DNA of 63,849 bases, filler included, from Polymyxa betae A26-41 (Eukaryota; Protista; Endomyxa: Phytomyxea), in NCBI GenBank assembly GCA_003693705.1. It is 5 parts of 5 records of this genome, joined end to end, with 100 filler letters (N's around TTAATTAATTAA, not from the genome) between each part and the next. Parts side by side here need not be neighbours in the genome. Positions count along the whole stretch, not along the records: positions 38,987 to 56,451 come from RBZT01000099.1; 4 more parts are not named here. One strand, written 5' to 3'. The position numbers and the translations under genes are program-made. The notes below the pieces were generated by a model that had not been told where the DNA came from, made no database searches, and was given only the letters and a program-made list of their open reading frames with translations. Below, piece after piece: positions 1 to 63,849 of the stretch (the first letter of the stretch is position 1; every line of letters starts with the position of its first letter).

Positions 1-1008
1 GCTCCTCTTTCGAAGGCTTCTGCGGACACTTTGACATAAAATGTCCACTTTGTCCGCACTTCAGGCACTTGACTTCTCGCCGATCGGTTTTGGCCTTCTT
101 ATCTTTGCCCTTCCGATCATCGCCTCCACGGTTCCGCTTCGGCTTCTTGGTCGCTGCGCTGCGGACTCCCATGTCCTGACCCATTGAATTCATCTCATCG
201 AATATCTTGGTCTTGGCCTTCAAAGTGTCAAAGAAAGCCTCGGGATCCTGCTGCAGGTGCGGCATCGAAACGTTACCACATTCTTCATGTAGTTTCGAAA
301 GCTGGGGGTCTGCACGGCCTCGATCAGGAATCTGACAAGGTTCTTCTGGCCACCCGGAGTTGCAAAGAGGCCGCCCCAATTGTTTTCAGTCGTTAGCTGC
401 TCGACTTGGCGTTGCAGATCATGTACACGAGCTGCAGACGCCGAAATCCGAAGATCCATCTTCAGATTCTCACGCATAATCTTGGAAAAAGTATGCTGGC
501 TTGAGGTGTCGCTGCCCTGCTGCTCCTTCAGCCATCGTAGCAGGAACGAGTCGCATAAAGCCGTTCCGACGGACCTCCAGTCCCGCTCATACTTCATAAG
601 CGCCGATAATAAAACCGGGTCGAACATAGACTTAACAGTCCGCGGAGTTATCTTGACCACGGACTCAGCATTGACATCCTCGATGTTCTGCCGATACAAC
701 GCATACTTGCGCAAGAACCTGATAATGTCCTTTGTATCGGTCCGCCTTAACGTAGGCGCGTTGTTGGCTTGCATGAGCACTTGGCCAGAGGGCCGAGACT
801 CCGCCGGTAACGTTACATCCGGTCCATTGGATGCATCGACGCTCGTTACGCTGGCGTCTACCGAAACATCGGTGGTTGATGATAATGTTACACTGTTATC
901 ATCGTCATGGACTCGCATAGCGACGTCCGGGATAGAGCATGAGTCCGTGGAAGGGTCCTCGTTGTAGTACAGAACGAGTTCACGGCACTGGACGACGTTG
1001 CTCGACAT
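1..1008 (-). pseudogene. gag: Ty3/Gypsy gag, frameshifted and truncated by the window edge
   Basis: ATG at 1008 within ORF 220..1224. The reverse strand near 1-80 translates EVKCLKCGQSGHFMSKCPQKP (CCHC zinc knuckle), similar to the gag knuckle at 18614-19132. Confidence 0.8.
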
Positions 1009-1043
1009 GATGATAGTTGTAGGGGTAGGGTTAGGGTTAGGGT

Positions 1044-1076
1044 TGTAGCGTAAACTTGAGCTAGTACGGCTACAGA
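1044..1076 (-). repeat. Probable 3' end of a 5' LTR (…TTTACGCTACA) upstream of gag
   Basis: On the element strand TGTAGCCGTA…TACGCTACA forms a terminal hairpin ending in CA, 36 nt upstream of the gag ATG. The rest is lost in the N gap. Confidence 0.5.
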
Positions 1077-1218
1077 NNNNNNNNNNNNNNNNNNNNNNNN
1101 NNNNNNNNNNNNNNNNNNNNNNNNNNNNNNNNNNNNNNNNNNNNNNNNNNNNNNNNNNNNNNNNNNNNNNNNNNNNNNNNNNNNNNNNNNNNNNNNNNNN
1201 NNNNNNNNNNNNNNNNNT

Positions 1219-1287
1219 GATCAATCATTAGCATCGATTTACTCAGTTGTTCTATTTGTCTTGAATGTGAGACAGCCTCACTACACA
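1219..1287 (-). repeat. LTR start, family A (TGTGTAGTGAGG…)
   Basis: Reverse complement is near-identical to 54267-54324. Confidence 0.8.
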
Positions 1288-1559
1288 CTAAACAGCAGGT
1301 TTACGAATATTTGAAAAAGAATGCTGTGTATTATCGAAAGGCGGTAATCGGAATGACCTATGCTACGCTATATTCAGGAGTAAAATAGTTTCTAAGAACG
1401 TTCTAGGAATCTTCCAAGTTGATGGTCGCTGGGAATGGACTGGCGGAAGCTCGAGGGTTTTCGGAATGTTCTACTCCAGTATAGGCTTCGCACTCCGTAG
1501 AGCTGGTTGCGCCTGCAGTTACGTTACCTAAGACTCTGGCAGGGACACAGGCCCTGACA
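1288..1559 (+). repeat. LTR fragment ending …GGCCCTGACA, inserted in a PIF transposase
   Basis: The CCCTGACA terminus (same last 8 nt as family C LTRs) abuts the resumed transposase frame LQKRFAIVRNP at 1560. Confidence 0.55.
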
Positions 1560-1919
1560 TTGCAGAAGCGCTTTGCTATCGTCAGGAACCCGGCACGAAT
1601 ATGGCATAAGGAAAAACTGGGACCAGTCATGAGAACCTGCATCATTCTTCACAATATGATCGTGGAAGACGAGCGAAATAATCCTGAGTTTGCAGAGGAC
1701 GAGGCGTTTGAAGTTGGTAAGCTTCGTCCTGATCGCCGTAGACGGCGCTCTCGAAGAGCTGTGACGCCCATAAATGTCAGACGAACAAACTTTGAAGACT
1801 TCCCTAGAGAGTCCTTTGCAGCAATCGTTGTTCGCACTCAAGCGACTCGCGATAATGCTGTCTTTTATCAACTGCAGTCTGATTTAATTGTTCATCTGTG
1901 GAACTCTGCAGGAAATTAA
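1560..1919 (+). pseudogene. PIF/Harbinger DDE transposase, C-terminal fragment
   Basis: QKRFAIVRNPARIW…MRTCIILHNMIVEDER…LQSDLIVHLW, the typical plant/fungal PIF transposase C-terminus. Confidence 0.9.
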
Positions 1920-1929
1920 TGTTTATGAT

Positions 1930-2666
1930 GTATCTAAATTCCCATTTTCTGGGCCTGAGCTCGAAGTTTTGCAATTTCAATTTTGCGTTTTAACTCATGA
2001 AATTCACACGCTGTATCGTCCAGTGTTGAGAGATTTACAGAAAAAAGAGCCGGACGGGTTTGCTCTTCAATAAGGTCGTTGCGTCGTCGCGCTTCTGTAA
2101 CGTAAGAAATTTAGATTTCGATCGAGTCTTCATCATCGTCATCATTGGGTTTTCGTACCATTGCTTTGGATTTTTCCGCTCCAGGGCGTCTCTTCAATGC
2201 AGATGACTGTTCCACCGAATCATGATCATCATTCTCTCCTTTTGGACGCATGCGGTTTGAATGGGAAACCTTTGGAGTCAGCCCATTTTCAAATTGTGGT
2301 ACATTCTGGCGCAGGTTCTCCCAAACATTGCGAAAACAGAAAACGATTTTCTCAATCTCCAGATAAAGTCTCAATGCTTCATCAATATAATAATCTTCCT
2401 GCTCTCCAGATTTAGGTTTAGTCATCGCAGTGGCAAAATATCCTGAAAACTTGGAGCATGCTGCCTGAATTTGTTTCCATCGATTACTCAGTGCTTCAGC
2501 GGTTCGACTGGATTGTTTCATGAACACCAAAAACTGCTGCAAAACGCGGGCGTAGTATGTTGCACTCCTCTGATCAGAACCCACAACAGGGTCATGGCTG
2601 ACATGCACAACAGACCGAGCAAGGGACATGTTCTCTTCTGAGCTCCAGCTCTTTCCTGGTCCCATG
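1930..2666 (-). pseudogene. PIF accessory Myb/SANT-like (NAM-associated type) protein
   Basis: MGPGKSWSSEENMSLARS…DPVVGSDQRSATYY…ALSNRWKQIQAACSKFSG…RPGAEKSK. Confidence 0.85.
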
Positions 2667-3198
2667 AGTTCCCAGGAATATGCTACAGAAGAATCCGGGC
2701 AGCAACAAACAGATTCTACTAGGAAACTACCTACACTCCGCAAAAAAAAATCATGTCCTAATCTACCCCTACCGGAATTGAGCTCAAGCCGCGACAGTCG
2801 ACACTGACAAAACACCGTAGAACTGAGAATAGCCAGCGGTCTATTTCTTTAGAAAATAGACCGGTCTAAAAAGTAGATAGCCTAAAGAGTATAAACCCGC
2901 GTTGGGGCATTTCGAAACCGGTTCATATAGAATAGACTTCGCAATAGACCCGCGTTGGAGATGCTCTAAGTGGCAAGTTATGGGAAAAGGTCTGCTCCAA
3001 GTCACTTACACCTTCAGTCCCGCACTCCTGATTACCAATTGCAAACGGGATGCAAGTGGATGATGAAGGTTTGCACGATGGAACCTTTGAACCATTGACG
3101 GTGCATCCGTCACGATTCTATCTGTAGGTTCCATGAATTTTCAAGATCACTAAATCCTTTCCAGTGAATGAGCAACTCTAACTCTCCAGATGTTGGCG

Positions 3199-3500
3199 TG
3201 TTGGAGATATATTTGCTGGAATCCGGCAACGCTTCTTCCGCAACTCCGTAGACGGCATGACACGTCAGCAACTACATCCTCAGTCATGGGAAGTCACGTC
3301 AGCAATGGCCGTATAAGGAGCTGGCTATATATCAGGGATTCCAGGACTCTCATCCCGAGTGGAAACGCCACGTCAGCACGACAGCGACGGCGTCCGAATC
3401 AAGAAACGATTCTAACTGGATACAACCGGAAATAAAACACTTACTCTCAATTCTCTCATTCAAAGAACATGTGTCTCGTTTGTTCTTTATCAATCTAACA
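3199..3500. repeat. Solo LTR (302 bp) inserted in the chromodomain
   Basis: TGTTGGA…TCTAACA termini; 5-bp TSD TGGCG at 3194-3198 and 3501-3505. Confidence 0.9.
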
Positions 3501-4009
3501 TGGCGAACATCCAAAATCGCTTCAATCTCAAATCTAGTATTATCAAATGCAAACTGAGTTTTGAGCTCTTCAGTGACATTCAACTTAGAATCACAAACAA
3601 AGCAGAGACGGTCACCATGAACCTGCTGTCTCTCCTGTGTAATTATGTTTTCCACTATGAAAACATAGCCATTTACCAGCTCAACAATTCTGTATGGCCC
3701 TCGCCATTTTAAGTACAATTTCTGATTGGGATAGCGATCCACAACTCCGACTAAGACAAACTCTCCAAGACCAAAGTTTGCTCTCTGTCGAGCACGTTTA
3801 TCGCTGAGACGATGAATTTCACGTTCAAGTTCAGTTGCCTTCAAAACTGGAGAAGGAGCGTTTTCAGAAACATGATCAACAAAGTTTTTAGAATTAGAAA
3901 TAACATTTAAATCGGAAGCTTTGCCAGCTAAAAGACAAATTTGAGATTCAACATCAATGCCTAGACGATGCAAGAACGGATGTCCAAGCAAAACTTCAGA
4001 CATAATAAT

Positions 4010-4196
4010 TGTAGAGGGATGTCCCGTCGATGAGGCTTCTTCAGAAGGCATCGTGGCTTAGCAACGCGTCGACTCCCGAGAACAAGGGCGAGCAGTAGAG
4101 AGGAAAAAGAATGAATTTTTGTATTAATTAAAGGCCTGAGACGTTTTCTACCACTCACTGTTTGATTGGCTACAAACCACTCCGGTACTCCCTACA
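4010..4196. repeat. Solo LTR (187 bp) inserted in the Gypsy protease
   Basis: TGTAGAGGGA…TCCCTACA; TSD ATAAT at 4005-4009 and 4197-4201. Removal restores HQIYIADII|MSEVLLG. Confidence 0.9.
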
Positions 4197-4431
4197 ATAA
4201 TGTCAGCAATATAAATTTGGTGACGACGAACAGTAACATTCCCAGCTTCAGTAGGAAGCGTAACATTAAATAAAGCAAATCGTGAACAGGTAGCTAAATC
4301 ATCATTAGTAACACGAAACTCTAAAGGATTTTGAGAAATTGCAAAAGGTTCAAAATTTCCAAGATGGTTAAAACCCATTATTGAGAAATCAGCCCCAGCA
4401 TCAACAGATACAGGAACCGACGAACCGTAGA

Positions 4432-4960
4432 TGGGCTCCGATCGGTAGTCTCGGGTCGGGTACCTGCCTACTACCGGTATCGTATCCGGTACTGGTAGTA
4501 TCCTCTACGTACAGAAGCACGAAATTGGAATAAAGGAGCGGAAACAACTTTACTGTTCATCTTTTCAATGCACACTTGCCGAACAGTGATGAACTGAGCG
4601 TCTCTGGCTTCAAGGAGTATCTGCGAAGCCCGATCATATCTCGAACTCAGTTAAATACTCTTTCAACCGCCACTGATGATCCATTAATGGAAAGAATGTC
4701 CTTGGCAACTTTGTTGAAGTTTGAAAAACTGCTTCGGATGGGGTTTCCAGAATTCCAAGGGATCGACTGCTGGATGCTCTCAGCGCACGCTCAGGTACTT
4801 ATCCACTTCATCCATTACCTGTTGCTCTGCTACAGTATGGGAGACTATAAATTTCGGTAGTTTTCGGGACCCGGTCGGATAGCTCCATAGTACCGGTACC
4901 CTACCGGTATCCGCTCTGAACACCGATACTCGGGTAGTATCCGACCGAGTCGGAGCCCTA
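4432..4960 (-). mobile_element. Non-autonomous hAT derivative retaining the dimerisation-domain coding region
   Basis: TIR T(A)GGGCTCCGA…TCGGAGCCCTA; 8-bp TSD ACCGTAGA at 4424-4431 and 4961-4968. Reverse frames give DEVDKYL…DPLEFWK…VAKDILSINGSSVAVERVF…GLRRYSLKPET. Confidence 0.9.
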
Positions 4961-6213
4961 ACCGTAGAGGAAAGGTTACCAACCGACAGTAGGGCTTTTC
5001 TTAAAGAGCGAGATGTGGTCATCTCAGGTCCAGGTTCAGGATAAGGATCAGGCACTACAGACGGCGGGTGAGGAGGCGAGACAGCAATTGCACACGACAA
5101 TGACGACATCTGAGATTCAAGTTAAGTAGAAAAAGACATCCGAGAAATAGAGCGATTTTCAATAGGTAAATCTTCAGCATAGGCGTGGGAATTTACAACC
5201 TCAATTTTAGAAGCCGATTCACCGAGATCAGTCGATGATAAGATACCGGGCTTCGATTCTGAAGAGGAGCTAGCGATTAAAAGAATTAAATCGTGAATTT
5301 GAATTTGGAAACGAACGAGAATTCGAACCATGTTTTGTGAAGCTGTTAGAATTAGACACATAGTCGCGGCGAGAATTGGATTAATTAGAAGGGGGAAAGG
5401 CCGAGTTACGAGAAGCTTTCACAGCAGTCTCGATGGCTTTAAGATTGCTTTCACATTCACGAACCAAGTCGAAGATAGTATCAAGAACAGTAAGCTTCCT
5501 TACTTTGGCATTAACCATGGCAACAAAGAGCCTAGAACGATTACGAAGTGATTGTAAGAATAAACGAGTGCAAGAAGATTTCAGAGATAAGAAAGTCAGG
5601 AATAACTTCTTGTGCATATCGGAAGAAAGCGAAAATCGAAGGATGTAATCAGATAGAGGCTCGTTCTGAAATAGAATGGCAGTTTCCAACTTCTCACGAA
5701 GAATGCCCTCTAAAGCACGAGGGTCGGCAGAAAATGTATACTATTTACCAAAACTTTCGAGAAGTTCAACAGAAGTCGAAACAGTCTCCACTATAGCACG
5801 ATCTTGAGCCGCTTCAGTAAGGCAGCAGTACAGATGTTGTAATCGAGCACTCTCAGGGACCAAACTCGTAAGCTTAGAGAAACGGTTACGAAATGAAATA
5901 TATTTGAAAGCACGAACAATAACGCGATCAGTGTCAGTTAACTCTTGAACATTTTGAGTATCGGCAAATGTATTCAGAACAAAAAGGTGGAGAGCGGCTA
6001 TTTTCGGTGGGAGCATCCTCAGGCCTCAAATTTGATCGGCAAGTGTTGGCGGACTCGGACTCACGTAGTTTCAACGAGCAAGCAATGCCCTTGTCAGGTG
6101 GGTGCTGGAATATGACTCGACATTGCAAAAAGATTCCAAGCCTGGGAGGTTCCACGGAGTCGGAGTGCGCGAAGTGCGCACTGGCCGTGCATACTGGCCC
6201 GGGGCGTTCTTGG

Positions 6214-6399
6214 TGTCATGATTCACTACTTNNNNNNTTCCTGTTGACTCAAGTATCGTGACTCATAACTTCGAACCTTTGCTTTCTCTGTTTATCGAAA
6301 TACAATCATTCTCGAATCTATTCGATTCTTATTAACTCTTGTTCGCCTGCTTCTTCGTAGCCTTCACATACTCTTCCTCGCCCTGTCCCAGTTCTCACA
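6214..6399 (+). repeat. LTR family B (solo, or full element collapsed in the gap)
   Basis: TGTCATGATT…CTCACA; TSD CTTGG at 6209-6213 and 6400-6404; homologous to 59644-59871. Confidence 0.9.
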
Positions 6400-6784
6400 C
6401 TTGGAATGTTCCGGATAGTATTTAATTAAGGTTTGTTTATGATAAATAGATCAGCTGTGTTTCGGTCATCGAATTTTAGCATCGGTAGGCCTTCCAGGTA
6501 GCGATGGCGAAGAGTGGGACGAAGACACCAGCTCACAGCTCCTGATCAGCGACTCCACGGCGAGATGAGATAGACACCATGCCCCACCCTTTTCAGCAAG
6601 AATTTTTTTTGAAGACTTCATCATCAGAATGTCATTACCTTGTCGCGACTCTGATTCACGTTACAGAATATATCTTCTGTGACGGTTTACATTTTTACCA
6701 GTTTTCACTTAATACAGCGTTGCCCTATAACGGACTGAAGGCCCTGAACAGCCTTCAGTCCGATAAACGTGCGTTTTTACTAAC

Positions 6785-7011
6785 CTCGTTTGTCTCGCCT
6801 CGCCTGAATTATGATTTAGTAGAATTAGATTCCAGGCCCTGTAGCGGTTTCGTCTCGAGAACGCGACACGTTTTAATAAAGCGTTGAATTGGATTGTGTT
6901 TTATTGGGATTCAATATCAGGCCTCCAACCTCGTTCAGGCCCGTCAAGAGTAGTTCCGGACTTTCCGGACTCCGCGAGCGACTCACGCAGTCTCTGCCGC
7001 CACTGGGACAC
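6785..7011 (-). repeat. LTR fragment related to family A
   Basis: TGAATTATGATTTAGTAGAATTAGATTCCAGGCC and GACTCACGCAG…GCCGCCACTGGG match the reverse complement of 54390-54510. Confidence 0.65.
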
Positions 7012-7111
7012 NNNNNNNNNNNNNNNNNNNNNNNNNNNNNNNNNNNNNNNNNNNNTTAATTAATTAANNNNNNNNNNNNNNNNNNNNNNNNNNNNNNNNN
7101 NNNNNNNNNNN
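7012..7111. other. Artificial contig linker (N44-TTAATTAATTAA-N44)
   Basis: The same six-frame-stop linker recurs at 34355-34454, 38887-38986 and 56452-56551. Confidence 0.97.
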
Positions 7112-7239
7112 GAACCGCAGCTTTTACGTTACCTACATAGAGTGAGCCATCCCTACCACGGAAAGGCTCTTAAGAGGACTCCGGACTCAACTCTCCGCTA
7201 CCGCAGCGTAGACCCCCCTAAACCCTAAACCCCCGGACA

Positions 7240-8828
7240 GATATTGAACGAGCATTCGGGGTTCTTCAACAGCGATTTGCTATTGTAAAGAATCCCGGCC
7301 GATCTTGAGTAAAGGCAGGTTGAGCAATATCCTGACGACCTGTATTATATTGCATAATATGGTTGGTGGTGGAAGACGAACTGATTGGAATCTATTGGCA
7401 AATGTGGATTTCCTCAAAAGCCCATACCTTTCTAATACCAGTGTTTCACGACTCGCTCGGCGAAGACGGCGCAGGGCACAGATGCTGGATCTGTAAAACC
7501 GATATTTCGCACACCGGCCACGATAGTCTGCCCGACAAATCAGTAGCTATGATAGTCAAGCGAATGGAGAGTGATCGTGACATTCAAAAACATTATCAGT
7601 TACTGGCTGACCAGATCAGCCATTTGTGGAATACGAAGGCGGCGCATCAGTAGTCGAGCAGCAGTTCGTGCGAAACATGTATTGGATCCAACCTATCTAA
7701 ACAATAGTGTGGTTAGTCAAACGACAGACCAGACTGACTGACATCATATTCAAATTCATAGTCAGCAGGCAGCAACCCCTCTGCCTTCGCCTTTTGAATT
7801 TGCTTTTCCGTTTCGATTCGTCGCAGAAGATTGAAATAGTTATTGGACAAAGCATCGTTTCGTGCCTTGAAAAGTTCGATAGTATTACTTTCAGCTTGAA
7901 GCTCAAGCAGTTTCTTATTGAGTTCGTTTTGCTCCTCGAGAAAAGTATTTCAATTCTCTTCAGCGCCGCGTCTTTCATGGCTTGTCGCAAATGATTTTTA
8001 GATTCGTCAGCGATAGCGGCAGCTTTGGCCTTGTTTGTTCCTAATGGCCGCTGTACAGCCGAAGCGGAAGAATTTTTGTTCTCTTCACGCTCGATTAGTT
8101 CCAGTATATCGGGCATTGGATCGTCTGGCGGGCGTTGGATCGTTTCGTCGGTGACGCTTCATTCGCGATTTTAACAGGGAGTTCCTGTGCAGACTATCGT
8201 ATCTTCAAATTTTGGTACGCTAACCCTCAGGTATTCCCAAAAAATCTGAAATTGAAATTTCGTCTTTTCTGCAGCTTCATGAAGCGTCATTGCATTGAAA
8301 ATATAATCTTCTTTTCGTGACTCTTGTGTCGTTTTGGCGGTGCTGTAATGGCCGCAGAAGGCATTGAGAGACGGTTGCCGATCCTTTTGCCAACGATTCA
8401 TTAAAGCGCAAGCGGATCTTCGGGGTTCGCTGGCAAACTTTTTAACCTGATCAAAAACCTTTTCCCAGTATTGCTTCGCTTTTGATCGGCTCCTGTCAGT
8501 GGATCGTGGCTGACGGAAATTATGGATCTGGTGAGGAACATGTCTTCCTCCGACGTCCAAGCCTTTCCCTTCCCCATGGTTACGTATCGGTATCCCTCTA
8601 GTATTTCAAATCAAAGCGCGGTCGGTTTCGCAGATTTTATTGGAGATTTTCTCAAAAAAGAGCAAGAATTGCAGCTAGATCTGCAGTTAGATTCGGGAGC
8701 TATTTCAGCTGGGATAGCTCGCCACCCCCGCAATTTGTATTTTAGATAGCTCTTAGCTCTGCGGTGGGGCAAAATTCTGAGCCAAAATTAGCGTAAGCTC
8801 GAAGTTTAGCTCCGCGCTGGAGATGCTC
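7240..8828 (+). mobile_element. PIF/Harbinger #2 (right part), inserted in Copia gag
   Basis: DIERAFGVLQQRFAIVKNP…TCIILHNMV at 7240-7653; convergent degenerate Myb-like gene at 7697-8577; right TIR …CTGGAGATGCTC then TTA at 8829-8831. The left side is cut by an LTR-like piece ending CCCCGGACA at 7239. Confidence 0.88.
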
Positions 8829-8831
8829 TTA

Positions 8832-10411
8832 GAAGGCTGTTGGTCGGTTCGCTTTGTCTTCTTTGACTCCTGATATTTGCGCTTTTTGCTGTCTTCTCCG
8901 ACATGATTTTTCGTTTTGCAATAACTGCAAAAGATTGGCTCGGACGTTTTGCTGGCTGAAGGTATAGACGTGGCTGGTTTGTGATGCGCACTTGGAAGGA
9001 GGCTGCACTCGAGTTTGAGATCATGTTTGATCTCAGACCAAGTCATTCGCCGTCGCAGGATATCCTTTTTGGATGTATCGTCCGGGAATTTCCGGGCGAT
9101 ACGGATTCCGAAGCGCCGATCTTCAACCCGCTCGTGGTCGCCAATGTCAATCAGCTCGGATCGAATTCGATCCACAGCTGTGATGAATCTGTCAACGTGC
9201 GCAAGGTTCGAGGGAAATTTCAGATTGTCCATCTCCTCGTTGAGCAGCATTATAGTGGCCTCGCGGAGGTCACCTTGGGCAGCGCGATACTCCTCCTCCA
9301 GGGTATGCATCAAAGAGGCCGCGGTGTCTTAATGACGAGCCGCCGGCAGGAAAGAACCCTCCAGCTGGTTACGCACATAGCCGAGGGCTGCGCGGTCGGC
9401 GACGTAGAAAGCGGAGTCGCTGCCCAGAGGGCAACGGCAGAGGCCGCTCGAATCAGATGCTGGACAGCGCTTATGTCCGAAAACGAAAGCGCTCAAGTTG
9501 GTGCACGCCAGGTTGCTCGATAACCGGTCCTTCCAGATCACGAAGTTGCTCAGAAGCTGGTTCTGCTGGAGCGGCGGTGGGCATCGAATCTGGTGCCAGG
9601 TGGTAGCCGGCGTCATCGTGGCGGGCTGCGCCGAGGGCTCGATCACTGGATCTGCGGGCTCAGGGGTCTTCGAGCTGACGGCGATAATAGTCGGAGGTTG
9701 CGCTTCAGAAGAAGTGCGCTCCATGGTGGGGGCTGCGCCCATCGTGGACGAGGGCAGGGTGACAGGGGCCTGCTCTGTGGATCGGGCTGATGTGGCCGTC
9801 ACATCGGGCGCGGCCTCTTGTGTAGGTGGTTCCGTGGGAGCCGGGGTAGAGGGCTGCACGTGAAGTTGCGCGAGTTGGCCTAGCGAATGGTTGATGCCAT
9901 TCAACATGGCCATGAGCCCCGGTAGCGAGGACGGTCGCTCGGATGTGGGTCCGGCTGAGCCCGTGGAGGAAGGGGATGCCGTGCTGGGGAGTTGGGGTAG
10001 CTGTACTGCATGTACCGCCGGTGTGGAGAAGAGCCGCAGAGGCATGACGTAGCCAGTGCCTCCTGGAGTTGAACCAAAAGTTGGAGTCCCGGCGATCGGT
10101 TTCTGCCTCGGTACTGATGGGGCTGCTGGGTTAGGAGAGGCAGCATCTTGGTTTGCAGTGTGTTAGCGTTGAGGTGGCCTATAACCTGTTGGAAGTCGTG
10201 CGGATAGTAGGAATTCTAATAAAAGAGATGTAGTCGATATATCGGGAAATGAATTGTGTCAATTTATTTCCATTTATTCACGACAGAAGGTCCGACCGGG
10301 ACCGGAAAGGGCAGTCTTGACCGGAAAGGGAAGTCTTGACTCGTCGAACTGCGGGATCGATCCTGAGTCACCTTCCGATCAAACCCTAAAACCCTAATTT
10401 TCATTCCAACA
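8832..10411 (-). mobile_element. Ty1/Copia 5' part (LTR, PBS, gag)
   Basis: LTR 10187-10411 with TGTTGGAA…TTCCAACA; PBS GGTTATAGGCC at 10176-10186; gag ORFs 9329..10045 and 8753..9313 with NFVIWKDRL and degenerate knuckle FCSYCKTKNHVGEDS. Confidence 0.85.
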
Positions 10412-12137
10412 AACCAAGGCCAATCAGCTTTATCAGAGCGAAATTCTGATATATGATACAACGTAATAAATTTATAACACTACGGTTAACAATTTCAATC
10501 GTCCCTTTTGAGTAATGGGCGGAGGCACTAACAGAGTGTTGCTGCGTTCCAATTTTTTTACAAAACAGTTTCAAAGTCTCAGACACAAAATATAATGCCT
10601 GATCAGAAACATATACATTCGATCTGCCAAAAAGAGCTCTCCATTGTAACAAGGCATCAACTGTATGAGCCGTGTTTGGTACAATGACAGGTGTCAGTAA
10701 GACCACACCATAGAGATCATCTCGGATAACGAATATCCACTGATAATGTAAAGAGCTCTATAATTTAGACGCTATCTATAAATAATCAAATGCAAATCCT
10801 CATTAGGTCTTATTCCATGACATGCAGTTCCAAGAGGTCGAGGAATACGAAATCCTTTCCTCGTTGGAAGGCAATGCAAACATGAAGAGCAGACATCTTT
10901 GATGTCTTGCTTCATACCGACCCAAAATACCCAACTTCCTAGCATAGTAAGTGCATTTTTAAAGGAGAGATGACCACAATGACAGCCAGCATGAGCAATA
11001 ATGCATAGGCGTCTTTTTAGGTCACAACTTTGAACGGGTATCACTATTCGATTATGTGTTTCAACCAAGAATCCATCAGAGATCCTAGCAAGGTTGCTAT
11101 TAGGTAAGTGAAGACGTTGCTCCTCCAAAATTTCAAATGGGTCTGGCCAGAAAAAAAAAATTTGACACGGTTGAACACGAATTGCTGAGTTTATCAAATC
11201 AATATCGTCGGACGTGGGAGAATCATCAGATTCCTTCAAAGCTCTAATCTGAACTATGGGTTCATTGTTAGATATACCTGCACCCCAACGGGATAGCCGA
11301 TCTGCCCAATGGTTGTCTTCGCCGGGAATATGATGGATTATGTTATTATAATCACGAAGCTCGATTCCCCAGCGAATCAGTTTTTCTGCAGACTGTTTTG
11401 CACACTTCAAATTTTTATACATAGCAATAAGGTTCCTATGATCTGTGTACAAATGAAATGGTGTAGGCATATGTAATAAATAAGATAACTTTTTTAATGT
11501 ATCTTTTTTGGCAAAAGCCTCTTTATCGATAGTCGCCCAATTTAACTCACAGCCGTGGAATCGATGACCAACAAACCCAAAGGGTTGGTGATTTTGCTCT
11601 TGCAAGGGTTGGTTAGCTAGGTCCTCTATTGGAATCTGAGTAACAACTCAAGAACTAGCATAGTAACTTTCATCACAAAAGACACACTATAACATATTTT
11701 CAGATGAGTATGCTAACTCTACTGCATGAGAGATTGCATATTTCAAAACATTAAAAGCATTTGTATGTATTTCATTCCAGCCAATTTCTGCCTGCTCTCT
11801 TCGTTCGACGTGTCTGATGCTTCAATGTAGACTCAAAGATATCCTGCAATTTAACCACAATCTTATTGTAGTTCGGGAATGAACGAGACATCCATTGAGA
11901 GGCCATCAGTATCTGTTGAAATTCATTAGCCTTTTTCGGAATAGGCATATTACTTAGTGCATCGATCCATTGAGATCATGTTTTACTCCTGTTGGAGTAA
12001 ATCTTCCACAGAATTTCACTCTATTTTTAAAAAATGACGTTTGTCTATATTAAAATTTAAGTTGAATTTATCGGCTGGTTCGAAAGTTCGGCTCAATGTA
12101 GCGAATCAAGCTTCTTCAGTATTAGCATAGCGCAATA

Positions 12138-14108
12138 CCGTAGACAACACAGTATCTACACAAAAATTCCCCCAATGTGTAGCACCCTATTATGATGTCA
12201 AAGTTTCGGAATGTGTAGAGATGTGGTGCCAGTGTGACTGGATGTCTCCAGTATGTCTCTATTCTTTGACTGGGTGACGTGTTCTAAAGAGCAAATAATG
12301 AAAAATTATTAAACGAGAATACACGGAATTCTCATCCAAGGACGCTAAATGCTGCCTGCTCAAAGGCATTGTCGTTTTCAGCCCAAGGATTCTGCCCGCA
12401 TATTTAGAACGTGTTGGCAATCCAACGACGCCGTTTGTTCTCGCCATTAATAGCGTCGAATGCGCTCTCGATCATGGGAACTAAATCTTCACGCGGTACT
12501 GTTAACATGCACCCGGAGAGATCATTGGCGCTTTTTCACTGAAGCGATTCGTATCGAAAATTCATGAACTCCTTCTTGATATGCTCTTTGAGAGGCTTGT
12601 TGATCGAAATGTCGCAAGCCTGGTGCACCGAAGTCATACCCTCTTGAATGTATTCAAGGAATACCTTTCCAGTGGACTTTGACGCATGGTTCGCAGAAAG
12701 CCAGTCAGAAATAGGTTCCCCGAAGTGGGTCGTTGACCGATCGACAACAAGCAAGATGCGCTTATCGGGGAACATTTTGTGTACCCAGGTCAGATACAGG
12801 ACAAACATGTATTGCGTCATCCAGTGAGTTTTGTTGAACAGCACCGTGCTTTTTGTGTAATGACGCCACTGAAGCATGAGATCTGCGCCAAATGTTCCGG
12901 TATCGATCACAAATGGAGGTAGAAGGCTGGATGAGACTAAGGACGCCGTGACCATTACTGTGACGCCTTTTTGTCTATTTCGACAGGTACCAGAATATCA
13001 ACCCGCTTGGTTCCGCTCGGAACAAGCAAGCGATCCTCACGATAGAGCTGTACAAACGTTTCATCAGCATTGAGGACGTCATCGACATTGAGTTCGATGG
13101 CTGTTTGTCGAATTTGTCTAGCTGTCTGCCGGGCAATAGCGAGCCAGTCAGAGGGGACCTTCTGCTGGCAGCAGATACCGGTTTTTCGAACGAACGAAGC
13201 ATTGTCGACTCCACCATGATGGCCTTCTTATTGATCGGAGCTGTTGCAGCGGGGGCAACCGGGAGAGGTGAAGTGTTCGGCAAAGACAAGACAGCAGCTG
13301 GCTTCAGCAAGGCGAAATGATTTAGCATTGAATGGTTAGAGGGAAGAGCGGGGGTCAATGGTTGAAGAAAATCTGGTGATATACGACAATGCTGAGAGGC
13401 GCGGGCCCAAGCAGAACATACTCTTGCATGTGACTAGCTCAGAACGAATCGGCAGAATATTCCTGAAGGCCGGTAGTGTAGGAAGATATTGCGACGACAT
13501 TCACATTAAACAAGAGGCGAACCAATACCATCTCAATGGTCGAGGTATACACTCCAGGGAGGCTCATTAGAGAGATCACCTCTGCGAATGAAGGTGAGCC
13601 TGGACGGACTTCATGTACCAGCTCCACGACACGCTCTGCTGCCGAGCGGCCCTGCCCCAGAGCATACATGCGTACATCCCGGCGCAACTCATCAGCGTTA
13701 ACATACCGATCCGTGCCAGAACGAACTACGCAAAGATAAAAACAATTGCCATCTCCAGGAACGTCCTCCGGGACGTAAGAACGGCCTTGGTATAGGTGCG
13801 ATTTAAAGTCGGACCACTGCGACATGGAAAAGGAGGACACAGACGAGATAAAGCAAGAACGAGGGACAAGGAAGGCACGAGGAAGTCAACGACTGCGCAT
13901 ACAATAGTCCGGGAGCGCAGTTACGTCGTAGAAGCTCATGGGATTTTAAAAAGTTGCCAATTTTTGGCTGCGCAAGCGCAGCCCTGTCACTGGGAAAGGA
14001 TCTGTTTGTGTAGATATAAACACATTTTTTTAGGGATGTGTAGCGAAATATGTTGTCTGACCCGCAAGTGTTGTTATTAAAGCTGTGTTGATATTGTGAT
14101 GTCTACGG
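12138..14108 (-). mobile_element. Tc2/pogo-like (DDE_1) DNA transposon with an N-terminal OTU-like domain
   Basis: 25-bp TIR CCGTAGACAACACAGTATCTACACA (3 mismatches); TA TSD on both sides; inserted in the RT YxDD-equivalent motif. Confidence 0.9.
12259..13840 (-). pseudogene. OTU-like cysteine protease plus DDE_1 transposase (frameshifted, probably internally deleted)
   Basis: DVPGDGNCFY…LRRDV…STIEM (13439..13840) and LNHFALL (catalytic His candidate). Transposase KRILLVVDRSTTH…IQEGMTSVHQACDISINKPLK (12536..12955). Confidence 0.8.
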
Positions 14109-14526
14109 TAAGTCCTCAATCCGAATAATTAAAGATCTATAAAGTAATTCATTAACAATTTCAGCCATTCGAGCCTGAAATTGGGTAGCTGCGTTGAGTG
14201 CACCCTGAATAGATCGAGTCGGCATAAAAGCGCCTCGATCAGTCATAAATGAGAATACTTGACATCTTTCATTCAAAGGTATTATCCAAAACCCTTTAAA
14301 TGCGTCCAGAAGAAACCAAAAGTTTGAGTTAGATAGATATTGAACAATGGATTCAAGGAAAGGCATCGGCTAAGCTGTTGCCTCACATTGAGCATACCCA
14401 GCTCTGAGGTCAACAACCATTCGAAAACCTTTTTCCTTCTTTACTATCTGAACGGGGCTAGTCACTCTGCATTAAAATTTCATAAATTAAACCATATTGA
14501 ACGAAAGAATCTGTAAACTCTTTCAA

Positions 14527-17195
14527 CGGCTTCCTCTCACAGGTTCGCGAACCTGTAGGTACGCGAGCCTACAGGTTCATCTTCGTGATAGGTATCTCTA
14601 TAGTTTAGGAGTTGATGCCGTGGCTGTTGCAAAAGGTTGGCCTCTTTCCCAGTAACAATGGTGGTTCGCCGCATCCGCCATCTGGCGTTGGGTCCATGCA
14701 ACCCGAGCAGTACCAGAAGCCCGCACCGCCGTTGTCCGCTGTGGCTAGTGTTCCAGGACTTTCTCCCTGCGACAATTTAATGCCGCATGATCAAGGAGTT
14801 GAATCATGCTTCTCACTAACAACGGACCTTGTGGAATATGAGGAATGTGAAAGATGCACAGTTACGGAGCAATTGCCAGACCTGCAGCTTGAATCGAATT
14901 ATCACTCTTCAGAGGAAATCAGCAACCGTCGGCTCTCAACTTTTGAACAAGGACTGCTTCCATATATACATAACATCTGTGTAAAAACTGGATTCTCACT
15001 TGCTCGAAAGGCTCATAAAATGGATCCAAAAAAAGCACGTGAGATTTTCGACAGAGAGCATGTTTTTCAGCGAGGATACTTCTACTGTGTTTCTGGAGTC
15101 AGCGGAGACAGATGCCCATTCTGAATTCCGTTTACCTTCGACTTTTAAAGCTCCGAATATAAAATCAAGGCCAATGGACTGAGCCTAACCCATAACCATG
15201 TCTCTGCTAAAATTGTCGATGGCATTTTATTCAAAATGAGAGATGCCGACGTTACAAGTAAGCGATGAGCAGGCGATTCATATTTAAGAAAAGTCTGAAT
15301 ATATAATCTAGGTGAAGAGAGGCTTGCCATTCTCGAACTATCGCCATTTACCACCACAGGAACATTGCGTCGGATCTTGCGCAATCGGTGGCCTGCTGTT
15401 GGTTTCGATCCCGAGCTGCTATATCAACCCTAAGCAAAAGCCAATCTGCAAACCTTCGGGAATGATAAGGACGCGATTAACTTATTCATGGAACAAGGGA
15501 GAAAATCTTATCGGAATCAGGGATATTTGATGTCAGATTTGACGAATCAATGAAAATTGAAGAAGTTCTCATTCAACCAGCATCAATGCGTCATTACGCT
15601 TTGCAGTACGGCGATTTCACTATCGTGGATGGAACATTCTGTGTGTCAATGTATGAACTTACATTAGTGCTATTCATAATGTTGATGCCTTATTCAAGAC
15701 GACCATAAGCGGGATCGTGCTCGCCCAGCTGAGCGCTCTAGCTCGGTTATTCGTACTGCTCGTCGGTTTTCTTTGGACAAAGAAAAATCGGTTTTCATGA
15801 CAGATCAAGCACAAGCTTTTGCAACTGCTGCAATCACTCTGCAAAAAATTCACATTCTTTGCTTGCACCATTATCGAACGTCGATGTTTCGGCACATTCC
15901 GGAATGTCGCAGGATGTTTGTACACATTTTTTGCGGATGAGCAATAAGTTGATATTCAACGTGTATCAAGACGTTGCCGCTTTCAACGATGGGTTCGTTG
16001 CAGCCAAACAGGAATTCGAACGATATCCTCCAGCTCTGAAATTTTTCCAATCGATTTGGGATCACCGGCACTGTGTTTGCGCCACGTTTACTTGTGCCTT
16101 TTTCACAGCGGGCCATGTTTCTTCTCACCGCGCTGAATCGAATAATTCTCGGATTAAGGAGGGCGGAGATCTGAAAAAGGAAATGAGATCATACAACCTT
16201 AATCAACTCCTTGATCTTTTGCTTTCCTTATTTTAGCAGCAGCAAGCGAAAGCAAAAAAGGACATCAAAGCATACATCAAGGCTGGATGCAGCTGGAGCA
16301 AAGATGTCGATGATCTATGGAAAGAAGAATATAATTCGGCCAGCGAATACGACTGCATTTGTGTCGACGAACCGAACCGAGTTTGGAAAGCATTCCGTCA
16401 TGATGGCCAAGGTTCCGTACATATCGTTTGCCTGCCCACACTTTCTGCCTACGCAGTCTTCGACTGCCAAACATTCACATCACGTTCAATTCCATGCCGA
16501 GCAATTTGCGCAATATATTCGAGAGTGGGTGACCATCTCTTCACAGCATCAACTCTACATCCGAGATGGTTGATTTCGAACCACCCAGAATTCCCATCAT
16601 GCCTTTCCGAACTGGGATTAGGGAACCCAAGTATATCATTGGAATGTTCAGCGTCCGCTTCGGCTTTGCCCGTAAAGACTTACAATTGGAATTACTGCAA
16701 CAAATTCGAGTCCCAAGTACAAACCAAATGCGTTATCGCCACTTAGACGAAAAAGCCAGAGAGTTAATCTCCATTGGGAGCAACGACCAAGATTTCACAT
16801 ATCGTTATGTGATGAATGCCATAACTTCTGCGATTAACGCTGCGAAAGCATTACGCGATGGAGATAGAGTCCAAGCATTTGGAGTTTCTGCACCTGCGAT
16901 TTCACGAGCGAAACCGACATCAGAAAATTTGTCACGCTGTTTTCGCAAGCCGGCATAAAAAAGAGAAAGGTAGGCTCCTATCGGGTGTGCGCAGAAGCGG
17001 GTCGTACCGATGGTCAGGGGCATCGGGACTACAGCGTCAAGTGTCCACTGTTCAAAAACACCAAGAAAAATACATCTGATTAGATCAATAAACGATCAAC
17101 ATGCAAAGGAGAATAGAAACTATAGAGATACCTACACGAAGATGAACCTGTAGGCTAGCGCATCTACAGGTTCGCGACACTGTGAGAGGAAGCCG
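14527..17195 (+). mobile_element. Complete Mutator-like element (MULE), 2669 bp
   Basis: About 80-bp TIRs (CGGCTTCCTCTCAC…GTGAGAGGAAGCCG); perfect 9-bp TSD CTCTTTCAA at 14518-14526 and 17196-17204. Confidence 0.95.
14634..17079 (+). pseudogene. MULE transposase with SWIM zinc finger (many frameshifts and stops)
   Basis: YGDFTIVDGT, FMTDQAQAF, HILCLHH, FTAGHVSSHRAESNN, and SWIM-like DCQTFTSRSIPCRAIC. Confidence 0.88.
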
Positions 17196-17209
17196 CTCTT
17201 TCAAGTATT

Positions 17210-17866
17210 AGAAACGTCCGCAAAATAGGGTATTCATAAGTTAGAGCTTCAAATGATACGTTGCGGACTTGGAGAAGTGCGCGGGAGAATTTGCGGGGAG
17301 CAGCCTTTTTAACGTATCTTTAATCGAAAGTTAAAATGGCCTAAATAGATACGTTTGTAAGATTTTGGAAAACTACGTTAGCCGCAGCCCAAATGCGTCG
17401 TCCGTAGAAGTGATGAAATTCGGTCTCCACGATATCCAGATCGTTTTAAAGATCATAAACAGGACGAAAGATGTCAACATTGAAAACTCTTTCAAAGTGA
17501 TCCCGCAGTGTGTCGTCCTCCAGACCTTGCAAATCTGAAGCTAGGGCGCATGCTTGTTTTTTGTTTTATGATTTTTTACACAAAAAGCGGTAGGGCTTGC
17601 ACCAGTGCGGCGTCGTCCTCGCTGGTTCTTCATTTGAAAACCATACCGGATCAACGAGGTCATCGTTCAAGGTGGCGAGTCGTATTGCAGCCTCCAGAAC
17701 CAACGACATGCGACACCAAAACCGACGGGGTCCGTAGAGCGCAACCTTGTTATCAACGTAACTTTCAACGAATGTTTTATTAGAGCGACATTACGGACGT
17801 CTTTGGCTTGAAAGTAACTTTAGAAAATCTGCGGGAAAAAGATACGTTGACTTTGCGGACGTCACT
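17210..17866. mobile_element. 657-bp non-autonomous TIR element, copy 1 (AG…CT ends, ATT TSD)
   Basis: AGAAACGTCCGCAAA…TTTGCGGACGTCACT; TSD ATT at 17207-17209 and 17867-17869; second copy at 45327-45983. Host frame EEQSQ|YLKEF is restored on removal. Confidence 0.9.
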
Positions 17867-18284
17867 ATTGACTCTGTTCTTCAGTATATTGACGTGCTGT
17901 ACAGCGAATTGGTTTCGCATTAGGCTTCAAATTTGTCATAAATGGGGTTACAGTTGCAGTTGCATCTGGCCCTAATTTCATTCGGAAGAAATCCTTTCGA
18001 CGAATTAAGAGTTCTAAAAGCTTCTGCTCATAGTCAGAACTCATACCCATGCTACGCGCTTCCTTGATTTTATCTTTAAAGTAAGAATAAAGTTGTGATT
18101 GTAGATCCTGGCCTATATCCATTGACACAGACACAGTATACTCTGAGTCAGTTTGAGTGTTATCACTTTTTTGTATAAATGCTATTAAAGAGTCTAATGC
18201 ATTTTGACGATTGATTCCTATTGACATTAACATGTCGTTTCCAAGTAGAGGATCTTCATTCATATCCTGCCATATAAGACATTG

Positions 18285-18356
18285 CTGGTTTGGCACTAAT
18301 AATCGACCCTGGTTTGGCACTAATAATTGACCCTGGTTTGGCACTAATAATTGACC
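18285..18356. repeat. 3 x 24-bp in-frame tandem repeat in the Gypsy protease region
   Basis: CTGGTTTGGCACTAATAAT(C/T)GACC x3, translating as G(Q/R)LLVPNQ repeats. Confidence 0.95.
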
Positions 18357-19590
18357 CATTTTAGTTTCTAATATAATATCAATATTTGTGGCACTTCCAA
18401 TAGTGGTAGAGGGACCATTAGGCATTTCGAGAGTGTCTCGATCCCTAAGTGGAATTATTGTAAATTGTGGCATTAAGCTTCGAAGTTGATCACAGCTTGC
18501 CCGATATGATGGTGGCATCTGCACCACTGTCGAGTACAGCTCGGCAGCTGAGATTTCCTTCAGCTAATATTGCTATTACAGTATCAGTCTCATAAAGAGA
18601 GCTATCTACGATTCTAGCAATTTGTAATATAGAGTGAACGAATATTCAAAATATTCGTCGCTTGTTTTTCCAACTTATATTGTTCAAGAAGATTCTTCTG
18701 CTTCATTGGGGAAGGTCGCTGAGGACAGACCTTCATATGATGGCCAGATACATGACACTTTAAGCATGTAATGATGTTACGAGGTTTTTTAATCTCCGTT
18801 TGGCCACTCGGTGGGCCAGCACCAGTATAAGGTCGTTTGGACCGGTGATGGCCAAGAAACGGTTTAGGACGATCCATATCACGAAGGTAGTGTTCAAAAT
18901 TCTCCACCTTCTGTAACATTTTGTCAATAAACACTGCATGATCAGCACGACCAACGGGGGTAAAACGGACGTACCGTAGCGGACATCTTAACTCTGAAAT
19001 CAGTGCCAATTTCATTTCGAAAAAGTGCGAATTTTTTAAAATTACGTGTGTATTTTTGTTATCAACTATCAATTTCCAGAATGCGAAGAGGAAGTTTTCG
19101 ATGGCCTCGGTATTTTTTGACAGCATATTCAACCTGCTTACAAGTTAATGAGCTCCCTCCGGAATCTGTTGCATCCATATAACGAAAGGACTTCCTGGGG
19201 AATTTCCTAATCTTGCTTATTGAAACGCTGCCCAACGCTTTGGAACTTGCAGAACAAGGACACCGAAGTTAGAGGTACAATTTGCTCGACTCCAAGCCTT
19301 TGCAGCTCCTCAGAACATTTCGATATAATTAAACTCGCAATGATACTTAGGATAAAAGTCAGTATCAAGGCCAGCTTGCATGACAGTTTCTTCTAGCCAC
19401 TCCTTCTGTTCAGCAAAATCTGGTTGTTTTGAAAGAAGAATTCTAGCTTCCTTCAGATCTAAAGAAGAATCCCACAAGTGTCTTTCTTGTAGAACTTGCC
19501 TAAGCCCTTTTGAGGTGCACCCATCTTTTAAAAGCATTTTCTGCTGCACACGGCAACCATCCGCATCCAGATACCATCCGGCTCGCATGA

Positions 19591-19898
19591 TGTCATGAAC
19601 CGTTCTCCATCTTTCGCAGCTGCATATCCCTATTCAGTGACTAGGTGAATAAAGTTCTGTGTTGCAGTCGTCGAACTGAGAGTAGCTCAGTTCGATCAAC
19701 AAAAGTTTTGGACCTAAACGTCGCTTACCTCTGCTCGTAGCTCTGTCTCTTTCCTATTGATCCTTCGTTCCAGCTGATTTGTCATCATCGTCCCTTAGAT
19801 TGTTCAGACCCTATTCTTTATTCGTTCCAGCTGATTTGTCATCATCGTCCCATACATTCTTCAGGCCCTATTCTTTATTACAGTCTAGGTTCTTAACA
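19591..19898. repeat. Solo LTR (308 bp) with an internal ~57-bp tandem duplication
   Basis: TGTCATGAAC…GTTCTTAACA; TSD CATGA at 19586-19590 and 19899-19903. Confidence 0.9.
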
Positions 19899-20393
19899 CA
19901 TGACTCGCTGGTTTACCCCTCCGTTAGCCAGATTCATTCTGTTCACGTTTAACGCATCCGGAGCTTTGGCATGGTGATTCTGGCTATTATCAAACATGAA
20001 AAGCCCATCGCAATCCGGATGCAGCAGTTTAAAAATGGGCTTGGCCTTTTCCTTAACCTGAGCAATCAAGTCGCTTTTTCCAGTATCCCTCAGAGTTGGC
20101 ACCAGGCTTAAGACCCACGGTGGAGTCAGCAGGAACATCTGGATGTTGGTTTTGCAAATCACCGCTCAAACGTAAAATGCCATGACATTAGAGAGTTCTC
20201 GGAACTCTGATTTGGAGGGATTCAGATTGAGATAGCACCCCGTTAGAGTTCCGTGTGACTAGATGCTTTATTGAGATTCAAATAAACGTTTCGGCAACCC
20301 TCTCACATTCAGATTCAGATTCAGTTCAGATTTTCGGAATCGTTTTATAGATTCAGATTCAGGAAGAAAAAGATATGCGGCACCCATATAATT

Positions 20394-21506
20394 ATGATCA
20401 CAATGCCGAGGCTAAGCGACGATCAAGCAATAGAGCTTCTCATGAACATTTTCTTCGGGCTCGACCAGGATGTGGACGCATTTCTTGCAGTTATGACTGC
20501 ATTGCTGGAAAATAACTTGTTCCGACTTCGCATCCTACACGACTTGCTCTGGATCGCTGTCAAAAGTGTGATTATGAATTGGAGGATACCACTGCATTGA
20601 TTCGTTTCCGATTTACCATTCCTCAGTTTACATTACTGGCAGAGCTATTTATGTTGCGAAACGACTGCGTGTGATAAAATTTGTCATATTGAGGCGCTTG
20701 CTTTGGTCTGCCGACGTTTAGCTGAGACATTACGGCTCTGGACACTTATGAATGAGTTTGGACGCTCTGTTTCTGCAATCTCAAGGATTATGTCTCCTAC
20801 AGTTTTCTTGATCAATATCCAATACAAGGATTCTATTTCAACGAAACGTTATTCAAGGAACGTTTGAACACTAACTAGCGTGATTGCTGCAAAAGGAAGC
20901 CCGTTAGATTGTGTTTGGGCTTTCATCGATGGTACGCGCCAGAATATCTGTAGACCAAGCCCAAGAAGCTCTGGTGCTTTGCCAAATGAATACCTTCAGC
21001 GATCCGTCTATAATGGCCACCCTCGGAAGCACTGTCTAAACTATCAGGGTATCACGACTCCTGACGGTTTATTTGCCAGCATCTTCGGGCCAATTGAAGG
21101 TCGACGTCACGACACCACCACACCCATGAGCGCAATCGTTGATCGACTTAGATTAAGCCAGAATTTCACTGGGAAACTGATCTACGGGGACCCTGCAAAC
21201 GGATGTTCAGACAAAATATGCTCGCCGGTCCCCAGTGCAGTTGCGCGATTGCGGCAAGAGGAGTGTAATTCTTCTATGAGCTCCGTAAGAGAGTCTGTGG
21301 AATGGTCATTTGGCCGTCTAAAAACATTGTGGCCGACTCTGGCCTATGATAAGAAGCAAAAGGTGAGGGAATCTGCAATAGGAAGAATGTTCCTGGTTGG
21401 TTGCTTGCTAACTAATTGCCATTGCGGCTTTCAATGGAAATCAAATTTCCGACCTCCAAGTATTCATAACTACCTAAACGCTAACAGAATGCTAGAGTCT
21501 TTATAA
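20394..21506 (+). pseudogene. HARBI1-type (DDE_Tnp_4) transposase
   Basis: WAFIDGT, YNGH, NYQGITTPDG, GRRHD, IYGDPA, MSSVRESVEWSFG. Confidence 0.92.
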
Positions 21507-21514
21507 AACAGGAT

Positions 21515-22347
21515 TTAAATCTTATCTATAACCTTATTTAAAACCTCACCTATCTTAAACATATACTCGTACATCCGCGCATCCATTGAGGCCCTGCGGC
21601 GGGATTCCTCTTCACGACGTTCGGCTTGTTGCTTTTCAAAATCTAAGCGTTCCTTCTCCAGTTTCAGCTTCTCTTCGTTCAAAGTGCTGTTAGAAGAGAC
21701 GGTGTTTTGCATAGCACTCATGAGCGCATCAAATTTGTCGCGCTTTGAAACTTTGAGCCTCTTGTTCGCAAGTTTTCCAGAACTTCTACGGGCGCGTTTG
21801 ACCCGCCCGGGACTGAGTCGGAATCGCTGTCGTCGTCATCGTCGCTAGAAATCGGGCCTTCAATGGCTAAGCGACGAATTATCTCCCCTGATTTTTCAAT
21901 CCCATTCGCTTTGGCATGCTCAGCATCTTTTGTGGTTCAAATGCTGAGGTTCCAATCGTCCATCCTTGATATGATATCAGTCAATAACTGTTGGCGTTCG
22001 TCGAATTCCTCAGAAGCTCCCGATTTTCTCATTGAATCGAGCTCGTTGGATTCGAAAGCCTTCATCAGCAATTCGAATCTGGTTTTCAAAGCCGGGGCTT
22101 TCTTGTTCTTTATAAAGACAAAATTGTTTGCCAACGCTGCAGTAATAGTGTGCCAGGTAGACATGGTTTTTCCATTAGATGCCTCCCATGGCTTAAATGA
22201 ATTCACTTCTCGCAATAGCATGATATCGTCGCAGCATGCAAATTTCTGCCTGCCGCTGTATGGCGATACACCACAGTTGTTGAAGAATCCAACGCTAATT
22301 CCTGGGGTAGCAGATCTGCCCGATTCGATAGGAAACGAAGCATCCAT
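21515..22347 (-). pseudogene. Myb/SANT-like accessory protein of the Pangu-like element
   Basis: KFACCDDIMLLREV…PW…W…KTRFELL…SGASEEFDE with a coiled-coil C-terminus. Confidence 0.8.
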
Positions 22348-22521
22348 TGAAACAGATTTGTATTATAAGACTGATATGAATCTCAAAAACCAGTTGAGAT
22401 TCAGCCGCTCTATCTTGTGAAACGTAACAGTGCCTGCAGGTTTTGAGATAGAAATTCACCACGAACAGCATGTCACAGAACTCTAACGGGGTGCTATCTG
22501 AATCTGAATCCCTCGAAATTA

Positions 22522-22649
22522 GCGTTCCGAAAACTCTCTATTCACACAAAAATGCAGAAACCATGACGCTGCGTCCATAACCTTTGCGTTCCGAAAACTC
22601 TCTATTCACACAAAAATGCAGAAACCATGACGCTGCGTCCATAACCTTT
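22522..22649. repeat. Perfect 64-bp tandem duplication spanning the right TIR/flank junction
   Basis: 22522-22585 equals 22586-22649. Confidence 0.95.
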
Positions 22650-24289
22650 TGCCCGAATCTTCATATTGTCTTCATCCAGCCAACAGGTCCAGCCAACAGT
22701 ATTTCCTGCCGTCGTTGCATCCGAAACAAGACTCGCCATGTGTAACATGAATCAAAGGTCGCACACCGGGCTCTATCTCTGGGAAAAATCTTTGTCTCCA
22801 TGAAATCACCAACGTATTGGGTCATCCGTTTTTCGTACGCAGATATTCCTTCAAGGAACGCATGTCGGTATCTGACGACATCGTCGCGTTCATGACCGTC
22901 ATTATAGCCCTTTCCTGAACTCCCCAAATCTCAAACCTAAAATATTGAGCCATCGCTGGCCGGTTCTTGAGGAAATGTTGATAGAAGTTTCAAAGCCAAG
23001 TTTGAGATGAAGATTCTCGCTGACCCACAACGCCAACTTCGAACTTGTTAGAGAAACATCAGGCTCATTTCGTATGAAGTTTCGAAGAGCTAGTTGCACA
23101 TCTTCATCGGGAACCAAAGACTTCTTTTTGACAAACTTACCTTGGTTGTGCACTGGAAACACTCCATTTTGTACAAAATACTGCGCCCAGAATCTGATCA
23201 GTCGCCCGGAATGAACCACATTTCGGTCTGGCAGCAGCATGGCCGCGATTTTTTCAGACGATTCGACTTTGGGATGGCTCTGTAACAACGATTGCAAATA
23301 ATGCGTGACTGCCAGCTTCCGGACAAAATCCCATTTCGTAGTGTTCCGGTTTTGTCTTTCAACAATGCCGTTTGGTGTGAGTTTGCTGTCTGCGTTCAGT
23401 TTCTCAATACAACGACCGTAAGTCTCAATGGAGGAGCTGGATCCGGTTTATCGCTGGCAGTATCTTTAGGGAAATATTTCCAGATTTTGGATCATCTTTG
23501 ACAGAGTTATGCCGTCGCCTTTTATCGTTTTCTCTTCAAAAGACAGTTCGACTGCTCCCTGTATAAGCGGAGCGTAACGACGATCCAGCGCCTTTTCAAA
23601 CTAATATGGGTTGAATGGATGAGGTCGGAATTTCACGGTCCAACAAATCATCCCCCAGAATGACAATATTACCGTCGCTTTCTGACTCCGAAACCTCTTC
23701 GGCCGCGCCAGCAAGCCCAGTGCGACGAGAATGTGCACGTCCTGAAGCAGCAGCTGCAAGCCTGCGACCGAGGACCGTCTTCTTACGAGTTCGGGCCATT
23801 GCAACAACTGCCGAAGAACTCCGCACGCCCACGGAAGAAGTGGCTGCGACCGTACCCAGTTCACAATACTATAGCAACAAAATATGCGTACGCAAAATAC
23901 AATTTTTGACTGTACAAGGAAAAGTGCGTAGAAATTCCATGCGCACTTTATGCTTTTTGTGTCTTTTTCCCATACAAGTGACCAATTCTCAGTTCTCCTT
24001 ATAACTTCCAAGTGTTATAACTGCGCAAGGATCCTCAAAATCGAGACGACAAAATGTTTGTCTCGATGAGATCTGCGTTTTGTCATCTTGTTTGGGAGCC
24101 CTCGGTCACGGCACCGACCCACATAATCTTTGGGCTCCTGGCCCTATCAAAAATACAGAGTTAAGAGGTCCGCTACGGTGCAGCACCAGTACAATCAGGA
24201 TCCCTAAACCCCATCATCAGATAGTAATGCAAATCGAGCTAGTAAAGATAGACAGTATTCATAAACAATCATTGTTCAAAAGACAAAAG

Positions 24290-25040
24290 CCTTTAAAAGA
24301 TAGAACAGAAAAACGACAGGTCAAGACCGAAAACTCTGCAAGTAGGGATTTACCTATAAAATCACACATGGGTGATTGCAAACATTTAGGCTAGGTCCTG
24401 GGCTCAGCAGTCTCATGCCATCACCGCGCCTTTCGACTAAGGCTGTCGACAGTCACCATGATGGCACGGTGCCATTGAGCCAGAGAACGACAGCCGGGAC
24501 TCAGCACCGAAAACGTGACGGCGAAGGCTCGATGGTCTGAAAGACATCGGTGATGCCCGATCTGGACAGCGGTGTCGGCACAGCCACGAGCGAGACCGCG
24601 GCAGCGCCACCCAGGCCAGGACGATGACGCCAACTCCATAGGTAATCTGGAAAACGGGGTCAGTACGACAATCACAAAAAAATGCAAAACCAACTAATAA
24701 AGATAGAAAATCTTCATAAGCTATCATTGTACAAAATGTAAAAGCCTTCAAATTGATTGAACAGATTAAAAAAGGTAAAGCCGGAAAACTCTGCAAATAG
24801 GGACTTACCTCTAAACAACAACACGTAGGTGACTTGCCAACATTTGGGCCAGGCTCTGGGCTCAGCAGCCTCGTAACATCATGGCGCCTGGCGACAGAAG
24901 GCGGTCGCCAGGCACCATGATGACACTGTGCAATTTAACCAGAGAGCGAGAGCCGAGAATCAGCACCGAAAACGTGACGGCGGGTGACCGAATGTCTGAA
25001 AGACCTCGCTGATGCCACGATCTGGACAGTGGCGCCAGTA
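24290..25040. repeat. Diverged ~455-bp-period tandem duplication with hairpins
   Basis: Shared blocks GAAAACTCTGCAA, CTGGGCTCAGCAG, CAGCACCGAAAACGTGACGGCG and CGATCTGGACAG in both units. Confidence 0.8.
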
Positions 25041-25559
25041 CGTCCATGATCAAGACAGCATCGTCCTCCCGATCAGAACGATGGCTTCGGATCCATAGTC
25101 AGGACCGCGGGTCCAGTGCGACCTCGACCAGGCTGGCACCTCCGACTCCATGACCATCAGACGACAACGGCGCCAAGTTCTTGATTAGATTGGCGCTACC
25201 GGCTAACTCGTTGTTTCGCATCGATGCGATCAGGTAGGTAGAATTGATCGAAATCTAAACGAAGGATCCAGTCACACAACCCGGTTACCACATATCAGAT
25301 TGGATGCTATAATTTTTCAATAAATTCCGTAAATTTATTGATAGCTCTATTGCAAATAAATGCTGGTCTGGATATGCTGAAATTAGCACCCTGATTTCAT
25401 AAGGAAAACAGATTTTCGATGCAGACCCTACATACATTTGACCAACTCCGCCGCAGTTCTAATAAATCTCATGGAAAAAGCAGCCAGGATTCCAAAAGAG
25501 AGGTAATGGCTGGAAACTCGCAGAAATCAGCTGGAAACGCATTCTAAGGCACCCTTGCG

Positions 25560-27850
25560 GAGTTCCGGTGTTCGACCACGACTGAGGTGCACAAAATCGA
25601 ATTAGTGCCGGGAGCCAAGCCCGTGTCGATGCCGCCACAACGCCGCCACCCGACCCTTGAGCAACAAGTCTCGGAGATGGCGGAAAAGCTTCTCCGCGCC
25701 GACATCATCCGCCCTTCACTCAGTCATGGGTAGCAGTCATCGTGCTGACCCGAAAGAAAGACCGAACCTACCGACTCAACGTCGATTACAGACGGCTGAA
25801 CGACCTGACTGTGGCGGATGTATATCCGATACCACGAATCGACGAGGCGTTGGCGGCTATGCTATGTGCAGGCTTCTTTTCGGTCTTCGACATGGCGTCT
25901 GGGTACTGGCAGGTGGCCATGGCCGAAGAACACAAAGCCAGAACTGCTTTCGTGACGCGTGAAGGCCTATTCGAATGGAAGCGCATGCCCTTCTGACTGA
26001 AGCGTGCCCCCCCCGCCACGTATTGCCACTTAACGGGGAAGGTATTGGCCGGTCTTACATACGCGGATTTCTTAGTGTACATGGATGGCGTCTTGTGTTC
26101 TCTAAGACCCTCGACGAACACATGGGGATGTTTGAGCGAATATTCCAACGATTCCAAGACCACGGTTTGACAGTAAACTCGCGGAAAAGATAACTGCGGC
26201 AAAGAAAAGTGACATTTATTGGTCATCAAATCAGCGCAGGGGGCGTGCGTTCCATCTGACAACTAGGTGCGGCTGTCGCATACTCCCCGACCCCCAAAGA
26301 CAAAGCAGCGCTGCGTAATTAACTTGTGCTAGCCTGATACTATATATTCCCACTTCATACAATGATTCGCGGAAATCACAGCGGCATTGACCGACCTGAC
26401 AGCAAAATCGTCGGAATGGCGTTGGGACGAGGAGCATCAGGAGGCCTTCGAAAACGTCAGGAAGCTGTTGACTAACCGCCCGGTATTGCTTCACCCTGAC
26501 TTCACTCGGCCTTTCGAGGTACAGACCGATTACTCCAGTCGAACGTTCGGAGCGGCTCTGAGCCAACGAGACGACAATGACAACGAATATCCAGTGGCGT
26601 GTCCCGTAAATGCAGAGGGATGAAGTCGTACTCTGCTCGACGCGGCGACGCGGTGGCCATCCGGCACGCTTCGAAGAGGAGATGCTTCCTGGAGGGCCAG
26701 CAATTTGTCCTCGAGACAAATCTTAGGCCGCTAGAATTCTTCCGGATTGAGACAGACTATGCACAATTATGCCGGATCTGGGAAGCAATGGAGGCGTTCG
26801 ATTACGTGATCCGCTACAAAAAAGGAAAAACAAATCAGAACGCGGATGCTCTGAGCAGAATGGAGGAGTATAAACACGATGCCTGACAGCCAGTCCGTGA
26901 AGACAAACTGACGGAGACCTCGGACTCCGGCAGCAGCAGCGATTCGGTTCCAGACGTGAGCGCAGTATTCAGAAGTAACATCGGGCTGGGACCTGATGAT
27001 GAGAAGTTAGCAGCGGACCTACGGCATCGGCAGCAAAAAGATCCGACATGGAGACCGGCAATAGCTGCAATAGAAGCTGGATTGGAGCCTGATCTCAGAG
27101 GCCCCAAGGCGATCCGGCTGGATGCGAATGGAGAGCTGATGAAGCAGGCCAGGGACCGGCGACCGGATGACGAATCTCGGTACCAGATTTGCATTTCAGA
27201 ATTTTCCAGAGCGCAGCGTTCTACGGAGACTGCGACGACCTGATGGGCGCCCACTTCGGCGTGCCACCGACACTGGAGCGCCTGCAAATTAACAGCTACT
27301 GGCAGGCAAATGGCTGACGCCGTCAGACGACAAGTCCAAAATTACATCCCCAGCCAACAAGATAAGCTCAGCTTCCCGAGAAGACAGGCCTTGATGACAT
27401 AGTTCAGCAAGGAAGAGGCATCTGAGCCAGGGCGACCGTACACATAGACCACGTGACCAAGCTGCCGAGGACCTCACGCGGCAATCAACACACTTTAACT
27501 GCAACGTATCGGGTAACCCATGGGATAATCTTCATTCCTGTCAAGAGCCTCGGCAATGGAGTCAGACGAGGCGTTAATTCAGAACGTGTTCTTAACCCAC
27601 GGATTTCCCCGGAAGTTAGTGGCCGAGCGCAGCACATCGTGGCGTAACCAGCTATGGCACTCAGCGAAGTGTTCGGATTACTCATGGCGATGACGGTGGC
27701 GTACCGAGCGCAGGTAAACGGCATGGCGGGGCGCAGGCACCGATACCTGAACTAGTTCCTGCGGACGAGGCGGACGACGATAAGCCTCGTTGGAATCGTC
27801 TTCTCGGATTCTTAACCTTTTCCAGTATCGCGTAGTCGACGATGATCGCA
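25560..27850 (+). pseudogene. pol: Decayed Ty3/Gypsy pol (RT, RNase H, integrase)
   Basis: RKKDRTYRLNVDYRRLN, FDMASGYWQ, KTAF-like and RMPF, VYMDG, HPDFTRPFEVQTDYS, YKKGKTNQNADALSR. Confidence 0.9.
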
Positions 27851-28099
27851 GCAGCTTCGAATCCTACCACGCCAGCGACATCGAATCGGCCGACGATGAT
27901 AGCGAAGATGATGGCGGCGGGGCCACCTAGCCGGCGGCGTTCAACCAGAGCGGCGATGGTGCGAATCGGAAGTCCACACGAAGGGTGCGATTTGTGGACT
28001 GGGGGGATGTGTATACATGGTGATTTAAAAGGGCGTCATTCCCACTCTTGCGATGAAGATAGCGAAATCAACTTGTCTTTTGTCATTAATAGAAGCGAT

Positions 28100-31000
28100 T
28101 AAAATTCCTACTCATCGCTTCTGCCTTCAATTCTTGCATTCTTCAGGGCTTTCCTAAAGAATTTCACCCCATGCGTGTTGAACTCCAACCTGCTACCCTG
28201 GTCGTGGAGCCTGGCGCGACTCATGGCCACACACACCAGACAGCGCAACACTACATAACGCCCACAGGGACACAGTGATGCCAACAGTGCCAACAGCTTG
28301 CATGGTAAGTCCGTGGCGGAGTTTATTGCTTAAATGACTGTGACCTCTTCTATGATTCATATAAAATGGCAATCGAGCCCAAAATACATTCATCATCAAT
28401 TTACTCTCTTCCTGCAACGTATTCCTTGCTATCATCTAATCTTTTTATTAAGAGCCGGGTCCTTCAGCCCTGCTGTCCAACAAGGCGAACCCTCGCTTAC
28501 ACTTATGTAAATATATTTTGGACTGAAAATTTGAAGTTAAAAACAAAACAAAATGGAGATGGGAGTAGTAATTTAGCCTCTTACGGAGTATATATGAATT
28601 GAATATAGCAAGAAAACATTTTACTATGAATTTTGGACCGCAGCATCCAATTGCTGACGGAATTTTATTGATAGTTTTAGAATTAGATGGGGAAAAATTG
28701 TTCGAAGATAACAACGCTCAGTGCCTGTCTTTCACCTTCAGGCGGGTCGAAATTACATAAGGCTCAGATACAAAAGATCATACCAATCTGTAAATAATCG
28801 GCTGTCAGTACAACTCGAAAACTTTCTATATCATTTGATGAATCGTCGCCATCACCATCGCCGGTATCGCCAAATGTCCAGAGCCTGGTTGAGCTCAGAG
28901 AGAATCGAGTGTGGACTGTGGTATTCATACCTGCAAGGCAAGACGGCATGAGATGTGATTAAACATCATTTTTGTGAATGAGTTACCTGAAACAAGATAC
29001 TGCCACTTGCTCTGTGTAGTTTCTTATCCTGTTGACGGATTGTCCCCGGGTTGCATGGTTCATAAACTGGCCGTTCTCATGAACCTTTCCGACCAGAAAT
29101 TCCAAGACGTTCCTGTCAATGGGCCAAGATCTTCCAGTATGTGCGACACTAGATGTAAGGAGAAATGGACTGGAAGGGTTAAGAGCCTGTTCCAAGTGAA
29201 AAAATGCGATAAAAAATGCGGAAATTAAAAAAAATGCGGTCCAGGTATGACATCCGAAAAATGCTGAAAATGACTGTATTTAAATGAGGTAATTAATGAG
29301 ATCGTGAGTTCTGCGAATTGCGTGGCGCCATAGGGATTGTTATAATATCACATTTAATTGAAAATCAGGTTGCGGAGCTCATTTTCAATAAATGTGATGC
29401 TAAAAATAGAGCGCAAATCTGATTGGCGGGTTGCTCATTTATTTTCCGCATTTTTCCACTTGGAGCAGGCTCTAACAGCATGCTTGGAATTTGCTCTAGA
29501 GGCAGAAATTAGAGACGAATATTCGCGTGGAGAGATATTTACCTCTTCCAACTTTGCGCATCTTGGGGAGCTGCGACCGCTTGATGATCAAGCAAAAACA
29601 TTCTGATAACCTGTCAAAGAATTGATAAAGAGACGCTTAGAATTGTGCTGCCACAGTTTCTGTTGCAAAATGTCCCTTGGTCAAGAATTTGAGTAAATCG
29701 TGTAGCATCATATGCCATTGTGCATTTGTAACCAGAGCTTTCGACGAAATGTAAGAGTGGAATAACTCTGGCGACTCTGAATAATGGATAAGCTCTGAAG
29801 CAGAATTCGATGCAGGCGAACTTACTCTCAGGAATCCTTAGACACTGCAACCGTCTTGAGATTTCCGCACGACTGCCTTTTTTGAGCGCCAAAGGCATTG
29901 GTGCTAAATCGTCCCACACTTGTGGCTGCCGGTTCAACCTCTGTTCTGCATCTCGAGCGCCATTTCAAATACCAGTCCAGAACCTCCAGCCTCACAATCC
30001 AGGGCATCTATGAGCGTTCTCGCCCTATTCTGACAATGCAAAATTACATGATTATCAATGCTTACAAGCAATCAGAGCGAATGTACGCCCCGATGATGCA
30101 TAAAATCAGTCTTAAAATGGCGACTGGCATCCCATCCACTTTCCAAATGTTTTGATAGAGCATCAAGTCCATAATATCCCGTTCGCTTATATGGATGATT
30201 CGGGTCTTTTGTGATGTCATAAGGTTTGTAATTTGCAAGGTCGACGTCGGGATTGGCCGTAAAATCCTGCATCCTCTGTTCTTGCTTTTTTGCCTCACAG
30301 CTTTCAGCTTCGACTCCTGTTATCTCTTATAGTATATACAACAACGTATCACAGTAATACCTGAGATGTGAATATCTCTTTTGCTAAAGACCGTCGGGGC
30401 TTTAGACTTTGAATCAAATCCCATTATGTTGGGTAAGCTGATCGACTTGCGTAGAGGATGGTGTGTGGGCAGAAATCTATAAGAACCGAGTCGGCAAGTA
30501 CGCCGGAAAAATCTGACACCTTCCATCTTGCAAATACATGCACAAATCTTGCTAGAGGATCCGGCTTTTCTTACAGCTTTGGCCCAAGCTGGAAGGTCTG
30601 CCATGATAAACATGAGCTTCAACTTTATCTGAGCACAAATCATATTTCATCAAAAGGGATGGTTTCGTGAATACCTTTATCAACCTCCTACGTGATGAAT
30701 CGTATACGAGCAATCCCTGACGATTCACGAAGTTCAGTTCGTAAGCAATCGACTGAAAGAACGCTTGGCTGGAAAAATATGAGCAGGAAGTCATTAAAAC
30801 AGATGAAGGTTTGCATCTTGATGTCGGAGGCAGCGTCAAGTAGGAAAACAAATGTGGCCTTACTGATATCGCTGACGAATTATGAATTCTAGCTCCATCA
30901 TAGCTGTGAGACAGAGCGATTATGATGGGCACAATATCTAAAAGATGAATTACATGTTTTGAAATGGAACGAATGCTGAGTACTTGGAGAAGATTCGTTC

Positions 31001-31787
31001 ATGTTGTCGATTTCAGCCAAATGGAATGGCAGATAAGTATCTTAGAAGAGGTTTCCGTGCATCCAATCAGTCATTACCTCTTCTTTGTTTCCGCTTTCAA
31101 CAAATTTTTTGACGTTATGGCATACGTTTCTATACCCTTCCCAAAACAAGTTCGCAATTGCAGGAAAAGCAATCCTCATCTAAAGGTATATGAGCATGCA
31201 GCTTAACCCTAGTAAACATTACTTGAATATCGTACGAAGGTGGCCAGTATAAGAATTTGGAGTTGGCTCTTGTACTTAAGCAATGAGGACATTTGTCAGC
31301 TTTCTCCAGATCGAGAACATAAACGCAATGGCCTTGAGGACAAGACTCCAATTTCATTGGTTCAAGAGCCAGAAAAATGTCCGTTAACACAGAGCGTTTA
31401 GCTTCTTTCCAAGTGGAGGGAAACTTGTGATATAGCGGCACAGGTTCTCCAGTAGAAGTATCAGGCTTGGTAGACACCTCCTGATGAAATAAGTTAACAA
31501 ATTCGTCAAATCCTTTGCTCTTAACGCTTGTTCGTAATCGTAAGTCGGCAAATTGCATTAGCTTGATCTTTATCTTATCCAAATGTTCCATGCTGTTGAT
31601 CTCTAATTCAGCGAGTTGGTTGATGTGGATGTGTGGTAGCGCTTGCAGCATCGCTCTTGTGCTGTTCATTATCTTGGCAATGACGCGATCAAATTTGAAT
31701 TCAAGATCTTCTAGGGGATCGAAATGTCGTTCACTCGATTGAAAGAACAGGTCATTCGGTGCTGTTGAATGTTGAGAGCTACCATCT
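28100..31787 (-). pseudogene. CACTA/EnSpm-type (Tnp2-like) transposase relic
   Basis: SCPQGHCVY…KCPHCLSTR, ALSHSYDG…SVRP, ADLPAWAK…CACIC, DFMH. Many stops; TIRs not identified. Confidence 0.7.
29183..29472. mobile_element. Tourist-like (PIF/Harbinger) MITE, 290 bp
   Basis: TIR GAGCCTG(T/C)TCCAAGTG(A/G)AAAAATGCG; TSD TAA at 29180-29182 and 29473-29475. Confidence 0.92.
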
Positions 31788-31939
31788 TGTTACGTAGTGC
31801 AACGTTCACGGACTTATTGACCCAACATAAACACGTCTTCAACGGCCAGATCGCCAGATCTGTTTCGTGATTGTACCAATCACGTCCCTAGTCACTTGTC
31901 TTTTCGTCGTCAGCTCCTGCTAACCCTGTTCCCCTGCCC

Positions 31940-33001
31940 ATGTCCCAGGAAGTACCTCCTGACCCAGCCCTAGCCCCGCTGCCAGATGGCGACTTTCCAG
32001 CGTTCCCCACTGATTTGCGACAGATTCTCCTGCAGCAACAGCAATTGATGGAACACATTGTAACGCGATCGACGGCACCCGCTACTGACACTTTGTCACG
32101 CGAAGCCAAAGCCCGTCTACCCGACCCGTTCGACGGCAAAGCCGAGTCCGTTCGAGGATTTATTAACCAGGTTATGATGGTGATTCAGCAACAGCCGATT
32201 ACATATGCATCTGATCAGTCAAGAGTATTGTTAGTCGGCAGTCTGCTGACAGGAGCTGCACGTGAATGGTTTAATCCCTACTTTGAGGCTCAGGACCCAC
32301 AGGTTGTGTTCAACTTCGCGAACTTCGTTACACTGTTTCGCGCTCGATTCGATGACCCAAACCGGGCGGCAAATGCGGCCGATCAGTTAGATCGCGTCAG
32401 TCAAGGAAGCCGAAGCGTTATGGATTACGCTTGCCAGTTCCAGCATCTGGTTGCTGACGCGGGCTACAATGATGTCGCCGCGCGCCATTCATTCTTAAGA
32501 GGCCTAAGACCAGAGATCCAGAACCTTCTATTAACGGTACCGGTGGCAGCGACGTTGGCGCAACTCATTTCGGATGCGCTGCGCATCGACCAACGCCTCC
32601 AGCAGCATCGACTGAACCAAGCACCGAGACAACCAGCGCTATTTACTCAAATACAAGGAACACGATTTCAGCCGCACCCACGCTTCGTGAATTATCCGAG
32701 CCGTCCACCTGTCACCTCAACTATCCGACCTCGGATCGCACCAGTGCCTCAACAGCCGGTGCCTATGCAGCTTGACGCTGCGACGGTGGAACCTGGGAGC
32801 CCGTTTGAAGAGACAATCCCCAATGTGAATGTGAACGCGGTGCTTACAGGGCAGCCGCGTCCGCCACTAACACCTGAAGAGAAGCATCGTCGTCGTGTCA
32901 ACAATTTGTCTCTCTATTGCGGACAACCAGGTCATATTGCAGCTGCTCACAACTTTCATCGTCGTCAGGTTCCGGGAAATCCCGAGGGGCATCGCCAGTA
33001 A
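31940..33001 (+). CDS. gag: Ty3/Gypsy gag (intact ORF, degenerate knuckle)
   Basis: LPDPFDGK…RGFI, SLLTGAAREWF, QGSRSVMDY, FLRGL, PVPMQLD, NLSLYCGQPGH. Confidence 0.92.
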   Translation: MSQEVPPDPALAPLPDGDFPAFPTDLRQILLQQQQLMEHIVTRSTAPATDTLSREAKARLPDPFDGKAESVRGFINQVMMVIQQQPITYASDQSRVLLVGSLLTGAAREWFNPYFEAQDPQVVFNFANFVTLFRARFDDPNRAANAADQLDRVSQGSRSVMDYACQFQHLVADAGYNDVAARHSFLRGLRPEIQNLLLTVPVAATLAQLISDALRIDQRLQQHRLNQAPRQPALFTQIQGTRFQPHPRFVNYPSRPPVTSTIRPRIAPVPQQPVPMQLDAATVEPGSPFEETIPNVNVNAVLTGQPRPPLTPEEKHRRRVNNLSLYCGQPGHIAAAHNFHRRQVPGNPEGHRQ

Positions 33002-34354
33002 GGCGGTTGACGGTGCCCACTATCGAATACTCTTGCTTATCGAATACAAGAGAATCTTCGTTTAAGAATCCGCCTAATCTGCTGATCTCAGCAACCGTTA
33101 TCAGTAATGATACCCCTGCGAAGATGATGACTCCGCCATGTCGAATCAATTGGCCGACGTTGGTTGCACAGACCCATGTACATGCTTTCATCGATTGCGG
33201 CGCTTCAGCACTGTTTATGGATCGTAGCTTCGCCGACCAGTACAGCGTATGGTCTCGACCGCTACAACAGCCTATTACCGTGACTGTCATTAACGGGAAA
33301 CAATTCTCGATAACCGATGAGACAATCGAGCTTGAGCTGCAGGTTTCCGATGTGTCGTTCAAGTCAAGCTTCTATTTGATCGACCATCCCAAGTACCCCA
33401 TTGTTCTTGGGATGACATCCTTACAACAGCTTAACCCGTTCATTGATTAGAAGAAGCAACAGTTGTCGAGGAGAGCGGAGAGAGCCTTGACCGAACGCCG
33501 CATTCAATCACCAACCATAACAACCTTGTGCCTGAAGCAGGAGTAGTAAACGCTGGTGAACTCGAGGCCGCCGGTATCAACCTCCGGGATCACTTAGGCC
33601 TACGTGAAGTGGACCACAAACGCGAGATCGTTGAAGTTGGGTCACCAAGCAAAACCCTTGAAGAAGGCGACCCAGAGAAACCAGCTATCTCCCTACCTCA
33701 GAAATATGCCTAGTATGCCGACGTTTTCTCGAAGGAAGGTGCAGACCAGCTACCGCAGGACCGACCCGGGGTTGACATAGCCATCAACCTGGAGCAGGAC
33801 CATCCGTTGCCCCCCTATATGCCGCCATATTCAACGTCGGTGAAGGAAGATGAAGTGCTCCGCGAATACCTGAGAGAAAACTTGTCTAAAGGATCCATTC
33901 GGGCGTCGGGATCGCCGTTAGGCGCCCCAAATCCTATTCGTTCGAAAGAAGGATGGAGGACTTCGCCTTTGTGTTGATTACCGGTTACTGAATAATGCGA
34001 CAAAGCGGGAGCCTAACCCGATGCCAGTAGTCAATGACCTGCTTCAACGTCTCGCGTGTGCCAAGGCGTTTTCCAAAATCGATCTTAGAGGGGCCTACAA
34101 CTTGGTCAGGATCCAAGAAGGTGACGAATGGAAGACAGCGTTCACTTGTAAATATGGTCACTTTGAGTACCAGGTCATGCCGTTTGGACTCAAGAATGCT
34201 CCTGCAGCGTTCCAACGGCTAATGCATGACATTTTCCGTGATCATCTGGATCAGTTCATAGTGGTCTACCTTGACGACATCTTGATATACTCCAAAGATT
34301 CGTTCGAGCACGACCGTCACGTGAAAATCGCTCTCCAGACGCTGAGGAAGCATG
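32974..34354 (+). pseudogene. pol: Gypsy pol (protease, RT) in the -1 frame, truncated by the contig end
   Basis: [42 protein letters not shown]; slippery G GGA AAT at 32974-32980. Confidence 0.92.
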
Positions 34355-34454
34355 NNNNNNNNNNNNNNNNNNNNNNNNNNNNNNNNNNNNNNNNNNNNTT
34401 AATTAATTAANNNNNNNNNNNNNNNNNNNNNNNNNNNNNNNNNNNNNNNNNNNN

Positions 34455-35420
34455 CAGCCCTATGATTGTCGGTTGGAACACTCCTATTCAGAATACAAAT
34501 TGGAAAGTGGCCGATTATACTTGGCTAATTTAAAATTTTTTATCTGCCCGTCAGGTTTCAAGTTCGCATCCAGTTTGATTTCTGTAAGGCCACAAAACGA
34601 ATTGATGTTTAAATTGTCAATTGCGTGGTTGTTATCTAAGCATTGTTTGAGAATACAGCAATCAACACTGTTGCGATCGAATCCGAATTGAATAAACCAA
34701 CAGCAGTTCGATTTTCCGTTCATGCTTTCGCAGCCGTTACCGGCGCCTTTGTAATTGTAATAGATCTTCCCTCGCTGTTAAATTTCGAATTAGGGCCATG
34801 TACAGGATGAGGATGAGAGTCAATGAATCTGTGCGCATTGACTGCCACCACAAAACCAGAAGTTCGGGACAGTTCTCGGACGCATCCCACTAGCAGTTCG
34901 CCAGAGCTGAAGCGCTTGCCAACTTCAAACTGGTTCTGATCGGTTGAAGAAAATTTTCAGATCGTGACCGTGATCGTCTTCGTCATCCTCGATCGCTACC
35001 GAATTCTCCTCGCAGATGCTCTGGCAGTCTTCCAAGAACTCATCCATTCGTTTTTGAAAATTGTTTTCATCTTTATAAAATATATGCTCTTGCACTCCTG
35101 ATGCAGGATCCGCAAAATCTGCAGTCGTGGCATTCGGTAAATCGTTCTGCGGCTGCGACTTTTCCCCGTTCCTTGCCACATTGCCCCCAGTCCAAAATCT
35201 CCAGAAAGAGTTCACTATAAAGTTGTTCTCACGGACACGAGCTAGGTTTCAGGCGATTATTGGTGCAAGGGCGGCAGGATTCACTTCGATTTCCACTAAA
35301 TTAAGACAGCGAGAAGATCCATACAAAGAGTAGTGGATTGAGGCCGCGCTGTCCACTAGTGGATAGCTGTGACGAGGGTGTCCACTAGGGGACAGCGCGG
35401 CCTCTATCCACTAGTGGACA
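34455..35420 (-). mobile_element. 5' part of a second MULE-like element (N-terminal domain plus palindromic terminus)
   Basis: Reverse frames GKRFSSGELL…TSGFVVAVNAH…GKIYY…CCWFIQFGFD…NNH resemble the N-terminus of the 14.6-kb MULE (TGFSLARKAH…RGYFYC…CPF.IPFTFD…HNH). Confidence 0.55.
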
Positions 35421-35498
35421 AAACGTTCCACCGGCGAGAGATCGAGAAAGAGGATACATACCAAGAGACGTGAGGTCTTTATGTTTTTGCCTGTACTA

Positions 35499-36502
35499 CA
35501 GGCCTCTTTATTTTTGGTTTTACCAAATTTAATAAAAATAAGCTAATTTTGGTACATTTATGGATCTTATTTTGTTTAATTTTGGTATTTCTATTTTGCT
35601 TAAGGTTCTGTTTATAAGCAACATGCAGCGGTCGAAATCCGTCAATTTCAGCTGTTGGAGCTGATCTAACTGCTTAGCTTGCAAAGCGCCTTCTAATACA
35701 ATGTCTGATAATGACTCCCGATTCTCATTCTTCTCCCATCCCACGACTGAAAAATCGGTTTCGACAGAATAAGTATTCAGAAATACTGTAAACAAGGCCC
35801 GGCAAACGACTAAAGTGTCGAAAATCGTCCATTATACAAGAGCATTGATATTCAAGTGTTTCTCGAACTGATCAACGTCGCAACACTGCTCAATTGCCTA
35901 TTGCAATGCTGTGTCATTTTCCTCAGCCTTAAACAATGTCGTTTCTCAGATGTGATTCGATGTAGACAGTCGCGAAACGTTTTCGGTATCTCTCCAGCAA
36001 TGGACCGAAATCTCTGCCCCGTAACTTGCATAAGAATCGTGGAAAACGAAGGGAAGTCATCTTCGATCGGGCGATTTTCTGCGTCCCTCATCGTACACAT
36101 ATTACTTACGCGATCTACGAGCGCAGCGATCGATTGAGATCTTGATTCTGTTTGTCTGTTTTCGAGCTCGGGTTTCCCCAGAGTCATATTTTCCGAAATA
36201 CACACAAAACTGCAACGAACCGAGACGATTTGCTTGGTAGCTGGGTCAATATGCATGACCTTGAGGCCATATTTCAATTCATGATCAGGCTGAAACGGAG
36301 TTCGGCTCTTTGGGAATGAATTGACTGGGTGAGATGACTGCAAAAAAGCCAGGTAGACAGCTACACGGCAACCTCTCCACATACCACGCAGTCCTTGAAA
36401 AAAATCCATATCATATTGAACTTTTCTTTTTGGTAAATTTTCAAACCCTATTTTCGTTAATTCTGGTAACTATTAATAGATTACCAAAATTAAGGAGGCC
36501 TG
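35499..36502 (-). mobile_element. hAT-type deletion derivative (1004 bp)
   Basis: 20-bp TIR CAGGCCTC(T/C)TTA(T/A)TTTTGGT; 8-bp TSD CTGTACTA at 35491-35498 and 36503-36510. Remnants FQPDHELKYG…DPAT…SVRC and TVFLNTYSVETDFSVVGWEK. Confidence 0.9.
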
Positions 36503-36662
36503 CTGTACTAACAAATATTCTGCGAGATTAAACTGTGAGCGCGCAGCCCAGCGCAGCCCGGACGCTGAGGCTCGGGCCCGCACTTTTTCACTAACGCTAG
36601 ACACAACCTCGCTCTCATTCATATCGCTTGCTCACTCTAACACCTCCTATTTCGCTCTAAAG

Positions 36663-37725
36663 ATGCCTAAAAAACACACGACCGTCTATGTCTGTGGATG
36701 TGACGGACGAGAGTTTGCTGATCTACAAAAACTCCGGAGGCACTTGCTCTCCGGGGACGGTCCGACAACACACGCAACGATTCCGACAGAAGAGATTAAA
36801 TCATGGACGGCTAAAACCCTTCCATCGCAACATAAGATGGCATTCCGATCTATATTTGCTAACAATAAAAACCTAATCTTTTTATAGGTCGTACTGTTTA
36901 CTGAAAGTGTCGTTGCGTCCAACAAACGCAAGATTTGGAAGAATCGCGTGAAAGACACAGTTCAGAAGGCTATTAAAAAATTACGCCGCTTGACAAAAGA
37001 GCTCACTGTCGTTACCGAGCGTAACGACAGTTTAGCTCCAGTTCTTCCAGTCTTGACCGAAGAACAATCTGAAGAACTCGCAAAGATACGACAGACACTG
37101 CTACATATTCTGCCCGGGTTCGATCCGACACGCGATGCCTATCTCGAAGACAGGGTCGCGGGGTTAGCCCTCGAATGTTTATTCCAGGGCTTTTGCGGAT
37201 TGCGGGCAGAAACATTGAAATTCATTACAACTCACTTACGGTTAGGGCCATGTGATTTGGATCCGTCCAAGTTCCGGGCGGCCATTGCGGACTTCCACCC
37301 CCAACGGTTCCGCAGTTCGAAACTCCTTCAGTTCAGCAGTGAGCCTGGGGATCCTCAGCTATGTTCCAGTGGAGCATAGCTGTTGGATCCCGGCTCTCTG
37401 CTCGATGCTGACTAATCGACGTGAGGAAGTCGGAAATATGATCTATTCTTCCGCAGTAAATCTGGCGGATAAGTATAATGGGCACAAATCAACCAGGCGG
37501 CCGACCGCCTGTTCGAAGTGCGGGAGAATTTCGCGCGTTGGCTGCGCTACTATAGAAAAATAAGTGGAGACCTACCTCCAACCGCTTCCCATCAAGGAAC
37601 ACCCGCAGTTTCGTTCAACTAAACAGCTTCGGGCAAAAATCAAGGCCGCGGAGCAAGAATTAAAGCTGGCAACGGCCAACACGATTTCGGCCTCTAATGA
37701 GGATTCCTCCTCAGAGTCGAATTAA
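36663..37725 (+). pseudogene. Orphan gene: zinc-finger-like N-terminus, possible tyrosine-recombinase motifs, Myb-like tail
   Basis: YVCGCDGREFADLQKLRRHL; CGLRAETL; SAVRNSFSS (or HPQRFRSS in the other frame); EEVGNMIYSSAVNLADKYN; HPQFRSTKQLRAK. Confidence 0.35.
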
Positions 37726-38986
37726 CCTATTTCATTAAATCGATCTTAAACAGCGTATTTACTGTAAAAAAGTTATCAAGAATTCAAACCTGCCTAAATC
37801 TGTAGATGGAGCTTGATAATTAAAGCATGTGATTAACGGGCGTTTAGGATTTATCAATCGCTCATAAGTCTAATTAGGATTGCTGCTTCCACCGACAAGT
37901 ACGACAGTAATCTACATAGAGATTCTCTTAGAGATTTCGGCTTGATAGACAGCTCATCGAACGATTCGAGACTGCGACAATCTGATTCAACCATTGCATT
38001 AGTGATATTAAAATACATGTTTCCACAGTGTTTCAGTCCGTGGACATTTGAACCGGGGCTCTCTAATACTCCAAGTATCGGAATCAATTTGAATGATCAT
38101 GGATTCCTAAAGTATATTCAAATTATACTATAAACTCTGCGGTTGCATAATCTTAATGCACAATGTTTCACGGCTCCAACGCGCCGTTGCACGCTCTCTC
38201 AAGTCTTATACAGCATCTGCTGCATTTGAAAATCCGCCCGTTTCTATATACAAAGCCTTCCATACAAATTCAGCTTGATAGATAGACCTTTCTACTACTG
38301 TGGAACTGCATGAATTTGAATGAACCATTGCGTCAGGTATGTCAAAAGACATGTTTTTGGAAAGTTTAAGTCCGTTTTTGATTAAAACCGGACTCTCTGA
38401 TTTTACAAGTCCGAATGCATCCGTCATCATACTGGTACTTATAGCGAAGCCGGAAATGGTCATCAGACCATGATTCCAGAAAAGGCACTCGTTGTTCAAG
38501 GCATGAAACGAAATAGAATGATTTGCGGACGCCATTGTGTCCAAGTTCAAGATTCAGTTGCTGAAGGCTCGAATCTCTATGGATTAGACGAAAAATTCGA
38601 ATTTGAAATCAATAAAAATACAATTTCAAGATCCGAAGTAAATGTAATCATAAATTGCATGGTTAACAGCGTGTTTGTACAAAATTTCACAATCTCAAGT
38701 CTCAATGTGCCATCACTAGATTGATATGATAGCACGATTTGCTGAGATCTGAACCATTATCAGCTCATACAAGATTTTGATTCTCATATGTCCGGAAACA
38801 CGGCATGGAGATCGGGCGTGATGAGGGCATTCCAACGATCCGTCGCACGACTGCTAACTCCGAATACCGTACACTCTCTTATAATTNNNNNNNNNNNNNN
38901 NNNNNNNNNNNNNNNNNNNNNNNNNNNNNNTTAATTAATTAANNNNNNNNNNNNNNNNNNNNNNNNNNNNNNNNNNNNNNNNNNNN

Positions 38987-39108
38987 TTCTTTTAATTTAA
39001 AATTCTTATTGGGGTATTTTTCCTTGACGTATTTATATAATTTAGGTGCGGTTTTATAACCATTTGAAATATCATAATATACATCTTTTAGAATTTCATA
39101 TTATCCAT
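38987..39108 (-). pseudogene. N-terminus resembling Polinton retroviral-like integrase
   Basis: After a 1-nt slip: YEILKDVYYDISNGYKTAPKLYKYVKEKYPNKNFKLKE, matching the recalled Maverick integrase start L..IYYD…G……KLY…K. Cut by the contig end. Confidence 0.55.
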
Positions 39109-39127
39109 TATTATTAAGTTTTAATTT

Positions 39128-41445
39128 TTATTCAAAAAACTCTGACGCATCATCATCTTCATCATAATTAATAAGATTGTATTTTCCATTGAATGTTTCT
39201 TTTACAATATCCATAATTTCATTCCATGCTTTTTCTTGACCTTTTCTTTTAAAGAAAATATTGTGATGTTTCATTTTTCCATTATCCATATCCTTATATT
39301 TTATTCTGTACCTATCACTATATTTATGAATATTTGGTGTGATTTGAATATTCATATTGATAGTAGCACAACCTTTAACCTTGGGGGTTTCTTCTTTAAA
39401 GTTCGTTAAATTAATACAATTATCGCCATACACTTTTTTTATATTCAATTATATATTCTCTTTCATATTCTTTTATTAATCTTTCACTTCCTTTTACTTT
39501 TCCAATTAAATATATTTTCGGTTCAATCATATTTTTACTAACCACACATTCTGGATTCTCAAACGTGTTCTCTAAATCTATCCTCTAACCTTCTCAATGT
39601 ATATCCCACATAATAATAACTAGTTTTTTCACATTCAATATAGTAAATTTTTCCAATGGTATTTCTCTTAAAGCATTCATGACTTGTTATTTTTCTGGAG
39701 TATTCACTATAATAATAACTCTTTAATTTCCCCAATCTAATATTATTAATATCCGTTGCTCTTGTTATTGCAGTTAATAAGCATTCCAAACTCATTCTAT
39801 CTGTATCATAAATATTAAATTCTTCTTCAATTGTTCCACCTTAAAAACTATGACTGGTAATAGCATACCCTAAATCCAAATCCATAATATTAAATGTACC
39901 ATTAACAACATTATCTTCATTTTTTCAACTATGAATTTAGACCCTTTGAAAAATCCTTTATCTTCATAATGTTTCCTTAAAATTGCTTTATCACCTATCT
40001 TTAACCCATTACTAACTAAAGAATTAATAATTTTTTGGTTTCATTCAAAAATGTTATATTTGTTTTCAATTTTTCATCTATGGGTTTAAATTTATACCAT
40101 GTCGGCATTCTTCTATATTTTACAAAAACTTAATTACTTTGTATGTTTCTTGGGTTGAGTATCTACATTCTCTTTTTTCAATTTTTTCTTTAATTTCTTC
40201 ATCGGTAATATTTACTTTATTAAATCCCACTAAATCACCAGTAAAATCACATTGGTCATATTTATATGTTTCTTCACCTATATATTTATTCTGTTCCACA
40301 CTTCCAATAATAATTTTCATTCCGTTATACTTTATCAATTCTTCATATAATTTTGTATTTAGGTCGCAACCAATTCGGAAGAATTCATTTACAATTATTA
40401 CATCAAATTCTTCCAATTTTAACACGCTTCGCCCTTCATTATTTCCATCTTTATTTAATCCTAATACACTATGAATTGTCCTACATGTATAATCTGCTAC
40501 ACCAAATTTTTCACAATAATTTCTCATATTTTCAACAGCATTATTCTCAAATGCCATACATAATATTTTCTTATCTTTGTTTCTTTCAGTTGCCCCAGTG
40601 GTTTTTCTCATTCATCCTAAATCAAAACTGGTATAACTACTATTAAATCCGTTATTTACCCATTCTTTCTTATCAATATTAATTTCTTTATACAACTTCA
40701 ATTTTTCTTTCTTTTTTCTGTATTCACCTTCATTCATTTTGATGGGTTGTTTTAAAATTGTTTCTAAATCTTCAATATCCACATCTAATACTTTTATTTC
40801 ATTACATTTGAAATATACAGCATCAGTAATAATTCCAGTGATGAAATAGTCATCATACATTTCATCTATCGTATCAATAATATCAAATACATTTATATAT
40901 CCTCCTAAAATCACGCTATTATGAATAATGCAGTGGTCTCCAAAAACTCTTTCTGTATTTTGACTTTTCGCTATGAAAATTCTGTTTTCATCTTCACCTT
41001 CAAATGTAAGGTCGTATCCTTCTTCTAATGCTGACCCAACCACTAAATCTTGAGTAATAAATCCTCTATTTTCGTAAGTCCATTTTCTGTTTAAATTTCC
41101 AATGAAAGTATTAATAATATTCTTAACATCTCTTTGACTATCAATTTGCTCAAATGTTTCTTTAACAAACTCAACAAATAAATTTCCATCAATATATTTT
41201 CTACATTCCACATAACCCAGACAATTCAGTTTTAATCCTCTATTAATGAATTTTTCCACTATAAACAAGGGCATATAGCAAGCATCTATTTCAACCGCTC
41301 CATATTTTAATTTTTCAATTAAATAAATTCCATTTTTCCATTCTTGGATATTTCCTTTATTGATTTCCATTTCAGTTTTAATAAAATTATCAAAAATAGT
41401 AATCACTGGTATTTTAGCATCTTTAAAATAATTTATTACTGCTAA
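39128..41445 (-). pseudogene. Family B DNA polymerase C-terminus, SF1 (RecD/Pif1-like) helicase, GIY-YIG endonuclease and AP2-like fusion
   Basis: PolB: KNIINTFIG and IITDAVYF. Helicase: G*MRKT, MAFENNAV, TIHS, IIVNE, IGSVEQ, YAITSHSF*GGTI, TAITRA. GIYYI-like GKIYYI…YVGYT…RFREH is in frame with helicase motif VI. Confidence 0.8.
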
Positions 41446-42560
41446 GAGCAACCACAGCGGTTGCTTGATTTCTGTGCGTGATTTCTGTGCAATCACGCAG
41501 CAATAGCGCACATGGAATAACGCAAATGCCTCTGTTTGCCAGCGGTATTGGAGTTCCTCTGCGTGATTTGAATTTTTATATAAACAATGTCGATTCCGCC
41601 AGCAAGCTTCCAATCAGCTCTTGAGGCTTACCTTGACCGATTAGAAATGTTCTCACAGGATAGGTTCTCATCTCTTCCTACCATCCTTGCCTCGAGCTCG
41701 GATTCCAGTAGTGACGACGAAATTGGTGCATAGATTGTATGCACTGGAAATGGAAGAATGGCCCAACAGCCTGGCATGGGCAGTTTACCTCAGGAAAAGA
41801 AGGTGCTCCGACAATTATCTTGGAAGCCATCGCTGATAAGAGCTGTCGGTTTTGGCATTTCTTTTTTGGCACTCCTGGTTCTCTTAATGACATCAATGTC
41901 TTGGACAGGTAGAATGAAAAATGCTGTGTTATTTTAAACCGTTTGATTAGGTCGCATCTCTACCACGACATTATTAATGAGAAAGCGCCAACAGTGAACT
42001 TTTCAGTGAATGGGGAGCAGTTTAATTATGCCTACTGGCTGGCCGATGGGATCTATCCAGACCATGCCTGTCTGGTGAAGACGGTTCGCAATCCTGCAAC
42101 AAGAAAGACAAAAAAGTTTGCCAAAAAACAGGAGGAAGTTCGTAAAGACATCGAGAGGGCCTTTGGCATCCTACAGCGACGATTTCATGTACTGACAAAG
42201 ACTTGTGAGCTCTGGGACCGGCATGCGATGGCGTTAGTCATTCGAACTTGTGTTATTTTGCATAGCCTCATCCTCGATTACGAGAAGGTAAACGTCCGTA
42301 TTTAAAGCATTTCAAGCTGACAATTTCCAGGAGAATGACCTTGATTCCAATTATGTTGAGAATAATGACGAATATTCACCAGAGCACCCGTTCGTCGTGG
42401 TTGAGAATCGGAGTGAAATGCCGGCTACATTGGCATCTTAAAGTTCAAGACTTAGAGGGCTTCAAAGCAAAAGCGATTCCAAGCGGCTTCAGCTGGCATT
42501 GATAGATCATGTCTGGAATCGGTTCGGGGACGAAGATGAAGAACAGCAGCTCACGATACA
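41446..42560 (+). mobile_element. PIF/Harbinger #3 (left TIR plus deleted, intron-containing transposase), inserted in the viral PolB
   Basis: TAA then GAGCAACCACAG; CIDCMHWKWKN, TIILEAIAD, GSLNDINVLDR|SHL, YWLADGIYP, RKDIERAFG; introns 41909-41950 and 42288-42330. Confidence 0.9.
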
Positions 42561-42608
42561 TTAAGACTTCATAGTAAGGCCATTTATTTCAACCCTATGT
42601 AATGTTTG

Positions 42609-44424
42609 TCAGAGCTCGATGGCTGAAGTTAGAGTCTCTTCGCCAAGGACCGATTGGATCAGCTCGGAATCCAAAACGTGCTGCTCTAATGAGTCAAACA
42701 CATCGCAGCACTGTATTATCGATTGTGAGCTGAATGTCATTGCATTGATGCGCTCCAGCTCCAGTCGCTTACGAGCGATCCGAAACTGACGATCGAGCAG
42801 CTCTTCTTCCGCTCGTGCCAATTCAAGCTGGTGCAAAGGATACGATGGCATAGTTTCGACTAATCCTCTTTGCAGAGCAAACGAAATGAACTTGACATCC
42901 TTTCATCAGGGATTCCGCCTTCAACTTAAGTGAAGCGAGATCACACATGACATTATTAGCACACATGAGTCTGGATGTAACCAACACAAAGGCGTCGATA
43001 AAGCCTTCTCTCTGTGCTTGAGAGAAATCCATCACTGTTCCACAGGCTTTGTAATATAAAGCAATCTTCTCATCAAAACCACAGCTAAGTGTGGCAATCT
43101 GGCGTGTCACTTCTCTAAGAATTACATTGAAGTGTGCCTTAGAATGTTCTCGTGTTAATCCATGGATCCAGGAGAAGGCAATCGGGACCCATCGATGCAA
43201 TAAATTGCAATATGTTGCCGTCGTGAGGAGATACCCTTCCTTAAAAATCGAATATGTAACATCAGAGACAGCACCTTCATCTTGACGCCCGGATGCAGGA
43301 TTCATGTCACTGATCCGAGCGTTTTTAGTGTTACGATCGTTGCAGCAACGATATGATCAAACCGGCTTAGCATAAACTTCGTGGCAACAGTAATGTGCAT
43401 CCTGCTAACGCTTAAACTGTCAGACAGTATGATCGTTGCACCGAATTTCTGTTGGAACTGTACAATAGAGTCTAGAAATGAATCGCCTTGACCTGATACA
43501 ATTTCAGAACACGACTTCAAGAAATAAACCAATACCAGGTAAAGTCACCCCTAATTCCATTAACGCATTCCGGCGGAAATAAGCAACCCTTGCAATGTTA
43601 CCGAATGCTTCGTGAATGGAGCGAACAGAATCAGTCAATGGAGTCCATGTAACAAATTTGACAGCTTTTGCTGAGGAATCGCTAACAATTCTCTGCGACA
43701 AGGCCTTCTTGGCATAATAATCAGCCTTAACAACATGCGGAACAGCGTGATGATGGGTTCCTTCATGGAGAATAATGGCCCTGACCTTCTGTAAACATTC
43801 GATCCATTTGCAGGTTGCTGTACAAGTGACCCGGAAAAGAGCACTGCTGCAAATAGGGCACCTAATGATCGATATCATTTCAAAATTACTCAAAATTGTT
43901 CGCTCAATTGGTACTCGGAATCAAATTCATGAGGCGTCTTCTGTTTCGGCCTTTGAGTAAACACGCATTCCTTTTTTTGGCATCGGATGATGCCATTGCA
44001 TTGTTTGGTGATGATTTTGTATGAACTTTTCGGGCTTTCGGTAATCGCTATAGCGAGAGCGGAATACTTTCCATTGCCATTCAGAATAGTGGGCCTGGAG
44101 GTTCGGTTTGAGAGATAATTGGTCAAACTTGAATACGCAGTCCCAATTTGGATGCATAGGGACTCCTTGTGAAGGAGCTACCACTAAATCCAGATCGCGT
44201 TTCGAAATCCCCTTTTGTCCATGTTAGGTCGATTTTGTCCACACAGTGAATATGTTCGGAATCATTCTCTGAAGGGGAGGTGCCATTGAATAAGTGCGAA
44301 ATGAATGCGAACTAATAGAAGATGAATCTCCTAATGATTTCGAAGATGATGGCTCAGTAATTGCAGCAGAATCGTGGAAGCGTTCCGAAGATTCCCCAGA
44401 ATATTCATCACTTAATACAAACAC
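42609..44424 (-). pseudogene. GCM-domain Mutator-like transposase
   Basis: WQWK…CNGIIRC…C…RP…CPIC…TC…HEGTHHH (GCM-like); SDVTY, RWVPI…WI.G…HF, VMDFSQAQREGF, KGCQVHF. Confidence 0.75.
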
Positions 44425-44628
44425 GATATCCCTAACTCAACTAATGATAAACCGAATTCTAACTTGACTGTAATGTGGATAATGCGGAAGCCCCCATGCA
44501 ATTGCGCAGACCTTAACTTCGATAAATGACTAACGCAGGATGCTATAGTTACCTAGTGCCTGCAGTACTTGCGCAGCCCGCCGTGACAAGCGCAGCTCAC
44601 CATACAATTGTCGAGAGGCTGCGCTCAG

Positions 44629-44760
44629 CCTGTCTACCTAGGGTTTTTGCGCCAGTGTCAAGCCTGTCTACCTAATTCTGTAGCCCACCATAAAAAAGGT
44701 AGACAGGAAGAGGTAGACACCCTCGCATTTCTCTGCCTGTCTACCTTGTGCCTGTCTACC
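44629..44760. repeat. Array of CCTGTCTACC motifs in both orientations (subterminal-repeat-like)
   Basis: Four direct copies and about two inverted copies within 130 bp. Confidence 0.75.
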
Positions 44761-45100
44761 TTTTTCAAGTGTACCATAAAAATAAGAAAAATCTGGCGCC
44801 GTGTCAATCATGAAGCATTTGCAGATGATGCAGCTATTTGCCATGTTGATTCCGGAGCTCGTCAGAGGCTTCGCAGACGCCGATTGATCTTGTTTACCGA
44901 TTTTCAACAAAAAGTCATGTTACTGATAAAATTTCGGGGCCTTTGAAGTTTTTGCCCTTTCTGGCCTTCTTGTCAACAGGAGCCATGGGTCTGATCTCGA
45001 GATGGAACGAAGAAATCGACAAGAACCACAGTCTAGACTACGAAGTAAACAAAAGACCCTGCAATTTAATGGCTGTGGGGCAGTCCGTGGAGCAGATTGT

Positions 45101-45216
45101 ATTTATGCCATGACACAAAATCTGGTGAGACGTAAATTACGTCTCACCAACGTTTGTGCCACGTTTGTGTCACATTTGTGTTCCCATTTATGTCACATTT
45201 GTGTCATGACATAAAT
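45101..45216. repeat. Nested palindrome and minisatellite cassette
   Basis: Outer 19-bp inverted repeat, perfect inner 13-bp palindrome at 45123-45149, and about five 11-bp CAC(A/G)TTTGTGT units. Confidence 0.85.
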
Positions 45217-45326
45217 TGCGTTTGCGCGATTTTTGGTAGCCTTCCATAGGATAAGCATCTAAGGCAGATTGATGGTTGTCACTAAAACAATCGCTCCCCC
45301 CTTTGACTGTACATCATAATTATCAT

Positions 45327-45983
45327 AGAAGCGTCCGCAAAGTAGGGTAATCATATGTTAGAGCTTCAAATGATACGTTGCGGACTTGGAAAAGTGCGCG
45401 GGAGAATTTGCGGGGCGCAGCCTTCTAACGTATCTTTAATCGAAAGTTAAAATGGCCTAAAAAGATAAGTTTGTAAGATTTTGGAAACTAAGTTAGCCGC
45501 AGCCCCCATGCGTCGTCCGTAGAAGTGATGAAATTCGGTCTCCACCAAATCCAGATCGTTTTAAAGATCATATACTGGACGAAAGATGTCAACATTGAAA
45601 TCTCTTTCAAATTGATCCGGCAGTGTGTCGTCATCAAGATCTTGCAATTCTGAAGCTAGGGCGAATGCTTGTGCATTTGTACTATGATTTTTTACACAAA
45701 AAACGATAGGGCTTGCACCAGTGCGGCGTCGTCCTCTCTGGTTTCGCCATCAAAAAACCATACCGGATCAACGAGGTCATCTTTCATGGCGGCGAGTCGT
45801 ATTGCAGCCTCCAGAACGAACGACAAGCGACACCAAAACCGACGGGGTCCGTAGAGCGCAACCTTGTGATCAACGTAACTTTCAACGTATGTTTTATTAG
45901 AGCGACTTTACGGACGTCTTTGGCTTGAAAGTAACTTTAGAAAATCTGTGGGAAAAAGATACTTTGACTTTGCGGACGTCACT
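45327..45983. mobile_element. 657-bp non-autonomous TIR element, copy 2
   Basis: Colinear with 17210-17866; no matching TSD (CAT versus TTT). Confidence 0.9.
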
Positions 45984-47091
45984 TTTATTGCACTTCTACT
46001 AAAACGTGATAGCCGTTAGAGTTAGTGCTGTAAAATCGTAATGCTGTTTAAAACAAACTGTAATTCTTCCAGGGTAGTTCCGCGGTCCGTAACGCATGTC
46101 CGTGACGCAATTCCGACCGAACGTGGTTCAGGGCTTGGGGGCCTTCAGCTTCCGGCGGTCTTGACTTGAAACCCTTATTGTCAGGAGACTCGCTCCCGAC
46201 AGCAGCGCGGCCTCTTCAGCGCAGCCAAGAAGTGCGAAGTACTAGTAGCTAGAGCGTTCCACTGCAGACGCCAGATGTCAGAACTTGAGAAAGGCCGTGA
46301 TTCTACTCTGTCAGGAATGCTCTAAGAACTTTCCGTAGATGTACTTCAGCGAACTAGGACAGCAGACAGATTCCATTCCGCTAACCTTCGTTTTCTTAAT
46401 ACAATCGCTTTCGCTTTCGACAAGTCTGACTCTAGCCCGCTTTCGCCCCACATCCCTGACAGTGTTAGCGGAATCCTCTCATATCAGCTACCGCCGAGAT
46501 GAATTTCGAGGAAATGCAAGCCTTGTTACATCAACAGCAACTTCAAATTCAAGCATTGCTCCAGCAACAGCAAGATGTTGGGCAACGTGTTAGTCAATGG
46601 GACAACTCGGTTGCACTTGTTCAAGCTCTTGTATCGCAACAACAAGAATTCATGCAACTGTTGAGCCAGAGCCAGAACGACAACTCCGCCGCTGTTGTTG
46701 CCGCACCTCACCAGCCTCAAGAACCACAGGCCCCGAAGCCTGATAAATTTGACGTCTCAAAGTCACGGCTTCGAGGTTTCATTAACCAGCTCCGTCTCGT
46801 CATACAACAACATCCGCGGACATATGCCACCGAACGTCAGCGTGCTCTCCTGGCTGGCAGCTTATTGTCTGGTCCAGCCCTGGACTGGTTTTCCCAGATA
46901 TTCGAGACAAACGATCCTGTCCTAGACAATTCGATAACTTTATTCAGTCTCTAGAATCCCGATTCGGAGATCCTCTTCGTCAGCAACATGCCGAATCCAA
47001 GTTACAGCGCCTTCGATAAGGTCGCCGCCCGGTAGCCGTTTATGCTTCGGAATTTCAGATCACTCGAGGACGCCGGATGGGACCATCGCGC

Positions 47092-50000
47092 TGTTGGGGT
47101 AAAACTGGTTTCGGGTTAATTACCGACAATTTGGTGTTGTCGGGTGAACGAAGAAGGGCTAAGGTACCGGAATCTCTCGTGTACGATACACGGCCTTTTC
47201 TTGAACTTCGATCAATATTTATTAATGTTTTAATGGTCTGAAGAGCACTCCTATTCATGAACAGAGATTATGGGACCTAACTCCGATGCGCAGTTTAAAC
47301 TGCGCAGAGATTTAGAGAGCCGGTGAGATTCTCAACACGCCCCCTCGAATCGGCTGCAGTTCATCTTTCCTTCTCAGAGACATGGCAGATCGGCACCATA
47401 CAAATTTTGCGCTGTTGATTGGTTTCGTGAATGAATCGGCAACCATCACTGCTGTAATCACATGAGCTAATTCGCCCTGTTTTGCCTTAATCAGCTGTCT
47501 TGTGTAGTGGTACTTCACGTCGATGTGTTTCGTCCGGCTATCCGACCTGTTGTGATTGCTGATAGATATACATCCTCTGTTATCTGCAAAAAATGTGGTT
47601 GGATCGCTGTGCTCAAATCTAAGGTCTTTGCAAAGCTGACGTATCCAGACAGCCTCCCTTGATGCCGAACAAAGCGCAACATATTCTGCTTCTACGGATG
47701 ACAGAGACGTTATTGTCTGTAACTTGGATTTCCAGGGCACGGCTCCATCACCCATAAGGAACACAAAGCCGGTTGTAGAACGACTGGTATCAGGATCTCC
47801 TCCCCATTCCGAGTCCGAATATCCTATCAGTTTGGGCTGTTTTGGCGTCCTTTGGAAGAAAAGACCAAGGTTTGCAGTGCCAGAGAGATAGCGCAAGACC
47901 CGTTGTGCGGCGTGCCAGTGCTGTTTCCCCGGATTGGAAATAAATCGGCATAGGGACCCTACGGCCGTTGCGATGTCTGGTGTGGTGTTGGACGAAAGCC
48001 AATTCAGTGAGCCGACAAGCTCTCCATAAGGAACTCTTTTCATATAAGCTTTCTCATCATCGGACTGTGGACACATCATAGACGACGGGTGGACGTCAGG
48101 TTGATGTGATGTTGATGTTGGGGTGCAGCCAGTCATGTTGAATCGTTCGATTAACTGGTTGACATATTCCTCTTGGTCCAAAGCGATTCCCTGGTGGCCA
48201 ATTGTTACACGTACCCCTAAAGGTCGCTGCGGTTCTCGAACGTCAGTCAACTCCCATTTTTCAACGAGTTGTTTAATGAGGTCCGAGCACAATTCCATGC
48301 TGTTATGAACGAAGAACATGTCGTCCACGTGAACTGCCACCATAACGAGGGATTTCTTGCTTTGAAGAACATAAACACATGGTCAGCCAGCGTTCTGTGA
48401 AAGCCGAGTTGTTTTGTCAGGAAATTGTCAAGTTCTTGATTCCACACCATTCCTGCTTGTTTCAACCCATAAAGGGCCTTCTTTAGCCTGAGAACCTTCC
48501 TTGGACTCGTCGATTGAAGAAAACCTGCTGGTTGTTCCAAGTAAATATCCTCTTCAAGTTTGCCATTAAGAAACGTACCGACCACATCGACTTGGTGGAG
48601 GTGATAACCATTCTATGCGGCGAGGGCAATCAGGACGCGAAACGAAGTGGAATGTGCCACCGGAGCAAACGTTTCACTGTAGTCGACCCCAAACTGCTGC
48701 GAAAAGCCCTTGACAACGAGCCTGGCCTTGAATTTCCTGACTAGTCCTTGACCGTCGAGGCTTGGTTTTAAATCAAATACCCATTTGGACTGAATGGCTT
48801 TTCGCCATGAAGGTAAATCTACCAGCTCCCATGTATCGAATTTAGCGATTTGATCAAGCTCTGCTCTCATCGCGTCGTACCAGTGACCTGAGTACGATCC
48901 CGAGACGGCCTCCTTGAATGTGCTGGGAACCTTCACTTGCGATAATGGGATTCTGGATATGCACCGCCTTGGCAGTATCTCAGGATCGAATGTGGGAACA
49001 TTTGTCTCTGCAAGTGATGCAATCCACCATTTTCCAGGCGGTTTTCTGACGCGTCCAGGATATCTGCTCTCTGATTCGTCCGTTAAGTTCTCGGCGTCGG
49101 AATCGACGCATTCAGAATTCGGGGTCTCGTATGCCTCGTCATCGTTTAAGGACTCCGATTCTGAAAGCAGCTCGCCACTTCCAATGGTCCGGTCAGAAGC
49201 ACCATCTTGATCTTGACTTTCATCTGAATCATGATTTTCACTCTCACAAGGATCATCATGATTCTGCTTGGGGTAATCCTTTCCAGGACCGATATCATCA
49301 GAATCGTCGTCACTGGGGTACATATCTGACCGGCATTCGTTGTGTCCATCTTCTTCTCTGTCATCTGTGACAACACCTTGTAAATCGTGGTTGCATCGCC
49401 CGAAAGTGAACGATCTTTCATTAAATATCACACTGCGGCACGCGAAAATCTTCTTCGAGACAGGATCGAACAGCTTGTAAGCTTTCTGGGATGTTGCATG
49501 TCCCACGAAGATGCCGCGTTGTGCCCTTTGGCTTAAACTTGTTCGCTTAGCAGCGGGTATATATCCGCAACTATCACAGCCAAAGACCCGGAGATGGCAT
49601 AGGTTCGGCTTACGTCCCCACCACATTTCGAACGGCGTCTTGCCTTCTAAGTACGAATGCGGTCTTCGGTTCAGTAGATAAGCTGCTTGGCATACGGAAA
49701 GGCACCAGAACGATTTCGATAGCGCCGCTTGAAATCTTAACGATTCTGCAGTCTCCATAATTGTTCTGTTGAGTCTTTCGGCGACACCATTTGATTGTGG
49801 GCAATATGGTACTGTCGTTCTATGAGTGATTCCTCTGGAAGCTAGGTACTCTTGAAATTGCTTGCTCATGTATTCTCCTCCATTATCGCTCTGGAACATT
49901 TCAATCGACCGTCCACCTGCTTGAAGCTTGTTACATATAAATTTTTCGTAGTGTTTGAACGCATCACATTGGTCACTCTTGTTCTTGAGAAGATATATTT

Positions 50001-51817
50001 TGACATATCTTGTAAAATGGTCGGTATATGTGACGAAGTATCGCCAGCCCCCATCGATTGCAGGTGTTTTGAGAGGTCCTTTAATGTCCGACATTATCAG
50101 TTGACCTGGCCTCGTTGAATTAAACTGGCTCGCTGGGAACGGAAGTTGCGTCATTTTTGATAGAATACAAGGCTCACAAAGCGAGACATTTTCAGCCTTG
50201 CCGAGTTTGATCCCTTCTGCACCGCCTTTTGCAAGGATATTGAGATCTTTGTTATTGAGGTGACCAAGTCTTTGATGCCATATGTCACGGCCAATATCAC
50301 ATTTCAAGTTTGTCAGGTTAGCCAATGTATTTGACTGTTGGGTGATTTGCGGTTTAAACCGATATAAATTGTTATGATTCTTGCGGACTTTGGCCACAAC
50401 ATTCCCACTTGCTTGTTTGAACCCATCAGCAGCGTACAAGGTCCGGTAATCGCCGTCAAAAAGGAATTTTAGACCTAAGCTGGATGCTTGGCCAACAGAG
50501 AATAGTTTCTTTCCCAATTTTGGCACGAGTAAGGCATTATCTGTTTGGAGTATCTGATCGCCGATGGCAAATTCTGCTTGGCCGAAGCCATGAGATCCGA
50601 TTGTACTATTATCGCCTAGTTGAATTTCAGGTCCTAGGGTTGATGTGATATCCTTGAAGTAATTATTGCTCTTAAACATGTGGTTTGAACACCCGGAATC
50701 AACTATAATGGACGTATCGTTTCTACCAACGCTGTTAGCCGACGCTGAGCATATAGATTGCAATGAGTAAACTGAATGCTTAGACCTTGTATTATTGATT
50801 CGGTTGCGAAGCTCCGGATGCAGAGTAAAGCAAGCGTCATCTCCTCCGGGGTGGCGGTAGTGTGGAATTTTACAGATAGAAACTCCCGGCCTCTGCTTGG
50901 AAAGTTTTGAAATCTGGGCACGAAGACCGCTAATCTCCTCTTGCATGGCCAATTCAGCGGAGAATCTGCTCGACTGGGAACGCGCTTGGGTTTCAGCGTT
51001 TAACAGCATGTTAGTTGCCTTCTGCATGGAAACATCATCCAATGTGTCGAGTGCGGTGACAACCTCGTTAAACTCGTCTCCAATGTTTGCCAAAGTGAGT
51101 GCGATCTTGAGCTTTTCTGGGCATTCTAATCCTGCATTGGTTACTGGTTGAGCTCGGGATTCCATCACGGCAATATAGTCGACAATTGCCATAGAAGGCT
51201 GCTTTTCGGTTTGAACTAACGCTTTGACGGCCGAAATGAGTGCCGCCACTGAGCCTCGTTGAAACATTTCATGAAGCGCTTTCCACAATTGATACGATGT
51301 TTTGGACTTTTGTTCAACGACCAGGATCTTATCGTCAAGGTGAAGCTCGATCTTGGCCTTGGCACGACGGTCTGTTTTGACAAGTTCGCCTTTGAGGATT
51401 GGCGCTGTGCTGTCAGGTTTAAAGGTTGAAGCGTTAAATCCAACGGCCTCGTCATATTCCTTGTCAATGAGCAAGGAGCCCATTCGGCGGGCCCATTGTT
51501 GATAATTCTCGCCTGTGAGAAGTGGGACACGGTCATCCTTTCCCATGGTGAGCTTGGGACTCTTAACCTTTTGTTGGGGTAAAACTGGTTTCGGGTTAAT
51601 TACCGACAATTTGGTGCTGTCGGGTGAACGAAGAAGGGCTAAGGTTCCGGAATCTCTCGTGTACAATACACGGCCTTTTGTTGAACTTCGATCAATATTT
51701 ATTAATTTTTTAATGGTCTGAAGAGCACTCCTATTCATGAACAGAGATTATGGGACATAACTCCGGTGCGTAGTTTAAACTGCGCAAAGATTTAGAGAGC
51801 CGGTGTGATTCTCAACA
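47092..51817 (-). mobile_element. Full-length Ty1/Copia nested in the Gypsy gag
   Basis: 246-bp LTRs 47092-47337 and 51572-51817; TSD CGCGC/CCCGC; PPT near 47338-47347; PBS 51547-51571. Confidence 0.97.
47345..51546 (-). pseudogene. Copia gag-pol polyprotein (one stop at 48613 plus RT frameshifts)
   Basis: IVDSGCSNHM, WHQRLGH…CEPC, SDIKGP, SDNGGEY, NGVAERLNRT, KARLVVKGFSQ, LYGLKQA, VHVDD, GYSDS, EAEY, KHIDVKYH. Likely start MGKDDR at 51546. Confidence 0.95.
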
Positions 51818-54266
51818 CCCGCGGCCATGTTTCTGTTTCGTCAGGGCCTCAACACCGAAGTTAAAAAGTTGTTACTCTCAATGCCAAAGCCCGAGACCCT
51901 GCCAGAGCTCATCGACCAGGCTAATCAGGCGGACTTGCTCGTCAAGGAGCATTATCGGGAAACAGGACCATCAAACCGTGGATTTGGACATACTGCCACC
52001 GGCGGGGCGCTGCCACAGCCATCGCCGTCCGCGTCGCGCGCAACAACAACTTCTTCTACCAACGCCATGATTATTGACTCGGCCACCGCGACAGGAGGCC
52101 CTCGCCAAAAGTTGACTCCGGATGAACGGCTGCGCAGAATCCAAAATGGTCTTTGCCTTTATTGCGAAGGAGAAGGGCACGTCGTTCGCAACTGTCCTGT
52201 CCTAAAGGCAGTGAAGAATTACCATTACGATAATACACAATCGGAGAACCTTATCTACTCGACGAGTGCTACTTGCCTCGACAGCAGCCCTGTTCCGCCT
52301 ATAGTCAAGAAGATCGAAATCACGCAAAAGAGAACAAGGACTCTATGTGATGCATTGATCGATTCTGGCGCATCTTCTACGTTTATGGACAGGACATTCG
52401 CTGTCGAATGTGGTCTGGTTATCCGTCGGATCCTCCATCCCATTTCAATACAAGTAGTCGATGGAAGAGTGATGAACACCATCTACTGTGAGACTGAACC
52501 GTGCATAATGAAGTTAGACAAATATACATGCCAAGTCAAGTTTCTTTTGATTGAATCCCCGAGGTACAAGGTTATATTGGGCTTTGAATCGGCTCAAATA
52601 CCACAACCCCTCTAATGACTGGAACAACCAAACCGCTTCAGCCCCGAGGCTCAGCACAGACCTCAAAGCGAAAGCCGACATGGACACAGAGCACCACGTC
52701 AGCTTTCAGACTCGGGTCTGCCACCCAGCTCACCCGGCCATGGACTCAGAACAAGTTGATGGTCTCCCAGAGAAGTACAAGGACTTCGCCGACGTGTTTG
52801 CAAAACGGAGTGCCGATAGGCTACCGCAGCACCGCCCAGCTGACTGCGCCGTAAATTCCGTGGATGACTACGGAACTCTACCCAGCAGGAAGATATACAG
52901 CCTGTCAGCGAAGGAGGAGGAGGCTCTCCGGGACTATTTGTCGGAAAATCTCGCAGAAGGGTTTAATCGACATTCTCAATCGCCTCTGGGGTCGCCGATC
53001 TTATTTGCAAAAAAGAAGGACGGTACTTTGCGTCTTTGTGTCGAATACCGCAAGTTATATTCGATCACTAAAAAGGAGCCATATCCGGTACCGCCTATTT
53101 CAGGCATTTTACGGCAATTAGATCAAGCGTTTATTTTTACCAAAATCGATCTGAGGGGGCATACAACCTCGTTCGGATTAATGCAGGGGACGAGTGGAAG
53201 ACCGTTTTCACTTGTAAATACGGTCGATTCGAGTATCGTGTAATGCCTTTTGGGCTGAAAAACGCCCCTGCGTTCTTTCAACGGCACATGAACGAAACAT
53301 TCTCGGACTTTATCGACCGTTTCTTGGCTGTCTACCTGGACGATCTACTGATTTATTCGGCAAATGAGCGTGAGCATGATGCTCATGTTCGGTCTGTCTT
53401 ACAGAGATTGCGTGACACTGGACTTTATGCAAAATTTGAGAAATGTTTTTTGTCGTAACTGAAGTGGAGTTTTTAGGCTACGTCGCCTCAAATGACGGGA
53501 TCTCAGTGGACAAGACTAAGGTTGACACCATCCTCTCCTGGGAGGTCCCAAAGGACGTGAGGGCGTGCAATGCTTTTTAGGGTTCGCGAACTTTTATCAT
53601 GACTTCATTGTCAACTTTTCCACGATCCTGAAGCCGCTCCATCAGTGAACTCACAAAGACACCGCATTCGTTTGGACAGATCGGGAACAGCAAGCCTTCG
53701 ATGAATTGCAACGTGCATTTTCTTCTGCTCCAGTATTGGCACATTTTGACCCACGGCGCCGGTGTGTGTTAGAGACGGACGCCTCGGACTACCCAGTCGG
53801 ATGGTGATCTCGCAACCACAGGATGACGGTAAACTTCATCCAGCTGCCTTTTATTCTCGAAAACTAACTGCTTCCGAAATCAATTACGACACGCACGATA
53901 AGGAGCTCCTGACGATTGTTGTTGCGTTCTCGCGCTGGCGACATTTTTAGAAGGCAATCCACATAAAATCCAGGAATTCAGCGATCACCGGAACCTGATT
54001 CATTTCATGGACTCAGAGTTTTAAATCGCAGACAAGCAAGATGGTCTATGATTCTGTCGGAATTTGACTTCGAAATTCTGCATCGACCCGGGTCTCTCAG
54101 CGGCAAACCAGACACACTTTCGCGGCGTCCGGAGTACATGATCAAGCCAAATGACCCTGCTTGGACACTACAGAAGACATCGATTTTGCAGCCTGAACAC
54201 TTTCGTCGTCAAACCAATATTCTTAATTCTCTAACATTTACACCGCCTTCGTTGGGAGGTGACGTT

Positions 54267-54560
54267 TGTGTAGTGAGGCTGTCTCACATTCAAAACAAAT
54301 AGAACAACTGAGTCAATCGATGCTNNNNNNNNNNNNGGAAAACCCTAACGTGACAGTGGAGGACCCGAAAGGGCCAAATCGCCACTGGAGGCCCAGTGGC
54401 GGCGGAAACTGCGTGAGTCACCGTCCGGCATCCGGAAGCCCGGAACTACCCTGGCCGGCCTGGACGAGACCTTGGGGCCTGGAATCTAATTCTACTAAAT
54501 CATAATTCAATTGTGCTCTCAATTGTAAAGCCTTTGTTCACGTAGGAGACAAACGACACA
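54267..54560 (+). repeat. Family A LTR inserted in the Gypsy pol
   Basis: TGTGT…ACACA; CGTT duplicated at 54263-54266 and 54561-54564; host frame GDV|LERIRKA is restored. Confidence 0.85.
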
Positions 54561-56551
54561 CGTTCTCGAACGTATTCGGAAGGCACAGCAGTCTTCACTG
54601 TTCATTGATCATCATCTCTCCGACCCGGATCGTTTCAAAATGAACGACGGGCTGCTGTACAGAGACAATTGTTTAGTGATCCCAGATCTGGCCTGCCGAC
54701 TGGAGTTACTGCGAAGTCGACACGACAGCCCTCTGGGCGGTCACTTTGGTGTTAGAAAGGCAATAGCATCGGTTCGAAAAGACTGCTGGTGGCCAGACAT
54801 GCGGAACATGGTCAAAAACTTCGTAAGTTCATGTGACGTCTGCAAGAGATGTAAACCGCCGAGACACAAACCGCACGGACTTCTTCTTCCTCTTCCGCTT
54901 CCTTTTAAAAATGGTCGTCGATCTCCATGGACTTCATCACCAAACTTCCAGTCTAGCACGGCTATGACTCGATTATGGTCGTTGTGGACCGGTATTCAAA
55001 GATGGCTCACTTTGTTACCTGTTTTGATTCAATAACAGCTGAAACGCTAGCAGACCTATGTTAGGGTTTTAGTGCAAACTACATGGATTGCCGAGCGAAA
55101 TAGTTTCGGATCGTGGACCGCAATTTATCTCGAAGTTTTGGGGATCCCTTCTTCAAAGATTGAGGGTGCAACGCAACCTCTCTTCCTCCCGTCACGCTGA
55201 ATCGGACGGACAGACTGAACGAGTGAACCAAATTTTAGAGCAATATCTCCGATGTTCTGTGTCCTACAGGCAGGACGATTGGGCGGACTGGCTCCCGATG
55301 GCCGAATTTTTTTTCATATAATAACTCGGAGCACTCCTCGACAAAGACGACCCCATTTTATGCAAATTATGGATTTCACCCACGAATGGACAATATTATG
55401 ATCACCCGCGAAGAGACCAACCCCAGTGTGGAACAGCGTTTGGAGCATTTACAAGATATCCGCATTTTTTTTGCTAGAGGAACTGAAACGTTCTATAGAG
55501 GCAATGAAACACTTCGCGGGCCGCCGAAGAACGGATAAAGTGTTTAAGATCGGAGATTTGGTCATGCTACGGCGTGCCGGAATTTCAACCAAACGACCCT
55601 GCGAGAAGCTGGGCTTCCGTAATCTTGGCCCATTCAAAATCACTCAAATCATTAACCCCGTGGCCTACCGTATCCAGCTCCCACCTAATTGCAGATTGCA
55701 AGATGTATTTCATGTATCACAGCTAGAGCCCTACAGATCAAATTCTCTTCCTGGACGACAGCAGCCACCACCAGAGCCCATTACTTTGGAGGGAGAACGC
55801 GAACCACAATTCATTGTGCGAGAAGTCTTGGACTCGAGGTATTATCGGAATCGATAACAATATCTTATTGATTGGGAAGGCTATCCACCTACTAACCGAA
55901 CATGCGAATATGCAAGCTCTCTCGGGGCTACAGAAGCTCTCAAACAGCACATACGAGAATTTCATATGACATATCCGGAGAAACCAGGACCAGACATGAG
56001 AAAAGGTCAGTTTAAAAAGGGGGGGGGGCAATGTCAGGAGCCTCGCTCCCGACAGCAGCACGGCCTCTTCAGCGCAGCCAAGAAGTGCGAAGTACTAGTA
56101 GATAGAACGTTCCACTGCAGACGCCAGATGTCAGTACTTGAGAAAGGCCGTGATTCTAAATCTGTCAAGAGTGTTCTAAGAACATTCCGTAGATATACTT
56201 CAGCGAACTAGGAGAGCAGACAGATTCCATTCCGATAACCTCCGTTTTACTAATACATTCGCTTTCGCTTTCGACAAGTCCAACTGTAGCCCGCTTTCGC
56301 CCGACATCCCTGACACTTATGTTACCATTGGCGTAGTATCGCAATGTGGTTTAAATAGTGCGCTGTGACGCAGTATTTATTACTTCATTAGGAGAAAATA
56401 TAAGTTGATACATTCCCCTCCTTCAAAAATTATTTTAACTTCTTGTGAAACNNNNNNNNNNNNNNNNNNNNNNNNNNNNNNNNNNNNNNNNNNNNTTAAT
56501 TAATTAANNNNNNNNNNNNNNNNNNNNNNNNNNNNNNNNNNNNNNNNNNNN

Positions 56552-59500
56552 TAACAGCTTTAACTTTAGAAAGGTCCATAGAAACGCCATGGGAAGAAAC
56601 AATATAACCGAGGAATTCTGTCTGAGAAGTAGAAAATTCACATTTCTCGAGCTTAGCGCAAAGCTTATGCTCGCGTAAAATTTGCAAAACCTTACGAACA
56701 TGAATCTCGTGATCAGAACGGGTTTTAGAAAAGATCAAAATGTCGTCAAGGTAGATAATCACAAATTGTTCAAGAAAAGGTCGGAAAATATCGTTCAGGA
56801 AATGTTGAAAAGTAGCCGGAGCATTAGTCAAACCAAAAGGCATAACATTAAACTGAAAATGGCCAAAAGGGGTTCGAAAAGCGGTTGTCCACTCGTCACC
56901 TTTACGTACGCGCAGGAGGTAGTATGCCGAACGTAGGTCGATGCGGTGAACACTTTGGCCGAACGGAGTCGGTCGAGGAGCTGGTTGATCAGCGGGAGCG
57001 GGTAACGATTTCGGATCGTGAGGGCGTTCAGGCCGCGGTAGTCGATGCAGAGGCGAAGGCTCCCATCTTTCTTGCGGACGAACAGGACAGGGGCGCCAGC
57101 GGGGGAAGTCGATTCTGTGATGAACCGCTTCGGGAGGTGTTCGGCGAGGAAGTCGCGAAGTGCTGCGGCTTCAGGTTCGCTCATGGGGTAGATCGGGCCG
57201 AACGGAGGTTGCTTGCCAGGTTCGAGATCAATCGCGCAATCGTATTGCCGATGAGGAGGGAGTGAGTCCTGGATCGACTTATCGAAGACGTCCGAGAAGT
57301 CGTGATACTGCGGCGGGAACTCGGGCGCTTCTTGCCGCTCGGCTGGGATGATGTCGATAGAGAAGAGCTGCGCACCGCAGCTTTGTTGCAGAAATTCATC
57401 AGAGTCGGCGAAGCTGATGGAGACGTTAGGGACGGAATCTGGGTCACAATGATGTCGGCAGCCACGGAGCTTGATCTCGCTTTGGCGCCAGTCGATGTCG
57501 GGGTTATGCTTCTCCAGCCAAGGCGCGCCAAGAACGATGGGCTGGCGTGGAGTGTCGATGATATAGAAGCGGAGCTGTTCTCGATCTAGGCAAGTCTCGA
57601 TCTCGACTGGGGATGTGCAGAACTTGACGTCGCCTTGTTTCAGGTCGGAACCATCGATGGTTTTCACAAAGACGGGGGCAGGAAGGGCATCGAGGTGGAT
57701 GGCGAACTTTTCGGCAAAATGCCGGTCCATGAAGAGTGATGACGGTCCGGAATCGATAAAAGACTCAACAACTTTGCCTTTAATGATTAGCTTAGCTTGT
57801 AAACAGGTGGACTGAGGCGGGACACAATCACAGAAGCTGGAGGGGCCAGCGGTGGAGGGGTCGGGGGCGGCGCCAGAGAAGACGGCGGGACGACAAGAAG
57901 TATTAGTATGGAAACCGGGAGCGGAGCGTATAGTGCAATTAGACTTTCCAAGCGGAACGGAACGAGGCGAAACATTCATAGGGTCAAGGAAGGCAGGGAA
58001 ACTAGGTAAATTGAAACTAGGGGAACTAGGGAAACTGTCGGAATAATCGGAAACATAGGAACTTACAGAAGAACGAGAGGAACAAGAACGAGGAGAATAA
58101 TAAATAGGCGAAACGTTTAAAGGAATTGGAGATGGTGGAGAAGGACTGCCCGTTTCCCGGCTTGGTTGGGCAGCTTACTTTCTGGTGGCCAGATCCTCCA
58201 CAATAAAGACAGAGGTTGTTCTCGATTCGTCGCTTCCTTTCTTCGGCAGAGATGGGGCCACGGCGGGTAGAATTAGTGGTAGAATCAAGGATCATGTGAT
58301 CATTCGGGACTGAGCTGGATGTGGATGTGGATGGGGTTGCGAACCCAGAACGGCGCTTCCGTTCCACTTCTCTTTCACGAAGGCCGTTATCGATCAGCAC
58401 GCACTGCGCGATGAACTTCTCCAAATCGGTCTCGGCGGCTGTATGTGTGAGCTCGTCGAGGATGGCGTCGGTCAGTCCGGCACGGAACCAGTATACTTGC
58501 GCGTTGTTGTCGAAGTCGGCGTCCATGACAATGCGCCGGAACTCGGCAGCGTAGGCGACGACGGGACGTCGGCCTTGTCTAAGCTGCGTCAGCTTACTGA
58601 CGGCGGTCTTGGCACGGTGAGGGCCGTCAAACATGGCTTTGAATTTTTCTTCGGAAGACTCACTGTCATGCCCATTGAGCATGACAGTACTCGCAGCCGC
58701 CCAGCCGACCTCCAGGCAGTCGCACTGGCCCTTCCTGAGGGGCTGCGCAGAGGGCTGCGCCCCTGCTGACGATTCCTANNNNNNNNNNNNNNNGCGCGGG
58801 TCCCCTCGTCTCCCTACTATGAATGGCGAGGAGCGGCCTCCACGCAACCATTCCAATCAACTCCAAAATTCATACGTTTCTCATCTCGTCTCCGACTCTC
58901 TATTGCTTCGTTCTCTCGCCTCGCCTCACCTCCGACTCCCCTCCGACCTTCGTCTCCGCTCCGCCTCCGTCTCACCGGCACCGCTCCGTACGTCCTTCCT
59001 ACGCTCCACTACGATCCCCTCACCGCTCCACTCCGACCCTCTCCCCGCTCCACTCCGTGCCCCGCCGATCCGCCTCCGAGGACTTCCTGACGTCGCTCCG
59101 TTGCAGGACACCGGTCCCCCGCGTCCTACCCTCTGGTCCCGAGTCATCGCACCGTTTATCTAACCAATAAAAGGGGACTTTTTACTCGATCCTAACATTC
59201 CCATGAAGAAAGCATGGGATCCTGGAGCTCGAGGTATGGCGTGATCCAGTCCAGGGCTGCGCCCCGGAGCAGCGAGGCGACGAACCCGGTCTTGGAGGCG
59301 TCGGTGGGGAAGCGGTCGTGGGAGACCGAGAACTAAAGCTTGACACTATTAATAAATTGGCGGAACTGCTGACGCTTTCCGTCGTATTTTTCTGGGAGAG
59401 GGAGCTTGGGGCTGCGGTCCGTTTCTTGGTTAAGGTTAGGGTTTGAGATTGCATCTGCTGGGAGAGCTCGGCGTTGCGTTGTTCTAGCTGTTCCTTGGAT

Positions 59501-59871
59501 AGTTGCAGGTCTGAAACTTTGCCGGCGAGATCTGCGACGACAATGGCACCGTGTTCAGGGTTTGTAGCAACGAAAGGGGCGCCGTTAACGATCATGGGTC
59601 TTGTTCGGGTGCACTAAATAGGAACTAGGATTCTCGAATCTAATGTGAGGACTGGGACAGGGCGAGGAAGAATAAGTGAAGGCTACGAAGAAGCAGGCGA
59701 ACAAGAGTTACAAGAATCGATTAGATTCGAGAATGATTGTATTTCGATAANNNNNNNNNNNNNNNNNNNNNNNNNNNNNNNNNNNNNNNNNNNNTCAACA
59801 GGAACTTGGAATTGATGGTAGACGACTCATGAAGTAGCTCGGAAGCTGAACGGAAGTAGTGAATCATGACA
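56552..59871 (-). mobile_element. 5' half of a Ty3/Gypsy element (family B LTR, gag, protease, RT)
   Basis: LTR 59644-59871; gag LRQGRRPV…FRAGL…[14 protein letters not shown]; FIDSG; [11 protein letters not shown]; [13 protein letters not shown]. Confidence 0.93.
58664..59197 (+). repeat. Family D LTR (CTCCG-rich) inserted in gag
   Basis: TGTCATGCCC…GATCCTAACA; inverted copy at 61338-61875; removal restores LSSWE|SSEEKFKAMF; TSD degenerate (CTCAC/TTCCC). Confidence 0.88.
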
Positions 59872-59997
59872 GGGTACAGCATTGCGATGGCGCTAAAACT
59901 TTTAGCGTGATCTCTAAAATTTCTGCACCGCACCACGACGGTATATACAACCGCTATATTGCTGTCTGCTCCTGTGCTAGCCCTCAATTCTTCTATA

Positions 59998-61337
59998 ATG
60001 GATGCTTGGCGACAGCGACTGCTCCTTGATATCGAATCTTGGGCTGAATCCGATTCGGATGACGATATTGAACAGTTCTTTGCCGATCTGGTTGGGCCTC
60101 AACCAACGACACGAGGAGGTTCTGTCCTTGGTCGTGGCGCGAACTTGTATTTCATCCCTCGACCTGTATTCACTAATATCATGTTCCGCTGTCGGTTCAG
60201 AATGAGGTTTGCTTACTGTTTGCTGGCCTCTGGGCAATATTTATTTTGTTTAATACAGGCGCACCCTATTTGACAGGATAATGAGAGGAGTTGTGGAAGT
60301 TGATGATTATTTCGAACAAAAAGTCGACGCGTTAGGACTTCCGGGATTATCTACTGTTCAGAAATGTGTTGCAGCTCATCGGATGCTTTGCTACAGTTTA
60401 CCAGCTGATGGTGTTGAAGAATACGTTCGAATTGGAGAATCAACAGCGTTACTGTCGTTCAAGGATGGTGTTTATATAGGATCCAGAAACTACTGATTTT
60501 GAATCTCGATCATCAGCGATGCTGTGCCGCAATAGTAGAGAAGTTTGGAGCTGAATATCTTCGTGAGCCCACTGTAGACGATGTTGAACGGAACCTGCAA
60601 CAGAACGCAAAGCGTGGATTTCCAGGAATGTTTGGCTCATTGGATTGCACGCATCTCACCTGGGACAAATGCCCTGTTTCAGAACATGGGCAGTACTTAG
60701 ATAGGGAAGGGAACAAATCAATTGTAATGAAGGCTATCGCCAGCCGCGATTTATGGATTTGGCATGCTTTTATTGGCATTCCAGGATCCAACAACGACAT
60801 TAATATCGTTGACCGGTCACCAATAATGAACCGCTTACTGAAGGGAGTAGCCCCTCATGTACAGATTGTTGTCAATGGAAACGAATATTCTATGGCCTAC
60901 CTGCTCGTCGACGGAATCTATCCGAATTGGCCCATCTTCCTGAAGACCATATCCCACCCACAAGGTCTGAAGCGACCGTATTACGCGAAGCAACAAGAAG
61001 CGGTTCAAAAGGACGTCGAACGTGCTTTTGGGGTGATACAAGCACGATTCGCAATGTTGAAAAACCCGTGTCGTGTTTGGGATAGACAGACAATCATTAC
61101 CTTCTGGACCGCCTGCGTTATTCTGCACAATACGATTATCGAAGACGAACGCGAGCGTGGATTAGAGTGCCTCTTCGCAAAGCAAGAGTTTGTTAGAGCT
61201 GACGTTCAGGAAAGAATGCGACACCCTTTCACCTTTGAGAAACTGGTAGAAGCTTCAAAAACCGCAACGAATGAAGCATCGTACTTTCGCCTACGGGACG
61301 ATATTGTGGAAGAAATGTGGCGACGAAAAGGTGAGGA
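59998..61337 (+). pseudogene. PIF DDE transposase with short introns
   Basis: FRCRFRMR|RTLF across intron 60207-60258; GFPGMFGSLDC, WIWHAFIG.PGSNNDIN, YLLVDGIYP, KDVERAFG, CVILHN. Confidence 0.92.
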
Positions 61338-61875
61338 TGTTAGGATCGAGTAAAAGGTCCCCTTTTATTGGTTAGATAAGCGGTGCGATGACTCGGGAGC
61401 GGAGGGTAGGACGCGGACCGGTGTCCTGCAACGGAGCGACGTCAGGGAGTCCTCGGAGGCGGAGCGGCGGGCACGGAGTGGAGCGGAGAAAGCAGCGGAG
61501 TGGAGCGGAGAGAGGATCGGAGTGGAGCGTAGGAAGGACGGAGCGGTGCCGGTGAGACGGAGGCGGAGCGGAGACGAAGGTCGGAGGGAAGTCGGAGGTG
61601 AGGCGAGGCGAGAGAACGAAGCAATAGAGAGTCGGGACGAGACGAGAAACGTATGAATATTGGAGTTGATCGGAATGGTTGCGTCGGAGGCCGCTCCTCG
61701 CCATTCATAGTGGGAGACGAGGGGACCCGCGCAGTCCGTGACAGTTAGGGCTCTTCCCCTATAGGAGTCGTCAGCAGGGGCGCAGCCCTCTGCGCAGCCC
61801 CTCAGGAGGGCCAGTACGACTGCCTGGTGTTCGGCTGGGCGGCTGCGAGTACTGTCATGCTCAATGGGCATGACA
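61338..61875 (-). repeat. Family D solo LTR
   Basis: Reverse complement of 58664-59197; TSD GAGGA/GAGAA. Confidence 0.9.
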
Positions 61876-61924
61876 GAGAAACGATATCTTTAGGGTTTAG
61901 CAATCTTTTGAAATATATGCTCGA

Positions 61925-62678
61925 TCATTTCTGTTCGTCAGTGTCATTTTGCTGCTTTTTCATCGATTGCAGGATTTCAGCACGAGCAAGCTTGAAGAAC
62001 TGCTTGGCGTCTTCGTCCAAATTTTCAAGATTGGCAGAGAACAGTGCCATTCGCGCTTGCAACTGCATCGCCTTTGCTTTGGTTTGTTGAGCGTCTGCAA
62101 AACCTCTCGCAGCCCGCGAATTATCGAAAGCCAACTGCTTTTGCTCTTTGGCAGCTTTGGAACCCTGTTGTTTTCGGTGCCAGGCTCGTCGATCACTTCC
62201 ACGACTTCGTCGTTTTCGTCCAGCTTCAGACGCTTCACCGCTTTTGAGGGCAGGTTTTGCTTGGACCGCAAGTCCTGCCACTTAGGAAAGTCTCTAAGGA
62301 TATACCAGACATGGATGACAGTAAATTCAGACGGCTTCTGATCAGAATTCGTTGATTTATACAGTTCCAATGCCATTTTATCATATCTTCCTCACTGGCT
62401 CCACTTGGATTCAAATCCTTGATAGCAGCGTACGAACCTACGAATTTAGAGACATCATGTTGGATCGTGCCCCATTTGGTAGCAGGGGATTTGGCTGAGC
62501 CAGCAAAAGAGCTTTCACCCATTGGCTCATTGAAATGGGCCTCGACCCGCTCCCAGAATGTGGACGCCTTTTGACCAACGCCTGTCGAAGCGTCCTGAGA
62601 CACATTGAACCATGATCGCGCCAGTTGTCACTCTTCAGCAGATGAGAAGTTCGATCCCCGTTGACGTTTCTGAGACAT
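61925..62678 (-). pseudogene. PIF accessory Myb/SANT-like (NAM-associated) protein
   Basis: NFSSAEE…SWFNVSQDASTGVGQKASTFWERV…KWGTIQHDVSKF…HVWYILRDFPKW. Confidence 0.85.
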
Positions 62679-62866
62679 TTCGGCTAGCAAGAATGATTTG
62701 CCGTCGCAACGGAAAACCCACTCGTTTTGCAGTCCTACCCTCGCAGTTTACAGATCGCTGTAAAATTTTTACCGTTTTCCGTCATGCGGTGGAACCAAAA
62801 ATCTGTATTTTTTACTGAAAATTACAGTTACCGCGGCATTTTCGGTCCGCGGTGGAGATGCTCTAA

Positions 62867-63260
62867 TAGAGTAGATAATGATGAGCACCTCAATATCATC
62901 AAAAGAAACGACAGAGATGGTTATAGAGTGCAATTCTCATTTAAGTCTATGAAGAATATTGACAAATCATTTGAAAACCTTGTTGATGCCATTGATTTCC
63001 GCAATATAATACAACTGATAATTGACAATAATGAGAAAATTTGCCTGGTGTTTGTAGATCTTTATTAGAACGATATGAAACACATAGCAATCACAAAATA
63101 TGGAAAATATCAACTGATTATCAAAAAGCAAAAACCTGAAATTTGATAAGCCATTCAAAACACTTGATGATGCGAAGAGGAAAAGGGAAGAACTATTGAA
63201 GGAATATTATAATGACTCATCTAGTCTTGACACATCTAACACCAACATATAAAAATGAAA
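62867..63260 (+). pseudogene. AT-rich fragment with two AP2-like DNA-binding repeats (virus-like)
   Basis: HLNIIKR…GYRVQF…KSFENLVDAIDFRN and MKHIAITKYGKYQLIIKK…FKTLDDAKRKREELL. Confidence 0.5.
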
Positions 63261-63740
63261 TAAACTTGATAAAATTATGGCAAAAGTATGTCAACCAATG
63301 ACTACTTATGAGAGAGTATAGGACGGAGAGCGGAATAGCAATCTGAGACGTCTGACATATAGCGTCTTTCAACCAATCTTTTCCCTTTTACAGTGCGGGC
63401 AGTCTTAAACCGACAACATTTGTATGGGGAATTGTCGGGGTCTATTGAGGCCTCCCAAAGGGTTCCAACCAAAATTATTATCTCGTAATTCGACAGATCT
63501 CATCGTTTAGAAGAAAGTTACGAAAAAAATTTCGAAAAAAGTAAATTCCAAGAGCTGTGATTCGAATTTTTTTGTATGGGACATAGAAGAAATGAGAAAT
63601 GTATGGGAAAACACGAAATAATATAGCGCTGCCGACTGCGGGGCCTCTGCGCGGCCTCGGGCGCAACCCTCTTCCGTACGGTGATGATTTGCATGCTGTC
63701 GAATCACACATTTCTCACATTTGATCGGATCTTAGATAGA

Positions 63741-63849
63741 ATGGCACCTCCAACTAAGCGACAGCGCCAGCTTCGTCTCTTGCTGGATGCCAAGCGAAAG
63801 AACCTCGCAGTTGAGCGGGCTGATGTAGAGCTCGTGGATGAAGTTCAAA
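63741..63849 (+). CDS. Start of an unidentified ORF, truncated by the window end
   Basis: MAPPTKRQRQLRLLLDAKRKNL…; basic N-terminus, no diagnostic motif. Confidence 0.3.
   Translation, partial: MAPPTKRQRQLRLLLDAKRKNLAVERADVELVDEVQ

What the first reader, a model, noticed from the sequence alone, without database searches (positions are those of the whole stretch)
38987..41445. Polinton-like viral relic with an apparent single PolB-SF1 helicase-GIY-YIG(-AP2) replication polyprotein next to an integrase
Seen: an AT-rich island whose minus strand carries, in order, PolB motifs B and C (KNIINTFIG; IITDAVYF) and then six or so SF1B helicase motifs. The helicase begins in the same frame as PolB, with only one TGA (40612-40614) inside the Walker A. 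GIY-YIG lies in one ORF with helicase motif VI (39559..39795), followed by an AP2-like tail. A new gene starts 20 nt later and resembles the N-terminus of Maverick integrases. Known: canonical Polintons encode a stand-alone protein-primed PolB and an rve integrase; SF1 helicases and GIY-YIG nucleases occur in relatives such as Tetrahymena Tlr and Polinton-like viruses. Inference: this is a decayed copy of an integrating dsDNA virus lineage using a three-enzyme fusion (polymerase, unwinding, nicking), possibly an undescribed replication module.
Basis: partly seen in the sequence, partly recalled or inferred. Interest (0 to 1): 0.85.

Follow-up and report, generated by a model that had tools for sequence, protein, structure and literature searches.

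The report
Broken Tlr1-like viral replication gene
This is a broken 2.5 kb piece of a gene that fuses a DNA polymerase core, a helicase and a nuclease, likely left by an integrating DNA virus in a protist genome; the same three-part fusion is already described for the Tlr1 element of Tetrahymena, so only the lineage and the likely host group are new.

Summary
The AT-rich island 38987-41445 carries, on the minus strand, a protein-primed polymerase palm, an SF1B helicase, a GIY-YIG nuclease and a conserved tail, broken by three stops and several frameshifts. The fusion is real: natural relatives (P0062, P0068, P0077) hold all three domains in one frame and match the window's pieces in order. The window's own palm folds well (pLDDT 86.6) and its best matches are protein-primed polymerases. 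The novelty claim fails. This architecture is the 'Tlr1-like helicase' (pPolB-S1H, with GIY-YIG in Tlr1) described in 2016 and 2024; Tlr1 also encodes an rve integrase. The copy is cut by a PIF transposon at polymerase motif A and by an assembly spacer. Two sequencing studies hold this exact copy plus many 80-95% identical copies whose differences fall mostly on third codon positions. The host looks like an oomycete or phytomyxid. The AP2 and integrase labels were not confirmed by any library; capsid, ATPase and terminal repeats lie outside what is held. Verdict: new member of a known kind, in an unnamed clade and possibly an unreported host group.

The parts
40615..41445 (-). Protein-primed family B polymerase palm, from just after motif A through motifs B and C and a linker
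   Evidence: Model pLDDT 86.6; top PDB match phi29 polymerase Z 6.1, rmsd 5.9, 209 aligned; 8 of the top 10 BFVD rows are named DNA polymerases, E 1e-4 to 8e-4, the other 2 unnamed; motifs conserved in relatives
40612..40614 (-). In-frame stop inside the degenerate Walker A
   Evidence: contigs without a difference cover it in runs X1, X2 and X4, so it is no sequencing error; 10 of 61 relatives match across it in one stretch
40120..40611 (-). SF1B helicase, N-terminal domain (motifs Ia to IV); Walker B Asp and motif III Asp are replaced in this copy
   Evidence: AAA_19 E 5e-8; alignment; model of relative P0062 matches RecD2, RecD, Pif1, Dda
39733..40126 (-). SF1B helicase, C-terminal part with motifs V and VI, in three frames, stop at 39841-39843
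   Evidence: tblastn of P0062 and P0074 gives collinear pieces in frames -3, -2, -1
39436..39660 (-). GIY-YIG nuclease domain, in frame with helicase motif VI, broken by a frame change and a stop near 39560-39585
   Evidence: PF01541 E 1.5e-4; P0074 matches both halves; P0077 hits a GIY-YIG PHROG at E 1.2e-5
39128..39435 (-). C-terminal tail, conserved in relatives; AP2-like by recalled pattern only
   Evidence: Aligns to the tails of P0074, P0077, P0072, P0076 at 18-25%; 4 of 4 variant sites at third codon positions; no AP2 hit
38987..39108 (-). Start of the next gene, likely an rve integrase of Maverick type (recalled pattern), out of frame near its ATG and cut by the assembly spacer
   Evidence: 37 codons; no library hit; 3 of 3 variant sites at third codon positions; a diverged copy in X2 keeps it behind the tail (record 8)
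41446..42305 (+). PIF/Harbinger transposon end and transposase remnant, inserted at a TAA inside polymerase motif A; its other end was not found
   Evidence: TAA then GAGCAAC at the junction; Plant_tran E 1e-41; relative L001 shows motif A directly upstream of the aligned point; no second end in the window
38887..38986 (.). Assembly spacer (44 N, TTAATTAATTAA, 44 N); adjacency across it is not shown
   Evidence: the same pair of 44-N runs, 12 nt apart, lies at 7012, 34355 and 56452

Best explanation
The island is a broken, multicopy-family piece of a gene that joins a protein-primed polymerase palm, an SF1B helicase and a GIY-YIG nuclease in one frame, likely the Tlr1-like replication gene of an integrated polinton-like virus, likely followed by its integrase gene, in a likely oomycete or phytomyxid host. 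In the intact element the protein would be cut by an upstream OTU-like protease to free a terminal protein that primes synthesis at the ends of a linear genome; the palm would copy DNA without proofreading while the fused helicase would unwind ahead of it (model of PMC11161782, inferred here). The GIY-YIG domain with its tail is most likely a captured homing endonuclease rather than a needed replication part, because relatives lack it or carry another domain. The integrase would insert the genome into host chromosomes. This copy is dead: shown by stops, frameshifts and a PIF insertion.
For: Single-frame relatives with palm motifs A-C, helicase motifs and GIY-YIG: 3 of 11 scanned (P0062, P0068, P0077); P0062 matches the window in four collinear pieces, E 1.7e-47, and falls in a supported clade of 8 of 17 rows with the window (99/98). 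Palm fold. Motif C keeps only the second Asp, as described for Tlr1-like helicases. Cys and His patterns upstream of the palm in 5 of 11 relatives. A distant relative lies beside virophage capsid genes (L002). Many diverged copies in runs of two studies; 31 of 42 listed variant sites are third codon positions, p 1e-7. Host-type PIF transposase: best named matches Aphanomyces 56% and Plasmodiophora 59%, ahead of plants at 43-49%.
Against: No capsid, ATPase or terminal repeat is in the window. No Tlr1 or transpoviron sequence was on hand, so the tie to Tlr1 rests on architecture, not on a tree. The palm's PDB scores are middling (Foldseek E 0.05; Z 6.1) and it has no Pfam polymerase hit (1 of 48 relatives hits DNA_pol_B_2, weakly). 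The integrase label rests on 37 codons and a recalled pattern. The OTU reading is by pattern only, and P0062 and P0075 lack it. Host group comes from one transposase, and transposons can move between hosts.
Confidence: 0.85

Rival explanations
1. The element is a capsid-less linear plasmid or transposon (transpoviron-like) that uses the same fusion and moves by its integrase.
For: No morphogenesis gene is seen in the window; PMC13215967 notes complete elements without structural genes; the top BFVD match is an unnamed 999-aa protein that I recall, unverified, as a transpoviron helicase.
Against: Only 2.5 kb is held, between a spacer and a transposon; Tlr1 and most PLVs with this fusion encode capsids; a distant relative sits beside capsid genes.
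Confidence: 0.2
2. The three-domain fusion arose independently of Tlr1 and is a new replication module in which GIY-YIG nicks DNA for replication.
For: The window belongs to a supported clade of unnamed proteins; GIY-YIG and the tail recur in several relatives; PMC5499653 says nuclease domains were appended more than once.
Against: Same domain order, same motif C change and the same upstream Cys/His pattern as published Tlr1-like helicases; relatives P0078 and L002 end at the helicase and P0055 carries another C-terminal domain, so the nuclease is dispensable.
Confidence: 0.08
3. The island is a contaminant or mis-join: a free virus or another organism's DNA assembled into the scaffold.
For: It ends at an assembly spacer; GC differs sharply; one variant lies at about ten times this copy's depth.
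Against: One 1134-nt contig without differences runs from 40339 to 41472 across the PIF junction in two studies (27 nt on the PIF side, short of the tool's 31); the junction is a clean TAA target; stops and frameshifts do not fit a free virus; the depth ratio is similar in both studies.
Confidence: 0.04

Closest known systems
Tlr1 element of Tetrahymena thermophila (Tlr1-like helicase, AAL73455.1 as cited in PMC12721341)
   Same: pPolB palm, SF1 helicase and GIY-YIG in one protein, in this order; rve integrase in the element; multicopy, integrated.
   Different: Host is likely an oomycete or phytomyxid, not a ciliate; an extra conserved tail follows GIY-YIG; no sequence comparison with Tlr1 could be run.
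pPolB-S1H fusions of polinton-like viruses; pMVRE groups 2 and 3 (PMC13215967)
   Same: Palm-only polymerase fused to an SF1 helicase; rve, GIY-YIG and capsid are common in the complete elements.
   Different: Most PLVs carry HNH instead of GIY-YIG at the end. No oomycete or phytomyxid is in the host lists of groups 2 and 3, although such genomes were screened.
Transpovirons
   Same: Same polymerase-helicase fusion.
   Different: No C-terminal GIY-YIG was identified in them; an integrase neighbour is not described in the passages read.
Canonical Polintons/Mavericks
   Same: Protein-primed polymerase; likely rve integrase; integrated AT-rich island.
   Different: Their polymerase has an exonuclease domain and no fused SF1 helicase.
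OmPLV helicase-pPolB fusion (PMC12721341)
   Same: SF1 helicase and pPolB in one protein, fragmented in the host genome.
   Different: Opposite order and a complete exonuclease domain.

Membership tests
Tlr1-like helicase (pPolB-S1H fusion) | Polymerase palm with motifs A, B, C, first Asp of motif C absent | tested here: met
   B and C in the window; A in L001 and in relatives; only the second Asp is kept; fold matches family B palms
Tlr1-like helicase (pPolB-S1H fusion) | Protein-primed type (TPR1 and TPR2 insertions) | tested here: inconclusive
   phi29 polymerase aligns over 209 residues against 139-162 for RNA-primed enzymes and BFVD matches are protein-primed enzymes; the subdomains were not inspected one by one
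Tlr1-like helicase (pPolB-S1H fusion) | SF1B helicase C-terminal to the palm in the same frame | tested here: met
   Same frame with one stop in the window; 10 of 61 relatives match across it; RecD2/Pif1/Dda folds
Tlr1-like helicase (pPolB-S1H fusion) | vOTU protease upstream of the palm and no exonuclease domain | tested here: inconclusive
   Region lost in the window; Cys and His patterns in 5 of 11 relatives, absent in P0062 and P0075; no fold test of that part
Tlr1-like helicase (pPolB-S1H fusion) | C-terminal homing endonuclease (GIY-YIG in Tlr1, HNH in PLVs) | tested here: met
   GIY-YIG in frame with motif VI and in single-frame relatives
Tlr1-like helicase (pPolB-S1H fusion) | Groups with Tlr1, PLV and transpoviron proteins in palm or helicase trees | not testable with these tools
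   No named reference sequence was returned by any search; the tree holds unnamed rows only
Tlr1-type polinton-like virus (element) | rve integrase | tested here: inconclusive
   37 codons of a conserved next gene, no library hit
Tlr1-type polinton-like virus (element) | Major and minor capsid proteins, packaging ATPase, terminal inverted repeats | not testable with these tools
   No host genome is held; the copy is cut on both sides; none seen in the window
Canonical Polinton/Maverick | Stand-alone pPolB without a fused SF1 helicase | tested here: not met
   Palm runs into the helicase in one frame in the window and in relatives
AP2 DNA-binding domain (tail) | Match to an AP2 profile or structure | tested here: inconclusive
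   No hit in Pfam, PHROGs or PDB sequence searches; not folded

The most novel reading that the evidence does not exclude
An undescribed clade of Tlr1-like integrating viruses, with a polymerase-helicase-GIY-YIG-AP2-like protein beside an rve integrase, has invaded an oomycete or phytomyxid plant parasite repeatedly, and one subfamily of about ten near-identical copies is recent and perhaps still intact; these host groups are missing from the published host lists for this fusion.
Probability: 0.4. Interest if true: 0.45.

Novelty: new member of a known kind. Interest (0 to 1): 0.27.

Why it matters
The fusion itself adds nothing new in kind. What it adds: a second, non-ciliate lineage with the full Tlr1 layout (GIY-YIG at the end, likely integrase next door), intact natural relatives with all polymerase motifs that could settle whether these palms are active (called inactive in 2016, predicted active in 2024), and a likely endogenous DNA virus family in a host group for which the lists read here show none with this fusion.

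Tried and rejected
No host genome was held, so no intact copy, capsid gene, terminal repeat or target duplication could be sought. Word-index search for longer relatives found none; the exhaustive search did. Locus scans: viral contigs gave nothing for the window palm, P0068, A6 and A7 and one locus for A9; metagenome contigs gave nothing for P0062 and one locus for A6. The phage collection gave two weak helicase-only rows. The full-length model of P0062 was poor (pLDDT 45) and showed only the helicase. PDB sequence searches found helicases but no polymerase. No Atlas result was obtained. P0016 is a repeat-rich surface protein and was dropped as a chance match. Runs X3 and X4 hold only small shares and were not used for habitat or host. 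L002 capsid, penton, protease and ATPase have no match in the window. Our earlier findings returned nothing. Paper searches for 'phytomyxid' with 'polinton', for three of 'polinton, Spongospora, Plasmodiophora, endogenous viral' and for H6WBE3 found 0 papers; the original Tlr1 paper was not reached. Rejected: a sequencing error at the stop; an alternative genetic code (relatives have Gly-rich Walker A there, and the copy also has frameshifts, TAA and TAG stops); chance motifs (E 8e-71).

Full report
Observation. The stretch 38987-41445 is an AT-rich island (GC about 0.25 against 0.45). Its minus strand reads, in order: 277 codons with KNIINTFIG and IITDAVYF, a TGA at 40612-40614, 163 codons of helicase in the same frame (AAA_19, E 5e-8), further helicase pieces in other frames, a frame with helicase motif VI running into GIY-YIG (PF01541, E 1.5e-4), a 106-codon tail, and 37 codons of a next gene. 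The left edge is an assembly spacer of 44 N, TTAATTAATTAA and 44 N; no adjacency is shown across it. The right edge is TAA followed by a PIF/Harbinger-type end, with a Plant_tran transposase remnant at 41913-42305.

The fusion is real. An exhaustive search with the palm and first helicase frame, X at the stop, gave 61 proteins at E up to 0.001, the best at 8e-71; 10 of the 61 match across the stop in one stretch, and one (P0016) is a chance match. Cluster members and an alignment search added full-length forms. In a motif scan of 11 long relatives, 3 (P0062, P0068, P0077) hold palm motifs A, B, C, Walker A and B, helicase motifs V and VI and GIY-YIG in one frame; P0074 joins the helicase end to GIY-YIG and a tail; P0078 ends at the helicase and P0055 carries another domain. 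P0062 matches the window in four collinear pieces over three frames (E 1.7e-47) and shares a supported clade of 8 of 17 rows with it (99/98). The closest relative, L001 (51%), shows motif A directly upstream of the point where the PIF sits in the window, and a Walker A start behind the palm.

The domains. The window's palm, folded with 48 aligned sequences, reached pLDDT 86.6. Its best PDB match is phi29 polymerase (Z 6.1, rmsd 5.9, 209 aligned), followed by herpesvirus and alpha polymerases; Foldseek ranks phi29 first but only at E 0.05. Among viral models, 10 matches reach E under 0.001: 8 named polymerases of bidnavirus-like, tectivirus, mavirus and MELD type, and 2 unnamed proteins of 999 and 1057 aa. 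Motif C keeps only the second Asp across the family. The P0062 model was poor overall, but its helicase matched RecD2, RecD, Pif1 and Dda. The tail aligns loosely with tails of four relatives, yet no search called it AP2. The next gene has no library hit; its likeness to Maverick integrase starts is recalled.

In the genome. Runs X1 and X2, of two studies, hold this copy without differences, including the stop, and one contig crosses the PIF junction by 27 nt. At 80% likeness, 84 contigs of X1 and 34 of X2 lie on the island, 51 and 17 of them under 95% alike. Of 42 variant sites listed inside the island (the best supported of several hundred), 31 are third codon positions and 26 are silent, so the family diverged under selection in these frames, including the tail (4 of 4) and the next gene (3 of 3). 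One variant lies at about ten times this copy's depth in both studies. A PIF transposase elsewhere in the window has Aphanomyces (56%) and Plasmodiophora (59%) as best named matches, ahead of plants, which points to an oomycete or phytomyxid host. No capsid, ATPase or terminal repeat is in the window.

How it likely worked. Shown: one polypeptide with palm, SF1B helicase and GIY-YIG; this copy is dead. Inferred from PMC11161782 (passages): an upstream vOTU protease releases a terminal protein, the exonuclease-less palm is an active protein-primed polymerase, and the helicase unwinds the linear genome. Cys and His patterns upstream of the palm in 5 of 11 relatives fit this. GIY-YIG is most likely a captured homing endonuclease, since some relatives lack it. 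A distant relative in IMG/VR (L002; profile match probability 99.3) sits beside virophage capsid genes, which ties the wider family to viruses.

Comparison. PMC5499653 (parts 1-3 of 5 read) describes Tlr1-like helicases: palm motifs, then SF1 helicase, then GIY-YIG in Tlr1 or HNH in PLVs, with Tlr1 also encoding capsids, ATPase and rve integrase. PMC3671162 (passages) already notes the helicase-GIY-YIG fusion of Tlr1. PMC12721341 (passages) names 'pPolB-Helicase SF1-GIY-YIG' for Tlr1. PMC13215967 (parts 1-2 of 6, supplement 2 whole, supplement 4 part 1, searches in all 8 held files) reports many such fusions in groups 2 and 3; its host lists for these groups name no oomycete or phytomyxid. [quoted passage not shown] The module therefore works like, and by every feature testable here is, a Tlr1-like helicase; placement in a tree with named references could not be tested.

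Verdict. Observation confirmed, fusion confirmed, novelty of the module refuted. New member of a known kind, in an unnamed clade and possibly an unreported host group. Interest 0.27.

Noticed in passing
window 62860-63260: Second, small AT-rich patch with two short plus-strand frames that resemble AP2-type DNA-binding motifs (recalled pattern); no Pfam hit for the longer one.
   Followed up: no
L002:759-9928: Virophage contig (Sputnik-type major and minor capsid hits, ATPase-like and protease-like genes) whose replication gene is a 987-aa pPolB palm-SF1 helicase fusion; in the papers read, virophages are given pPolB with a separate S3H or PolA-S3H.
   Followed up: partly
P0055: 1707-aa relative in which the helicase is followed, not by GIY-YIG, but by a domain that looks like an AEP primase with a zinc finger (recalled pattern; no Pfam hit for it).
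   Followed up: no
L001:1-1590: Closest relative (51% over the palm), from a metagenome contig; it is also broken by two stops, so probably another endogenous copy in a related host.
   Followed up: partly
window 38990-41445, runs X1 and X2: One diverged variant lies at about ten times the depth of this copy in both studies (1827-1872 against 156-186; 61 against 5-7.5), a hint of a recent near-identical subfamily; contig depth is no copy number.
   Followed up: partly
window 1-63849: The window is nearly all transposon debris (Gypsy, Copia, PIF/Harbinger, other DDE); none of 78 long frames scanned gave a clear host gene. The Copia frame 48613-51747 is open for 1044 aa.
   Followed up: no
window 43504-43920: Frame with a His-rich motif that resembles GCM-type domains of MULE-like transposons (recalled; no Pfam hit), inside or beyond the PIF.
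   Followed up: no
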